Shown here: positions 1 through 64,000 of the stretch, piece by piece
Layout: the number at the start of each line of letters is the position of its first letter
How positions within the stretch are numbered: the first letter of the stretch is position 1
Source: Promethearchaeota archaeon
GTDB lineage: Archaea; Asgardarchaeota; Lokiarchaeia; Sigyniarchaeales; SOKP01
Direction: 5' to 3'
NCBI GenBank assembly: GCA_019058245.1
Contig: JAHPZJ010000028.1
Location: 1-64,000, forward strand
Length of the DNA stretch: 64,000 nt
Program-made: the position numbers and the translations under genes
Notes under the pieces: model-generated
The model's input: the letters and a program-made list of their open reading frames with translations, nothing else
Database searches by the model: none
What the model was told of the DNA's origin: nothing

Positions 1-648
1 ACAAAACTTGCTGCAGAAGTAAAGTCATATAAAGAAGCTGTTGCATCAATTGATAAATCGCTTAAAACATTAGAGCTTGATTATATTGACATGATGATTA
101 TTCACAGCCCGCAACCATGGACAAAATTCCGTGAAGAAGATCCTTACTTCGAAGGAAACCGTGAAGCATGGAGAGCTCTTGAAGAAGCATATGATGCCGG
201 AAAACTTCGTGCCATTGGTCTTTCAAACTTTGAAAAAGCAGACATCGATAACATCCTTGAATTCTGCTCTGTAAAACCAATGGTAAATCAGATTTTGGCG
301 CATATAAGCAACACACCTAAAGAGCTCATTCAATATACTCAAGAAAAGGGCATTCTTGTAGAGGCCTACTCACCAATTGCACATGGAGAATTAATGAAAA
401 ATCAAGAAGTTATAAAAATTACTGAGAGATATGGTGTTTCAGTGCCGCAATTGTCTATTCGTTATGACCTACAGCTTGGCCTTCTTCCATTACCTAAAAC
501 TGCAAATCCTGCACATATGAAAAACAATGCAGATGTGGATTTTGTAATTTCTGAAGAGGATATGGAATTCTTAAAAAATGTGGACCAAATCAAAGACTAT
601 GGAACTGCTAGTATGTTCCCTGTATATGGAGGGAAATTGAATCTGTGA
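1..648 (+). CDS. Aldo/keto reductase (5'-truncated by window edge)
   Basis: Frame is open from base 1 (TKLAAEVKS...LELDYIDMMIIH); AKR motifs RAIGLSNF, PMVNQI, EAYSPI, LPLPKT. Confidence 0.9.
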   Translation, partial: TKLAAEVKSYKEAVASIDKSLKTLELDYIDMMIIHSPQPWTKFREEDPYFEGNREAWRALEEAYDAGKLRAIGLSNFEKADIDNILEFCSVKPMVNQILAHISNTPKELIQYTQEKGILVEAYSPIAHGELMKNQEVIKITERYGVSVPQLSIRYDLQLGLLPLPKTANPAHMKNNADVDFVISEEDMEFLKNVDQIKDYGTASMFPVYGGKLNL

Positions 649-704
649 ATCTGAAAGAGACGAAGTAGTGAATTAAAATAAATAACACTTCCAGAAAGGA
701 GAAA

Positions 705-1064
705 ATGAAAATGCAAATCAATATACAAGCAAATGGCAATAAAATAGTTTATGAGCTAAATAGCAGTCAAGCAGCAAAAGAACTCTATGAACAGTTGCCT
801 TTAACGATTACGGTTGAAGATTATGGTAACAATGAAAAAATATTTTATCCACCAAAAAAACTTCATACAACTGATACACCCTTGGCAAATGCACAGTTTG
901 GAACGCTTGCATATTATGCGCCATGGGGAGATGTAGTAATGTTTTATGACAGTTTCGGTCCAGCAAGCGGTTTATATGAGTTAGGAAATGTCATCTCAGG
1001 TGGTAAGCATATCAAAAACATTTCAGGCACGATAAAAATACAGCGACTTATAAGAAAGAGGTAA
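705..1064 (+). CDS. Cyclophilin-like fold protein (bacterial type)
   Basis: LPLTITVEDYGNNEKIFY...LAYYAPWGDVVMFY pattern; AAAGGAG RBS upstream; typical neighbour of AKR/flavodoxin genes. Confidence 0.75.
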   Translation: MKMQINIQANGNKIVYELNSSQAAKELYEQLPLTITVEDYGNNEKIFYPPKKLHTTDTPLANAQFGTLAYYAPWGDVVMFYDSFGPASGLYELGNVISGGKHIKNISGTIKIQRLIRKR

Positions 1065-1069
1065 AGGGA

Positions 1070-1594
1070 TTGGATTTAAAAGAAAAAAAATGTTTAATTG
1101 CATTTTATTCAAGAAAAGGGAATAATTACCTAAATGGAAATATTGTAAAATTGGAGATTGGAAATACTGAAGTTATAGCGAAGATGATAAATGAGTTTAT
1201 TGGAGGAGATATGTTTTTTATCGATACTATAAAGCCATATCCAGAAGATTATGAGGAAACGATTAAAGTGGCAAAACAAGAATTAAGAACCAATGCAAGA
1301 CCAGAACTTTCGGATCATATTGCGGATATGGAAGCATACAATGTTATATTTTTAGGTTACCCTAGTTGGTGGGGAACTATTCCTATGGCAGTCCGCACTT
1401 TCTTGGAATCTTATGATTTTTCAAATAAAACAATAATTCCTTTTTGTACGCATGAAGGTAGCGGACTAGGAAGCAGTGTGAAAGATATTGCAAAACTTTG
1501 TCCAAAAGCAGAAATTAAAAACGCAATTTCCTTTCGTGGTGGAAGTGTAAAGAATGCAAGAAGCGAAGTAGAAAATTGGCTTAATAGTAATTGA
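1070..1594 (+). CDS. Flavodoxin
   Basis: FYSRKG...GNTE, FLGYPSWWG, PFCTHEGSG motifs. Confidence 0.9.
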   Translation: MDLKEKKCLIAFYSRKGNNYLNGNIVKLEIGNTEVIAKMINEFIGGDMFFIDTIKPYPEDYEETIKVAKQELRTNARPELSDHIADMEAYNVIFLGYPSWWGTIPMAVRTFLESYDFSNKTIIPFCTHEGSGLGSSVKDIAKLCPKAEIKNAISFRGGSVKNARSEVENWLNSN

Positions 1595-1663
1595 ATAATA
1601 AGAAAAAAATTGGAACTGTATATAAAATGGAATTAAGTAAATTAACAAATAATATTTATGTAA

Positions 1664-2533
<870 letters not shown>

Positions 2534-2556
2534 AAAGAAAATAATAGAATAAATAA

Positions 2557-3561
<1,005 letters not shown>

Positions 3562-3630
3562 AATTTAAAGAATTTGTAAGATATACCAGATTTATAATTA
3601 GAGTTAGAGTTTCTTAAAGAAATAAGTCTG

Positions 3631-3828
3631 AAAGATAATCAAATCTCTGTCACACAGAAAGTAAAATTCAAGGATTATCAAATACACCCGAAAATCTTGG
3701 CTGGGTAAAATTATGGGATTTCAGACATAGAAGTTATAGAAGAGAATAGGGCAAAAAATGAATATATTTTCTTTTGTAAGCATAACTGGGTTGAAGAAAC
3801 AAAAGCACTTCTCGAAAAATTACACCTA
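3631..3828 (+). pseudogene. Internal fragment of a paralog of the HTH regulator at 8191-8838
   Basis: Translates KDNQISVTQKVKFKDYQIHPKILAG*NYGISDIEVIEEN...FFCKHNWVEETKALLEKL versus DEDQISVTQKVKFKDHKMHPKMLEGENYGISDVEVIEEN...FFCKYNWVKETKVLLEKL; in-frame TAA at 3706-3708; no start codon, no HTH part. Confidence 0.9.
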
Positions 3829-3971
3829 AGCATTATTTTGGAATTAGTGATGGAAACCTTTTTTCTTCATTAAACTCCCAAAATTAATCATTTTGACAGA
3901 ATTGTTAAATAGTCTCATATCTTAATTCTATTTGCAATATTTTTGCAAAAAAAATTTAAAAAAAATAGCGA

Positions 3972-6563
3972 ATGAAAATGAAAAATAAAACAGATATAAA
4001 AATCTATTTTGTTGTGTTGATGCTTTTATTATGTACTATTCCATTAACAACCACTAAAGCTACAGAAGAAGATGATGATATTGAAACTGCAATTGAAGCA
4101 GGTTTAACATGGCTAGCAGGACGGCAAAACCCAGATGGATCATGGGGATATTGGGAATTTACTTCTACTACGGCTCTAATTGTTATGAAATTCGAAACAT
4201 ATGCTATAGAGTTAGGCATAGATCCTCTTGATGAATCTTATATATATTATGATCAAGTTAGAGAAGGACTGGATTTTATATTTGCTGATGCTCATATAAT
4301 TCCTCTCTCGGTACAAACTGCAGGGGATCCTGATGCAAATGGGAATGGTGATGGTGTTTATTTTGGGGATCCATATGTTAATAATCATCGGATATATTCG
4401 ACAAGCACAGTAATGATGGCTATTGCCTCAAGTACTCATCCAGAGATGATTGTAGATGTTTTATCCAGTGAAGTAGTTGGTAAAACTTACCAACTCGTAC
4501 TAGAAGATACCGTTGATTATCTTGCTTTTGCTCAAACTGATATATCACCTGGAAGAGGTGGATGGGGTTATACCGAAAATTCTGGGGGCTACAGTGATAA
4601 TTCTAATGCGGGTTATGCTGTATTGGGTCTTGGTTACGCAGAAGCACCAGCTCCTTATGGATTTGGAATAGAAATATTACCATGGGTCAAAGATGAGCTA
4701 AATTATTGGATAGATTTTATTCAAGACGATATTACTGGCGGATCTGGATATACTGATCCTAGCTTTTGGGTTAACATCTTAAAAACTGGCAATTTACTAT
4801 ATGAAATGGCATTTGTCGGAGATACAACTGAAACTCCGAGAGTCATTGATGCTGTGAATTTTATCGATGCTCACTGGGATGATACTGATTACTCTCCAGG
4901 ATGGAGAGGCCCAGGACCAGAAGAGGAATATGAACATCCCTATGGGTGGGATTGGCCTGATTGGCCTAATTGGCCAGCATGCTATCAAGCTATGTATACG
5001 ACTATGAAAGGATTAGAAGTACTCCGTATTGAATATATCTCCCCGATCAATGATCCTAGTGGAATTGACTGGTTTGCTGATTTTGTTGAATTTTTATTAG
5101 ACCAACAAAATGATGATGGATCATGGCCTAGTGCTCCATTTTTTGGTCGTTGGGATGATGGAGGTGTTTACGAATGGGAATATTGGGACAATATATTGTC
5201 TACCACATGGGCACTTCTTACCTTAGAAAAAGTAGTTCCTTTAATAGAGGTAGAAGTTTCCGTAGATATAAAGCCTGGTTCTTGGCCAAATCCAATTAAT
5301 CTCGGAAGTAAAGGTGTAATTTCCGTTGCTATTTGTGGTACTGATGAATTTGATGTTTTGACTGTCGATCCTGCTTCAATTCGGCTTACCATTGAAGATT
5401 TAGAAGGTGAAGTTGCTCCACTCCGATGGAGTTATGAGGATGTAGCAACCCCATACACCGGTGAGGAAGGTGGTGGCCATGCACTAACTGGTGATGGTTT
5501 CATTGATTTAGTCTTAAAATTTGATACCCAAGAGTTAGTGAACACACTTATATTGACTTATCATATTGGAGAAACAATTCCATTAATAATCAAGGGCAAT
5601 CTCAAGGAAGAAAATGGAGGGGCGCCTTTAAAAGGACAAGACTTTGTACGAATATTAGGGAAAGCTCTTAAACCGTTTGTTATTGATGACACAGGAGGGG
5701 GTGATTACACTTGGAAGAAAGCGTCTAAACAATGGTGGTGTCAAGGAAGCGGTACAAGTGAAGATCCCTACATAATTGAATATATTTCAATAAATGGGGA
5801 AGGTTCGGTTTCATGTTTAACTATTCAAAATAGCAATGCTTATTTCATAATCAAAGATTGCAGATTTTATAATACGGAAATTATTGATGGAATAGGAAGT
5901 GCAGCTCTTGTATTATATTCAGTAACCAATGGTAAGTTAATAAATAATTATTGCTATAATAATGAATACACAGGTATTAGTGTTAGAAATTCTGAAGGTA
6001 TTCAAGTTCTAGAGAATAATTGTATGGAAAATGCTTGGGGAATTGGACTAACAGGAGGATTTGGAACAGGATTAGGATCAACTTCTAACACTATAGTAGA
6101 GAAAAATGTATGTATAAAGAATTCTCAATATGGAATCGTACTCTGGGATAATGTAGAAAATAACAATGTAACTGATAATATTTGTTCTGAGAATTTAGGA
6201 GGGATTTTACTCGCGTTCAATGCTGATAATAATAATGTTAGTAATAATCTCTGCCAGGAAAATACTGGAACTGCTATTGTCCTCGTAGACCACATCGAAT
6301 ATAATGTTGTAACCGAAAATCTATGCTCTCAAAACGGTGGCGTTGGTATTTATCTCAATAACAGTGCTAATTGGAATGAAATATCATATAATATAGCTAC
6401 AGAGAATAATTGGGGAATTGGGGTTGATTGGGATTCATATCATATGATACAAACTTGCTACTATAATGAAATCCACCATAATACTATCTTGGACAATTAC
6501 CTTGCAAATCGGTTTGATGGAGGTATTGGGACTTGGTGGCATGATAATACACCTCCTCCATAA
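3972..6563 (+). CDS. Secreted multidomain protein: prenyltransferase/squalene-cyclase-like alpha-toroid, VDIKPG beta domain, NosD-like beta-helix
   Basis: N-terminal signal peptide; QW-type repeats (WLAGRQNPDGSW, LLDQQNDDGSW); C-terminal Asn/Gly-rich parallel beta-helix repeats. Confidence 0.7.
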   Translation: MKMKNKTDIKIYFVVLMLLLCTIPLTTTKATEEDDDIETAIEAGLTWLAGRQNPDGSWGYWEFTSTTALIVMKFETYAIELGIDPLDESYIYYDQVREGLDFIFADAHIIPLSVQTAGDPDANGNGDGVYFGDPYVNNHRIYSTSTVMMAIASSTHPEMIVDVLSSEVVGKTYQLVLEDTVDYLAFAQTDISPGRGGWGYTENSGGYSDNSNAGYAVLGLGYAEAPAPYGFGIEILPWVKDELNYWIDFIQDDITGGSGYTDPSFWVNILKTGNLLYEMAFVGDTTETPRVIDAVNFIDAHWDDTDYSPGWRGPGPEEEYEHPYGWDWPDWPNWPACYQAMYTTMKGLEVLRIEYISPINDPSGIDWFADFVEFLLDQQNDDGSWPSAPFFGRWDDGGVYEWEYWDNILSTTWALLTLEKVVPLIEVEVSVDIKPGSWPNPINLGSKGVISVAICGTDEFDVLTVDPASIRLTIEDLEGEVAPLRWSYEDVATPYTGEEGGGHALTGDGFIDLVLKFDTQELVNTLILTYHIGETIPLIIKGNLKEENGGAPLKGQDFVRILGKALKPFVIDDTGGGDYTWKKASKQWWCQGSGTSEDPYIIEYISINGEGSVSCLTIQNSNAYFIIKDCRFYNTEIIDGIGSAALVLYSVTNGKLINNYCYNNEYTGISVRNSEGIQVLENNCMENAWGIGLTGGFGTGLGSTSNTIVEKNVCIKNSQYGIVLWDNVENNNVTDNICSENLGGILLAFNADNNNVSNNLCQENTGTAIVLVDHIEYNVVTENLCSQNGGVGIYLNNSANWNEISYNIATENNWGIGVDWDSYHMIQTCYYNEIHHNTILDNYLANRFDGGIGTWWHDNTPPP

Positions 6564-6944
6564 TAAGTTTGGTATAAGTTAATTATATGTTTCAGGTTTA
6601 AACAAGAAAAATTAATCAATATTCCATTTTTTTTCTATTTTTTTTCTTTTTCTCAATGTTTTTCTTAATTATCTTCTTTTTTTAAGATTTAAAATCATAA
6701 AAATGTCACCGATTTTATTCGTATCTTCGATCTTATTAAGAAATAATTCTATTAAAAGAGGTTAAATTTATCCTTTAAAGTGTGAGAATTCCTACATTAA
6801 TTCTTATATGTAAAAGGATTAAATATAGATAAAAATTAAGAGAAATAATGTGTAAAAAATCAGTTTTACTAAAATATGATTTTTTTGGCTCAAACAATCA
6901 TCTTTTTTAATCAAAGTTTTAAATAATAATTTTCTTAAAAATAT

Positions 6945-7175
6945 TTATTGTTTTAACTTTACTACAGAAAAGTGAGTTAATTGGTTTTTTAATTCTTCAG
7001 CTAATGTACCAAGTTTCTGTACTGTTGCAGAGGTTTCCTCGATTGATGATGTTTGTTGCTCTGTGAAAAAACTTATTACTTCTATAGAGGAAGAAGTCCT
7101 ATAGATTTTGTCAGCTATTTTTCTAATTTTTGAATCTGTGTTTATCACAGCACCTTTTGATTCTTCTGCTAATTT
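6945..7175 (-). pseudogene. C-terminal remnant of a methyl-accepting chemotaxis protein
   Basis: KLAEESK...TEQQTSSIEETSATVQKLGTLAEELK matches the end of the MCP signalling helix; the upstream part is replaced by the neighbouring gene. Confidence 0.65.
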
Positions 7176-7410
7176 ATAACCCCGCATCTTTGCGAGCTTT
7201 ATCTGCTTCTCCTCGACCAATATGACCTTTTACACCATTTTGTAGCAAAATTTTTAAACCCTCTAAATACTTTATCCCGCAGTCTTGATGCCAATAAAAA
7301 TTATAACCTTTTGGTGGGGCAAATCTAAGCCTAAGTGTGCCTTTTTTAATAAGATCTCCACACCAATCACATTTAGTGGTACCCGTGGGTGCTTCTTCTA
7401 TTCGAAACAT
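7174..7410 (-). CDS. Stand-alone PARP-type zinc finger protein
   Basis: FRIEEAPTGTTKCDWCGDLIKKGTLRL...WHQDC fits the zf-PARP CxxC...WHxxC pattern. Confidence 0.7.
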   Translation of the reverse strand: MFRIEEAPTGTTKCDWCGDLIKKGTLRLRFAPPKGYNFYWHQDCGIKYLEGLKILLQNGVKGHIGRGEADKARKDAGL

Positions 7411-7571
7411 CGTATAAAAGTCCTCATTCTGTCAAACAATATTTTACATTAAAATCTCATTGAATTTAAAGCTTTTTTAAAAAAAACCTCAATTAGAATT
7501 GTTATCTCGAAGTGTGGGATTGGATACGCATCCTCCGAATTAATTTTATTTTGGAATAAAAAAATATTAAG

Positions 7572-8039
7572 CTAGATTTTGAAATGTTTTTCTTTCACTT
7601 TCCTTGTAGTTAGGATAAGTTCTTTAATTTCTAATGGTAATTGTTCATTTTGCCATTTTCTTTCTGTATGGATTGATTTTCCAGCATTCTTCACTGCTTT
7701 CAAAGCATATAGTGCAGCTCCTAATGAATGATCTGCCATATGAGCAGTAGCAACAGCATGTCCAATTGAACGGGCTATTGCGATTGAAATTGGATCAGAA
7801 GAATCTCTTGCCGTAGCATGTGCATCTACTGAAGCTTTTCTTGCATTTCCTACCGATGCATTTTCTTTTTCCCACTCTTTAGCTACTGTTAAAGCTTTAT
7901 TCAAGCGTTCATCTATATTATCACTTAGGAGAGACAATACATGATTAGCACATCTACAAGCCCATTTTATTAATTGTTGGTGTTGTTCTAGCTTAAGTGG
8001 GCCGCCCCGATGGTCTCGAATAAATCTTTTATCTCGCAA
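7572..8039 (-). CDS. Imm5-like putative immunity-family protein
   Basis: WACRCANHVL...AIARSIGHAVATAHMADHSLGAALYA...ERKWQ pattern. Confidence 0.65.
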   Translation of the reverse strand: MRDKRFIRDHRGGPLKLEQHQQLIKWACRCANHVLSLLSDNIDERLNKALTVAKEWEKENASVGNARKASVDAHATARDSSDPISIAIARSIGHAVATAHMADHSLGAALYALKAVKNAGKSIHTERKWQNEQLPLEIKELILTTRKVKEKHFKI

Positions 8040-8190
8040 TTCGCATCTGTCAATGATGTCAAATAAATCCCATAAAAAACTATAGGTATAATATTAATTT
8101 GTTTATTTTTCTAATATTGTTTTAGAATTATGTTAAGTTGAAATAAATTTCTAATGGAATATATTATATGTAATAATTATTATATAATTT

Positions 8191-8838
8191 TCAATTGAAA
8201 ATTGAGTGAAAAATTGTTCTTTCTATTTTTCGCAAATGTTCATATAGTGCACTCTGAGAAATTTTAAAATGATTAGCGATTTTCTTTGAATCGATTTTAC
8301 GAGGTATTTCAAAATATCCATGTTGAACGGCATAATAAATAATTTCTTTCTGACGGTCTGTAAGTTTTAAAAAAAGATTTTTATCATTAAGATGTATATG
8401 AGATATGCTTAGAATTTCCAATTCTCCATCATAATAGGAATCTAGGGTATCAATTAGTTTGTCGAGATTTTTACTATCTGTTATAGCACTTACTAAAAGA
8501 CGATCTTGAAATATCATCATCGGGGGTTCGATAATTAGATCTAGTTTTTCGAGGAGTACTTTTGTTTCCTTAACCCAATTATACTTACAAAAGAAAATAA
8601 ATTCATTTTTGGGTTTGTTCTCTTCTATAACTTCTACATCTGAAATCCCATAATTTTCGCCTTCCAACATTTTCGGGTGCATTTTATGATCCTTAAATTT
8701 TACTTTCTGTGTGACAGAGATTTGATCTTCATCTTGACGGTGTATCTGGAATAATTCATATTTTTCCCATAGATCGAAGAATGTCTCGTATTTTGGATCT
8801 AAAGGTATTTTTAGAACGATCTTTTTTAATTTTTTCAT
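8191..8838 (-). CDS. Transcriptional regulator with C-terminal HTH_10 (bacterio-opsin activator type)
   Basis: LTDRQKEIIYYAVQHGYFEIPRK...SALYEHLRKIE. Confidence 0.85.
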   Translation of the reverse strand: MKKLKKIVLKIPLDPKYETFFDLWEKYELFQIHRQDEDQISVTQKVKFKDHKMHPKMLEGENYGISDVEVIEENKPKNEFIFFCKYNWVKETKVLLEKLDLIIEPPMMIFQDRLLVSAITDSKNLDKLIDTLDSYYDGELEILSISHIHLNDKNLFLKLTDRQKEIIYYAVQHGYFEIPRKIDSKKIANHFKISQSALYEHLRKIERTIFHSIFN

Positions 8839-9026
8839 CCTTAACTAATATTATTAATATAATTTTTATGACTTGAATATTCAAGCTTAAATTTATTAAA
8901 TAAAAATTAATTCTTTTTTTATTAATTTTATGGTATAATATTATGTTCGATTAGAAAGGATTTTAGAATTAAAATCAAAAATAAAATAAGAATTATTACT
9001 AAGTAAATAAAAAAGGGTGTAGAATT

Positions 9027-11432
9027 ATAGAAAGAAACGATTTTAATGAATTTAACGATTCTCTCTTCACGGAGCCATATATAGATATTGATGAATGGCG
9101 AGATGAGCCCAAGCGTCATCGATATGTACATGGTGGTTTTAAGGGTACCGACGCCCGATTCTCAATCTACTTCCCTCCGAAGGAACAATATGACGGTCGA
9201 TTTTTCCAGTATCTCATGGCGATATCGGGGAATGAGAATGCTGTTCAGAATCCAGAATATCCTGATCCTAGTTATTCATTAGGTTTTGCAATCGAGAGTG
9301 GTGCTTATCTTGTAGAATCAAATCTGGGGAGACTGAACATGTTTTTAGGAGATGATCCAACTATCACTGCTTATCGAGCCAGTGCGGTAGTTGCAAAGTA
9401 TTCACGTGTTTTGGCTTCTGAAATGTACGGTCCCCATCGCCCTTATGGTTATGTTTATGGCGGTAGCGGTGGGGCGTTTAAAACGATTGCTTGTGTGGAA
9501 AACACTGAAGGTGTTTGGGATGGTGCGGTGCCATTTATTCACGCAACACCAATAGCTATACCCAATAATTTTACGGTGCAAGCTCATGCGATGCGTATAT
9601 TAAAAGATAAAATACCCAATATCATCGATGCAGTGGAACCAGGTGGTAGTGGTAATATGTATGCTGGTCTAAATGTTGAGGAACGGGAGGCTCTCACTGA
9701 AGTGACTAAAATGGGTTTTCCCCCACGTGCTTGGTTTAATTATAGAAGAATAGCATTTGGTTATACTGGTGTTTTAACAATGTTTTTTGATCAAATGGTC
9801 AAATGGGATCCCACCTATTTTGAAGATTTTTGGAATAAACCAGGGTATCTCGGTGCAAATCCGCCTGAATCCCTCCTAAATGCTAAAGTTCATCATCAAA
9901 CGAAAATCAACAAGCTAATCTGGCCCGAAGATTTAAAGGAAATGGGTTTTGGTATAACTTTATCGGCAGGGAGTGTAAGTAAAATAAAAGTACCAGCAGG
10001 ATTTATGATGGAAGATTTACCGGAAGTAGATTTTCAAGGAGCCTCATTAATCATAAAAAGTGATGAAGCTGAGGGTTGCGTAGTCTATATTGCTGGAGCG
10101 TTTGAAAAATCCGTCTTTATTGCCTTCGGAGAGGAGCATTTCCAAACATTGGCTAAAGTTAAAGCAGGTGACAAGGTAGAGATAGACAACTCTGTGTATC
10201 TCGCTGCTCAAACCTACCATCGTCACCAAATTCCTTCAGCTGATTATTATGGTTATGATCAGTTCCGAGACGAAGATGGAAAACCATTATATCCACAACG
10301 CGCTGAATTATTATGTAATCGTTATTCCAAAAGTACGGTTGCACGCTTAAACGGTCAATTTGATGGTAAGATGATTGTGGTGAATATGCTGATGGATGAA
10401 ATCGCCTATCCATGGGGTGCTGAATGGTATCGCTCGAGGATAAAACAGGTATTGGGAGCTAATATTGACGATAACTACCGACTCTGGTACATTGACCATG
10501 CGATGCATGTACCACCAGTAATTTCGAAGTTTGATACGCCTCCAGTAATAACGACGCGAATTATCAATTATAGTGGTGTTTTACAACAAGCACTACGTGA
10601 TTTAAGTGCATGGGTTGAAAAAGGTGTGGCACCTCCAGCAAGTTCTACATATAAAATAGTGGATGCACAGATAAAAGTACCTCCGACTGCTAAGGAGCGT
10701 AAGGGGATTCAACCAGTGGTTAATCTTACAATAAATGGAGGTGAGCGTGCAGATGTTAATATTGGTAAGAAAGTTAAATTTTCCGCGGTTATTGAAACAC
10801 CACCTGATACCGGCTATGTAATTGGGGCAGAATGGGATTTTGAGAGTACTGGTGATTATCCAGTGACCGAGAAACTCAAAGATACTAAAAGCTCTCATGT
10901 AGAGGTGAAAACAACTTATTCATATTCAGAGCCAGGTACTTACTTCCCAGCAATTCGTGTAACCTCGCATAGACAGGGCGATCCTAAAACTCATTACGCT
11001 CGAATCCAGAATATTGGTCGTGTGAGGGTCGTGGTAACCGGTAAAGGAAAGCAAAAGGAAGAACCTGAAGGTAAAGAATTAATACTTGAATTAAAAGAGA
11101 AACCAGCCGATTTTCAAAAGATAGTAAACAAGTTCTTTGATACAATAGGACAACATGTTACTGAAGTTCAGGGAAGAGAGATTTCAACTAATGAGATAGG
11201 GCCAAGAACTGAACTTTCCACAAAATTCGAAGTTGTTCCTTCAGCTGGAGAAACTTTCTATACCGTCAGTTTTGAAGATACAGAGTCGGGTATTGGCGTT
11301 TTTGTTGAAATAGATATTAAGGTTGGAGGAGCATATAAAATGATGGCAAAAATGATAAAAAAAATGACTTCAAAATCGATTAAAGAAAATGCTATAGAAA
11401 CCCTCAATAAAATTTTAGAAGAAAATGAATGA
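9027..11432 (+). CDS. Tannase-like alpha/beta hydrolase with PKD-like domain and extra C-terminal domain; probable ATA start
   Basis: GYVYGGSGG nucleophile elbow; AEWDFE...YSEPGTYF PKD-like segment; frame open from 9003 and encodes EPYIDIDEWRD...HRYVHGGFKGTDARFS upstream of the first ATG (9216). Confidence 0.7.
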   Translation: MERNDFNEFNDSLFTEPYIDIDEWRDEPKRHRYVHGGFKGTDARFSIYFPPKEQYDGRFFQYLMAISGNENAVQNPEYPDPSYSLGFAIESGAYLVESNLGRLNMFLGDDPTITAYRASAVVAKYSRVLASEMYGPHRPYGYVYGGSGGAFKTIACVENTEGVWDGAVPFIHATPIAIPNNFTVQAHAMRILKDKIPNIIDAVEPGGSGNMYAGLNVEEREALTEVTKMGFPPRAWFNYRRIAFGYTGVLTMFFDQMVKWDPTYFEDFWNKPGYLGANPPESLLNAKVHHQTKINKLIWPEDLKEMGFGITLSAGSVSKIKVPAGFMMEDLPEVDFQGASLIIKSDEAEGCVVYIAGAFEKSVFIAFGEEHFQTLAKVKAGDKVEIDNSVYLAAQTYHRHQIPSADYYGYDQFRDEDGKPLYPQRAELLCNRYSKSTVARLNGQFDGKMIVVNMLMDEIAYPWGAEWYRSRIKQVLGANIDDNYRLWYIDHAMHVPPVISKFDTPPVITTRIINYSGVLQQALRDLSAWVEKGVAPPASSTYKIVDAQIKVPPTAKERKGIQPVVNLTINGGERADVNIGKKVKFSAVIETPPDTGYVIGAEWDFESTGDYPVTEKLKDTKSSHVEVKTTYSYSEPGTYFPAIRVTSHRQGDPKTHYARIQNIGRVRVVVTGKGKQKEEPEGKELILELKEKPADFQKIVNKFFDTIGQHVTEVQGREISTNEIGPRTELSTKFEVVPSAGETFYTVSFEDTESGIGVFVEIDIKVGGAYKMMAKMIKKMTSKSIKENAIETLNKILEENE

Positions 11433-11654
11433 TCTCTTATTTTTAGCTTTTTCAGATCATCCCTTTTTTATTTCTATTGAACCAATAATTTTATTTTTCT
11501 ACAAAAAGTTGGATATCTATCAACGATAATTATATTTCTTACAGTCATAATATAGATTAAATTGTTTTTCTACTATTTTTTATAGTTTTTAAAGCATTGT
11601 TTTAAATATTTAATCTCCAGTTTAATATAAAAAAGAATTGAGGTGGAAAAAAAA

Positions 11655-12029
11655 ATGGTTGGAACTGTTAAAATTGAAAACTCAGATCTTGTTTTTGAAT
11701 TGCACGGAATTGATATAATACTTAGTATTAAAAGGCAAATAAGAGTTCCTCTTAAACATGTAACCTCTGTATCAACAGAACATGTTACTCGGGATCCAAA
11801 ATTGCAGATGAGGCTAGTTGGTGCTCGTATTCCAACAATTATTAAGGATGGAATATTTCTGACTTCTGAAGGTATGATGTTCTTTGAGATGCATGATCCT
11901 GATAAATGTATTACAGTCAATCTAAATCATGAACATTATAAGAAGATTGTTTTTGAAGTGGATGATAAGGAAGCTGTGGCGAAAGAGATTAATGACGCAA
12001 TAAAATCACAATTGCAAACCGTTTATTAG
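11655..12029 (+). CDS. Conserved hypothetical protein (possibly PH-like)
   Basis: Clean ORF; GAGGTGG RBS precedes ATG 11655. Confidence 0.6.
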   Translation: MVGTVKIENSDLVFELHGIDIILSIKRQIRVPLKHVTSVSTEHVTRDPKLQMRLVGARIPTIIKDGIFLTSEGMMFFEMHDPDKCITVNLNHEHYKKIVFEVDDKEAVAKEINDAIKSQLQTVY

Positions 12030-12047
12030 ATTTGGGTTGAAGTAGAG

Positions 12048-12212
12048 ATGGAATTTGAGGTTAGTTTCGTTAATGGGAATATCAACTTAGCAGGAACCTT
12101 AATAATTCCCAATAAAAATGCAGAAGATTTTCCTGCTTTTGTGTTCGTGCATGGTTCTGGTCCCAAAGACAGAGATGAGAATCCAGATTTATCACTCATG
12201 TCTTTAAAATAA
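12048..12212 (+). pseudogene. N-terminal fragment of an alpha/beta hydrolase (S9/S15-like)
   Basis: MEFEVSFVNGNINLAGTLIIP...PAFVFVHGSGPKDRDEN, then stop after 54 aa, before any catalytic residues. Confidence 0.8.
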
Positions 12213-12261
12213 GTTCAAAAATTTAAAAAAAAAATTTTAGAGAATTTTATATTTCAATTAA

Positions 12262-14739
12262 TTATTTTTTATCAGTACCTATTTTGTCATATAACTTGTA
12301 TAATCTTACTTTGAAAAAGTCAGTAGTTACAAATAGACTAATACTATAAACCCAAACAAAAGCAGCAAGTCCCCATCCTATTGCTGGAAGTAGAAATCCA
12401 TAGACAGTAATAATTGTTGCTATCAATTGGGTTATAATTACAGCGAATAATAAAATTTTTGGTGGTCTTATGGACCAAAATGGACCTCTTGTTCGAGCAA
12501 CAAATATAGTTAAATGTCCCGCTACAGAAAGCTTTAAGTATATAAATGATTGCAATAATATAGGGCTTAAATGAAAGATCTCAAGTCCTATATAGAGAAA
12601 TAAAAAAGTAGAACCAACACCGATAAATCCAAGATAAGTAGCAATAAAAAGTAATGATTTCATATTCCATGTTTGAGGCGTATTTTGGTATTTAACATTG
12701 TCATAAGAGATTGTCATAATGGGAATGTCATTTAATATAGCTAATAAAACAATCATAAGTGCTGTTACTGGGTAAAATCGAAAAATGATGATTGAGAGTG
12801 CAATAAAAAATAAAATTCTGATTGTCTCTGCGATTCGGTATGTAGCATAATTAGTCATCCTTTGAAAAATCTTACGACTTTCTTTAATAGCATCGATTGT
12901 TACAGAAATTCCAGGTTTTGTAAAAACAATATCTGCAGCAGATTTGGCTGCATCTGTAGCACCTGCCACAGCTAATCCAACATCTGCTTTCTTTAATGCA
13001 GGAGCATCATTTACACCATCCCCAGTCATAGCCACAATATGTCCTCTTTTTTGTAGGAGTTCAACCATATGATATTTATGCTCAGGGAAGAATTGTGCAA
13101 ATCCATCTGCTTCTTCTACAATATTTTGAGCTACACCGTTCACTTTTTCTAAAAAAGAAGAAGCAGTTATTATATTTGTTCCTAAATTAATTTGTTTTGC
13201 AGTCTCCTTTGCAATAGCAACGTGATCACCCGTTATCATTTTTACTTGGATACCCATAGATTGAGCAGTTTTTATGGTTTCAGCAGAATCTTCGCGAGGA
13301 GGATCATAAAGTGCAATAAGCCCCACAAGCTGCCAATTATCTTCTAAATCTGTTTTAGCTACACCTAACGTACGATATCCCTTTGTAGCGAAAATTTCAA
13401 CATACTTATCAACTTTTTCAATATCATTTATTTCCTTTATTAATGAGAGGATAACTTGTGGTGCCCCTTTGGACACTTTGAAACAATTATATTCTTGAAT
13501 TTCATTACTATTAGTGAAATTACATACTTTTTCTACTGTCGCTTCAGTGCGCTTTATCATAGGATCAAATGGTTTAAATAATATAACCGTATAATTTTCT
13601 GAAACCGTTGTTTTCGATTGTAATTCCTCTAGTTTATTAATAATTACATTATCTATAGGGTCTTGATTCTCTTCTTTCGAGGCTAATGTTGCATATACCA
13701 ACACATCTCTATTTGTAAAATCTGAAAATGGTACGATCTCTCTTATTGTTAACTCATTTTTAGTTATGGTACCAGTTTTATCAGAACATAATATATCAGT
13801 ACTTGCTAGCTCTTCTATGGCAACTAACTTGCTAACAATTGCTTCTTTTTTAGCTAAAGCTATTGCTCCAATTGCCAGTGTAACTGATAAAACAGCCGGT
13901 AAAGCAGCAGGAATACCAGATACAGTTAATATTAATGCAAACTGTAATGTTTGTAATAAACTTTCATGGCGTAACATGGCAATAATAAAAGTAAAAAGAA
14001 CGACAGCAATAGCAAGGGTAATTAAATAGTTCCCTATTTTTAAAACTGCTTTTTGAAAATGACTTTTAGTTTTCGAATCTTCAACTAATTTTGTAGTTTT
14101 TCCAAAATATGTAGAAATTCCTGTTTTTGTCACCACCGCATCCATTTCTCCTTGCTTAATAATTGCTCCTGCATATTCATCATCCATAAAATGTTTTTCA
14201 ACAGGTAAAGATTCGCCAGTTAGTACAGATTCATCAACAATAAGATAATCACTGGAAATGAGTTTTACATCAGCAGGTACTATATCTCCAAGACGTAAAC
14301 GCACAATATCTCCAGGAACGAGCTCTCTGGCTGGTAGTATAAGCCATTTTCCATCGCGTAAGACACGAGCATTTATAGCTAAGCGCTGTTTTAATAATTC
14401 AATAGCGTTATCAGCTTTTTGTTCTTCCCAAAAACGAATAACAGCATTTATCATTAACAAAGAAAAGATTATCCAGAAATCATCCCATTGCTGATCAATT
14501 AAAGACATAATAACTGCTGCTTCTATCATCCATGGGATAGGGCCCCAAAAATTTTTTAAAAAATTAATGAATGGGTTTTTCTTTTTTTCGGGGATTTCAT
14601 TTGGGCCATACTTTTTAAGCTTTTCATCAGCTTCAGAAGTCGTGAGTCCATTTTTACTAGTTGATAGACTTTTTAAAAGTATATATTTATCTTCATCAGA
14701 AACATCTGATGATTTCGTTTCTAAACACGTGTGAACCAC
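12262..14739 (-). CDS. P-type IIIA plasma-membrane H+-ATPase
   Basis: LTGESLP, ILCSDKTGT, KGAP, DPPR, MTGDGVNDAPALKKAD; M6 ILNDIPIM carries the proton-binding Asp. Confidence 0.92.
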   Translation of the reverse strand: MVHTCLETKSSDVSDEDKYILLKSLSTSKNGLTTSEADEKLKKYGPNEIPEKKKNPFINFLKNFWGPIPWMIEAAVIMSLIDQQWDDFWIIFSLLMINAVIRFWEEQKADNAIELLKQRLAINARVLRDGKWLILPARELVPGDIVRLRLGDIVPADVKLISSDYLIVDESVLTGESLPVEKHFMDDEYAGAIIKQGEMDAVVTKTGISTYFGKTTKLVEDSKTKSHFQKAVLKIGNYLITLAIAVVLFTFIIAMLRHESLLQTLQFALILTVSGIPAALPAVLSVTLAIGAIALAKKEAIVSKLVAIEELASTDILCSDKTGTITKNELTIREIVPFSDFTNRDVLVYATLASKEENQDPIDNVIINKLEELQSKTTVSENYTVILFKPFDPMIKRTEATVEKVCNFTNSNEIQEYNCFKVSKGAPQVILSLIKEINDIEKVDKYVEIFATKGYRTLGVAKTDLEDNWQLVGLIALYDPPREDSAETIKTAQSMGIQVKMITGDHVAIAKETAKQINLGTNIITASSFLEKVNGVAQNIVEEADGFAQFFPEHKYHMVELLQKRGHIVAMTGDGVNDAPALKKADVGLAVAGATDAAKSAADIVFTKPGISVTIDAIKESRKIFQRMTNYATYRIAETIRILFFIALSIIIFRFYPVTALMIVLLAILNDIPIMTISYDNVKYQNTPQTWNMKSLLFIATYLGFIGVGSTFLFLYIGLEIFHLSPILLQSFIYLKLSVAGHLTIFVARTRGPFWSIRPPKILLFAVIITQLIATIITVYGFLLPAIGWGLAAFVWVYSISLFVTTDFFKVRLYKLYDKIGTDKK

Positions 14740-15228
14740 TATTCTTATACTATATTCATATTATTAATTAAAATTTAAAATGAATTGTATTTCTTAAAAG
14801 ATTCCATCATATTTTAACTTTTCGAAATCGAATTTAGATTTCCAAGAAATAAATTACCTATTTAAATGTTTTGATGGGGATATTAATTTATATTATCATT
14901 TCAAACAAAAATTTTAAATAAGTTAATTAATAACTAGATATACTCACCCATTTGATTTTGCCGGACTAGCTTTTTTATTCTCTAGCGTATATCCTTGCTA
15001 TTTTAATTAAATTTTGATTTTACAATTTAAGCACTATTATATCAATTATAGAATAGTATCTATTAAAGCGAATTTATTACAAATTATTCACAAATCTTTA
15101 CCTTTTCATCTAAGAATCAGTAAAAAATAAAAAAACGTCTAATTTTTATAAATTTCAATTTTTGAAAAAGAAATTGATAGCGAAATAAAGATTCTTATAC
15201 TCTATTATTGAAAGATTATACAATTTGC

Positions 15229-15324
15229 AAAGATAAAGAGTCTGGTATTGGTGCTTTTGCCGAAATAGAAATTATCATCTAATGATCCTATAAAATGGTG
15301 GCAAAAATGATAAAAAAAATGATT
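15229..15324 (+). pseudogene. Degenerate copy of the 3' end of the 9027-11432 gene (part 1)
   Basis: KDKESGIGAFAEIEIII**SYKMVAKMIKKMI versus EDTESGIGVFVEIDIKVGGAYKMMAKMIKKMT (11274-11369). Confidence 0.85.
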
Positions 15325-15446
15325 CTAACCTAACTAAGTTATATAAATTGAAGCTAAAATCTTTTAAATATAATAATACATAAAAAAGACATGAAAATAA
15401 AAATAATATAAATGTTTAAGCAAAAAATTTGTGAGGATTAATAACA

Positions 15447-16259
15447 ATGCCAATTTTTGATAATGAAGGAATTAAAATTTATTATGAAATTGAAGGAGAA
15501 GGGCCACCTGTGATAATGATTCATGGGTTTGCCGCAAATATCGAAGCTAATTGGAAAGTTACTAATTGGGTAGATGTTCTAAAGGATGATTATAAATTGA
15601 TACTTGTAGATTGTCGTGGGCACGGGAAAAGTGATAAACCTAAAGATGCTACTCAATATGGAGAAAAGATGAATGAAGATATCGTTAAATTACTTGATCA
15701 TTTATCTATTGAGAAGGCTAATTTTTTCGGATATTCTATGGGGGCAAGAGTAACTACAGATATTTTGCTTCAAAATCAAGAACGCTTTATAAGTGCTATT
15801 ATTGGAGGATTCCCCCTCTATTATCCCAAAAAAAGTACAAAATTCATTGCTAAAGTAATGATGAAAAAATGGATAAAGGGACTAAAAAAAGCAAATCTTG
15901 ATGATGTTAAAAATAAAGCTGCTTTAAGATTCCAAAAAGTAATTTCAGAGTATGATGATTCTCACTTACAAGATCTTGAAGCTTTAATTTATGTATTGGA
16001 GGGGGATATTCAACGTCCGGATGGTATACTCCCCACTAATCCCGAAAGGAAAGAAGCTCTTAAAAAAGTCAATGTGCCAGTTATGACTGTTTTCGGAGCT
16101 GATGACGGTATAGTTAAAAGAAGTAAATCCACAGGAGCTCAATTAGTACCAGATTCTTGTTATTTCCAAATCGAAGGAAAAGACCATATTAGTGTTGTCG
16201 CAGATCCCAAATTTCACATGGTCGTAAAGGCTTTTCTAGATTATATAAACAAGAATTAA
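15447..16259 (+). CDS. Alpha/beta hydrolase (paralog of 30798 and 32114)
   Basis: HGF, DCRGHGKSD, GYSMG nucleophile, GKDH catalytic His. Confidence 0.9.
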   Translation: MPIFDNEGIKIYYEIEGEGPPVIMIHGFAANIEANWKVTNWVDVLKDDYKLILVDCRGHGKSDKPKDATQYGEKMNEDIVKLLDHLSIEKANFFGYSMGARVTTDILLQNQERFISAIIGGFPLYYPKKSTKFIAKVMMKKWIKGLKKANLDDVKNKAALRFQKVISEYDDSHLQDLEALIYVLEGDIQRPDGILPTNPERKEALKKVNVPVMTVFGADDGIVKRSKSTGAQLVPDSCYFQIEGKDHISVVADPKFHMVVKAFLDYINKN

Positions 16260-16341
16260 CCTTTTATTTCCTTCTTAGGTAAATGGGTACGGGAAAAATA
16301 TTAATATTGAAAGGATTCAGTTGATGCAGAAAGTACTTAAA

Positions 16342-16380
16342 GCGATAGAAACTCTCAGTAAGATTTTAGCATAAACTAAG
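16342..16380 (+). pseudogene. Degenerate copy of the 3' end of the 9027-11432 gene (part 2)
   Basis: AIETLSKILA* versus AIETLNKILEENE (11391-11432); short match. Confidence 0.6.
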
Positions 16381-16428
16381 CAATTATTTTTTTTGATTTT
16401 TTCTAATTCAAATAGAAGAGGGTTTGTA

Positions 16429-17316
16429 ATGCCAAAAGCGAATGTAAACCAGATAGAGATTGAATATGAAACCATGGGGAATCCAGAGTTAAAACCAATT
16501 TTACTGATACCAGGTTTGGGTGGTCAGTTGATAGCTTGGTCAGATGATATATGCAAGAAACTTATCGATAATGGTTTTTTTGTTATAAAGTATGACAATC
16601 GAGATGTTGGTCTATCAACCAAATTTGATACTGCAGGTATCCCAGACATGATGGAGATTGCTACTGCATATAATCGTGGAGAAATACCCAATATCCCGTA
16701 TACTTTAGGAGACATGGCGGATGATGCTGTTGGATTATTAAATGCTTTGAATATTGATAAAGCACACATTTGCGGTGCATCTATGGGAGGTATGATTGCA
16801 CAAATTATAGCTTATACCCATCCCACTCGAGTGTTATCATTAACTGTAATTATAAGTACCACAGGTAATCCTTCTTTACCCCAAGCAAAACCAGAGATCA
16901 TGGCTCAATTTTTTGCACCAGTTCCTTCTGAGCGAGAAGCATATATAGAAGAAATGGCAAAGCGTGATAGTTTAATTTATGGTAATTTTGATTATGATGA
17001 AATCCAAGGTAAAGAATATAGAAAAAATGAATATGACAGATGTTATTACCCTGAAGGTGTAGCTCGACAATTGGCAGCAATGTCAATTCCCGGTAATATT
17101 CAACCGAAAATCTCCGCAATAAAAGCACCAACACTAGTTATTCATGGAAAGGAAGATCCTTTTAACTCTATTGAAGCTAGCAAAGAAATTGTATCGACTA
17201 TACCTGATGCAGAACTATTACTTATAGAGGGAATGGGGCATAGTTTTCCCCGTGAAGTTTTAGGACAGATAGTAGACGCTATAAGTGCTATTAGCAATAA
17301 GATCAATTCACAATAA
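16429..17316 (+). CDS. Alpha/beta hydrolase (esterase/peptidase S33-like)
   Basis: YDNRDVGLS, HICGASMGG, IHGKED, GMGH; ATG 16429 preferred over TTG 16393. Confidence 0.9.
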   Translation: MPKANVNQIEIEYETMGNPELKPILLIPGLGGQLIAWSDDICKKLIDNGFFVIKYDNRDVGLSTKFDTAGIPDMMEIATAYNRGEIPNIPYTLGDMADDAVGLLNALNIDKAHICGASMGGMIAQIIAYTHPTRVLSLTVIISTTGNPSLPQAKPEIMAQFFAPVPSEREAYIEEMAKRDSLIYGNFDYDEIQGKEYRKNEYDRCYYPEGVARQLAAMSIPGNIQPKISAIKAPTLVIHGKEDPFNSIEASKEIVSTIPDAELLLIEGMGHSFPREVLGQIVDAISAISNKINSQ

Positions 17317-17484
17317 TAATTGAATGCAATATTCCATTTTACTTGCTTTTCCAAAAAAAAAAATTAGTAATTTAGTTGGAAACTCATAATTATCTTCCAA
17401 ATAAATAGTTAAGGCTTAATCTAAATAATTTATTATTTTCTATTGTGGTTCTGAATGACAAATATTAACAACCTAGTTAAAAAT

Positions 17485-18006
17485 TTAATCTTCCTCCAAC
17501 TCAATTCTGTATCGACAGCACTTATCACCCTTAGTGAGTAATTTTGAAAATCCTTCAGTTTTAAACTTCGGGTTTAGTGCTTTAGCAAAGCTTCTAAGAG
17601 ATTCACCAATTAATACGTCGCAAAGTTCAGGTGCCTGAGACCATGGTTCAGTAACCGGACAAGTATAGATTTCTTTTTCAAAACCTTTAGGCGTGTTTTC
17701 AACATACCCATCCCAGAAATTCGCATATCTATCATCTATAAAATCAACCATCTTGGGAATTTTCATACAATCCTTGAAATCCTCTGGTTTGCAGCCAACT
17801 ATTTTCATTATTGTTGCCGCATCTCTCTTACCCCTTTCTCGATTTTCTTCCTTAAGTCTTTCAACGAATTTTTCGCCTCCAACTTCCTTACCTACGATAT
17901 AAAGTCTCACTGCCATCCGAGCCAAGGCTTTTGTCCAGTTCTTATAACGCTTACCCATTTCTTCCTCGCTAACCGGATACTTTTCATAATCTGGTACTTC
18001 TTTCAT
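17485..18006 (-). CDS. L-2-amino-thiazoline-4-carboxylate hydrolase-like / V4R-like protein
   Basis: TCPV...W...LC...NP...KLLTKGDKCCRY pattern; GGAGG RBS. Confidence 0.65.
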   Translation of the reverse strand: MKEVPDYEKYPVSEEEMGKRYKNWTKALARMAVRLYIVGKEVGGEKFVERLKEENRERGKRDAATIMKIVGCKPEDFKDCMKIPKMVDFIDDRYANFWDGYVENTPKGFEKEIYTCPVTEPWSQAPELCDVLIGESLRSFAKALNPKFKTEGFSKLLTKGDKCCRYRIELEED

Positions 18007-18209
18007 AATTTATCCTCCTAATAGAAATCATTATCACAAAAATAATTCTAGTGATTTTCAGAATAACATGTTTTGCTAATATATTGTTGCTTAAATTACT
18101 TTTTATTTATAGTATGATTACAATAAATACTCATCAGCACAGATGATATAAGGCTTTTTATAATTTCTTTAGTCTAATAATATTAATTAATTATAAGTTT
18201 CTAACTTAT

Positions 18210-18380
18210 TTAGGGAGTTTTTCTTTTTCTTGCCATGAATTTTAATCCCGAATCATCAAAACTTGATCCCTCAGTTAATGTATAGTTATCCTGAAATCTT
18301 TCTTTATAACATTCCATGCAGAAATCTCCCATAGATCCTCGAATTTTAGCCGCCTTACCACAGAATATACATTTCGATAT
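18210..18380 (-). CDS. Small zinc-finger protein (56 aa), not in the ORF track
   Basis: (M)SKCIFCGKAAKIRGSMGDFCMECYKERF...; two CxxC pairs; start is ATA 18380 after AAGGTG, or GTG 18389. Confidence 0.6.
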   Translation of the reverse strand: MSKCIFCGKAAKIRGSMGDFCMECYKERFQDNYTLTEGSSFDDSGLKFMARKRKTP

Positions 18381-18401
18381 AAATAACACCTTGAAATTTT
18401 A

Positions 18402-18869
18402 TTATAAATTAATTATAGGAGCTTGACATTTGAAACAGTCTTTGGCTCCACGATAATTAATAGTACCACACTCTGGACATATATTTCTATTTTCAACCTT
18501 TTCAATCCATTTTTCTGTTCCAACCTCGCGCCAAATAGGTATTTCTCTCATCATGACCTGCTTGCCTTCTGGACTGGGCCAATTTTCTATAATATCACAA
18601 GGAAATCCATCACATTGACAGCAGCTTTCTATGTTCTTATCTTTTACGCAATTTTTTATAGAGCAAGTTTGACAGAATGGAAATATGATATCATCAGATA
18701 GACATCCTGTGCAAGCAATATCTTCAATAGTATTAGCGCCCCATTTCTTAAAAATAGGAAATAATTTTCTCTTAAAATCATTATCATTTGAAATATGTGC
18801 TAGATAAACCGCACAAACTCCGCAATATAAACCACATGGAGATAATAATTCTTTTCTTATTTTAACCAT
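18402..18869 (-). CDS. DUF3795-family Cys-rich protein with C-terminal zinc ribbon
   Basis: PCGLYCGVC, CTGC, CSIKNC...CCQCDGFPC; CPECG...CFKC. Confidence 0.8.
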   Translation of the reverse strand: MVKIRKELLSPCGLYCGVCAVYLAHISNDNDFKRKLFPIFKKWGANTIEDIACTGCLSDDIIFPFCQTCSIKNCVKDKNIESCCQCDGFPCDIIENWPSPEGKQVMMREIPIWREVGTEKWIEKVENRNICPECGTINYRGAKDCFKCQAPIINL

Positions 18870-18905
18870 ATCAGATCCCTGCTAATTGATAATTTTTTAT
18901 CAATA

Positions 18906-20711
18906 TTAATTGTTTGTCATCATATCATAAGTGTTTTTTACTGATTTACCTGAAACCCATTCATTTATAAGAATAAATTTTTGAACTAATTCATTTGCAT
19001 TTTTTGGTAATTCTTCTTTAAATTCTATGTATCTTGGAACCATAAAATAAGCCAAATTTTGCTGTAGAAACATACAAAACTCCTTATAGGTTATTGAAGC
19101 TCCTTTTTGAATAACAGCACATATTTTTATATCTTTTTCTGAGGAATCTTTATCAGGAACCTCAAAAACAGCACTTTCGACTATTAGTGGATGTGAATTT
19201 GCTACAATTTCGATGTTTACCGCAAAAAACATCTCTTTTTCTCTGAGAATCATATCAGATCTCCTTCCTAAATAGTATACGAAACCTTGAAGATCTATAT
19301 ATCCAAAATCACCTGTTAAAACCCATCTATCTTCACCTATTCTTGTAACAGTCTCCTCCTGTAAATTATAATATTCAAGTTCAAAAGGAAGTTTTGTTCT
19401 AGCACAGATTTCACCAACATGATCTCGTCCAGGAGGCAACTCATTTCCGTCTAAATCAACAATTTTAATTTCAACACCCCGAGCAGGTTTTCCAACAGAA
19501 CCAATTTTACCACCTTTAGAACCAACAATATTAATAGTAAAACCAATACCCTCGACTAAACCCCACATTTCAATTATATGAATCCCAAATCTCCTTTCAA
19601 AAGGTTCCCATATTTCTTGTAAAGCTCCAGCTCCTATGGCATATTTTATTGAATGATTTCTGTCATTTTTTGAGGGCGGCTGATTTACTAAGTTCATTAG
19701 GTGTGCTGCATAATAAGTAAAACCATCAGGTTTGTATTTTTCGACATCTTTCCAAAATGTTGAAATATTGAAGTTTTCAGCAACAATAATTGAACCATTA
19801 TAATACATAATTGGAATTATCAAGAAATATCGTTCTAATCCTTGAAATAATGGTAAAGGACAATAAAATTTGTTTGAGTCACTACCGAATCCTAAATGTT
19901 CTAATTGATTTCCAATACTAATTCCTGAAAGAGCAAAATAATTTCTATATATTACACCTTTTGGTTTTCCTGTCGTTCCTGATGTATAAGATATTTCAAG
20001 AGGATCATAACTATAGATATGAATATTAGGACTATCTGAATTTTTAGATAAGATTTCGGAAAAGTTTGCATATTTCCTTGCGTATTTAAAATCAATAGGA
20101 GCATTAAAAAGATAGATTTTGCGTATTTTTTTCAATTTTTCATAGATTTCTTCTACATTTTTAAAATATTTATAATCTATAATTAATATTTCAGAATTAC
20201 TATTTCTCAACACATATTCTAATAAATCCCCTTTAAACAAGTAACTTAATGGTACAAACATGTTACCCGTTTTTGCTATACCAAACCAACAAAAGAGAGC
20301 TTCTGGACAATTTGGTAATAACATGGAAATATGAGAATTCTTTAATTTTAATTTTTTAATTTGTTCTATAAGTCCATTGGCTATCTGATTTGAGATTGAA
20401 TTGACCTCTTGATAGGAAAAAATTTTATCTTTATAATATAGAAAAGGTCTATCTTTATTCACTAGTGCTTTACTTTCTATGAGATTTGCTATGGTGGCCG
20501 CCTCAATATCATAAACTTTTGTGAGATCACTTAGATTATATACCTTTCGAATTTCTAAGCTCTCACCTTTTAATTCTATCATTACTTCTTCTTTATCTCT
20601 AAAAGGAAAAGAGCTGTCTCTAACTATCTTATTTGGTATATAGACCCAATATGTGGAATATTTAGGATTACCCGATTTTTTTTCCGAAATCTTGCCCTTA
20701 GCAATTTTCAT
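18906..20711 (-). CDS. AbrB/SpoVT-like domain fused to a CaiC-like AMP-binding (acyl-CoA ligase) domain
   Basis: N-terminal YWVYIPNKIVRDSSFPFRDKEEVMIEL; YTSGTTGKPKG, TGDFG, GRRSD present; several C-terminal motifs degenerate. Confidence 0.75.
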   Translation of the reverse strand: MKIAKGKISEKKSGNPKYSTYWVYIPNKIVRDSSFPFRDKEEVMIELKGESLEIRKVYNLSDLTKVYDIEAATIANLIESKALVNKDRPFLYYKDKIFSYQEVNSISNQIANGLIEQIKKLKLKNSHISMLLPNCPEALFCWFGIAKTGNMFVPLSYLFKGDLLEYVLRNSNSEILIIDYKYFKNVEEIYEKLKKIRKIYLFNAPIDFKYARKYANFSEILSKNSDSPNIHIYSYDPLEISYTSGTTGKPKGVIYRNYFALSGISIGNQLEHLGFGSDSNKFYCPLPLFQGLERYFLIIPIMYYNGSIIVAENFNISTFWKDVEKYKPDGFTYYAAHLMNLVNQPPSKNDRNHSIKYAIGAGALQEIWEPFERRFGIHIIEMWGLVEGIGFTINIVGSKGGKIGSVGKPARGVEIKIVDLDGNELPPGRDHVGEICARTKLPFELEYYNLQEETVTRIGEDRWVLTGDFGYIDLQGFVYYLGRRSDMILREKEMFFAVNIEIVANSHPLIVESAVFEVPDKDSSEKDIKICAVIQKGASITYKEFCMFLQQNLAYFMVPRYIEFKEELPKNANELVQKFILINEWVSGKSVKNTYDMMTNN

Positions 20712-20732
20712 TTTAAAATTTTTTAAAAAAAA

Positions 20733-20766
20733 TTTACTACTGTAAATTAATTATTCCTAACGTAAA
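20733..20766. promoter_or_regulatory. Palindromic operator TTTAC-N4-GTAAA plus a degenerate second copy
   Basis: TTTACTACTGTAAA at 20733-20746 and ATTCCTAACGTAAA at 20753-20766, 22-55 nt upstream of the 20711 start. Confidence 0.6.
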
Positions 20767-20793
20767 AATAAATCTTATTATTTTTTAATATTA

Positions 20794-22800
20794 CTATTTT
20801 AAAGGTATCTTATCATATTCTTGTTTTAATAGAGGGAATTTGTCAAGATTATAATGAGGAAAATAAAGAGAAAAAGTATATTCCTTGTGAAATAGTGGCG
20901 ATGTTGCAATTTCTCTATATTTTATTTCATGAGCAATTTTATTCGCAATATTTCTCTGCTCAATATCCTTGATAAACATTTGTGCACCAATTCCAGCGGC
21001 ATTTCCAATCTGGAAAATCTTACTTTTATCGACCTCAGGAAATAATCCTATAAAAGCGGCATTCTCTTTATTGATGTACGTTCCAAAACCACCTGCTAGA
21101 ATAATTTGATCTAAAGACTCATTGCTTTTATCTTCCATTTCAAGTAATATATTAGCTGCGCTTAAAAATGCGGCCTTTGCTAATTGAACCTGATTAATAT
21201 CTTTCTGACAGATTGATATTTCATTAATATTAGTATTATTACTATTTGCCTCAAATTGTTCAATATCCCACTCTTCTTTATATAAGATATATTGATATCC
21301 ATCTTCTTTTTTTATAACACGATGATGATTCATAATTTCTTCTGATTTAGTATTGAATTTTCCTGCTCGTGTTATAATGTTTAATTTCAGCAATTCGGCT
21401 ATAGTATCAATTAATCCTGAGCCACATATTCCTAATGGGACTATATTTCCTATTACTCCAATTGTAGGTTCTAAAGTATCCTTATCTATAGTCACTGATT
21501 CAATTGCACCCTCAGAACCTCGCATTCCGTGTGAAATATGGGCACCCTCGAGTGCTGAACCTGCAGCACAAGACCCTGTAACTAATCCTGTGTTATTCCC
21601 TATGACAAGTTCTCCATTAGTTCCAATATCAATTAAGAGAGTATATTTATCATATGAATAGATTTTAGATGAGATTATACATCCGATTGTATCAGTTCCT
21701 ACATAACCTGCTATAACCGGTGGAGAATAAACATTTACATTTGGATTGCATATTATTCCTAGTTTATTAGCAGTTACATTAATTGGGGCTTTAAATACAG
21801 GAGGAAAAGGTGATGTGGCTAAAAATTGCGGAGAAATTCCAAAAAATATATGATGCATTCCTGTATTTCCTACGATCGAAATATCTTTCAAACATGAAAC
21901 GGATATATTAGCTTTGCTACAACATTCCTCAATGATTTGATTGATAGCACTAACAATCAAGTCTTTAGCTTTTTGAATTGCATCGTTCTTTACAATATAT
22001 GTAATTCGTGAAACTACATCTTCACCGATGGCCACTTGAGGATTCAGCATTGCTGAAATTGCGACAATTTCTCCTGTTTTTAAATAAATTAAATAACCAA
22101 CAATAGTGGTAGTTCCAATATCGACAGCTAATCCAAAAATTTCCTTGCTTTTATCTCCGGCATCAACATCATAGAGGGTCCAGTTATCTTCCATAGAGAG
22201 CTTTCTAAAGTGACTTGTAACCTCACCATTGTCTGCTCTCATGATATGTGGTAATCTTTGAGTAATAGAATGTAAAATATCATCTACATGAAATGTTGGT
22301 TGATCTTCCTTTATGTTATAAGTATTGCTATTTTTTATTATACTCTCAAATAAACCAGACAAATCATTTCTAGGATTATTTAAATCTGCAGGAGTAATCT
22401 TAGATACTTGAGAAGAAATTACAGGTTGGAGCTTCTCAGTCTCTTTTATTCCAAGAGTCTCTAAACCAGCATCAACCATAATTCTTGTTCCTCTCGAAAT
22501 TAGAGAGTCGGTTAAAAAGACTCTTAAATCTCCAAAAATTCTTGTTTGACATGCTAACCTAAAACCTTCTGATATTTTTTGGCTACCTAAAATTTTTCGT
22601 TCTTGTTCTGTAGGTTCAGAAATTTTTGGATTAGGATCTAAAACACGAATTAGACATTTTCCACACGTTCCCTTACCAGCACATAATGCACTCATAGCAA
22701 AATTCAATGCTAAAAGTGATTCATATACTGTAGAACCTTCTTTAACATTCGTTCGTTTAGATATTGGTTCTAATATAAGCTTAATTCTCTCATTTGTCAT
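20794..22800 (-). CDS. Reductive activator of corrinoid protein (RACo/DUF4445, ASKHA ATPase with N-terminal 2Fe-2S domain)
   Basis: CAGKGTCGKC...RLACQ; VDIGTTT, GEDVVSRI, IDIGTNGE, CAAGSALEG, GICGSG, LAGGFG, GNAAG. Confidence 0.9.
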   Translation of the reverse strand: MTNERIKLILEPISKRTNVKEGSTVYESLLALNFAMSALCAGKGTCGKCLIRVLDPNPKISEPTEQERKILGSQKISEGFRLACQTRIFGDLRVFLTDSLISRGTRIMVDAGLETLGIKETEKLQPVISSQVSKITPADLNNPRNDLSGLFESIIKNSNTYNIKEDQPTFHVDDILHSITQRLPHIMRADNGEVTSHFRKLSMEDNWTLYDVDAGDKSKEIFGLAVDIGTTTIVGYLIYLKTGEIVAISAMLNPQVAIGEDVVSRITYIVKNDAIQKAKDLIVSAINQIIEECCSKANISVSCLKDISIVGNTGMHHIFFGISPQFLATSPFPPVFKAPINVTANKLGIICNPNVNVYSPPVIAGYVGTDTIGCIISSKIYSYDKYTLLIDIGTNGELVIGNNTGLVTGSCAAGSALEGAHISHGMRGSEGAIESVTIDKDTLEPTIGVIGNIVPLGICGSGLIDTIAELLKLNIITRAGKFNTKSEEIMNHHRVIKKEDGYQYILYKEEWDIEQFEANSNNTNINEISICQKDINQVQLAKAAFLSAANILLEMEDKSNESLDQIILAGGFGTYINKENAAFIGLFPEVDKSKIFQIGNAAGIGAQMFIKDIEQRNIANKIAHEIKYREIATSPLFHKEYTFSLYFPHYNLDKFPLLKQEYDKIPLK

Positions 22801-22902
22801 ACAAAAACATCATATTTTGGTTAATTCTCTTAATAAAACAGAATTTTACTTTATTATAAATTTGTTAAAATAAAAAAAGTTCAATGGGGTGTTAAGGATA
22901 TT

Positions 22903-23577
22903 TTAATCCCTTAACCAATTATCAATAATATCAACACCTTGTAAAGCGTCTGTAGCATATGCATCTGCGTTTGTCTCTTCCGCGATTTCAGGTGATACTG
23001 AAGCACCTCCCAAAATCACTTTTATTTTTGATGCCAATTCTCCATCTTTTAATAAATTCATGGCTCTCTTTATAGCTGGTTCTGCTGAAGAAAGTAGGAA
23101 AGAAATGCCAACAACTTTTACATCTGGTTGTTGAGCTACTTCTTTAAATTTTTCAGGACTTACATCTGTTCCAAGGTCAATAAATTCCATACCATAAGAC
23201 TTCATTAAAGCAATTAATATACTTTTACCCAAATTATGAATATCACCTTCAATTGTTCCTACGACAACTTTTCCATTGTAATTCCTACTTTCTGCCAAAT
23301 CAACTCTATTTTCCTCATCAATACAGAGAACCTCGCCCTCTAGGGCTTCAGCTGCTAAAATTAGCCCCATATCTCCCGATTCATCTAATCCTTCTAGGAT
23401 TCCTTTTTTAACTATTTCGATTATTGGTACTTTAGCATCCATTGCTTGTCTTATTGCTTCTTTCATCGAAAAAAAGTCAAGTGAAGAAACAGCTTCAATA
23501 ACATTATTGAGATAATCAATATTATCCCTTGATTTTTTTTTATCTTTTATTACAATTGCTTCTTCCATTATTCTCAT
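22903..23577 (-). CDS. Methyltransferase cognate corrinoid (B12-binding) protein
   Basis: VVVGTIEGDIHNLGK (DxHxxG), DLGTDVSPEKF, VILGGA. Confidence 0.88.
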   Translation of the reverse strand: MRIMEEAIVIKDKKKSRDNIDYLNNVIEAVSSLDFFSMKEAIRQAMDAKVPIIEIVKKGILEGLDESGDMGLILAAEALEGEVLCIDEENRVDLAESRNYNGKVVVGTIEGDIHNLGKSILIALMKSYGMEFIDLGTDVSPEKFKEVAQQPDVKVVGISFLLSSAEPAIKRAMNLLKDGELASKIKVILGGASVSPEIAEETNADAYATDALQGVDIIDNWLRD

Positions 23578-23608
23578 TTCCTCCTTACTTTCTTAATAAT
23601 TAAAATTT

Positions 23609-24394
23609 TTATACTACAAAAACAATGCCATGCCAAACAACAAATGGAATTGATTCATCTGGATGTTCCGGATTAATGACATATGGTGCCTTTTCGCCAC
23701 ACTTTACCGCGGTAGCAAAACTATCTACTCCACATGCCTCTAATGCTGGTCGAGCTCGTAAATATTGTCGACACATTTCACCGTTAAGTGTAGGACATGT
23801 TGGTATTTTTTTCTGTTGCATTAAATCCTTGAAATATTCTGGTGAAAAAAATCCACACCCAACACAAGGACCTCCTTTAAATCCCATCGCAAGATAATAT
23901 CCTAGGTATGTCGCTTCTCCCTCAATCATTCCAACCATCTGATTTAATAAGTTAACATCTCCTTGAACCCCTAGAAGAATACTAGGGAAAACATGGTTCT
24001 TTTTTGGGGGATAAAATGATACTAAAATAGCATGTTTATAGCAACTAATAATTTCTCTCATTTGATCGGTGGTTGGAGAATGTGGTGGACAATTTATACT
24101 CGTTCCGAAACCAAAACATATAGGAATTTGACATTTCCAACGTACACGTGGATCTATTACAATTTTGTCTGTTGTTATTAATTTCGCATGACCAGAAGCA
24201 TCTATTTTTGATTTTTTGATTAGTTCATCTATGATTTTATTAGAACGATCTAAAAGTTCATTAAGAACCTCTTCATCAGCCTCAAACTTTATTGGAGAGG
24301 GTGGTCTGTCTTTTTTTATTGGTAATAATCTTCTCCATTTAAAAGAGATTTTAGACCATTCTTTGTCAACTTCAGGTATTACTTTCTGTGCCAT
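23609..24394 (-). CDS. DUF2284-family metal-binding protein
   Basis: RWKCQIPIC...CPPHSP, GGPCVGC, RPALEACGVD. Confidence 0.8.
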   Translation of the reverse strand: MAQKVIPEVDKEWSKISFKWRRLLPIKKDRPPSPIKFEADEEVLNELLDRSNKIIDELIKKSKIDASGHAKLITTDKIVIDPRVRWKCQIPICFGFGTSINCPPHSPTTDQMREIISCYKHAILVSFYPPKKNHVFPSILLGVQGDVNLLNQMVGMIEGEATYLGYYLAMGFKGGPCVGCGFFSPEYFKDLMQQKKIPTCPTLNGEMCRQYLRARPALEACGVDSFATAVKCGEKAPYVINPEHPDESIPFVVWHGIVFVV

Positions 24395-24463
24395 ATTGTC
24401 TTTTTACCTTATTTTTCATTTTTTTAGTTAAATAGTCCTTTATTTATTAAAACAGTATAGATT

Positions 24464-24477
24464 TTTACGTACGTAAA
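24464..24477. promoter_or_regulatory. Perfect palindrome TTTACGTACGTAAA (putative operator)
   Basis: 14-bp perfect palindrome 70 nt upstream of the DUF2284 start. Confidence 0.65.
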
Positions 24478-24550
24478 TTCTATTCTATATTAGTAAATAA
24501 TAGCTTTAAATTATTATGAACTCGTTATGATTTATAAAAGTTATTAAAAT

Positions 24551-24564
24551 TTTACTTACGTAAA
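24551..24564. promoter_or_regulatory. Second operator copy TTTACTTACGTAAA
   Basis: One mismatch to 24464-24477. Confidence 0.6.
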
Positions 24565-24786
24565 GCATTAAAATAGAGAATATGAAAAATATTGACAAAT
24601 AAGTCATCGATTCTTTATATTTGGGTAAAATAGATTACTAAAATTAAAAATTCTAATTAAAATATATTATAATATTGCCCATATGCTTTTCCTCTATAAA
24701 TACGTGATTTGTAAAAATTAAAATTTTATAAGAGTAAAAATCTATAAAATTACTAAAGCAGAAAAATTATACTAAAGAAAATTAAA

Positions 24787-25167
24787 ATGTCTGATGAAGA
24801 ACTTCGAGATCAAATAAACAAGATTGCTGTCGAAATTGAAAAGATTGAACAAACAGCCAAGCAGAAAGAAGTCTATGTTAGGGATAGAATTAATAAAGAA
24901 TTGGATCCCAGAATTAATGAAGTAGAGGCTCAATTAAAGAAAAATCAGGCAATACTCGATGAGATTATTAAAAGCATAAATGAATTAGAAGAAAATAAGA
25001 AAGAAATGCTTCCTGTTGTAAAAGACTTGGAAAAAAAATATAATAAGTTTAAAAAAGACAAAGAAAAGGCTATAAATGAGCAATTAAAAGCAATAATTAA
25101 AGAAAAAAAACTTACATCAAAAATTATTGATCAAAAAATTAAACATTTAGAAAAAGAGTTAAAATAA
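24787..25167 (+). CDS. Coiled-coil protein (paralog of 42666-43025)
   Basis: K/E-rich heptads; YVRDRINKELDPRINE versus YIVDRINSEHNPKINE. Confidence 0.65.
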   Translation: MSDEELRDQINKIAVEIEKIEQTAKQKEVYVRDRINKELDPRINEVEAQLKKNQAILDEIIKSINELEENKKEMLPVVKDLEKKYNKFKKDKEKAINEQLKAIIKEKKLTSKIIDQKIKHLEKELK

Positions 25168-25207
25168 TTTTAATTACGGTGCTCTTATTTTTAAATTAAA
25201 ATTGATT

Positions 25208-25933
25208 TTAAAAAGACAATGTTTCACCTACTATTCCCATTGAGCATTTTTCGCCGAATTGTTTCTTATATATTTCAACATTCATCGTACAATGACATAA
25301 AACTACAGAATAAATATATGGATTCAATTCTTTTACTTCATTTGTTCCAAATTTAAACCCATGGAAACCACCAATTAAATGTAAAGGCGTATCCGTAGGA
25401 ATTCTTAAATTTTCTCGATCATTCAAAAATCGAATTAACCCGGGATGGCAACATCCACATATTAATATATAGGAATCATTAGATCTAATATAAAACGCCT
25501 GTTCATGGATACCTCCATAATCCTGAGATTTAAAAACATTAGTTACATATATATCTTCATCTAATTCTGTTAGATTTCTTCCTTTCTTAATGATATATCT
25601 ATTTTGATGAGGAATTACTTTTCCAATAAAACTGACTGGTTTATCCCAGTATTGATGAATATATACAGGTAAATCTTTATTATAATTTAGGATACCTGGC
25701 AATCCATCTGTGTGGTCATAATGATTATGACTCATAATAACAGCATCAAGAGAAGCTGGTTGTATTCCATATCGATTTAGATTTGATAACAGAGTATTGC
25801 TTTCTGTACCAGTATCAAATAAAATTACCTTATTATTTATTTCTATTAATGCAGCAAATCCAAAAGATTTGATATATCCAGGTTTTGCCCCATTAATTTT
25901 ATCAATAATAATTGTTATTTTTATTTCTTGTAT
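25208..25933 (-). CDS. MBL-fold metallo-hydrolase; probable ATA start
   Basis: SHNHYDHTDG, CGCCHPG, IGGFH, LCHCT; the in-frame upstream region encodes KITIIID...FGFAALIE...ILFDTG with no ATG/GTG/TTG. Confidence 0.8.
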   Translation of the reverse strand: MQEIKITIIIDKINGAKPGYIKSFGFAALIEINNKVILFDTGTESNTLLSNLNRYGIQPASLDAVIMSHNHYDHTDGLPGILNYNKDLPVYIHQYWDKPVSFIGKVIPHQNRYIIKKGRNLTELDEDIYVTNVFKSQDYGGIHEQAFYIRSNDSYILICGCCHPGLIRFLNDRENLRIPTDTPLHLIGGFHGFKFGTNEVKELNPYIYSVVLCHCTMNVEIYKKQFGEKCSMGIVGETLSF

Positions 25934-26106
25934 AAAACCACCTTATAATAATTTAGGTCTTATTTATTAATTGTTTGACTTGATAATTATGCACGCTAGA
26001 TTTGTTTTAAATTTTAATATTAATAAAAACTGTTTAAGATAATACTTTAATTATTTCATCAGCGGGATAACTTAGTTTCATAGAAATAATTAACTCATTT
26101 TTTTAT

Positions 26107-27556
26107 CAGAAAAGCTCAAGAATACAGTTCCCTTTAGGGAGATGATGAATTGAGTATGAAAAGAAAATCACTAAATTCTTATCCACTTCTCATTTTTAAT
26201 TTACGGTGTATTATCATTAGAAAAATGAAGCTAACACAAAAGATTAGGATATTCCCCTCTGAAAAGCAAGAACTCCTTCTTTGGATCTTATCGGAGAAAT
26301 GCCGCCTCCTATATAATTTTGCGTTAGCGGAACGAATGGAAAATTGGCAAAAGAATAAGGATCTTCCACGAGAAAAACGCCACTATGTTAATTATCTTAT
26401 CCAATCAAGAGCATTACCCGGATTCAAAGAAAAATATCCCGAATATAAATGGGTATATTCAAAGGTTCTCCAAACAATCCTTAAAAAACTCGATGGAAAC
26501 TATAAATCCTTCTTTGCTCTATGGAACAAGGGAGATAAAGATGCAAGACCCCCACGATTTAAAGGGAAGAACTATTTCACCACCCTTTGTTATAATCAAT
26601 CTGGCTTTAAATTACAGGAGAATTCAATCATGTTCTCTCATAAACATCCTTCGAATATCATACTTGAATTTGAACTTCCCTCTCATCTCATTCCTCAAGG
26701 AACTATTAAGCAAGTAGAACTTATTCAGTCTGATAAGAGATGGTATATTTCCCTCACATATGATCTCAAAGTCCCTAAATATTATGATAATCATTCTTAT
26801 CAAGCATTTGATTTAGGAATAAGTCAGACTGTAGGGGTAAACCTTTCTGGAAACTCAGTACAATTCACTCACAGAAGAGCAGACCTCTATTGGAAAAAAA
26901 AGATAAAGGAAGTACATTCAAAACGAGATCATTGTAAAAAATACAGCAATAAATGGTATTGGTATCATTCAAAACTGCTTCGAATGATTAAAAAATGCTC
27001 TTATCAGCTGAAAGATTTCCAGCATTGGCTTTCAAACCAAATTGTATCTCATACTAAAGCGAACACGATTATTGTTGGAGATTTAAAAATAAAACAGATA
27101 GCTCAAAAGAAGAAAGGAACGGGTAATGCTAAAAAGAATAGGATAAGTAACACACTCAACCATTCGGTTCACAACACAGGCTATTTGTCACGATTTACCG
27201 AATTCTTAACCTACAAAGCAGAAAAAAGAGGTAAAAAAGTAATAAGAATTGACGAATCGAAGACTACAAAAGCCTGCTGTAAATGTGGAAAGCTCGAAAA
27301 GAGGGCAATTTTCGAGAGAAGTATTACTTGTGATTGTGGAAATCGTATTGACCGAGATCTCAACTCAGCAATCAATATCATGATACGTTTTTTGTCAGAA
27401 AAACACAAATTCGATTTCTTATCGCACGAATCCTCCGTGAACGAGGAATCATTCCTAAAACAATGGAATGGTTTTCTACGACATACAGACCAACCCGTAC
27501 TAGAAGCGGTTGTGCACTCGTAGGAAGCCACAGCCTTTAGGCTGTGTGTAGTTCAC
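26107..27556 (+). mobile_element. IS200/IS605-family element with tnpB only (IS1341-like, non-autonomous)
   Basis: Left-end hairpin CTCAA...TCCCTTTAGGGA...TTGAG preceded by TTTAT; right end GAAGCCACAGCCTTTAGGCTGTGTGTAGTTCAC ending at 27556; no tnpA; left boundary is approximate. Confidence 0.8.
26225..27523 (+). CDS. tnpB: RNA-guided endonuclease TnpB
   Basis: KIRIFPS...CRLLYNFAL, PPRFK, AFDLG (RuvC-I), IIVGDL / IDES, CCKC...CDC zinc ribbon, DRDLNSAINI (RuvC-III). Confidence 0.92.
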   Translation: MKLTQKIRIFPSEKQELLLWILSEKCRLLYNFALAERMENWQKNKDLPREKRHYVNYLIQSRALPGFKEKYPEYKWVYSKVLQTILKKLDGNYKSFFALWNKGDKDARPPRFKGKNYFTTLCYNQSGFKLQENSIMFSHKHPSNIILEFELPSHLIPQGTIKQVELIQSDKRWYISLTYDLKVPKYYDNHSYQAFDLGISQTVGVNLSGNSVQFTHRRADLYWKKKIKEVHSKRDHCKKYSNKWYWYHSKLLRMIKKCSYQLKDFQHWLSNQIVSHTKANTIIVGDLKIKQIAQKKKGTGNAKKNRISNTLNHSVHNTGYLSRFTEFLTYKAEKRGKKVIRIDESKTTKACCKCGKLEKRAIFERSITCDCGNRIDRDLNSAINIMIRFLSEKHKFDFLSHESSVNEESFLKQWNGFLRHTDQPVLEAVVHS

Positions 27557-27576
27557 AGTTTAGTAAGCACAACTTT
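27400..27576 (+). ncRNA. Predicted omega/reRNA of TnpB (scaffold plus ~20-nt guide)
   Basis: Known IS605 architecture; hairpins TCCTC-N7-GAGGA (27431-27447) and CACAGCC-TTTA-GGCTGTG; guide would begin at 27557 (AGTTTAGTAAGCACAAC); 5' end is a guess. Confidence 0.55.
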
Positions 27577-27655
27577 ATTAGGAAATTATAATACTTTATA
27601 AAAAAAAAGATATTAAAAATCTAAATAGAATTTTTCTAAAAATATCATTATCAAA

Positions 27656-27805
27656 ATGACAAAAAAGAAAGATAAAATCTCTGAGGATGATTTGGATGAT
27701 TTGCTTGATCAAGCTTTTGAAAAGCAAGATATGATCCATCATAAATGTAAAATAAGAGATGATCCCGCAAAAAAGCAAGAAGAATGGAACAAAAAATACG
27801 AGTAA
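27656..27805 (+). CDS. Small charged hypothetical protein (49 aa)
   Basis: MTKKKDKISEDDLDDLLDQAFEKQ...EEWNKKYE; clean ORF below the track cutoff. Confidence 0.45.
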   Translation: MTKKKDKISEDDLDDLLDQAFEKQDMIHHKCKIRDDPAKKQEEWNKKYE

Positions 27806-27995
27806 TAATTAATTCTCTTACTTGCAATCTACTGAGAAAATTATATTTTCTTGAGCTAATACTAGTATTTTTATATTATTTAATGAAAGATTTAGATTAT
27901 GTTTTTTTTTATTTTTCAATATTAATTTTTCATCAAAAATAATCATAAGCGTAATAAAATAATATAGAAATCATCATTTATGATAATGATTTGAT

Positions 27996-28439
27996 ATGAA
28001 AAAAATTGAATTTGAACCAATAGGTATTATTCATTCACCTCTTAAAAAGCTTGGAGGAAATCCTGTTCAACCTTCTTTTTCAAAAGTAGAAGAATCAATT
28101 GAAATATTTGAAGATTTTATTGAAGGATTAAAGGATCTAGAGGGTTTTAAATATATTATTTGTTTGGCTTATTTTCATTTAGTAAAGCCCCCTATAAAAT
28201 TGCAATCTACAACACATTGGGATAATATTGAGCATGGAATTTTTGCAATTAGTTCTCCTTGGAGACCAAATCCTATCAGTTTTTCTATTTTAAAGTTTTT
28301 AAGATTAGAAGAAAATATTTTATATATTAAGAATCTTGATTTAATTGATCAGACTCCCGTTTTAGATATAAAGCCTTTTATTCCGTCTATAGACAATCGA
28401 GAGACAGATAAGATAGGATGGATAAAAGGGAAATTTTAA
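27996..28439 (+). CDS. tsaA: TsaA/TrmO-family tRNA methyltransferase-like SAM-binding protein
   Basis: PIGIIHSP, GLKDLEGF, GIFA.SPWRPNPI, TPVLDIKPF. Confidence 0.8.
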   Translation: MKKIEFEPIGIIHSPLKKLGGNPVQPSFSKVEESIEIFEDFIEGLKDLEGFKYIICLAYFHLVKPPIKLQSTTHWDNIEHGIFAISSPWRPNPISFSILKFLRLEENILYIKNLDLIDQTPVLDIKPFIPSIDNRETDKIGWIKGKF

Positions 28440-28499
28440 AAATAGAATTACTATTATCTTAAAGTGTATATTATTTTAAGAAAAGATTCAAAAAAGAGA

Positions 28500-29249
28500 T
28501 TATAATAAATCTAAGCTTAAAACCATTATTAGCATTCCAAGGATTATTCCTATAATTGAAATATGGTCAAATCCACTATCTCGAGAAGCAGGGAGTAATT
28601 CATCTAAAGATATGTAAACCATAAAGCCACCTACTATAGCGAGAGTTGCTCCGAGTACAAAATCATTGATAAATGGAAAAAGGATTAATCCTGCAATTAA
28701 AGCCCCTAACGGTTCACTTATCCCTGAAATAAAGGACCAATAAAAAGCTTTTTTCGGATTTTTAGTAGAAGTATAAATAGGAACTGCCACTGCAATTCCT
28801 TCTGGAATATTATGGAGAGTTATTGCAAAAGCTAATAAAATGCCAAGTTCAGCATTTTTTAAGGTTCCAACAAATGTAACCATTCCTTCTGGAAAATTAT
28901 GGATAAAAATTCCAAGCATTACTAGGAGGGATGTCTTATCTAAATTATGATTATCATTCTTGTCTTTATTTTCAAATTCATATTTATGTGAAATACCAAT
29001 ATCGATGAAAAACATTATAATCATTCCTAGAAAGAAAAATAAATTACCTATTAGAAAAGTGGAAGCTTTAATACCCTCATTTAATAATTCTACAAAGGAA
29101 ATAAGAATCATCACTCCCGCAGAGAATCCCATTATAAATGAAATGAATTTTTTGCTAGGTTCTTTCACAATAAAAGCAATAACACTTCCAATAGTAGTGG
29201 ATAAGCCAGCAAGTAACGTTAAAATAAGTGCAAATAAAAAAGCATCCAT
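28500..29249 (-). CDS. zupT: ZIP-family metal transporter
   Basis: LAGLSTTIG, FSAGVM, HNFPEG, HNIPEG, SLDELLP. Confidence 0.9.
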   Translation of the reverse strand: MDAFLFALILTLLAGLSTTIGSVIAFIVKEPSKKFISFIMGFSAGVMILISFVELLNEGIKASTFLIGNLFFFLGMIIMFFIDIGISHKYEFENKDKNDNHNLDKTSLLVMLGIFIHNFPEGMVTFVGTLKNAELGILLAFAITLHNIPEGIAVAVPIYTSTKNPKKAFYWSFISGISEPLGALIAGLILFPFINDFVLGATLAIVGGFMVYISLDELLPASRDSGFDHISIIGIILGMLIMVLSLDLL

Positions 29250-29367
29250 AATAGTCGCCCATTTAAATTTTCATATATTTTTTATTTCGTTAGGTGTTTT
29301 TTTTTCTATTTTTTTTAGATTTATTTAGTTTTATATTCCAATTTTTATCTAAATTTAATCAAGATTA

Positions 29368-29766
29368 TTAAGAATCGCTTTTTTTATCAAAAAAATATAA
29401 AATAGATAAAATTGTCCATACTAGGGAACTGACTGCCCATATTATTTCTGAAAAGACAAGTTCAAAATATCCAATAATGATGTAGATTATCTGCAGGATC
29501 ATAAAAATTAATCCTGCGGGAATAGACAAAATTAATATTATTTCATATTTTTCTGTATTCTTATAAAGAAGAATATATCCTATTCCATCATATATTAACA
29601 TCCATATCCAGAAAAAACTAATCATAGCTCTAGCACGATCTGAGAATGGTTTTGTACCTGTAATTGAGGCAAGTAGAGGTGCGAAAAATATCATAAAGAG
29701 TGAGATAAATATGAAAACAATACCAAAAAATAACCATATTTTTTTCCAAATTCGATTAGATATCAT
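29368..29766 (-). CDS. Hypothetical 4-TM membrane protein
   Basis: Four hydrophobic segments. Confidence 0.55.
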   Translation of the reverse strand: MISNRIWKKIWLFFGIVFIFISLFMIFFAPLLASITGTKPFSDRARAMISFFWIWMLIYDGIGYILLYKNTEKYEIILILSIPAGLIFMILQIIYIIIGYFELVFSEIIWAVSSLVWTILSILYFFDKKSDS

Positions 29767-30467
29767 GATAACGAATCATTTTATTTTATTTTTAAAGTGA
29801 ATTAGATATAAGATTCTAAGCTTTAAAATTCATTTCTCGTTTATTTTTTTTATAGTTTTTTTCCAATAATTAAAGCGATTGAATAATTCTCAAAATGAAT
29901 TTTTTCCCTAAAGCAAATGCTAGTTCATTTTTGGAATAACGTTTATTCTAATTCTTTTATTGTTTTTTAAATATTAATAAAAATTCTTCATATTTAAAAT
30001 TTAGGCTTAACTAATTAAATAAAATAAATATTATAAATAGAGTAATTATTTCATATTAAACGTCCTTTTAATTATCCTTATAAGAATATTTAGATATTAT
30101 TATTTATCTTTCAACTATATATCGATAATAAGAATGGATATTTATTAATTTAGACAATAATTATTTATTCAACATTTTTATCATAATTATTTATAAAAAT
30201 GATATCAATACCTAAATTTAGTTCCTGCTTTTTCAAATATTGCTAATTAATGATTCTAATTCAAAATCACAATAAGAAAATTAAAAAATCTAAACAATTA
30301 TTCTTTTTTTTTTTCTAACTTCTTGATAATTCATATTTTAAGAAAATATTATTTCTAGAGCAATTTCTTTGATTGCTCAATATTATTATGATAATCTTAT
30401 TAAATTCTATTTAATTCAGACTATTAATAAATTTAAATAAATTTAAATTTAATTTGAGGGTGATAGC

Positions 30468-30701
30468 ATGTCAGAATACATTAATATGTTGAAAAAACCA
30501 ATTGAAAATGTACTTGCATTTGTTGGAATAGTGTTTTCTATAGTAGGTTTGGTATCACTATTTTTATCAGCTCCATTTGTAATGTGGATTTCTCTTAATT
30601 ACTGGCCATTGTTTACAAGTGGAAGTATACTTTTATCAATTGGAATTAGTTTATTATATCTAAGGAATAAATTGATCCAATTAAAAATTGAAATTGACTG
30701 A
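30468..30701 (+). CDS. Small 2-TM membrane protein (copy 1)
   Basis: PIENVL...TSGSILLSIG shared with 31788. Confidence 0.7.
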   Translation: MSEYINMLKKPIENVLAFVGIVFSIVGLVSLFLSAPFVMWISLNYWPLFTSGSILLSIGISLLYLRNKLIQLKIEID

Positions 30702-30797
30702 TAAAAATAGTATAACATTAAATATGACAAAAAATAAAACAAAAACAATAAAATAATATAAAAGTTTAATCTTAAAAATATATGAGGAACAATAATA

Positions 30798-31607
30798 ATG
30801 CCATTTTTAGATAATGAGGGTGTTAAAATTTATTATGAAGTTGAAGGAGAAGGTCCACCAGTGATCCTAATTCATGGGATTGCGACAAGCATTGATGGTA
30901 ATTGGAAAGATACTAATTGGGTAAATGTTCTAAAGGATGATTATAAATTAATACTTATGGATTGTCGTGGACATGGGAGAAGTGATAAACCTAAAGATCC
31001 TGCGCAATATGGAGACCATATGATTGATGATATCATTAAATTGCTTGATCATTTATCTATTAAGAAAGCTAATTTTTTCGGTTATTCTATGGGATCGATG
31101 CTAACTATGGAGCTTTTGCTTCGAAATCAAGAACTCTTTATAAGTGCTATTCTTGGAGGATTTGCACTTTCGTTTCCAGGAGAGAAAGAAAGAGCCGCTA
31201 CTAAACAACTGATCGATAATTGGATAGAGGGATTAAAAACAGAAAATATTGAGGATATAAAAAATCCCGCTATTTTGAGATTCCGACAAGTAATTGGGGC
31301 TTATAAAGATTCCCATTTACAAGATTTTGATGCTTTAATTGCCGCTTTAAAGGGTGGTAATCTAGGTCCAGGAGTTTCATCCCTACCAAATGATGAAAAG
31401 AGAGAGGCTGTTAAAAAAATCAAAGTACCAGTTATGGGAGTTTTAGGATCTGAAGACTTAATAATGGGGGATAGAACTTTAATAGCTCAATTAGTACCAG
31501 GTGCTTGTTATTTTCAAATTCAAGGAAAGGATCACATTACTGTAGTCTCTGATCCAAAATTTCACATGGTTGTAAAAGCTTTTCTGGACTATGTAAACAA
31601 AAACTAA
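30798..31607 (+). CDS. Alpha/beta hydrolase (copy 1)
   Basis: GYSMG, GKDH. Confidence 0.9.
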   Translation: MPFLDNEGVKIYYEVEGEGPPVILIHGIATSIDGNWKDTNWVNVLKDDYKLILMDCRGHGRSDKPKDPAQYGDHMIDDIIKLLDHLSIKKANFFGYSMGSMLTMELLLRNQELFISAILGGFALSFPGEKERAATKQLIDNWIEGLKTENIEDIKNPAILRFRQVIGAYKDSHLQDFDALIAALKGGNLGPGVSSLPNDEKREAVKKIKVPVMGVLGSEDLIMGDRTLIAQLVPGACYFQIQGKDHITVVSDPKFHMVVKAFLDYVNKN

Positions 31608-31787
31608 ATGGAGATAAGCCTATATTCCTTACTATTTTTTATTTCTTAATGAGATATTCCTTCTAAAGTATCATTTCCTGCAATTTTTTCTATGTGTACA
31701 TCAATTTTCATAAAACTTTTTAAATTCTCTTTAATTAAATCTTTCCGTAAATTCAAATAAATTTAAATATAATTTAAAGGTGAAATT

Positions 31788-32012
31788 ATGTCAGAAAACG
31801 GTCAAAAAGTGAGAAATCCAATTGAAAATGTCCTTCTATTCTTGGGAGTAGTGTTTTCGGGATTAGGTATTTATACATTGATTATTGGTGTTCTAATGTT
31901 AGGATGGATTCTTGATAGCTGGTTATTTGTGACAAGTGGAAGTATATTTTTATCAATTGGAATGAGTTTATTATATCTAAGTAATAATTTGACCCAATTA
32001 AAGCTTGAATAA
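31788..32012 (+). CDS. Small 2-TM membrane protein (copy 2)
   Basis: Paralog of 30468. Confidence 0.7.
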   Translation: MSENGQKVRNPIENVLLFLGVVFSGLGIYTLIIGVLMLGWILDSWLFVTSGSIFLSIGMSLLYLSNNLTQLKLE

Positions 32013-32113
32013 GAAATTGACGGATGTAAATAGTATAACATTAAATATGAATAAGAATAAAAATAAAAATAACATAAATAATTAATCTCAAAAATCTATG
32101 AGGAACTATAATA

Positions 32114-32923
32114 ATGCCATTTTTTGATAATGAGGGTGTTAAAATTTATTATGAAGTTGAAGGAGAAGGCCCACCAGTGGTCCTGATTCATGGGTTTGCT
32201 GCAAGTTTAGAAGGTAATTGGAAAGGAACAAATTGGGTGAAGGTTCTAAAGGATAAATATAAAGTAATACTTTTGGACTGCCGTGGACATGGCAAAAGTG
32301 ATAAACCCGTGGATCCAAAGCAATATGGCGCACATATGACTGATGATATAATAAAGCTGCTTGATCATTTATCTATCAAGAAAGCTAACTTCTTTGGGTA
32401 TTCTATGGGCTCAAGATTAACCATGGAACTTTTATTAAGCAATCAAGAACTCTTTATAAGTGCTATTCTTGGGGGATATGCACTTCAGTTTCCTGGAGAG
32501 AAAGAAATAGCTGCTGCTGAAAAGAGAAGACGTGATTGGATTGAGGCTTTAACAGCAAAAGATGTGGATAGCCTAAAAAATCCAGAGGCTTTAAGATTTA
32601 TACGTACAATTTCGTTTTATAAAGATTTCAATTTACAAAATTTAGAGGCTTTAGCTGCCGTTTTGAAGACAAGTTTTCAAATTGAGGGAGATTTAGCCAA
32701 AATTAATGCTGAAAGAAAAGAAACTCTTAAAAAAGTCAATGTACCAGTTATGACTGTTGTAGGATCTGATGATTTCATTCCTGGGGATAAAACTTTAGTA
32801 GCTCAAATAGTTCCAGATGCTTGTCACTTTCAAATTCAAGGAAAAGACCATATAAATGTTGTCCCTGATCCCAAATTTCATATGGTAGTAAAAGCCTTTC
32901 TGGATTATGTAAACAAGAATTAG
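32114..32923 (+). CDS. Alpha/beta hydrolase (copy 2)
   Basis: GYSMG, GKDH. Confidence 0.9.
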   Translation: MPFFDNEGVKIYYEVEGEGPPVVLIHGFAASLEGNWKGTNWVKVLKDKYKVILLDCRGHGKSDKPVDPKQYGAHMTDDIIKLLDHLSIKKANFFGYSMGSRLTMELLLSNQELFISAILGGYALQFPGEKEIAAAEKRRRDWIEALTAKDVDSLKNPEALRFIRTISFYKDFNLQNLEALAAVLKTSFQIEGDLAKINAERKETLKKVNVPVMTVVGSDDFIPGDKTLVAQIVPDACHFQIQGKDHINVVPDPKFHMVVKAFLDYVNKN

Positions 32924-32973
32924 ATGGATAGATACCTAAATTACTAACTTTATTTTTTCTATTTTTAATTATT

Positions 32974-33291
32974 ATGGCAAGTTCCGAAAAATTAGAGCAT
33001 ATTATAAAAAAAGAGATTTATAAGTTACGTAATTTAGGAGAGTATAGCCGAAAAGGAAGTGATCATCTTTCTTATAGATCAATAATCAAGTTTGAATTAG
33101 GTGAGCCAAAAGAATTAATCTTCCAAGACCAAATTGTTTTTGAAGTAATTTGTAAATATAATATTTATACTGAAACGGAATTCTTGCATCCTCCAGAAAT
33201 GGACGAGTTTTATACTGAGCATTATCATGATAAATTTATTTTTGATAAGGATTTTAAAGTTATAAAAATTGAAGATATGCGTAGTGGGTAA
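32974..33291 (+). CDS. Hypothetical protein
   Basis: Clean 105-aa ORF, no recognised motif. Confidence 0.55.
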   Translation: MASSEKLEHIIKKEIYKLRNLGEYSRKGSDHLSYRSIIKFELGEPKELIFQDQIVFEVICKYNIYTETEFLHPPEMDEFYTEHYHDKFIFDKDFKVIKIEDMRSG

Positions 33292-33590
33292 TAATCTAAG
33301 TTCTTTAATCCATATCTGTTTATACTAAGTATTTTCTTAAATTAAATTATAGAATGTATATGATAAATCAATTTCAGTTTATTTTATTTTTCCTAAATTA
33401 ATTCATTGCCTATATACATAAGAAAGTTATAACATAATCAATATGAGAATGTGATTTAATATAGAATATAATTAAGTTAATAAGCTCGGAATAAAACAAA
33501 TTAGAAATATTTATATATAAATCAATCAATAGTTAACAAAAATTATTTAATTCAATAAATTTACTAAACATTGAGGAGACGAATTAAAAA

Positions 33591-33677
33591 ATGGCAAAGA
33601 AGAAAGCTCCTGCTAAAAAAAAAGCTCCAGCTAAAAAGAAAGCCCCTGCTAAAAAGAAGGCACCTGCTAAAAAATAA
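33591..33677 (+). CDS. 28-aa Lys/Ala/Pro-rich microprotein MA(KKKAPA)4KK, histone H1 tail-like
   Basis: ATG...TAA with GAGGAG upstream, TATA-like element near 33510, T-tract downstream; the 18-nt repeats differ only at synonymous positions. Confidence 0.8.
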   Translation: MAKKKAPAKKKAPAKKKAPAKKKAPAKK

Positions 33678-33769
33678 AGTTAAAAAGCTATATTTCAATT
33701 TTTTTCTAATTTTTGTTTTTTTTAATTTGATAAAACAGTTATAATAATTCAATTTTTTAATTATTTTTA

Positions 33770-34294
33770 TTATAGTAAAAATCTCTTGTCTAATTCAGTT
33801 CCACAATTTGGGCAATATTTTTTGTTCTGATTTAATTTATCGATTTTTATATTTTTAGTCAACTCTTTTTCTAGTTTTGAATATATATCTTTTAGCATAA
33901 TATCTTCGATTGAAATTAGATTGAGTTTCCCTTTTTTATATAATTTAAGTTTTTCTTCTTTTCTATTCATATAATCTTTTCCAAAATATCCCCAATATTC
34001 TATATAAATCTCATGTTCTGGTAAATACCAATCATACTTGAGAAAATTACCATTTATTTTGATTGTTTTCTCATATTCATGTTCAAGACCAAGACGATAA
34101 AGGTGATTATCTATAATTAATTCCCCTCTTGATTTTACAATATGACCATCAAGACATTTAAAACTAGTTGCTACTTGTGGAAGATATTTCTCTCTAAATA
34201 TTTTTTTTATTTTTAAAATAAACCAAGCGATTATTATAAAACATACAAGAAAAATTACACCACCTAAAATAAAATAGGTTAAAATTAGACTCAA
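33770..34294 (-). CDS. Membrane-anchored restriction-endonuclease-like (PD-(D/E)xK-type) domain with C-terminal zinc ribbon
   Basis: N-terminal TM; GHIVKSRGELIIDNHL...YDWYL...YIEYWG; CPNCG. Confidence 0.6.
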   Translation of the reverse strand: MSLILTYFILGGVIFLVCFIIIAWFILKIKKIFREKYLPQVATSFKCLDGHIVKSRGELIIDNHLYRLGLEHEYEKTIKINGNFLKYDWYLPEHEIYIEYWGYFGKDYMNRKEEKLKLYKKGKLNLISIEDIMLKDIYSKLEKELTKNIKIDKLNQNKKYCPNCGTELDKRFLL

Positions 34295-34544
34295 ATTTTA
34301 TCACCCAAATATGAACTCAGACTTTTTTGATTTTAATTTAATTGAATTTAATATATTTGATCATCTATTCATTTAATGAACTTATGACCTTTTTATAATT
34401 TCTCACTGAGGTGTTATAAGTAATTTCTTTTCTAATCCAAAATAAGTAACAATTATCTATTAATATTTTAAAGTATATAAACAGAATTTTGGATTTTTTT
34501 ATAATGTACTAATTAATATGATTTAATTAAGGACATATGGATTC

Positions 34545-34973
34545 TTAATGCACATATCTTTTTGAATAATCAATCACTTGACGTTTATAATCTTCATCTA
34601 TTAGGGGGGAAGAGACTAAAAAATCTGCTGTTGCTCTATTACAAGCAATGGGAATATTCCAAACAACTGCTATTCTAAGTAGTGCTTTCACATCGGGATC
34701 ATGAGGATGAGATTCTAATGGATCCCAAAAAAAGATAAGAAAATCTATTTCTCCCTCTGTAATTTTTGCTCCAATTTGTTGGTCACCGCCAAGTGGACCA
34801 CTCAGAAAAGTAGTAACCTTCAACCCAGTTTCCTTTTTGATTAACGATCCTGTATTTCCTGTTCCAAATAGATTATGTTTGCTTAAAGTTCCCCTGTTAA
34901 ATTTTACCCATTCTAATAGATCTTGTTTTCTTTCGTCATGGGCAATTAGAGCAATATTTTTTTTCTTAATCAT
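34545..34973 (-). CDS. mgsA: Methylglyoxal synthase
   Basis: [29 protein letters not shown]...[18 protein letters not shown]. Confidence 0.95.
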
Positions 34974-35219
34974 TAAAATTTGATTGTTTAACAATTTACA
35001 TCTACTTTTTAATTATGGTAAATTATAAAACAATCATTCTATTTTATTTTTAACTAAATTAGGTTGTGATTATCTAATTAATTCTCAAATCTAACATAAT
35101 TTAGTTGTATTACTAATATACTACAACAATTATCTAAAAGTTGAAAGTTAAAAATATAAAGTCTATAATAGATCTAAAAATAAAAGCTTGTCAATAAAAA
35201 TCGGGGTATTTAATAAATA

Positions 35220-35609
35220 ATGATAAAATCGATATTAATTTGTGATTCTGTTGGGTATCCATTCTATTCTCGAAATTTAAATTCAAAATTTGGTCAAATT
35301 GATCCCACTATTTTTAGTGGTTTGATTTCAGCGATTGGTGCGATAGGTAAGGAATTATTCAGAGAAGATATAGCTACAATTGAATATGGCGACAATTATG
35401 AAATAACTATAATTACAAAAGAGTTGTTCGGAAATCATAATAAAGTAATTTATTTTGTCTATATATTTGAAGGGAATAAAGATCTTAAATTAATGAAGAA
35501 TTTAAGTACAAATATTTTTATTGAAACAAAACAAGTTTTAAAGGATAATAGCATTACCAAGTTGAATATTAAAGAAAAAGTAGATAGAATAATAGACAAT
35601 TTATTATAA
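35220..35609 (+). CDS. Stand-alone longin-like domain protein
   Basis: ILICDSVGYPFYSR...DPTIFSGLISAIGAIGKELF pattern typical of Asgard longins. Confidence 0.65.
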   Translation: MIKSILICDSVGYPFYSRNLNSKFGQIDPTIFSGLISAIGAIGKELFREDIATIEYGDNYEITIITKELFGNHNKVIYFVYIFEGNKDLKLMKNLSTNIFIETKQVLKDNSITKLNIKEKVDRIIDNLL

Positions 35610-35799
35610 TCTATTTTAAAATTCCAATTTCTAATTTCTCATAAATATCAAGAAAATCATTTTCAATGAATCTAGGTTTTAGTATTGATTTCTGATTTCT
35701 ATTAGGGGTATAGTAATAGTATGAAAATTTGAATCTCCTCGAATTAAAAAATTCATAAGAATGCTTAGAGATTATTGAGAATATTTATAAATTCTAAAA

Positions 35800-37890
35800 A
35801 TGAATTCACTAATCATGGAATCAATAAAAAATTTTATTAAAAAATTCAATTCTGATCTTGTACTACTAACAGGCATGTTTCTATTTTTATTTCAGTTACT
35901 TGGTGATTTAATTGAATCTGTATATATGTTAGATCTCCTAAATGAAACATTAGATGAAAAAGCAGGGGGCTTATTCTTTTTGTTTACACCTCTTATCTTA
36001 TTGATCTTTAGAGAAAAGGTTCCAGATTATTTTCTTGAAGTTTTAGCTATAATTGCTACAATCTTGCGCTTAATTTCCCCATTTTTAGATTCAGCAAACA
36101 GGATTATAACTTCAGGGCTAGGTGTAGGATGTATTATGCTTTTTCTTCCCATATATTTCTCTCAGTCTATAAAAGATCAAAATTTAGAAAATAAAGAAAA
36201 AATAAGTTTAAAACTTAGTGTTGGACTAGCTTCGGCTATAATGCTTTCGATTACATTTAGAGCACTCAATGCCACAGTCGATATTTCAAGCTATAGCTAT
36301 TTTCAATTTATTGGGTGGGTTATAGCGATATTCGTTATTTTATCAATAATCTCTCGAATTTTGGAAAAAAAAACAGAGGGATCAACGAATATTTCTAATG
36401 AGGGAAAAATACTCTCTAATGAAAAAGATGAATCAAGAAAAAATATTAGATTTAAGGGTGTTAAATTATTATCTCTGGGGATTATGAGTGTTATAACTCT
36501 TAATTATTTTACTTTTATTAGCCCAACTGTTATTTCAAGATGGACAGAAGGAGATTATATAACAATTTCGATTGCTATCGCTGTGATGGTTTCTGCAACC
36601 ATACTCATTTTAACATTTAAACCAGAAATTCTTAGCAAGTTAAATTCAAGAATCCTTTGGATATGGAATGGTCTCTTTGTAGCATCTCTAGTTCTTACAA
36701 TTGCAGTTCATACTTTTCCTTTTCCCGCAAATCCTACTTCAGATCCCGTAATTATAAACCATCCATTAGGTATACAGTATTATATTCCTTTAGTTATAAT
36801 GATAGCTTTATTACCTATTGTGTTTATCGATTTTACACTTTTAAGTCGAGAACTTATTGAGCAACACCCAAGACCTTCAAAGATTGGTGCAGGTTTCGTG
36901 GTCGGTAGTCTCTTTTTTATCTTAGTAATGTTCATGCTAGTATTTACCAATATTTGGGGTTATGTGGAACCAGTGAGTCAATTATTTCGTAATTTATTTT
37001 GGTTACCTTTCTTACTAGTCGGAATAACAATTCCGATTATGGGAAAAGCTATCTTTAAGAAAAGAATGTTAGAATTCAAGTCCCTTTTCACTAATTTACG
37101 TGATAAAATAATAATAATTACATTTATTGCTGTTTTATTAGTTGGAACTACTGTGTCAATACTAGCTTGGGAATTACGTTCGAAAACACAAGATACAAGT
37201 GGGATAACTTCTCTAAGAATAATGTCATATAATATTCAACAAGGAGTAAACATTTATGGAGAGAAAAATTATGATAATCAATTAGCTCTTATAAAAGAAA
37301 TTAATCCCGATATTTTAGGATTAGTTGAATCTGATACCGCCAGAATGACACATGGTAGTTCTGATGTAGTACGTTATTTTGCTGATCACCTAAATTATTA
37401 TTCCTTTTATGGTCCTAGAACGGTCACAGGGACATATGGAGCCGCGATTCTTTCTCGCTATCCAATTATTAAAACAACAACTTTCTTTACCTATAGCGAC
37501 AAAGATGAAGTAGGAACCACGGAGGTTCAGATTAGAGTGGGCACTACAATATTTAATGTATATTTAAATCATCCCGCTGGGAGTACTGATGCTAGACAAG
37601 CCCACATGGATACATTAATGAATCGTATAAATAGTAAACCTGATGTTATTTCTATGGGAGATTTTAATCATAGAAATAATACTATTTATTATAATATGTC
37701 AGTTGCTATATTGCAGGATGTTTGGGAAAACGCTTTAACGCGAAGTGTAGTGGGGAGCAGTTTTGACCCATCTGATCGCATAGATCACATATTTGTATCT
37801 CCGAGTTTTACTGTATCAGAAACACAATATATTAGTATACCAGAATCACAATCAGATCATCCTGCAGTTTGGACGGAAATCCAATTCTAA
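35800..37890 (+). CDS. Polytopic membrane protein with C-terminal EEP phosphoesterase domain (CWH43/PGAP2IP-like)
   Basis: Many TM helices, then MSYNI, GLVESD, YGAAILSRYPI, MGDFN, RIDHIF, SDH. Confidence 0.8.
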   Translation: MNSLIMESIKNFIKKFNSDLVLLTGMFLFLFQLLGDLIESVYMLDLLNETLDEKAGGLFFLFTPLILLIFREKVPDYFLEVLAIIATILRLISPFLDSANRIITSGLGVGCIMLFLPIYFSQSIKDQNLENKEKISLKLSVGLASAIMLSITFRALNATVDISSYSYFQFIGWVIAIFVILSIISRILEKKTEGSTNISNEGKILSNEKDESRKNIRFKGVKLLSLGIMSVITLNYFTFISPTVISRWTEGDYITISIAIAVMVSATILILTFKPEILSKLNSRILWIWNGLFVASLVLTIAVHTFPFPANPTSDPVIINHPLGIQYYIPLVIMIALLPIVFIDFTLLSRELIEQHPRPSKIGAGFVVGSLFFILVMFMLVFTNIWGYVEPVSQLFRNLFWLPFLLVGITIPIMGKAIFKKRMLEFKSLFTNLRDKIIIITFIAVLLVGTTVSILAWELRSKTQDTSGITSLRIMSYNIQQGVNIYGEKNYDNQLALIKEINPDILGLVESDTARMTHGSSDVVRYFADHLNYYSFYGPRTVTGTYGAAILSRYPIIKTTTFFTYSDKDEVGTTEVQIRVGTTIFNVYLNHPAGSTDARQAHMDTLMNRINSKPDVISMGDFNHRNNTIYYNMSVAILQDVWENALTRSVVGSSFDPSDRIDHIFVSPSFTVSETQYISIPESQSDHPAVWTEIQF

Positions 37891-38012
37891 TCTCACTTTT
37901 TTTTTGTACTTCTTAAACTGCAGTATCTCGGGTTTTTTAGAAAATTGATGCTATACAAGATATACTATAAAAATGGTTTAAATCTTAAGACTATTAATTA
38001 TTAAAGGAACTT

Positions 38013-38894
38013 TTATAGCCATTCAGCGTTAAGAGGTTTTCTAGCAGGTATTCTATAATAATGAGCTTTTGGGTATCCTATTGCTAATGTGTATCCAACA
38101 ATATGGTTTATTGGGAGTTCTACAATTTTTCTTATCGATCTTAAAATAGAGAAGAAAAAAGTCATATATCCTAAAGAACAAGTACCTAATCCTAATGTCT
38201 CAGCAGCTAGCATAATCTGACAAGCTGCTAAGGAACAATTTTCTTTTAATGCCAATGATGCCTCAGGGGAATGAATTATGATAATTTCTGCATCCCAATG
38301 CCATTCCTCTCTACCACGTTCTATCCTTTTTAACATCCTTTTAAAGAATGGAATGATTTCTTCGAGGCTACTTACAAATTGTGGGGGAAAGGATGTCTCC
38401 AAGGTTTTTCTTTTATGAGGATCTTCAAACGTTTCTATTATTTCTTTAATCTGATTGTTTATTTCATTAGATAACCTATTAAGTTTTTCACGATCTTGAA
38501 CAATAGTAAAATAAACATTTTCTTCATTTTTAGCTGTAGCAGAATATCTCCCTGCTACGTTTAATATTTTCTCAATTAATTCTTTTGGAACAGTTATATC
38601 TTTAAATTGTCTTCGAGACCTCCTTATTCGAAGAAGGTTAGATAAAGATTCAAAAGAAGATAAATATTCCTCGGTGGGAACATCTTTAAGAATTTCATCT
38701 TTATGAATTTTAAGCTTAATAGCATTAACTGGACAAACCGCAGCACATTTTCCACACTCAATACAAAATTCATCTGCTTCATCATTAATACTTAAAGTAT
38801 CTGAATCAAAATCATAATAATTACACTCATTTACACAAGCTTTACATTTAGTGCAAGATTTAATATCTACAATTATTTTAGAATTTTCTAACAT
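38013..38894 (-). CDS. Ferredoxin-nitroreductase fusion
   Basis: CTKCKACVNEC, CIECGKCAAVCP; RRSRRQF; LAAETLGLGTC. Confidence 0.88.
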   Translation of the reverse strand: MLENSKIIVDIKSCTKCKACVNECNYYDFDSDTLSINDEADEFCIECGKCAAVCPVNAIKLKIHKDEILKDVPTEEYLSSFESLSNLLRIRRSRRQFKDITVPKELIEKILNVAGRYSATAKNEENVYFTIVQDREKLNRLSNEINNQIKEIIETFEDPHKRKTLETSFPPQFVSSLEEIIPFFKRMLKRIERGREEWHWDAEIIIIHSPEASLALKENCSLAACQIMLAAETLGLGTCSLGYMTFFFSILRSIRKIVELPINHIVGYTLAIGYPKAHYYRIPARKPLNAEWL

Positions 38895-39360
38895 AGCTAA
38901 TATATATTATTTCTATATTTGATAGTTATTACATTATATGAATCTAATGTATATATATATGAAATTATAATTTAAATCAATTATTGAACTTATTATATTA
39001 AGTCTAACCATATTTCTTACTAAGTTTAATATTTGGATTATTTCCATATTTTCTTATTACTCAAGAATAATATTACCTAATATTCAACACAGTGTTCTTA
39101 TTTATTTGTTACCAATCGAATCTTTTTGGCTTTAAATCTTGATTCAATTGTTATTAGGCATTTTGATAGGTTTTTTTCTTTTAAAAGCAGCAATAAAAAT
39201 TGAAATAGAGAGATAAATCAAAAAGATTTCTATGTTTCTCTTCTCTTCAAATATTTTTTCTATATTTGAAAAGAATTAAACTTTTTTATAGTAGTTCATA
39301 GAAATTGCAATGCAATTAATATGATATATTAAAAAAAAGTAAAAAAGGAGAATATTAACA

Positions 39361-42105
39361 ATGCGAATTCAAAAGAAAAAGAATATAGTAAAGTTAGCAA
39401 CTGTTATTGTTATAACTATAATTGTTATGACAATTTTCTCAATTCCGTTGATAAGTATTATTGCACCATTAGGGGATATCCTTTTTCCTGGGAGTGGATT
39501 ATGGAATGTTCCGGGGGAGGTTCCAGAACAAGAGACGGTATATTTTCCAGGATTAGATAATGCTGTTAGAGTTTATCGCGATGAGTGGGGTATACCACAC
39601 ATTTATGCTTCTACAGAACAAGATCTTAGCTTTGCTTTAGGATATGTTCATGCACAGGATCGATTATTTCAAATGGATTTAGCACGTAGGAATGTAAGAG
39701 GAAAACTCTCTGAGGTTGTTGGAGATTTAGCATTAGAAGAAGATAAATATAATCTAGCAATGGGTATGGAATATTGGGCAGAAAAAACTCTTGAAGAATT
39801 GATTATAATGCAAGAAGCAGGACAAAATAATTATTATGATTTAATTAATAGTTATTCAGACGGAGTTAACTATTATATCAAGACACATCAAGGAGAGTAT
39901 CCAATAGAATACGCAATATTAGGATTCAAACCAACCAAATGGACCCCATTAGATACCTTATGCCTTGATAAATATATGGCTAAAATGCTTACTTGGGAGT
40001 ATGATGATTTATATAGATTAAAAACTGTGGAAGCTTTAGGAATAGCTAATTATAGCGAATTTATGGCAGATGCCACATATGGTCAAATTCCTATATGTCC
40101 TAATTATGGAAGTTTTAATGATAGTTCAGAACTCATATATGATGGTGGTCCATTACAGATAAGCTCAAACATATTACATACCATTTCTACATTTCTAACT
40201 AATATTGAGGAGATTCCTTCAGAAAAAGCATTACTAGAACTTCAAGAAAAGAATACAATTGGTTCGAATAATTGGGTTGTTGATGGAGTTAAAAGCAGCA
40301 CAGGAAAACCAATTTTATGTAATGATATGCACTTAGCATGGAACATGCCTGGAATATGGTATGAGGCACATTTAGTTGCTGAAGATACAGGTTTAAATGT
40401 CTATGGATTTACTCTTGCAGGTGCTAACGTAGTTATAGTTGGTCATAATGAGTATGTAGCATGGGGCTTCACAAATACTGGTTATGATGTTATGGATTGG
40501 TATTATTATGAAGAAACAGATGATAATCATTATATCTATAATGGTGTGGAAACTCCATATACTACTAGGACTTATGCTATAAATGTAAAAGGTCAGGGAT
40601 CTCAAACTTTTACGGTTAAAGATACAGTAAACGGTCCTGTTCTTAATGATTTTCTGAATGATGCTGTTCCTGACTCTTTAGATTCACAAAAAATTGTGTT
40701 AGCACCTAAATGGACGGCAAATAACATAACATATGAATTTATGGCATGTTATGGTTATAATTATGCAAAAAATAGGACTGAATTTGATCAAGCTTCAAGA
40801 TATTTTCACTGTCCTGCTCAGAATCATGTATATGGGGATATATATGGAACTATTGCAATGAGACCTACTGGATTGGTACCAATAAGAGATGACAGTCTAA
40901 CACCTACAGGATATTTAGGTAATGGGACATTACCATATAATGGATCGAATGGAGAAGGAGAATGGATAGGTTATGTTCCATTTGAAGAATTACCACATAC
41001 CGAGAACTCATCTCAACATTATTTAGTATCTGCAAATCAAATTGTAGTAGGTCCTGAATATAAGAAATATGCCCTTCAAAATAGTTATAATTCAGGTTAT
41101 AGAGGAAGGAGAATCAATGAATTACTCAATAATTCTGCAGATGGAACAGTTGGTATAGAAAGGATGAAAGAAATTCAATTAGATACCATATCGACACCAG
41201 CAAGAGCTTTAATTCCTTATCTTATTGAAGCAATTGAAACATTACCTTCTTCTCAAAAAACTACGATAACTATGGATGTCTTAACTCAATTGAAGAATTG
41301 GAATTATGATATGGATAAGGATTTAGCAGCTCCTACAATTTATCGGAAATGGCTTGATTTTTATGGAGATTATACTTTTGATGATGAACTTCAAGCAGTT
41401 GATGCTCCAGTAAGTCCTCCATTGAATGTATTAGAAAAGTTAACTCGGGATGAGCCAACATCTAAATGGTTTGATGATATAAACACACCTGAAATTGAAA
41501 ATAGAACCCATATAATTATTAAGGCTTTGGATTCTACAATAAGTTCTCTTTTAGATTTCTATGGTACAAATGAAGTAATTACCTGGAGATGGGGTGAAAT
41601 GCATCAGCTTTTATTTCCTCATTTACTTCCTGGATTTGATAGTTTTTCTAAAGGTCCGTATGAAGGAGATGGAGAAGCACATACAGTTAATCCCTCTGCA
41701 GTGAGTATCAGAGACGGTATAGGTTACGCTAGAGGTGGTTCATCTGAGAGGTTCATAGTAGATTTTAGTGATTTACAAAATTGTTGGAGCGTAATCCCTT
41801 CTGGACAAAGAGCTATATCAAATTCTAAACATTATTCTGATCAACTCGAGGAACTATTTTTACAAGGTAAATATCATCAACAATACTTCTATGATACTAC
41901 AGAAGATTATCCAGAAAACCATATTGAATCTCAAATTAGTTTTGTTGATAAAGAAGATCCCGAATTTATAATAATTTTAACTACATCTTTAATTGTAGGT
42001 TTTACAGTAGGTATTGCAATTGTGATTGTAGGTTATTATAAAAGAGATGTAATTCGTTCAAAATTCAGAGAGTTTAAAGAGAAAAGAGGAGGTGTCAAGA
42101 ATTAA
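39361..42105 (+). CDS. Penicillin/AHL acylase family Ntn-hydrolase (peptidase S45), membrane-anchored
   Basis: RDEWGIPHIYA, GYVHAQDRLFQMD, GSNNW nucleophile, NDMHL, PSGQ; N- and C-terminal TM segments. Confidence 0.92.
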   Translation: MRIQKKKNIVKLATVIVITIIVMTIFSIPLISIIAPLGDILFPGSGLWNVPGEVPEQETVYFPGLDNAVRVYRDEWGIPHIYASTEQDLSFALGYVHAQDRLFQMDLARRNVRGKLSEVVGDLALEEDKYNLAMGMEYWAEKTLEELIIMQEAGQNNYYDLINSYSDGVNYYIKTHQGEYPIEYAILGFKPTKWTPLDTLCLDKYMAKMLTWEYDDLYRLKTVEALGIANYSEFMADATYGQIPICPNYGSFNDSSELIYDGGPLQISSNILHTISTFLTNIEEIPSEKALLELQEKNTIGSNNWVVDGVKSSTGKPILCNDMHLAWNMPGIWYEAHLVAEDTGLNVYGFTLAGANVVIVGHNEYVAWGFTNTGYDVMDWYYYEETDDNHYIYNGVETPYTTRTYAINVKGQGSQTFTVKDTVNGPVLNDFLNDAVPDSLDSQKIVLAPKWTANNITYEFMACYGYNYAKNRTEFDQASRYFHCPAQNHVYGDIYGTIAMRPTGLVPIRDDSLTPTGYLGNGTLPYNGSNGEGEWIGYVPFEELPHTENSSQHYLVSANQIVVGPEYKKYALQNSYNSGYRGRRINELLNNSADGTVGIERMKEIQLDTISTPARALIPYLIEAIETLPSSQKTTITMDVLTQLKNWNYDMDKDLAAPTIYRKWLDFYGDYTFDDELQAVDAPVSPPLNVLEKLTRDEPTSKWFDDINTPEIENRTHIIIKALDSTISSLLDFYGTNEVITWRWGEMHQLLFPHLLPGFDSFSKGPYEGDGEAHTVNPSAVSIRDGIGYARGGSSERFIVDFSDLQNCWSVIPSGQRAISNSKHYSDQLEELFLQGKYHQQYFYDTTEDYPENHIESQISFVDKEDPEFIIILTTSLIVGFTVGIAIVIVGYYKRDVIRSKFREFKEKRGGVKN

Positions 42106-42559
42106 AATAAATAAACCTAAATTAGATATCAATCCTGAAACACGAAATTTCCTCATTTCATTTATAATTACCGGCCTTCTAACATTTGCTCTAACATATC
42201 TAGAAATCTGGCAGTTAATGATAATTCCCGGTATCATAGGAGGATTATTCAACAAGACTATGAGACGAGGAATTTATTGTGGGGCTCTTGGTGTTTCATT
42301 AGTATGGATTTTCTACTTGATTTATTTAATAGCTGCAAATAATTTTTATACAAATTTGGATCAATTTGCGGGATTAATCTTTGGAGGTTTAGGCTATGGT
42401 TCAATTATCCTTATCTTGATAATACTCTTTGGCATTTTATTTGGTGCATTAGGTGGTGCAATCGGGAGTGGAATTATGCAAATAATACTACCCAAATTTG
42501 AAGAAACCTCTAATGAAAATATCAAACCTAAAAAAACAACAATTAATTCAAATCAATAA
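42092..42559 (+). CDS. Gly-rich membrane protein coupled to the acylase gene
   Basis: Overlaps the acylase stop codon; hydrophobic helices; GALGGAIG. Confidence 0.65.
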   Translation: MSRIKINKPKLDINPETRNFLISFIITGLLTFALTYLEIWQLMIIPGIIGGLFNKTMRRGIYCGALGVSLVWIFYLIYLIAANNFYTNLDQFAGLIFGGLGYGSIILILIILFGILFGALGGAIGSGIMQIILPKFEETSNENIKPKKTTINSNQ

Positions 42560-42665
42560 TTTTTTTATTTTTTTTATACTTGTTTTTAACATAAAAATTT
42601 AAGAAATAATTTTATATAGAGGGATAATAAAAAAATCAAATAAGAAAAATAAGTAGTGTAAAAAA

Positions 42666-43025
42666 ATGATGGATGATGATAATAATTCTTTAATGAATGA
42701 AATTAAAAAAATTGAAGAAGCAGCAAAAAAGAAGGAACAATATATAGTAGACAGAATTAATAGTGAACATAACCCTAAAATTAACGAACTTGAATCAAAA
42801 TTAACCAACATTCGTAGTGAATTTAGTAGAATCGAAGAAGAAATTAAAGAAATGGAGGCAAAACAGAAAGAATACAAAAAAAGAAAGAGAGAATTAATTG
42901 TTGCTGCCCAACCTATAAAGAAGGAATTAAAAGAATTGGTTGAACAGAAACTTAAAGTCTTAGAAAAATCACTGAAAGCAATAACTAAGGAAAAGACTGT
43001 TAAGAAAAAAGCTATTGACAAATAA
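42666..43025 (+). CDS. Coiled-coil protein (paralog of 24787-25167)
   Basis: K/E-rich heptads. Confidence 0.6.
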   Translation: MMDDDNNSLMNEIKKIEEAAKKKEQYIVDRINSEHNPKINELESKLTNIRSEFSRIEEEIKEMEAKQKEYKKRKRELIVAAQPIKKELKELVEQKLKVLEKSLKAITKEKTVKKKAIDK

Positions 43026-43088
43026 ATTGAAGAAGTTAAAAGAATGGAATAATGGTATTTAGAAATAATAGACGAAAAAGGCTTGAAT

Positions 43089-44426
43089 TTATTTAATTTT
43101 ATATTGACTTTTCAAGAAATTTATAACATACTCTTTTACTTTATCTCGATCAGGTAAGCTAGCTATCATTCCATATATTGCAGCGTCTCCAGAAGAAGTT
43201 TCTTTTGGATTATTAAGAACTTCATTAGCTGATTCCCGAAGGTCTTTCAAGAAGATATCAGTAATCTCTTCATGATGTGGATTGACCATCATATGTAAAG
43301 CATTTGGAAATTGGATTCGATCTAAATGCCAATCTTTTTTATCCAAGATATCACCTAAATGATAAACATCAAATTTATTAGAAGTAAAGGAAAAAACACT
43401 CATTACTGGATTTCCGATAATGTATAACTCAGGTATTTGATTAATCCCTTCAATTAACTTTTTTGAAGTATCCATTACTTTTTTTGCTAGTTTTAGATAT
43501 CCATCCATTCCTAAATGTTTCATTGCAGCCCACGCCGCCGCTATCGCTCCTCCTGGACGAGTTCCTCTCATGGATGGAGAAATATAGATCCCTCCTGACC
43601 AATCAGTATATACAGAAAATTGATGTTTCCAGATTCTTTCTTTTCGATATAATATTAAAGATGCTCCTTTTGCACCATAACCATATTTATGAACATCAGC
43701 AGAGATAGATGTGACACCTGGTACAGAAAAATCAAAATCAGGTACTTCATAACCTAATTTCTTAACAAATGGTAACATAAATCCTCCTAAACATCCGTCA
43801 ACATGCAATCCGAGATCATGATCTTTCGCAATTATTCCTAGCTCAGTTATAGGGTCTACTACTCCTCTTGGAAAATCGCAGGCAGAGCCAACTAGTAAAA
43901 TTGTGTTATCATTAATTGCATTTTCTATAGCTTTCACATTTGCTCGATAATTATTCTTATCTACTGGTATTCTTACCGATTTTACTTTAAAATAGTCAGC
44001 TCCTTTTTCAAATGCAGGATGAGCAGAGTTAGGTAATATCATTTCAGGGTTCTTAATGTTAGGAAATTTCTCTTTGGCCCAATCTCTATATGTTTTTATA
44101 GCCATTAGAATACTTTCAGTGCCACCAGAAGTCATACTTCCACAACATCTTTTATTTCCATTAAATAAATCAATACCCATAGAAACTACTTCAGTTTCAA
44201 ATTTTTTTAGACTTGGAAAGGCAATTGGACTTAAAGCATTCTTTGAGAAAAACATTGTATATGCTTTTTTAAGCATTTCGGTATGCTCGTCGTTTGCGTG
44301 GTAAACTAAACTCCAAACTTTACCCTCTCTCCAATTTATATCATCGTTACGGCTTTCATCCATTTGTTTTAGGACATCTTCTACTGAATGCCCTTCTTGT
44401 GGTAATACTACTTTAGGTCTAGCCAT
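43089..44426 (-). CDS. Sphingosine-1-phosphate lyase-like group II PLP enzyme
   Basis: WREGKVWSLVY, TSGGTESI, AHPAFEK, HVDGCLGGF, SISADVHKYGY, GTRPGG. Confidence 0.85.
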   Translation of the reverse strand: MARPKVVLPQEGHSVEDVLKQMDESRNDDINWREGKVWSLVYHANDEHTEMLKKAYTMFFSKNALSPIAFPSLKKFETEVVSMGIDLFNGNKRCCGSMTSGGTESILMAIKTYRDWAKEKFPNIKNPEMILPNSAHPAFEKGADYFKVKSVRIPVDKNNYRANVKAIENAINDNTILLVGSACDFPRGVVDPITELGIIAKDHDLGLHVDGCLGGFMLPFVKKLGYEVPDFDFSVPGVTSISADVHKYGYGAKGASLILYRKERIWKHQFSVYTDWSGGIYISPSMRGTRPGGAIAAAWAAMKHLGMDGYLKLAKKVMDTSKKLIEGINQIPELYIIGNPVMSVFSFTSNKFDVYHLGDILDKKDWHLDRIQFPNALHMMVNPHHEEITDIFLKDLRESANEVLNNPKETSSGDAAIYGMIASLPDRDKVKEYVINFLKSQYKIK

Positions 44427-44498
44427 TTTATTTTCACATAGATTTTAGATTTTATTATAATAATTTTTGTTAATAATTATATAATAACTATACTTTCC

Positions 44499-45656
44499 CT
44501 AAAAGGATTTTAAGGGGTATACTCCAAATTTGTTTACAGCGTCAATCATCCATTCTAAACGTTTAGGTGATATAGTTGGATGAAAATTAGCAGGAGAAAT
44601 TAGGAATCCACCCCCATGACCCATTGCTGATATTGCGTCTTTTACTGCTTGTTCCACTTCCAATTTTGATGCATCTACTAAAATATATCTTGTATCTATA
44701 TTGCCGGAGAGACATAATTTATCCCCAACATTTTTTTTTACATAAATAGGATCAACGAGAGGAGGCTCAAGGCATTGAAGACCATCAAATCCTGATTCAA
44801 CTATAAAATCTAGAAGATCTGTTATATCTCCATCAGTATGTAAGATATATTTACCTTCCCACTCATGTATCGCATCTGAAACTTCTTTATAGCAAGGAAG
44901 TAAATATTTATGGAAGTATTTTGGATTAATCATTGGACCATTTCTCTGATCTATATCTCCACCCTCTAGAAATATTTTAGCTCCACAATCAGCATAAGCC
45001 TTGAAAACAGTTAAGGTAAAGTCAGTGCAAAAGCGAAAGCGTTCTTCAATTAATTGAGGATCATTTTTAAGAGCACGGGCAAATGAAGCCATTCCCATTC
45101 CCTGCCATACAGGGGGAAAAACTGAAGTAAGGGCATTTTGAGCAAAAATACAAATCTTTTCTTTAATATCACGGCACTTTCTAAAAACGCCCTTATAAAA
45201 TTTCTTAGCTCTTCTATATTCTTCTTTCAAATCAGGTTTAGGGTATGCTTCCCAATCTTCTCGATTCCTAATATATCCATCATAATAATCAGGATAAGGA
45301 TTTCCATCTATATTTCTCAATTTATGTCTTTTGCCAAAGATATCGGTCATCTCACTTCGACTTTCAAGAATAAAAGGAATATATTGGATGCCAATCCCAT
45401 CAAAACCTATTTTATTAGCTGCTCTAATAGTTTTTGCAAACACAGAGATTTCAATATCATCTAATATTTGATTAATCCTTTCAATCCATTCATCTGGATA
45501 TTTTTCTTGCATCTCATCAAAGACATCAAAGGCAGTTTTTTCTAGTTTTCCTAAAATCATATCTGCAACATTTCCATCAATATTTATTGTATGAGTAGGA
45601 ATTCTATCAGGCTCTTCAAGGTTTAATGCAGTCTAAATTCTTTCAAAACTATCCAT
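44499..45656 (-). pseudogene. Uroporphyrinogen-decarboxylase-family (MtaA/CmuA-like) protein interrupted by TAG at codon 8
   Basis: MDSFERI*TALNLEEPDRIP continues in frame into the 353-aa ORF (HTDG, LSGNID, GGGFLISP). Confidence 0.7.
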
Positions 45657-45868
45657 ATTTTTAATCTCAATTTTTTCCTATTTAATAGTTTAAATATTAT
45701 TAAAGATGAGAAAAATTTATTGTCATTATGAGTCATAAAACTCAGAAAACAAAATAAACAATCTGCTAATGAATGCTACTTATGTTATGAATTGATAAAG
45801 TTTTTACAGCCATATTATTCTTCGTTTTAGGTTCCAAGAATTGTCTTAGAAAAAATCTTGAAGATAGG

Positions 45869-46516
45869 TTAAAAAGAAGTAATTAAAATTAAAATCCCCA
45901 CAAAAATAAAGATTGATGTAGAAATTAATTTTAAATAAAATTTTGGCACCTTTTGGGCGATAAAAGCTCCAAAAAGAATTCCTATCCATGCCACAGAAAT
46001 TAGAGCTAAAAAAGATCCTAACCAAACTTCAAGAGGGAGTCTGTATTGTGAAGCTAGAGTAATCGTTAAAATTTGGGTTTTATCTCCTAACTCCATTAAA
46101 AATATATATATAAAACCTGCAATGTAAGGATTACTTTTAAATTTTGATAATATAGATGGTAATTCTTTCCTATCTTCAATACTATCTTGCTTTTTTTCAT
46201 TATTTGAAATATTAAAATCTTCAGAATTTCTCTCTAAATAGAGCTTCTTGAGATTTCTTGCTTCTAAAATCCCAATTATAATAAAGAGAATTCCTGAAAT
46301 TATTGAGATTATTAAAATTGGAACAAATTGAGTAATAATCACTCCGAAAAAAACACCAATAGTTACCAAGAGTGCAAATCCAAGAGTAACCCCTATCCCG
46401 ACTTTATAAAACTTCTTATATTCTAAAGCTAAGTTAAATACTATTAATTGAGTCTTGTCTCCAAGTTCTCCAAGAAACAATATTCCATAAGTTATGAAAA
46501 TAATTATAATATCCAC
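45869..46516 (-). CDS. GDT1/TMEM165 (UPF0016) Ca2+/Mn2+ transporter
   Basis: Two ELGDKTQ motifs. Confidence 0.92.
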   Translation of the reverse strand: MDIIIIFITYGILFLGELGDKTQLIVFNLALEYKKFYKVGIGVTLGFALLVTIGVFFGVIITQFVPILIISIISGILFIIIGILEARNLKKLYLERNSEDFNISNNEKKQDSIEDRKELPSILSKFKSNPYIAGFIYIFLMELGDKTQILTITLASQYRLPLEVWLGSFLALISVAWIGILFGAFIAQKVPKFYLKLISTSIFIFVGILILITSF

Positions 46517-46683
46517 ATTTCTTAAAATTAAATCATTTTTAAAAATAATGTGGATTTATTTCGATATTTGAATTAGCTAATGTTTTTAATTTAGTAAGTT
46601 AATATCTAAATCTTAACGCGATAAATTATATACAATAATGGTCTTTGTTAATCATAAATTACGATTTATTTTTTTTAATAACT

Positions 46684-48630
46684 ATGAATTATAATAAAAT
46701 TGTAAGTGGTAAAGCTGGGACAGAGAAATTCTTTCTTGGAAACGAAGCGATAGTGCGTGGTGCTATAGAAAGCGGGATAGATATTTATACTTTCTATCCA
46801 GGCACACCAAGCTCAGAAGTAGGAGAGAATTTTATGGAAATTTTTAGAGAAGCGGGAATGAGATGGGTGGAATATAGTATCAATGAAAAAGTGGCAATAG
46901 AGGTTGCTGGTGCTGCTTATGCTCGAGGAGCAAAAGCTATGGTAGGAATGAAAAATGTAGGGTTGAACGTTGCTTCTGATCCATTATTTGCTCTTGCTAC
47001 TACACGTCCGAAGAATGAGAATTCTGCTATGGTTATCTTAGTTGCTGATGATCCTCAGCAGTATTCAAGTGCTGTAGAAATGGACTCACGTTATTTTTTA
47101 AAAATCTTTAAAATCCCGGCATTAGAACCAAGTAATCCTCAGGAATGCTTGGAATTTACCAAAGAAGCATTTAACATTTCAAAAGAGTTGAAACTTCCAG
47201 TAATTTTAAGGACCGTAACGATGATTTCTCATGCCAGAAGTAATGTGGTAATTGGAGAGATAAAAACTTCAGGGATAGAAGAGAACTTTGATCTATCAAA
47301 GGAAGTTAACGTTGCTTCAAGAGTTTATTTTTTAGAGTTAAAAGAGGACCAAATATATAATAGGCTTAAAAGAGCATTAGAGATGTCAGAAAATAGCTCA
47401 TTGAACAGAATTGTAAATGAAAACTCAAAAAATCCATATGATTTAGGAATTATCACCAGTGGTGTATCATATAGTTATACAAATGAAGCATTAGATTTTT
47501 TCGAACTGGAAGCTCCAATACTCAAAATTGGCTTTATAAATCCACTTCCAGAAAGAAAAATTGCGGAATTTTTAAGGAATTTTAAACAGATATTTGTAAT
47601 TGAAGAAAATGACACGTTTCTTGAAACTCAAATACTTGCAATTGCCCAAAAAAATAGATTTAATGTAAAGATTCATGGGAAGGACCCATTTTCATACTCA
47701 AAAGAAAATACATTATTGCCTATGGTAGGAGAGTTAAATCCTACCAAAGTTGCATTAGCATTAGTGAAAGTATTAAATTTAAAACCAAGAATAGATTTAC
47801 GCCAAATTAATAAAAAATATAATTTAATGGCAAGACAAGCCATATTATGTGCGGGATGTCCCCACAGGGCAACAGGATATGCTCTACAAAAAGCTATTAA
47901 AAAGATTAAACTAAAAACAGGAAAAGATATATACTTTTATCAGGATATTGGATGCTATACACTTTTAGCATTACCACCTTTTTCTTTTGCTAATGTTAAA
48001 TATTGCATGGGTTCCAGCATAGCCTTAGCTCAAGGAGTTGCTCGAACAAGCGTAAGTCTTAATATCGCTATTATTGGTGATGGAACTTTTTTTCATTCAG
48101 GAATACCTGCATTAATAAATGGAATTTATAATAATACTCCAATTTTAGTTTTATTATTAGATAATGGATGGATTGGAATGACAGGACAACAACCAAATCC
48201 AGGGAGTGATACCCGCTACTATAAAGAGGGATCAACAAAAGAAGCAATAAATTTGGAGGATTTCTTACATGGTACAGGTGCGAATATTAGTACAATTAAC
48301 CATTATGAAAAGGATGATGAAAAATATATTTCAAATCTAACAAAACTTATTTTTGAAAAAGGAGTTGATGTGATAGAAAATAGAAAACTAAATGTTATTC
48401 TTATTAGGGATGAGTGCATTCAGAAAACGATTAAACGAGAGGCTCCAACGATAAGATATGTTAATCCAGAATTATGCAATAATTGTGGGCTATGTTATAA
48501 TAAATTAATGTGTCCTGCTATTGATTCAAAAGAAGAATTTGCATTTATTGACCGAAATTTATGTCTAGGTTGTGGAATATGTGAAGAAATTTGCCCAAAT
48601 AATGCAATCGAGAAGGAGGAGCCGAAATGA
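46684..48630 (+). CDS. iorA: Indolepyruvate:ferredoxin oxidoreductase alpha subunit
   Basis: LGNEAIVRGA, YPGTPSSE, NEKVAIE, LCAGCPHR, DIGCY, GDGTFFHSG, C-terminal 2x[4Fe-4S]. Confidence 0.92.
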   Translation: MNYNKIVSGKAGTEKFFLGNEAIVRGAIESGIDIYTFYPGTPSSEVGENFMEIFREAGMRWVEYSINEKVAIEVAGAAYARGAKAMVGMKNVGLNVASDPLFALATTRPKNENSAMVILVADDPQQYSSAVEMDSRYFLKIFKIPALEPSNPQECLEFTKEAFNISKELKLPVILRTVTMISHARSNVVIGEIKTSGIEENFDLSKEVNVASRVYFLELKEDQIYNRLKRALEMSENSSLNRIVNENSKNPYDLGIITSGVSYSYTNEALDFFELEAPILKIGFINPLPERKIAEFLRNFKQIFVIEENDTFLETQILAIAQKNRFNVKIHGKDPFSYSKENTLLPMVGELNPTKVALALVKVLNLKPRIDLRQINKKYNLMARQAILCAGCPHRATGYALQKAIKKIKLKTGKDIYFYQDIGCYTLLALPPFSFANVKYCMGSSIALAQGVARTSVSLNIAIIGDGTFFHSGIPALINGIYNNTPILVLLLDNGWIGMTGQQPNPGSDTRYYKEGSTKEAINLEDFLHGTGANISTINHYEKDDEKYISNLTKLIFEKGVDVIENRKLNVILIRDECIQKTIKREAPTIRYVNPELCNNCGLCYNKLMCPAIDSKEEFAFIDRNLCLGCGICEEICPNNAIEKEEPK

Positions 48631-49220
48631 AGGTTGACAGTTATAGAATAGTGCTTACTGGTTTAGGGGGTCAAGGATTAGTCAGTTTATTACAAATTTT
48701 AGGAAATGCTCTAAAAATTGAGGGATATAAAGTTATGACTTCTGAGACTCATGGTCTTAGTCAGAGAGGAGGAAAAGTGACTTGCTTTCTTAGTTTTGGA
48801 AATAAACTCCTTGCTCCAATACCAATGATAGGAACAGCAGATATGATAATTGCTTTAGAAGAAAGTACTATATTGGATGTTTTGAATTTTGCTAAACCAG
48901 ATAAAAGTACTAATTTAATAATATCTACTTATGAGAAACATGAAATTGAGAAGGATTATCCCTCTTTAGAATATCTATTAGATGCCTTGTATGAAATTTC
49001 AGAGAATATTTATTTTATTCCTGCCCATGAAGTTGCTGTAAAATCCCTTGGTAATTTAAAAACAATGAATATTGTTATCTTAGGTTATATTTTAAAATTC
49101 TTACCAATAAAAAGAGATGTAATTGAAACCGCCATAAAGGAAAATTTCTTAGGAAAAAGGTTTGAAATGAATCTAAAAGCCCTCAGTGAAGGTCAAAAAT
49201 TAATATCAAAAAATTTTTAA
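48627..49220 (+). CDS. iorB: Indolepyruvate:ferredoxin oxidoreductase beta subunit
   Basis: GLGGQG, SETHGLSQRGG; ATGA overlap with iorA. Confidence 0.92.
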   Translation: MKVDSYRIVLTGLGGQGLVSLLQILGNALKIEGYKVMTSETHGLSQRGGKVTCFLSFGNKLLAPIPMIGTADMIIALEESTILDVLNFAKPDKSTNLIISTYEKHEIEKDYPSLEYLLDALYEISENIYFIPAHEVAVKSLGNLKTMNIVILGYILKFLPIKRDVIETAIKENFLGKRFEMNLKALSEGQKLISKNF

Positions 49221-49419
49221 TCGTTTACTTATTTGTGTAATATATATTTGAGGTATTTTAGGCAATTTAGTCACTAAGAGAATAAATGATTTTCTTCTAA
49301 AAAAGACAGAGTGATCATAATAATTTATAATTTCAAAATTTAATTATTTAGTTAGATATGCATCTTTAAAAAAAGAAATAATTGTTTTTTTTAGGTTATT
49401 TGATTAATATAACAAGGGG

Positions 49420-60140: not shown

Positions 60141-60977
60141 ATGATGAAAGAATTAAACGATATCGGGCATTATAAGATTATCGAATTCCCAAAAGTGAGA
60201 ATCCCCACTCTAGACTTCCTATCATTAGGAGCAAAAAAACATTATGTCAAAGGCTTAATTGAATTTGATGTAACAGAAGGTAGGAAAAAAATTCGGGAGC
60301 ATGAGAAGAATACTGGACAAAAAATTTCATTTACTTCCTGGCTTCTTAAATGTATTGGACAAGCTGCTAGTGAATATAAAGAAGTTCATTCTATGATGAT
60401 GGGAAAGAATAAGATCATCCAATTTGAGGATGTTGATATTTCGGTTGCTGTTGAGAAAATAGTTGGAGGAATAAGGACCCCTATTCCAATTGTTATTAGA
60501 AAAACTAATAAAAAAACAATTAAACAAATTAATGAGGAAATCAGAAAGGCTCAAGCCGAAGAAACTAGTGAACCAACATTGCTAGGAAACCATAATATGA
60601 AAAAAAAATTAAAAACATATGTGGCTTTACCGAAATTTATTAGAAAATTAATTTTAAAGAGTAAATTTAGAGATCCAAGAAAAATAAAGCAAATTATGGG
60701 AACTATAATAGTTACTTCAGTAGGTATGTTTGGAAAACTTTATGGATGGCCAATACCCACAACTACTCATCCTTTAGCTTTTGGTGTTGGGGCAATAACC
60801 AAAAAACCGGGAGTTATTGAGGATAAAATCGAAATTAGAGAATTTTTAGCAATTACAGTTTTATTTAATCATGATGTGGTAGATGGGGCACCTGCTACTC
60901 GATTTATATCACGACTGGGTGAATTATTAGAAAGTGGATTTGGATTACTTAATTTAGAATCGTTTATTTTCTTTTAA
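60141..60977 (+). CDS. 2-oxoacid dehydrogenase E2-type acyltransferase, catalytic domain only
   Basis: VDISVAVE, VTSVGMFG, FNHDVVDGAPA; no lipoyl domain. Confidence 0.85.
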   Translation: MMKELNDIGHYKIIEFPKVRIPTLDFLSLGAKKHYVKGLIEFDVTEGRKKIREHEKNTGQKISFTSWLLKCIGQAASEYKEVHSMMMGKNKIIQFEDVDISVAVEKIVGGIRTPIPIVIRKTNKKTIKQINEEIRKAQAEETSEPTLLGNHNMKKKLKTYVALPKFIRKLILKSKFRDPRKIKQIMGTIIVTSVGMFGKLYGWPIPTTTHPLAFGVGAITKKPGVIEDKIEIREFLAITVLFNHDVVDGAPATRFISRLGELLESGFGLLNLESFIFF

Positions 60978-61073
60978 TCTCATAACAAAAATAAATAATT
61001 TTTATAAGATTTAAAATATGATTAGATTTTATATTCACGTACTAATTCTCTTTTAAATTAATCTTCAGTGTCT

Positions 61074-61604
61074 CTAAGATCTTTTATGGATGTGTGAAAC
61101 TAATTTCAAAAAAAAATCTTTCACACCATTACCTATTTTTGCACTAGCTTCAATATATGCACAGGCCCCAATCATCTTTTTAACATTCTCTGCTTCTTGT
61201 TTTTCAATTATTCTGTTTTTAGAATTTATTAAATCAAGTTTATTTCCAACAAGTACACTTGAGAAATTTCCAAGAACCTTTTCAATTTCTTTTTTCCATT
61301 TTAAAATATGTTCGAATGTTTCCCTCCTTGTTAAGTCAAAAACATATACAATACCCTTTGCTCCTTTATAAAATTCATGTCGTACCCACTTATAGCGTTC
61401 TTGTCCAGCTAAGTCCCATATTTGCAAGGTAAAGGTATCTTTAATATCACGAATTTTAATGTATTTTGCAAAAAAATTAGAACCAATTGTTGAACCGACA
61501 TTTGGGGTAAATCTCCTTTCCAAATACTGGTGAAGTAAAGTAGTTTTGCCTACACTAAAGTCTCCGCATATACATATTTTATAGAAAGGAATTTCTGTAG
61601 TCAA
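61074..61604 (-). CDS. Rab-like small GTPase
   Basis: GDFSVGKT, STIG, LQIWDLAGQERY, GNKLD, EASAK; no C-terminal prenylation Cys. Confidence 0.92.
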   Translation of the reverse strand: MTTEIPFYKICICGDFSVGKTTLLHQYLERRFTPNVGSTIGSNFFAKYIKIRDIKDTFTLQIWDLAGQERYKWVRHEFYKGAKGIVYVFDLTRRETFEHILKWKKEIEKVLGNFSSVLVGNKLDLINSKNRIIEKQEAENVKKMIGACAYIEASAKIGNGVKDFFLKLVSHIHKRS

Positions 61605-61806
61605 CCTGAAATAAATTAAAAATTATAAATAAACTAGCAGCATTCAAATTTAATAGTTTTATGATTATTTAAAAAACTTTAAATAATTTTAAAGAAAGCT
61701 AGATTAATTCAATAAGAAAGAATATGCGAATAAAATAAATTTCCATTATAATCAGACTTATAGTGAGGAGATAATTATTCTTAATAAAAATCTAATGTGA
61801 ATAAAA

Positions 61807-62487
61807 TTGAAGCAATCATTTAAAATCTATATTGTTTTTGATAATAAATGCCACAAACCAGGATTTTTACCTGGTTTTGGATTTTCAGTGCTAATATATA
61901 ATTATTTCACAGAAAATTTTTCCTTATTTGATACAGGCGGAAGCGGAGATATTTTAATCCATAATATTAAAAAATTCAATGTTGATATTTCAGCTATAAA
62001 CAACATAATTATTTCCCACGCCCATTTAGATCATGCAGGTGGTTTAGCAAATATATTACATATTAATCCGAATATCAAGGTTTATGTCCCAAATGATGAG
62101 GAAAAAGGGTTTTCAGATGCATTTCCAAATAATCAAATCTATGGGTGTTCAGATATGACCGAAATTGAAAAAAATCTCTTTATTTCAGGACAAATCACAG
62201 GAAGTTTTATCCCAGAGCAATCAGTTTTTCTAAAAACTGAGGATAATGAATTTGTTGTATTAGTTGGTTGTGCACATCCTGGTCTAGAAAAATTCATCAT
62301 AAAAGCTCGGAATATTTCCAGAATTAGAGCAATAATAGGGGGATTTCATGGCTTTAAAGATTTTTCTTATTTAAAAGATATTGATTTTATAGGGGCTTGC
62401 CATTGTACACAGTATTACAATTCTATAAAAGAGACATATCCGAATCAATTTAAACGTATCTGTGTTGGAGATAATTATAGTTTTTAA
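61807..62487 (+). CDS. MBL-fold metallo-hydrolase (paralog of 25208-25933)
   Basis: FGFS, LFDTG, SHAHLDHAGG, GCAHPG, IGGFH, ACHCT. Confidence 0.88.
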   Translation: MKQSFKIYIVFDNKCHKPGFLPGFGFSVLIYNYFTENFSLFDTGGSGDILIHNIKKFNVDISAINNIIISHAHLDHAGGLANILHINPNIKVYVPNDEEKGFSDAFPNNQIYGCSDMTEIEKNLFISGQITGSFIPEQSVFLKTEDNEFVVLVGCAHPGLEKFIIKARNISRIRAIIGGFHGFKDFSYLKDIDFIGACHCTQYYNSIKETYPNQFKRICVGDNYSF

Positions 62488-62830
62488 AGGAGATAATTTA
62501 AATTAAAAATTATTCTTCTAATTTTTAAAAAGAATTTAGGAATAAAATCATCCATAAATATTTTAAATTTATAATAAAGATCAATTTTATGTGTCATTTT
62601 CATATGATTAAGGAATTTATTTTAAGATAGGTGTTTATATAGATGGATGAATGAAATATAGAAGGAAAAGGTTTTTATAGTTATTAATCTTGGGGTTTTA
62701 AATTATCTTCTTTCTTAGTTTTATTATAATTAGCTTATTTTTTAGAGTATTTTTAAGTAAATTAGATGTGACTAGAAAGTTTAAATATTATGAAAATGAT
62801 ATATTAATAAAGAAAAGAAGGTGAATAAAA

Positions 62831-63391
62831 ATAGAATTATTCCCTACTTTATTAATAGGATGGTTAAATGGTTGGATTTTTCAAGCGATATTCTTTATTT
62901 TATTTGGAATTTTTTTATTAACTTGTTCAAAAGACGTAATTTCACGCTTATATGATGAAGAAGGATGGACCAAATCGCAAAGGATATTAACAGCAATCGC
63001 GAAAATATGTGGTTTAGTTGTTCTTATATTATTTATTTTTACTCCTTTGAAAGTTGGTTCTATAGAGTTTATTATTGGAATTATTCTAATAGTTATTGGA
63101 ATAGTAGGATTTCTTGTTGCGCTAAATACTTTCAAAAATTCACCATTTAATAAACCAATTACTAGTGGATTATATAAAATATCCCGGAATCCCCAATTGG
63201 TAATGATGTATATTGTATCAATAGGAAATTGTTTAGCAATTGGTTCTTGGACTGCTTTAATTATTTTTGTTTTATCAATTATAGCAGGGCACTTCCGTAT
63301 TCTAGGAGAAGAAGAAAGACTTACAGAGCAATACGGTGAATCATATCTAGAATATAAGAAAAAAATTCCTCGATATTTTATATTTTTCTAA
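62831..63391 (+). CDS. ICMT/PEMT-family membrane methyltransferase; probable ATA start
   Basis: ITSGLYKISRNPQ, EEERL...YG..Y.EYKKKIPRY; frame is open 72 codons upstream of TTG 63047. Confidence 0.78.
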   Translation: MELFPTLLIGWLNGWIFQAIFFILFGIFLLTCSKDVISRLYDEEGWTKSQRILTAIAKICGLVVLILFIFTPLKVGSIEFIIGIILIVIGIVGFLVALNTFKNSPFNKPITSGLYKISRNPQLVMMYIVSIGNCLAIGSWTALIIFVLSIIAGHFRILGEEERLTEQYGESYLEYKKKIPRYFIFF

Positions 63392-63444
63392 ATAATACAG
63401 AAAATAGGTTAAATAGATAATGAAATTATAATTGGTGAAAAAAA

Positions 63445-64000
63445 ATTATCGAAATAAACCATATTAAAATATTTTTTATCATTTCTATATTGTTATTTAT
63501 TATTGGCTTTATTTGGCCTCTTATAGTAGTAAAAAAGAACGGAAATGATCCTCATGGTACTCATGAGGGATATTCTTTATTGACACAGTGTAGTGCGGTA
63601 TCGATATTCTTATGGTTAGGGCTGATTATTTTCTTTATATTTTTCAATAATTTAATTGAAAATCTCTTGCGTCTATATTTCTTGTTAAATGATGTGTTAA
63701 TTATAACTGGGATGATTATCATTTTAATTGGATTTTTATTAGAAATATTAGGGATTATAGCACTTGGGATAAACTTTAGGATTGAACTCCCTACAGATGA
63801 GACTGAACTTGTAACTACAGGTATTTATAGAATTATGAGAAATCCTATAGTTTTTGGGATATTTTTACTTGTTATTGGTTCCTTTCTAATAATTCCAACA
63901 ATAATTGTGTTATTAATAGCAATTTTTAATATATTTACTTTTAATTCAAAAGCTATTGATGAAGAAAAATTTTTACTTAGCAGATTTGGTGATGAATATA
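63445..64000 (+). CDS. ICMT/PEMT-family membrane methyltransferase (3'-truncated by window edge)
   Basis: ELVTTGIYRIMRNP...EEKFLLSRFGDEY; start is ATT 63445 after GGTGA, or TTG 63490. Confidence 0.78.
   Translation, partial: MIEINHIKIFFIISILLFIIGFIWPLIVVKKNGNDPHGTHEGYSLLTQCSAVSIFLWLGLIIFFIFFNNLIENLLRLYFLLNDVLIITGMIIILIGFLLEILGIIALGINFRIELPTDETELVTTGIYRIMRNPIVFGIFLLVIGSFLIIPTIIVLLIAIFNIFTFNSKAIDEEKFLLSRFGDEY

Follow-up and report, generated by a model that had tools for sequence, protein, structure and literature searches.

A probable one-component regulator from Asgard archaea: an AbrB-like domain fused to a degenerate acyl-CoA ligase

What might a protein do that carries a putative DNA-binding domain in front of an acyl-CoA ligase with altered catalytic motifs? 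The question is raised by a minus-strand gene (18906..20711) in the window, i.e., the whole 64,000-nucleotide stretch of Promethearchaeota DNA analyzed here. The gene is one intact ORF of 601 amino acids, and the motifs that a sequence-only reading had listed are all found in it. That reading combined an AbrB-like fold, degenerate catalytic motifs and a proposed DNA site, and independent tests upheld each of these. We are highly confident that the fusion protein is a DNA-binding regulator. As an overall explanation, we consider it likely that it was made from an enzyme and serves as an autoregulated, local one-component regulator of acyl-CoA or carboxylate metabolism. In a Pfam search, PF00501 and PF13193 matched residues 80–573, and the ANL (acyl-CoA ligase) fold spans residues of about 73–587 (18951..20495, minus strand). 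The full-length model shows a normal two-subdomain ANL fold (pLDDT 90). It is closest to PRK06155/CaiC-like ligases, and the nearest curated families, PRK06187, PRK06155 and CaiC, all scored far under their cut-offs.

Residues 1–58 (20538..20711, minus strand; pI 9.6) were assigned to the AbrB/SpoVT/MazE-type swapped-hairpin domains by fold match and dimer prediction. Their model (pLDDT 89) has the element order E7–12, E19–24, H27–30, E43–48 and E51–56, that is beta-beta-alpha-beta-beta. The top 10 structural matches among 48161 chains were all of the AbrB/SpoVT/VapB/MazE type, including archaeal AbrB-type proteins (Z 2.5–4.2, VIA), the best being 5itj (Z 4.2, rmsd 2.1, 46 aligned residues). 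Individually these scores are weak (Z ≤4.2, Foldseek E >0.5), which is no surprise for a 50-residue half-barrel; the evidence lies in the uniformity of the match list, and further structure searches gave similar lists. In the Atlas, the structural neighbors were an AbrB/MazE/SpoVT cluster (TM 0.58) and stand-alone archaeal proteins (0.73–0.77). A homodimer of the N-domain was predicted with a score of 0.49 versus 0.00 for the best control, passing a mark that 20 of 30 true pairs and 1 of 23 single chains reached. Contact agreement was at least 94% at a pLDDT of 72, although likeness to solved AbrB dimers may drive this pass. The predicted contacts are strand-swapped, pairing residues 4–8 with 42–46 of the partner and 51–54 with 51–54. 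The initial proposal of an AbrB/SpoVT-like segment at residues 1–57 thus gained the support of the structure prediction that it had called for, in fold and in dimer topology.

By sequence the N-domain is divergent. Taken alone it had no significant match in Pfam, NCBIfam, PDB-sequence or Atlas feature searches. PF04014 did not match the query and gave weak matches in 5 of 53 fused and 30 of 103 stand-alone homologs (best stand-alone E 1.3e-4). The N-terminal 58 residues are nevertheless found in all full-length homologs, with Y18, W22, Y24, P26, F35, P36 and F37 invariant in the family. The domain also occurs as hundreds of stand-alone proteins of 55–90 residues (482 representatives at E 0.001). 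These form an AbrB-like family with a DxxFPF signature that Pfam mostly misses (L024, L025, L026, L028, L029, P0134–P0269), and one protein, P0148, carries two tandem copies of the domain.

In the ligase part, we scored six catalytic positions, namely A4 His, A5 Thr/Ser, A8 Arg, A8 Gly, A8 Asn/Lys and A10 Lys/Arg. The query retains one of the six, R483. The A4 His is replaced by Gln290 in PLFQ (19842..19844, minus strand), and in the A8 hinge and loop (19230..19268, minus strand) the Gly has become K492 and the Asn M494, within REKEMF at 490–495; both deviations had been read correctly from the start. The A5 motif WGLVE (residues 383–387; 19551..19565, minus strand) had also been called deviant. 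Its Thr-to-Val386 exchange is a real defect, whereas W383 fits the family consensus, which is aromatic at the first A5 position (PMC8388817, Table 2); Trp is likewise found there in 4 unfused relatives. At A10, pairwise alignment to solved ligases places Leu575 (18987..18989, minus strand) in register with the catalytic Lys, as had been claimed. The defect is better described as the loss of any basic residue, since the 54 nearest unfused relatives have 37 Lys and 17 Arg at this position. An Arg at A10 is therefore no reason to regard basal fused members as dead. Arg for Lys is seen in many unfused PRK06155-like ligases (L100:4735–6411, L117–L166). All 14 other ligases of the query genome retain the Lys. 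Isophthalate-CoA ligase was tried as a characterized relative and rejected, being PaaK-type and unrelated.

What the query keeps is the nucleotide side of the active site. The P-loop (A3) with K251 is intact (residues 242–252; 19956..19988, minus strand), as are W383 and E387 of A5, TGD at 466–468 with the A7 Asp, and GR..D at 482–486. The positions of K251, W383, E387 and D468 hold nucleotide and Mg, and they are retained in 146–149 of 150 fused proteins. The A10 position varies freely in the same family (L, E, F, M, Q, Y, N). Two or fewer of the six positions remain in 124 of the 150 fused proteins, compared with all six in 15 of 17 unfused relatives. A further 25 conserved positions are peculiar to the fused family, among them family-specific invariants at 390–402 and elsewhere. 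Judged from these alignments, the fused family appears to be marked by a selective loss of chemistry under continued purifying selection and not by decay.

In ligases, the A10 Lys has been described as the key catalytic residue, and His and Thr mutants lost activity 500- and 100-fold, respectively (PMC8388817). By motif tests the query is not an active CaiC-type ligase, and the combined losses strongly suggest that it is catalytically dead. Alternatively, it could be a bifunctional trigger enzyme whose remaining ligase or adenylation activity is slow and which exerts its regulatory effect by way of its catalytic cycle or its product. The intact P-loop, TGD, E387 and R483 are compatible with such a role. 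However, five positions are missing at once, including the key lysine, the His and the Thr (PMC8388817), and A10 is free to vary in the family. We hence regard this reading of the query as improbable, even though its intact Helarchaeota-type relatives described below may work in this way.

The fused family comprises at least 150 Asgard-archaeal proteins (Promethearchaeota and Helarchaeota) in one clade, counted from homology searches as proteins of at least 480 amino acids with the N-domain. Named homologs come from Promethearchaeota/Lokiarchaeota, Helarchaeota and a few MAGs labelled Thor-, Hermod- or Odinarchaeota. About 44 of the 120 genomes analyzed from the same family carry the fusion, as do genomes from other families of the class, with 1–3 copies each. 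A clear gap separates fused proteins (≥37% identity over about 99% of the length) from unfused ones (≤32% over 84–89%). In four trees the fused proteins were monophyletic with an SH-aLRT of 100 and fell among CaiC/PRK06155-like ligases. Neighboring ligases fell elsewhere in the tree, and an origin by duplication of such a neighbor was therefore rejected.

Had the N-domain and motif loss been strictly coupled, as the sequence-only reading proposed to examine, no fused protein would be intact. Strict tracking was rejected: in a few fused members all catalytic motifs are intact. Natural INTERMEDIATE, namely P0275, P0290, P0291 and P0292 (two of them named Helarchaeota), combine the N-domain with all six positions. 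L047 has the same intact motifs, giving five Helarchaeota-type intact fused members in total. They head operons with enoyl-CoA hydratase, SDR and thiolase-like genes together with ChsH2-like and NMO-family genes, and no other ligase was found in these operons. That P0275, P0290, P0291, P0292 and L047 are intact and provide the only ligase beside enoyl-CoA hydratase, SDR and thiolase-like genes is the second point in favor of the bifunctional alternative. The palindrome discussed below was present at all three intact-member loci whose DNA was read. L208:10001–11833, L209:10001–11875 and L047:5741–7588, which lead CoA-catabolic operons with intact ligase motifs and the operator, are candidate bifunctional enzyme-regulators in their own right.

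Whether or not the motif columns were included, the best trees placed the intact members as the first branch. This placement holds for those trees and not beyond them, since a tree constrained to have the intact trio inside the derived clade was not rejected in an AU test (p 0.127). The order of events does not hinge on it. The fused proteins make up a single clade in which some members still show the outgroup residues at all six positions; its ancestor should hence have been fused and intact, unless five residues were regained. We infer from this that fusion preceded catalytic loss; the family would have started from a fusion with a working ligase, and catalysis would have been lost afterwards.

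If the query is a regulator, which DNA does it bind? A strong operator candidate, TTAC-N4-GTAA, lies at 20734..20745, 22 bp upstream of the fusion gene's start codon, and a weaker copy with 1 mismatch lies at 20754..20765, exactly 20 bp further upstream. The same pairing is seen upstream of the DUF2284-corrinoid-RACo operon, where a strong candidate at 24465..24476 has a weaker copy exactly 20 bp upstream at 24485..24496; a third, distal candidate is located at 24552..24563. Taken by itself, the window has no more palindromes than chance would allow: there are three exact occurrences, all at the fusion locus, versus 1.36 expected, and 17 of 100 shuffles reached three. Its significance comes from conservation across genomes. 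The site first proposed, TTTAC-N4-GTAAA, contains this palindrome. Among family genes at less than 90% identity, 31 of 43 have an exact TTAC-N4-GTAA in the 130 bp upstream, as do 15 of 22 at less than 70% and 8 of 11 at less than 55%. About a quarter of the family genes have no exact site within this distance. Other spacer lengths were found 0–4 times in the same upstream regions, and the background in the query genome is 3 of 1686 promoters.

The palindrome also precedes DUF2284 genes in 24 of 27 cases, and two of the three DUF2284 genes without it are divergent copies outside the cassette. A second half-site at exactly −20 accompanies 65% of fusion-gene promoters and 88% of DUF2284 promoters, so that promoters of unrelated sequence share one paired-site architecture. 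Around fusion genes we counted 92 intergenic sites in 106 kb (some loci overlap), compared with 1–11 for other spacers, and around unfused ligases there were 0 palindromes in 16.7 kb. The palindrome accompanies the fusion gene into unrelated neighborhoods and into Helarchaeota. No gene other than the fusion gene is shared by all 21 loci compared, which makes the fusion protein the likely binder of the palindrome. One might object that the site belongs to another factor and that the N-domain is a dimerization module, given the weak fold scores and the family genes at which the palindrome is absent. We consider this very improbable, because the palindrome tracks one gene, the only one shared by all loci examined, across changing surroundings and into Helarchaeota, and is missing at the two divergent DUF2284 genes outside the cassette.

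The regulon is local. A genome-wide regulon was rejected for lack of enrichment: the query genome has 7 intergenic sites, similar to other spacers, and a complete relative has 12 versus 24 for the reversed control. Beyond the fusion locus, the query genome has a single strong intergenic site (G000 C8:29963), which lies 131 bp before an unannotated 323-aa gene. At the fusion gene itself, the sites span −54 to −23 relative to the start codon, which favors autorepression. In the DUF2284 promoter, TATA-like elements are located on both sides of the site, about 55–60 bp upstream and 24–26 bp downstream of the start of the strong site, so that activation may be possible there; TATA mapping is ambiguous in the query genome at 29% GC.

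The probable targets next to the fusion gene form a co-oriented minus-strand operon. It starts with a DUF2284 Cys-rich protein (23609..24394), followed by a methyltransferase-type corrinoid protein (22903..23577) and a RACo/AcsV-like corrinoid reactivase (20794..22800), the only RACo found in the 76%-complete query genome. In the query's subfamily the cassette comprises DUF2284, corrinoid protein, RACo and fusion gene (10 of 21 loci), and it often lies beside a two-subunit CoA transferase. No recognizable methyltransferase was found in the DUF2284-corrinoid-RACo cassette, and an Atlas search with the DUF2284 protein returned only DUF2284 clusters. RACo proteins are ATP-driven reactivases. Given the established roles of RACo, the most likely task of the operon is to provide a corrinoid protein and restore its activity, so that methyl groups can be transferred from an organic substrate. 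Quaternary-amine sensing, suggested by the CaiC name together with MttB, is not favored, as no MttB was found in the 76%-complete genome and E. coli-type CaiC is not the sister group. The query genome encodes four URO-D/MtaA-family proteins away from this locus. In the window, one such protein (44499–45560) stands beside a PLP-dependent decarboxylase (43089–44426) and is a possible partner methyltransferase; no operator was seen at this pair. A Helarchaeota member of a different branch (L056:11856–13757) also adjoins a RACo gene, in convergent orientation.

Other subfamilies of the fused proteins adjoin branched-chain-type or Opp-type importers, intact ligases, thiolases, acyl-CoA dehydrogenases, esterases and flavin reductases, and palindromes precede such importer and CoA-catabolic operons as well. 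One Lokiarchaeota subgroup takes part in lignin and humic acid degradation (PMC8027215). Among further genes of the window are three paralogous alpha/beta hydrolases (15447–16259, 30798–31607 and 32114–32923), two of them 70% identical, with an operator-like site of one mismatch about 98 bp before the gene at 32114. An IS605-type TnpB with a Cas12f1-like TNB domain is encoded at 26150–27523.

Taken together, we may picture the regulator as follows. Two AbrB-type N-domains would form a swapped-hairpin dimer that binds TTAC-N4-GTAA, and two such dimers, spaced by 20 bp, could occupy the same helix face. The ligase fold would no longer synthesize acyl-adenylate or acyl-CoA but would keep its nucleotide pocket and the hinged C-terminal subdomain, which in active ligases rotates by 140 degrees (PMC8388817). 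Binding of a metabolite in the ligase pocket might shift this subdomain and thereby alter DNA occupancy. In this way the protein would control its own gene, most likely by repression, and also the co-oriented DUF2284-corrinoid-RACo operon, while other subfamilies would control the acid or ester uptake and CoA-catabolic operons that adjoin them.

Which ligand is sensed can be narrowed only tentatively. Gene context and the BzdR precedent make an acyl-CoA the likeliest effector, though we would put it at somewhat less than even chances. Loss of the A4 His, the A8 Gly and Asn and the A10 Lys removes carboxylate and pantetheine contacts, so that neither a small-acid nor a CoA ligand is assured. 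With the pantetheine-loop glycine and the A4 His gone, a free carboxylate that binds together with ATP or AMP is conceivable but less likely, and an adenine nucleotide alone is unlikely; an acyl-adenylate seems more unlikely still. The retained adenine/ribose/Mg pocket, together with the new family-specific invariant residues at 390–402 and elsewhere, might instead mean that the ligase domain senses the adenylate energy state, or is an oligomerization or protein-partner module, and does not sense a pathway acid. Energy sensing would suit a local target such as RACo, whose reaction is driven by ATP. Acyl-pocket residues after A4, however, differ by subfamily, and the subfamilies stand beside different catabolic operons; nor does a local regulon, with a palindrome that is not enriched genome-wide, agree with an energy-state signal. 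We hence think either of these roles improbable and prefer a sensor of a pathway metabolite.

The closest functional precedent is BzdR of Azoarcus sp. CIB, in which a dead enzyme domain senses benzoyl-CoA and controls a catabolic operon (PMC3602430). For BzdR a path was proposed in which fusion came first and activity loss second, and an active intermediate was engineered as the Q1 chimera (PMC3602430). The query would resemble it in joining a DNA-binding domain to an enzyme-derived sensor that is dead, here as judged from motif loss, in the order of fusion and loss, and in its presumed acyl-CoA effector and operon control. BzdR consists of an HTH-XRE domain and a shikimate-kinase fold and is bacterial, whereas the query consists of AbrB-type and ANL folds and is from Asgard archaea. 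It would work like BzdR but is not a member of the BzdR subfamily, as neither domain is shared, and in place of an engineered intermediate its family has natural members with intact motifs.

With AbrB/SpoVT/MazE/VapB regulators, including B. subtilis SpoVT, the query shares the predicted fold and dimer topology and palindromic candidate autoregulatory operators. Unlike typical AbrB regulators, it belongs to a divergent subfamily with the DxxFPF signature, in which PF04014 is not called in the query, and its sensor is a 520-aa ligase fold. Archaeal AbrB-PhoU fusions, one of which was seen in L044, have a comparable architecture of AbrB and sensor domain; no profile match was found between the fusion family and the AbrB-PhoU protein. 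The nearest sequence family are the CaiC-like/PRK06155 (NF004808) ATP-dependent acyl-CoA ligases (E 7.5e-80, about 30–34% identity), of the same fold. From these the query departs by its score of 269 bits versus a cut-off of 722, by the loss of the A4 His, A5 Thr, A8 Gly/Asn and A10 Lys/Arg, and by the extra N-domain. Archaea are known to build a repressor from an enzyme domain in ThiR (HTH-ThiN). The query is proposed to be such a regulator too; ThiR differs in its DNA-binding and sensor folds and acts in the thiamine pathway.

No description of an AbrB domain joined to an ANL ligase was found in the literature searched, which left most subscription journals outside its coverage; the architecture appears as unfamiliar as the sequence-only reading had supposed. 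The kind of regulator is known; its parts and the natural series from intact to dead are not. We regard the family as real, conserved and probably new. With some reserve, we lean toward an Asgard-specific transcription factor family that uses the ANL fold as a sensor and in which a living series leads from working ligases that bind their own operator (the Helarchaeota-type P0275, P0290, P0292) to a dead sensor such as the query, with TTAC-N4-GTAA as the common site of all members. Engineered chimeras have so far provided most tests of the route from enzyme to regulator by gain of a DNA-binding domain and subsequent loss of activity (BzdR, PMC3602430). The fused family offers natural intermediates together with a candidate operator, so that the individual steps are open to direct assay. 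For some 150 proteins, the present annotation as AMP-binding or as crotonobetaine/carnitine-CoA ligase is probably wrong. If our reading is true, the ANL ligase fold would join the sensor modules of transcription factors, and the family would provide one of few predicted regulator–operator pairs in Asgard archaea. In the uncultured Lokiarchaeia, the candidate operator shows which uptake, CoA-catabolic and corrinoid genes belong together.

Follow-up and report, generated by a model that had tools for sequence, protein, structure and literature searches.

DUF2284 genes lie beside corrinoid protein and RACo genes repeatedly and non-randomly in several phyla, far beyond chance, and one of them leads a small corrinoid cassette in a Promethearchaeota archaeon. 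The analyzed window was the whole stretch of 64,000 nucleotides from contig JAHPZJ010000028.1 (assembly GCA_019058245.1, positions 1 to 64,000). Because the linkage is recurrent and non-random, DUF2284 belongs functionally to corrinoid systems. As to its role within them, the balance leans slightly towards an accessory, probably iron-sulfur, partner acting on the corrinoid protein itself. No function has been published for the family, which comprises about 2,600 sequence clusters; in the literature searched, the name DUF2284 appears only in tables, COG5423 is not named, and no biochemical datum was found for any member.

Gene content of the cassette and its putative operators

All cassette genes are encoded on the minus strand. 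The lead gene (23609-24394) specifies a long-form DUF2284 protein of 261 aa (Pfam PF10050), and the gene of an MtaC/MtbC-like corrinoid protein of 224 aa (22903-23577) starts 31 nt downstream of it. The B12-binding domain of the corrinoid protein was recognized by Pfam (65.9 bits) and has an intact His-on DxHxxG motif (GDIHNLG); the matches to the NCBIfam models pyl_corrinoid, MtbC, and MtgC were all below the cut-offs of those models. The third gene (20794-22800) encodes a RACo-type ATP-dependent reductive activase of 668 aa with four Pfam domains: Fer2, RACo_linker, RACo_middle, and RACo_C_ter, the latter being the ASKHA C-terminal domain (E 7.5e-79). The N-terminus is a [2Fe-2S] ferredoxin domain, and the best NCBIfam match was AcsV-like (437 bits, below the AcsV cut-off of 800). 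No second PF14574 match was found in the assembly, whose completeness is 76%. The sequence-only reading of a Cys-rich DUF2284 lead gene, 31 nt from a corrinoid gene and clustered with RACo, was borne out by both Pfam and the coordinates.

The fourth gene (18906-20711) encodes a protein of 601 aa with an AbrB-like domain and an AMP-binding ligase-like part (Pfam AMP-binding and AMP-binding_C). It had been described as a CaiC-like sensor; the AbrB-like N-terminal extension sets it apart from a plain CaiC. Two TTTAC-N4-GTAAA palindromes (24464-24477 and 24551-24564) precede the DUF2284 start by 70 and 157 nt, and a third copy (20733-20746) is located 22 nt upstream of the AbrB/AMP-ligase-like gene; the window thus has three matches where 0.2 would be expected. 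The palindromes upstream of DUF2284 recurred at the corresponding position in 24 of the 29 related Asgard loci, and 11 related loci shared the copy that precedes the ligase-like gene, with a single stray match in the other 150-odd loci. The palindromes are likely operator sites, and the AbrB/AMP-ligase-like protein is a candidate for a regulator that senses a ligand and controls the cassette. A search for terminator-like sites found none, and the sigma-70 promoter scan, which looks for a bacterial signal, was uninformative for an archaeon. Further downstream, a gene for a Cys-rich DUF3795 protein (18402-18869, minus strand, 155 aa, Pfam) was seen in this place in no related loci other than L003 and L048, those of the closest relatives, and is only loosely attached to the cassette.

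No MttB, MtaB, URO-D, or pterin-type genes were detected at 17-26 kb of the window, and MttB was not found anywhere in the genome. The earlier statement that no methyltransferase is present holds for the cluster only: an orphan URO-D/MtaA-type methyltransferase of 353 aa is encoded in the same window (44499-45560, minus strand), and four URO-D/MtaA-type and two MtrH-type methyltransferases were counted genome-wide, all outside the cassette. The genome holds three MtaC-like corrinoid proteins including that of the cassette. The other two each adjoin one URO-D gene and no DUF2284, so the lack of a second methyltransferase is normal in this genome. The orphan URO-D enzyme is a candidate partner of the cassette's corrinoid protein.

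Recurrence of DUF2284 beside corrinoid and RACo genes

Related loci were searched for with the narrower alignment A2, since the wider A1 was too divergent to contain a conserved stretch; the first 80 loci are biased to the long form, and neighboring genes were called crudely as longest ORFs. The cassette gene order was the same in all 29 related Asgard loci, as far as their contigs reach, most of these loci being from close relatives (65-95% protein identity). The AbrB/AMP-ligase-like gene was syntenic in every Asgard locus reaching that far. One locus additional to the 29 (L048) had the same order, its contig starting at the last codons of DUF2284. DUF2284 followed by a corrinoid gene was also seen in L032-L035; in the Dehalococcoidia members of this set (L034 and L035), the order was DUF2284, a 75-aa ORF, the corrinoid protein, and URO-D. 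In Bathyarchaeia, DUF2284 was adjoined by a corrinoid protein and URO-D (L115, L120, and L132) or by URO-D (L117 and L127).

Gene-neighborhood statistics, named as a check in the sequence-only reading, showed recurrent linkage. Among 40 Desulfobacterota loci sampled from a set of 301 genomes, RACo was found within 8 kb of DUF2284 in six, against 0.315 expected from the per-genome RACo counts (approximately 19-fold). The Poisson P for this proximity was 1e-6; counting no more than four arrangements as independent raises it to 3e-4. The RACo-linked clusters contained one or two URO-D enzymes, corrinoid proteins, CobW/COG0523 GTPases, and NfnB- or NuoG-like iron-sulfur proteins, with DUF2284 adjoining RACo and the CobW-type chaperones. 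Nitroreductase genes also adjoined DUF2284 repeatedly. In the family tree, corrinoid adjacency of DUF2284 occurred in separate clades, and at least four changes are needed to account for it.

A further link to cobamides was found in the bza operons of Syntrophobacteraceae, where DUF2284 is C-terminal to a BzaC-like O-methyltransferase in one fused protein. The fusion gene is located between those of the ThiC-like BzaB and the B12-radical-SAM enzyme BzaD, and the operons also carry CobT, CobS, CbiL, and CbiQ. BzaC itself reportedly belongs to the anaerobic benzimidazole (bza) operon (work attributed to Hazra and colleagues, 2015). The O-methyltransferase in the BzaC position bears a C-terminal DUF2284 domain, whereas the DUF2284 of the cassette stands alone, belongs to another clade, and neighbors a carrier protein rather than biosynthesis genes. 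Most members of the family have no corrinoid gene nearby, and many are found in contexts without any cobamide gene. Methanosarcina acetivorans also carries a DUF2284 gene.

Sequence, predicted fold, and the corrinoid protein cap

The PF10050 match of the DUF2284 protein (93 bits; cut-off, 25) covers residues 72-239, and no other Pfam family was matched at E 0.01. By sequence, the protein did not belong to the MtaB, MttB, URO-D/MtaA, pterin-binding, or MtrH families, and where NCBIfam fusion models matched it, the match was confined to their DUF2284 parts. In an alignment of 40 distant members, seven cysteines (C88, C93, C102, C177, C180, C200, and C208), E158, and a CPP motif were invariant. 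The cysteines and the glutamate were unchanged whether or not a corrinoid gene neighbors DUF2284, so the core chemistry would be independent of context. From the Cys pattern, the protein probably binds an iron-sulfur cluster or other metal. None of the fetched loci had a selenocysteine codon in place of a conserved Cys, and the 301 Desulfobacterota genomes gave no TGA-bearing DUF2284 match. The TGA codons within DUF2284 of L086 and L139 were rejected as selenocysteine codons: they are not at a conserved Cys and look like damage.

Two independent AlphaFold models of the DUF2284 protein were obtained (pLDDT 82 and 86). For both, the best 50 structural matches all belonged to the nitroreductase superfamily, with middling scores (Z 5.9-8.7, 121-169 aligned residues), and no TIM barrel was among them. 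QueG, PceA (B12-binding domains in both cases), and BluB were matched at Z 6.1-7.2, and the best Foldseek match of model 1 was the reductive dehalogenase 4ras. Profile comparison by hhalign gave no signal to nitroreductases (probability 0.3%), a PDB sequence search retrieved no relative at E 10, and nothing was found in the ESM Atlas. The fold is predicted to be nitroreductase-like and, judging from the 50 best matches, is probably not the TIM barrel that the known corrinoid methyltransferases have. Likeness to the nitroreductase-fold cobalamin proteins (4ras, 4uqu, QueG 5d6s, CblC/MMACHC, and BluB 2isj) is at fold level; DUF2284 shares Cys richness with RdhA and QueG as well as association with cobamide genes, but it has no sequence-profile signal to these proteins and its cysteines are not spaced as in the ferredoxin motif CxxCxxCxxxCP.

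The corrinoid protein of the cassette was aligned with the other two of the genome and with those of Bathyarchaeia. Its cap helix lacks approximately nine residues of the canonical motif G..F..GE.FlPE, and no B12-binding_2 Pfam domain was matched at E 0.01. The shortened motif was found only in corrinoid proteins paired with the long form of DUF2284, and the Asgard DUF2284 proteins carry a lineage-specific N-terminal extension of about 40 aa. As judged from the alignments, both the cap loss and the extension are Asgard-specific. Such a reduced cap suggests that a partner stays docked on the corrinoid protein permanently, and this partner could be the catalytic one.

Role of DUF2284 among corrinoid systems

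Four-component corrinoid methyltransferase systems are represented by MtaABC or MttBC/MtbA with RamA in methanogens, the O-demethylase OdmABCD of Acetobacterium dehalogenans, and MtoABCD of Methermicoccus shengliensis. As in these, an MtaC-type DxHxxG corrinoid protein and an ATP-dependent activase share one cluster here, and URO-D- and MtrH-type methyltransferases exist in the genome. Unlike these, the cassette has no methyltransferase, the corrinoid cap is shortened, an extra DUF2284 gene is in the lead, and the regulator is an AbrB-ligase fusion. RACo of Carboxydothermus hydrogenoformans works with the corrinoid iron-sulfur protein (CoFeSP); the cassette RACo has the same four-domain activase architecture but neighbors a small MtaC-like carrier instead of CoFeSP. 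Type 1 mlp clusters, which are common in anaerobes, combine a corrinoid protein with a Ram/RACE activase and no H4folate methyltransferase; they are defined by the URO-D enzymes Mlp2 and Mlp3, and their substrate is unsettled (Kountz and Balskus, PMC10418091). The cassette resembles them in pairing a corrinoid protein with an activase and no H4folate methyltransferase, but lacks the Mlp2/Mlp3 paralogues.

With DUF2284 as an accessory partner, the cassette would be a separately regulated carrier-plus-maintenance module of corrinoid-dependent methyl transfer. The methyl group would be borne on the cobalt of the corrinoid protein and loaded and unloaded by methyltransferases encoded elsewhere, i.e., the URO-D and MtrH homologues. 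RACo, with ATP and its [2Fe-2S] cluster, would reduce the inactive Co(II) form back to Co(I). DUF2284 would likely relay electrons, or process and load the cobamide, and in the Asgard lineage it probably docks onto the upper face of the cap-reduced corrinoid protein. We infer that DUF2284 binds a metal or cluster, that it docks physically, and that it functions in redox or cofactor handling. Some observations sit less easily with an accessory role: the cassette's own ligand-type regulator and putative operators fit a substrate-specific pathway better than housekeeping, many DUF2284 genes occur where no cobamide gene is present, and DUF2284 takes first place in the operon, just ahead of the corrinoid gene, the position occupied by MT1 genes in methylamine operons.

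A more tentative possibility is a new two-subunit cobamide enzyme composed of the long-form DUF2284, as the catalytic subunit, and the cap-reduced corrinoid protein. It would be either a new non-TIM-barrel class of corrinoid methyltransferase or a split relative of RdhA/QueG, acting on a carboxylate that the AbrB-ligase-like regulator senses. The narrower proposal of a new metal-dependent, MT1-like substrate:corrinoid methyltransferase, stably paired with the cap-less corrinoid protein and using a methylated carboxylate, is doubtful. It is favored by the order and 31-nt gap kept in all Asgard loci and L032-L035, by the cap cut and the N-terminal segment gained in the same lineage, and by a dedicated regulator with conserved operators. 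The sets of L034/L035 and Bathyarchaeia (DUF2284, corrinoid protein, and one URO-D) leave one methyltransferase slot free, and the invariant Cys and Glu could hold a substrate-activating metal such as MtaB binds. However, two URO-D enzymes are already beside DUF2284 in complete bacterial clusters, the other two corrinoid loci of this genome also make do with one URO-D and no DUF2284, the fold is nitroreductase-like, and the invariant residues are the same in members without a corrinoid neighbor and in Bacteroides thetaiotaomicron, which has no RACo. Of the original proposal of DUF2284 as a methyltransferase component, the link to corrinoid systems is supported, and its use as a methyltransferase substitute is not, with URO-D already present in the bacterial clusters. 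The six candidates elsewhere in the genome, the predicted fold, and the lack of a corrinoid neighbor in most members likewise speak against such a substitution.

It is unlikely that DUF2284 uses its Cys site to present a soft metal, a metalloid, or a chalcogenide (Se, S, or As) to methyl donors and that the cassette methylates or demethylates such species via the corrinoid protein. The NCBIfam ArsM/DUF2284 and MbdU selenoprotein fusion models do match the DUF2284 part (PMC13188914), and the related type 1 mlp clusters have been tied to methyl-sulfur and methyl-selenium metabolism (PMC10418091). Nevertheless, DUF2284 is not named in the latter work, the cassette has no selenium or arsenic genes, and the conserved Cys positions of the fetched loci have no selenocysteine codon.

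Quite improbable is a reductive reaction without methyl transfer, in which DUF2284 and the cap-less corrinoid protein would be a split analogue of reductive dehalogenase/QueG, DUF2284 providing iron-sulfur clusters and the substrate pocket. The resemblance of the fold to the B12-binding cores of RdhA, PceA, and QueG, the Cys-rich sequence, the reduced cap, and the recurring nitroreductase neighbors are consistent with it. Against it, RACo typically belongs to Co(I)/methyl-Co(III) cycles, the RdhA/QueG matches score no higher than flavin nitroreductases, DUF2284 travels with URO-D methyltransferases in other phyla, and the corrinoid protein of the cassette keeps the His-on DxHxxG mode, which is not known from RdhA and QueG. 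That the adjacency is functionally meaningless, its synteny inherited in one lineage, is hardly credible: the close relatedness of most of the 29 Asgard loci would suit it, but it is contradicted by the recurrence of the linkage in separate DUF2284 clades and in four phyla and by the enrichment near RACo in Desulfobacterota.

Being enriched beside RACo and corrinoid genes and fused to a B12 lower-ligand enzyme, DUF2284 is a concrete candidate for a missing maintenance step of corrinoid systems, be it the delivery of cobamide to MtaC-type corrinoid proteins or the supply of electrons to the RACo/RamA activases. With its cap-reduced carrier, extended DUF2284, and dedicated regulator, the Asgard cassette is a compact three-protein set provided by nature. 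Should DUF2284 be catalytic instead, it would represent a new class of cobamide enzyme.

Gene content and conservation of the cassette

The source assembly, that of an Asgard archaeon, has a low GC content (about 30%) and spans 3.09 Mb in 31 contigs at 76% completeness. The cassette region consisted of five tightly spaced minus-strand genes. DUF2284 (23609-24394, 261 aa) was followed after 31 nt by an MtaC/MtbC-like corrinoid protein, the carrier (22903-23577, 224 aa), after 102 nt by a RACo-type reductive activase (20794-22800, 668 aa), after 82 nt by an AMP-binding ligase-like protein with an AbrB-like N-terminal extension (18906-20711, 601 aa), and after 36 nt by the last gene, encoding a DUF3795 protein (18402-18869, 155 aa). 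Gene calls and domains agreed with the sequence-only reading on DUF2284, the corrinoid protein and RACo; its "CaiC-like sensor" was an AMP-ligase-like protein fused to the AbrB-like extension, not a plain CaiC. The DxHxxG motif was intact in the carrier (GDIHNLG), and RACo comprised Fer2, linker, middle and ASKHA domains, with AcsV as the best NCBIfam match. An IS605-type TnpB gene (OrfB, Cas12f1-like TNB domain; 26150-27523) was located 1.7 kb off the cassette.

Relatives were scanned with one genome per species, and 80 loci were returned. The order DUF2284, corrinoid protein, RACo and ligase-like gene was kept, as far as the contigs reach, in 29/29 Asgard loci (DUF2284 identity 65-95%) and in locus L048, which starts at the last codons of DUF2284. 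In more distant archaea (L032 and L033, 53-57% identity), the DUF2284-corrinoid pair alone was retained, and two Dehalococcoidia loci (L034 and L035, 50% identity) had DUF2284, a 75-aa ORF, the corrinoid protein and an MtaA/CmuA-type URO-D. In the next relatives, also Dehalococcoidia (L036-L039), the carrier has been lost: long-form DUF2284 comes without a corrinoid protein after a 776-aa double CoA-transferase III, opposite a SAM methyltransferase and an MFS transporter.

Upstream of the cassette, related Asgard loci often had two CoA-transferase family I subunits, a 263-aa nitroreductase and extra AMP-ligases (L005-L017, L023, L030, L032), and methylmalonyl-CoA mutase and MeaB were close to it in L024 and L032; none of these genes was present at the matching place in the window. 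Nitroreductase-family genes at 38013-38894 and 57560-58387 of the window clustered with the relatives' cassette-neighbour nitroreductase.

The palindrome TTTAC-N4-GTAAA was found three times in the window (0.2 expected), in the upstream regions of DUF2284 (two copies) and of the ligase-like gene (one copy). The placement was matched in 24/29 Asgard loci, and the palindrome was essentially missing from the other 150-odd fetched loci. These shared palindromes and their kept placement indicate that the cassette and its putative regulator probably form a small conserved regulon.

Methyltransferases and DUF2284 neighbourhoods

The assembly, at 76% completeness, had one RACo copy, no MttB, four URO-D/MtaA-type and two MtrH-type genes, and 18 B12-binding matches, three of them MtaC-sized carriers. 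The other two carriers, on contigs C11 and C29, each had a single URO-D gene beside them; therefore, an incomplete methyltransferase set at a carrier locus is the rule in this genome, and there is no gap that DUF2284 must fill. One of the four URO-D genes, located in the window (44499-45560), adjoined a PLP decarboxylase gene. An MtrH homologue about 2 kb from a 531-aa B12-binding-domain protein (G000:C28:97665-100665, same contig as the window, outside it) is possibly another methyl-transfer locus.

DUF2284 was found in 119/301 Desulfobacterota genomes. The linkage recurred there: RACo lay within 8 kb of DUF2284 in 6/40 fetched loci, against 0.315 expected from the RACo counts of those genomes (P 1e-6, or 3e-4 with no more than four arrangements taken as independent). 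One cluster read URO-D, corrinoid protein, RACo and DUF2284, and another NfnB-like flavoprotein, URO-D, corrinoid protein, RACo, small ORF, DUF2284, CobW-type GTPase and URO-D. By this gene order, Desulfobacterota DUF2284 accompanies complete methyltransferase sets, placed amid maintenance genes (activase, metallochaperone, electron carriers). CobW/COG0523 GTPases, recurrent beside DUF2284 in these corrinoid clusters (e.g. L165:14822-15781, L170:8392-9429), may be metallochaperones for URO-D zinc sites.

In a further 4 of the 40 Desulfobacterota loci and in 15 of the first 80 loci, DUF2284 formed the C-terminal domain of an O-methyltransferase at the BzaC position (L062-L081, e.g. L065:8927-10597; L171, L172, L181, L184; Syntrophobacteraceae and relatives). 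Neighbours were ThiC-like BzaB, the B12-radical-SAM BzaD, CobT, CobS and CbiL, the operon being the anaerobic benzimidazole (bza, B12 lower-ligand) operon. One neighbouring radical-SAM gene at these loci was fused to CbiR, a cobamide-remodelling enzyme. ArsM-DUF2284 selenoprotein fusions also exist as NCBIfam models.

Thermoproteota (DUF2284 in 78/301 genomes) gave mixed contexts in 60 fetched loci: a corrinoid protein and URO-D at most three genes away (3/60), adjacent URO-D (2/60), adjacent nitroreductase (3/60) and a ThiW-type ECF transporter alongside (6/60), the remaining neighbours including radical-SAM, GNAT, FdhD and SIS genes. One DUF2284 clade (L135-L141) was placed next to a ThiW-type ECF transporter (S component, two ATPases, T component) in divergent orientation.

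Residues, predicted fold and phylogeny

At 50% identity, the family falls into about 2,600 clusters, mainly of stand-alone proteins of about 200 aa, and seven Cys, a CPP motif and one Glu were invariant in 40 distant members. No sequence-related solved structure was found in the PDB. Two AlphaFold models (pLDDT 82 and 86) were searched, and the best 50 matches per model all belonged to the nitroreductase superfamily (Z 5.9-8.7), BluB, the QueG B12-binding domain and the dehalogenase PceA among them; Foldseek ranked the reductive dehalogenase 4ras first for the first model (E 0.025). Profile-profile comparison with nitroreductases gave no signal, and the predicted likeness is at fold level only, with middling scores. 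To our knowledge, every known corrinoid methyltransferase is a TIM barrel, from which the predicted fold probably differs: no TIM barrel was among the best 50 matches of either model.

In a tree of 138 DUF2284 domains, carrier-linked members occupied at least three separate positions (long-form clade, Bathyarchaeia clade and URO-D-linked pair), O-methyltransferase-fused domains formed their own clade, and carrier adjacency cost at least four changes. A second DUF2284 paralogue in the source genome is short and very divergent (190 aa, G000:C24:84015-84587, L001:1474-2046); it is flanked by a PhoU/PiT phosphate-transport pair on one side and adenylosuccinate synthetase on the other, and its surroundings contain no cobamide gene.

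In long-form DUF2284, the N terminus is extended by about 40 residues, which include a conserved motif rich in Arg and Pro and are modelled at low confidence. Its paired carrier lacks about nine cap-motif residues that are present in the source genome's other carriers and in Bathyarchaeia carriers adjoining short DUF2284. A segment gained in DUF2284 and a shielding segment lost in the carrier suggest that DUF2284 is seated on the cobalt face of the cap-reduced Asgard carrier, a docking that we infer.

Role of DUF2284

The proposal that DUF2284 replaces the missing methyltransferase is probably incorrect. A catalytic role would suit a gene that heads its operon, a paired carrier with a reduced cap and a cassette with a ligand-type regulator; it is unlikely given the complete clusters, the nitroreductase-like predicted fold and core residues unchanged in members with no carrier nearby. 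Handling of metalloids or selenium, of which the fusion models and the mlp literature (PMC10418091) are the sole basis, is very improbable.

Cluster binding, docking and activity of DUF2284 are all putative. The linkage is real and recurrent, and DUF2284 therefore belongs to corrinoid biology. Its placement in complete clusters, its predicted fold and the unchanged core residues tilt us towards an accessory protein acting on the carrier, which would relay electrons or process and load the cobamide.

Follow-up and report, generated by a model that had tools for sequence, protein, structure and literature searches.

RESULTS

A Lys/Ala/Pro-rich microgene and its expression signals

The window, by which we mean the whole stretch of 64,000 nt of DNA that was analyzed, carries at 33591-33677 on the forward strand a small open reading frame for a stand-alone 28-aa peptide of the composition (KKKAPA)x4, reading as had been claimed in a first-pass annotation. 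The peptide has 14 Lys and neither acidic nor aromatic residues, with a net charge of about +14, a mass of about 2.8 kDa minus Met and a pI of about 11.1. Its reading frame holds four 18-nt units, and all five columns that vary between these units are third codon positions; the first-pass annotation, which had stated that the repeats differ solely at such positions, was also correct in the Ala-Pro-Ala codons that it quoted. The TATA-like element, the GAGGAG motif and the T-rich terminator that it described could all be located, these elements being conserved in orthologs. The features of the locus are the following.

32974..33291, + strand: upstream neighbor, 105 aa, without Pfam or NCBIfam match, 299 nt off
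33503..33509, + strand: BRE-like purine-rich AGAAATA directly 5' of the TATA box (from sequence and ortholog conservation)
33510..33517, + strand: archaeal TATA box TTTATATA, 81 nt before the ATG (from sequence and ortholog conservation)
33535..33590, + strand: AT-rich 5' leader of about 55 nt, as estimated from the TATA spacing
33573..33578, + strand: Shine-Dalgarno (SD) motif GAGGAG (from sequence)
33591..33677, + strand: microprotein coding sequence, 28 aa, (KKKAPA)x4 (from ORF reading)
33699..33723, + strand: oligo-T tracts at 33699-33705 and 33710-33723, likely an archaeal terminator
33564..33752, - strand: antisense shadow ORF, 62 aa, a non-gene in whose frame the wobble sites are non-synonymous
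33770..34294, - strand: convergent downstream neighbor, 174 aa, its C-terminus weakly matching a zinc ribbon

The layout of the 5' leader matches that of the histone genes of the same genome, and a sigma-70/hairpin scan was set aside, archaeal signals being outside its model. Neither of the two flanking genes (32974..33291 and 33770..34294) is kept as a neighbor across the microgene loci. As noted in the first-pass annotation, the ORF list is blind to the microgene, and at its 60-aa cut-off it gives the antisense ORF 33564-33752 alone at this site; a second open antisense frame over the microgene is without a conserved start. The identical region was present on four independent Logan contigs, where the gene caller had likewise left the microgene uncalled. 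With a K/A/P content of 96% it was the sole ORF exceeding 57% among 28,389 short ATG ORFs of the genome, and the chance expectation for 27 consecutive K/A/P codons genome-wide is about 2e-20, whereby a chance origin of this ORF could be excluded.

Elsewhere in the window we observed a tandem duplication at 30393-32923, having a period of about 1,316 nt and comprising genes for a 74-77-aa two-helix membrane protein and an alpha/beta hydrolase, as well as a 457-aa ORF at 26150-27523 with, by eye, an IS200/IS605 TnpB-like look.

Signatures of a selected protein-coding gene

Comparing 13 gap-free orthologs of 37 codons, we found a pS of 0.52 and a pN of 0.044, giving a pN/pS of about 0.085 (uncorrected, and with pairs that are non-independent), and the variable positions were 29/36 at third, 4/36 at first and 8/36 at second codon positions. 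This concentration of variation at the wobble position bears out the earlier suggestion that selection acts on the peptide. The expression signals were also conserved in orthologs. Most orthologs have a TATA box at -79 to -81, with BRE and TATA together in the equivalent range of positions for 29 of 46 orthologs, compared with 0.8% of the long genes of the genome. A Shine-Dalgarno motif of the GGAG/GAGG/AGGG/GGGA type was seen in 41 of 44 orthologs (GGAG/GAGG occurring in about 13% of long genes), and a tract of at least seven T at most 62 nt past the stop in 43 of 44, compared with 20% of long genes. The microgene was always a single-gene unit, its nearest neighbors being at least 79 nt distant. 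The share of AAA-AAA-AAA among KKK triplets was 12% in the microgenes, 33% genome-wide and 3% in histone tails. Ribosomes slide on A-runs (PMC4363877), and the avoidance of this triplet fits selection against such sliding, with replication slippage as a possible alternative.

The region might instead be a tandem DNA repeat, a non-coding RNA or the relic of a histone gene, which would agree with its 18-nt periodicity, with the failure of gene finders ever to call it and with seven orthologs that end early with relic repeat codons after the stop. We nonetheless find such an origin very improbable, considering the wobble-confined variation with its low pN/pS, the conservation of ATG, Shine-Dalgarno motif, TATA box and stop in 46 genomes, the absence of any histone-fold remnant downstream of the stop and the lack of a credible match in Rfam. 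As judged from these sequence comparisons, ORF 33591-33677 is a real, selected and unannotated member of an Asgard microprotein family.

Neither Pfam, NCBIfam and PDB nor Rfam gave any credible match to the microprotein or its locus, and phmmer searches with the microprotein retrieved long low-complexity proteins only. None of eight archaeal copies was present in a collection of 15 billion proteins, although the histone of the same contig is; this collection may omit very short proteins, and the absence of both the basic peptides and the acidic peptides described below marks a blind spot of it. In the ESM Atlas there were clusters, unnamed and 30-38 aa in length, which resembled the microprotein in their features and for which no taxa were recorded; going by these, similar peptides do exist in small-protein sets.

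Range and genomic context

An HMM search of 400 genomes missed even the copy of the window and was replaced by codon patterns, with which stand-alone orthologs of 27-37 aa were found in 46 of the 135 genomes of the window's Promethearchaeia (Loki) family. This was distributed as 29/54 genomes in the window's own genus (one copy being cut by a contig end), 16/42 in a second genus and 1/10 in a third, all of which are lower bounds as the codon patterns miss variant starts. The search of relatives for short K/A/P ORFs that the first-pass annotation had suggested thus revealed conservation within the family. Twelve metagenome contigs carry further copies. The range is patchy, with non-carriers including genomes of 97-100% completeness, and some near-complete genomes of the window's genus are without the microgene at its usual neighbor. 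One copy (in G184) was identical to that of another genome (G229) and was left out as a likely result of faulty binning, and records labeled Odin-, Thor- and Hermodarchaeota proved to be the same contigs as those of window-family genomes, by which the range was not extended.

The sister family, which includes Ca. Lokiarchaeum ossiferum B35 (G171), Promethearchaeum syntrophicum (G038) and Ca. Harpocratesius repetitus (G032), had the microgene in 0/14 genomes using the codon patterns, all matches there lying in the tails of histones or of large proteins; neither B35 nor MK-D1 yielded a copy. In the class to which a Hodarchaeales-like family belongs, the 83 genomes gave one doubtful 22-aa ORF, and viral contigs gave zero matches with one pattern. 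The doubtful case (L459:1501-1569, + strand) is a Lys/Thr/Ala ORF with a Shine-Dalgarno motif in one Hodarchaeales-like genome, absent from relatives by the same pattern.

The neighbors of the microgene, including nitroreductases, an Fe-S flavodoxin, an alkylsulfatase-like protein and MgsA, are shuffled and never operonic, for which reason a role in redox chemistry or as an electrophile sink was set aside. Flanking repeats, such as would mark a mobile cassette, were not seen at the microgene. The commonest neighbor, seen at 17 of 52 loci, is a 129-aa protein (35220-35609 in the window) without Pfam or NCBIfam match; in relatives, proteins of 1,400-1,600 aa have N-termini that give weak matches to it. 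Two loci (L011:728-1144 and L318:950-1315) have ORFs of 121-138 aa that consist largely of alternating Lys/Asp repeats and lie close to the microgene or where it is usually situated.

Features conserved in the peptide

Across 44 orthologs the composition was K 50%, A 28%, P 17%, G 2.5% and R 0.2%, with Ser and Thr at 0.6% each. Lys occurs in runs of 2-3 (283 of 292 runs) separated by spacers of 2-3 residues (239 of 245), the spacer residues being small and Pro recurring at every fifth or sixth position. The total charge lies in most cases between +14 and +19, and the length is loose at 27-37 aa. Because the pattern of Lys runs, spacers and Pro is kept while the length is loose, charge pattern and stiffness are what is selected, and not a folded surface, and the ortholog comparison thus shows that selection keeps charge patterning and not the exact sequence.

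These properties also bear upon the possibility that the microprotein is an RNA- or ribosome-associated peptide, acting as an accessory or hibernation factor that neutralizes rRNA. In size and charge it resembles eL41, bS22 or bTHX, and the globular-domain-less TgH1-like protein co-purifies with ribosomal proteins (PMC9769792). An Arg content of 0.2% and a Pro every 5-6 residues, which precludes an Arg-rich helix, argue against this explanation, as do the patchy presence and variable length of the family, the absence of a PDB match and the fact that ribosomal genes are never nearby, and we therefore consider it rather unlikely.

Likeness to the tail of a core histone

The genome of the window encodes a tailed core histone of 81 aa (G000:C28:252652, PF00808/NF043032), the first nine residues of which are identical to those of the microprotein. 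In a six-frame search of the genome (5.7 million residues), we found the N-terminal tail of this histone to be the sole other sequence having several of the common 6-mers of the family, and histone tails across the window's family are built of the same units as the microprotein. The histone fold itself (PF00808, NF043032) is absent from the microprotein; all complete orthologs have a stop after the repeats, and the fold is found only in the separate 81-aa histone. Descent of the microgene from a histone gene is plausible, judging by these similarities. A search for promoter homology between the microgene and the histone genes did not establish any, and co-variation between peptide and tail was seen in one clade of one genus, as an APAK-to-PAPK shift, with none in the window's genus (p 0.8-0.9). 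The likeness may also be convergent, because K/A/P tails are found on RNA polymerase subunits, Alba, MoxR ATPases and bacterial HU. That the peptide would substitute for a shortened histone tail was rejected, as the tails of carriers are no shorter (p 0.38 in the window's genus, and longer in the second genus). In several assemblies (L085, L092, L442 and G214:C38) the tailed histone gene is broken by a stop or an insertion.

In B35, the histone HLoB yields a monomethylated tail peptide, AKKKTPAKK, and GNAT and sirtuin (SIR2) enzymes acetylate and deacetylate the histone tail in vitro, with reader domains not being found (10.64898/2026.07.02.735847). That tail peptide differs from the microprotein by one residue, and the genome of the window has several SIR2 matches. 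A conceivable role of the microprotein would thus be that of a decoy for the histone tail, competing for or buffering the writers and erasers of tail marks as a methyl or acyl sink in preference to binding DNA. The nine identical N-terminal residues, the modified homologous site in B35, the GNAT and SIR2 enzymes that act on the tail there and the matching APAK-to-PAPK shift in one clade would all agree with this role. We still hold it to be improbable, since co-variation is lacking in the window's genus, since three Thorarchaeia histones are without a K/A/P tail in a lineage that has a similar peptide, and since the preprint reports B35 to be without reader domains.

The same motif was encountered in several other settings. 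The RNA polymerase A' subunit (Rpb1 domains) has in some genera a C-terminal (KKAPA)n tail of variable length (L228:46-1728, L224, L225, L229, L230, L232), preceding a conserved end segment, with a non-repetitive basic linker in the window's copy. Alba of another Asgard family has histone-tail-like N-terminal K/A/P repeat tails (L216-L218), three MoxR-type AAA ATPases start with the same Lys/Ala/Pro motif (L053, L062, L083), and HU of marine gammaproteobacteria has the same K/A/P N-tail (L099, L109). Free-standing bacterial K/A/P ORFs include one of 28 aa with a strong Shine-Dalgarno motif in a Dormiibacterota MAG of 71% GC (L137:1593-1679, - strand) and longer ones of 77 aa in Halieaceae (L100) and 118 aa in Gemmatimonadetes (L124). 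Such repeats are thought to originate repeatedly (PMC3553676).

Acidic Asp/Glu-Trp microproteins

In Thorarchaeia, 18 of 87 genomes were found, using a wider pattern, to have basic ORFs of 20-25 aa, with one more found in addition, these belonging to two genera and being of the Lys/Ala/Pro/Thr type (K 54%, A 21%, P 10%). The basic ORF lies 64-104 nt behind an ORF for a 25-32-aa Asp/Glu-Trp peptide and is followed by a hairpin and a T-tract, an acidic-then-basic order seen in 19/19 Thorarchaeia loci with the basic ORF (L463-L481, for instance L467:1349-1563:+). Those of the pair peptides that were checked were not in the collection of 15 billion proteins, and the three Thorarchaeia histones examined had no K/A/P tail. 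The basic peptides of Loki and Thorarchaeia are too simple in sequence for their homology to be demonstrated.

The genome of the window has two acidic-Trp microgenes, both unlinked to the basic microgene and with the same promoter layout:

G000:C24:14876-14989 (L501:1877-1990): acidic-Trp microgene, 37 aa
G000:C13:382214-382309 (L502:2015-2110): acidic-Trp microgene, 31 aa

Relatives carry versions of 31-66 aa, this family being present in about 29 of the 54 genomes of the window's genus. The acidic peptides had no Pfam match, the DSS1_SEM1 and prothymosin models being unmatched, and they may be termed DSS1/Sem1-like or prothymosin-like by chemistry only. Most, not all, of the acidic pattern matches were confirmed as stand-alone ORFs. 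Within the window's genus they occurred in 23/29 carriers of the basic peptide vs 6/25 non-carriers (Fisher p 9e-5), or 18/23 vs 4/15 at a completeness of at least 92% (Fisher p 0.003), both counts being drawn from kin that are non-independent; a tree-based test had only 3-6 independent pairs, with which it was non-significant and cannot reach significance. None of the basic-peptide loci of the window's family contained an acidic ORF.

These data raise the possibility that the acidic Asp/Glu-Trp microprotein is the real partner and that the two act away from DNA, either with the basic peptide neutralizing or storing a DSS1/Sem1-like or WASP-A-like acidic peptide or with both forming a charge-balanced condensate. 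The two-gene unit of Thorarchaeia with its shared hairpin/T terminator, the common promoter layout of the 31-66-aa acidic peptides across the window's family, the co-occurrence and the lack of both peptides (by these patterns) in two relatives that are in culture and one further complete genome all speak for such a pair. As the genes are unlinked in the window's family, as the co-occurring genomes are kin, as the DSS1_SEM1 and prothymosin models are unmatched and as nucleic acid is the largest polyanion pool of the cell, we judge a pair acting away from DNA to be unlikely.

Two further kinds of mixed-charge proteins were noticed. A stand-alone 67-aa ORF of the window's genome (G000:C13:448730, - strand) has a Lys-rich start, a long Asp/Glu tract (61% acidic) and its own Shine-Dalgarno motif. 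In a family of 96-113 aa (L084, L151, L168, L185), the N-terminus is basic, the middle part is long and acidic and the C-terminus has four conserved Cys, with no Pfam match for the L084 member.

DISCUSSION

Proposed function of the microprotein

The microgene is a single-gene unit with histone-gene-like signals, encoding runs of 2-3 Lys with 2-3 small spacer residues and Pro every 5-6 positions. Archaeal nucleoid proteins are as a rule encoded in single-gene operons (PMC7613761), and the microgene has the small size, basic nature and single-gene arrangement that are used as criteria for nucleoid-associated proteins (PMC7613761). The earlier suggestion that the peptide could be a chromatin component agrees with this profile, whereas the chromatin function itself is something that we infer. 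By analogy, the microprotein may be a small disordered nucleoid polycation, or 'free tail', possibly handled by acidic peptides as H1 is handled by prothymosin, a reading that we consider about evenly poised between being right and being wrong. It would probably bind DNA and either loosen or bundle it. In terms of chemistry, any polyanion, including RNA, ribosomes or acidic proteins, fits the microprotein equally well.

As a free tail, the microprotein would be abundantly made, of which the Shine-Dalgarno motif, the TATA box and the avoidance of A-runs are no more than indirect signs, and would remain an extended disordered chain. Judging by the behavior of MDP1, Ku, AlgP and H1 tails of the PAKK/KPAA type, it would bind DNA phosphates non-specifically and screen their charge, and might likewise weakly bridge neighboring duplexes or histone-wrapped DNA. 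PAKK-rich tails cross-link DNA by electrostatics alone, and with the tail of MDP1 at 38 residues the in-vitro compaction is almost lost, although a tail of that length, as a fusion to HU, still compacts chromosomes in vivo (PMC10810275). Because 38 residues are marginal in vitro (PMC10810275), single molecules are unlikely to compact DNA strongly in the manner of H1, and at 28-37 aa, which is at or below the length for strong compaction, the peptide would rather be a weak and reversible modulator working in numbers. Since it copies the motif of the tailed histone, the enzymes methylating or acetylating that tail may also modify the microprotein, thereby tuning its charge. More speculatively, the Asp/Glu-Trp microproteins could compete with DNA for it and so release it, in the way that prothymosin alpha displaces H1.

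The KPAA-repeat tail of AlgP positions polyphosphate granules (PMC9239181), which suggests an AlgP-like organizer of such granules as another function. Neither PPK1 (PF02503) nor PPK2 (PF03976) was found in the five genomes searched, including that of the window and three 100%-complete carriers, and we find this function hardly credible.

Extending the free-tail reading to both peptides, Asgard archaea could have a two-peptide chromatin module in which a polycation like a histone tail or H1 tail, with shared modification sites, is removed from DNA by a prothymosin-like polyanion. This analogy we regard as tentative and, on the whole, doubtful. If true, it would give a prokaryotic counterpart of the disordered H1-prothymosin switch, and the module would have been overlooked because both genes are below gene-calling limits.

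Relation to linker histones and wider implications

The likeness to the C-terminal tail of H1 put forward in the first-pass annotation holds for the chemistry, whereas in sequence the peptide comes closest to the N-terminal tail of the core histone that the organism itself encodes. Its further suggestion, of a relation to the origins of linker histones, finds no support, as the peptide has no winged helix and no Pfam or NCBIfam match, has a patchy range, was not found in cultured Lokis and has a motif that recurs in bacteria. A Lys/Ala/Pro-rich disordered basic region of the H1 type is present, with the composition given above; the winged-helix globular domain of H1 is absent from these 27-37-aa chains of K/A/P/G only, and phosphorylation motifs of the S/T-P-x-K type are not seen in the 44 orthologs, in which Ser and Thr are so rare. 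The chlamydial Hc2 model PF07382 gave no match, Hc2 being a weak feature-level Atlas neighbor only. The microprotein is thus probably not an ancestor of H1. Linker-histone homologues had not been found in archaea as of a 2018 review (PMC6136690), and the tails of Asgard histones have been treated as probably convergent (PMC10919886; 10.1101/2021.11.30.470311).

In the literature, our coverage of which was incomplete, we did not find a free tail-like microprotein described for archaea. Surveys of Asgard chromatin could not have seen it, because a peptide with Lys only and no Arg would be cut to pieces by trypsin, and tail peptides assigned to histones in carrier organisms could derive from the microgene instead. 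A selected gene for a tail only shows that the chemistry of such tails is useful on its own, apart from a fold, and peptides of about 30 residues offer a cheap and fully synthetic test system for tails acting in trans on archaeal chromatin.

Comparison with known systems

The small ribosomal proteins eL41, bS22 and bTHX are, like the microprotein, highly basic chains of 25-37 residues that are often missed by annotation. These proteins are Arg-rich, whereas the microprotein is of a Lys/Pro type, patchy and variable in length, with no family or PDB match and no ribosomal context. With the globular-domain-less H1-like proteins, as in kinetoplastid H1, TgH1-like and Hc2 (PF07382), it has in common a free-standing and unfolded Lys/Ala/Pro chain, being about a third as long as the 91-aa TgH1-like protein of Toxoplasma and having an archaeal host.

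The chemistry is also that of the tails of mycobacterial MDP1/HupB and Ku and of Pseudomonas AlgP and of the C-terminal domain of H1, which bind and cross-link DNA electrostatically. Each of these tails is attached to a folded domain, and in MDP1 and AlgP they are 100-150 residues long, whereas the microprotein is at or below the length that compacts DNA in vitro in MDP1 truncations. HLoB of Ca. Lokiarchaeum ossiferum B35 shares the N-terminal start, the repeat units, the single-gene layout, the long leader and the Shine-Dalgarno motif; the microprotein differs from it in having no histone fold, in presenting the tail unit four to six times in free-standing form and in having a promoter that is not recognizably homologous.

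H1 and prothymosin alpha, finally, are a disordered polycation and polyanion, with prothymosin alpha competing H1 off DNA (10.1101/2020.04.17.046243). The Asgard peptides, as a putative pair, are several-fold shorter, have no winged helix or sequence match to that pair and are unlinked in the Loki family; what they share with it is the presence of a disordered polycation and a disordered polyanion in one cell, encoded by adjacent genes in Thorarchaeia.
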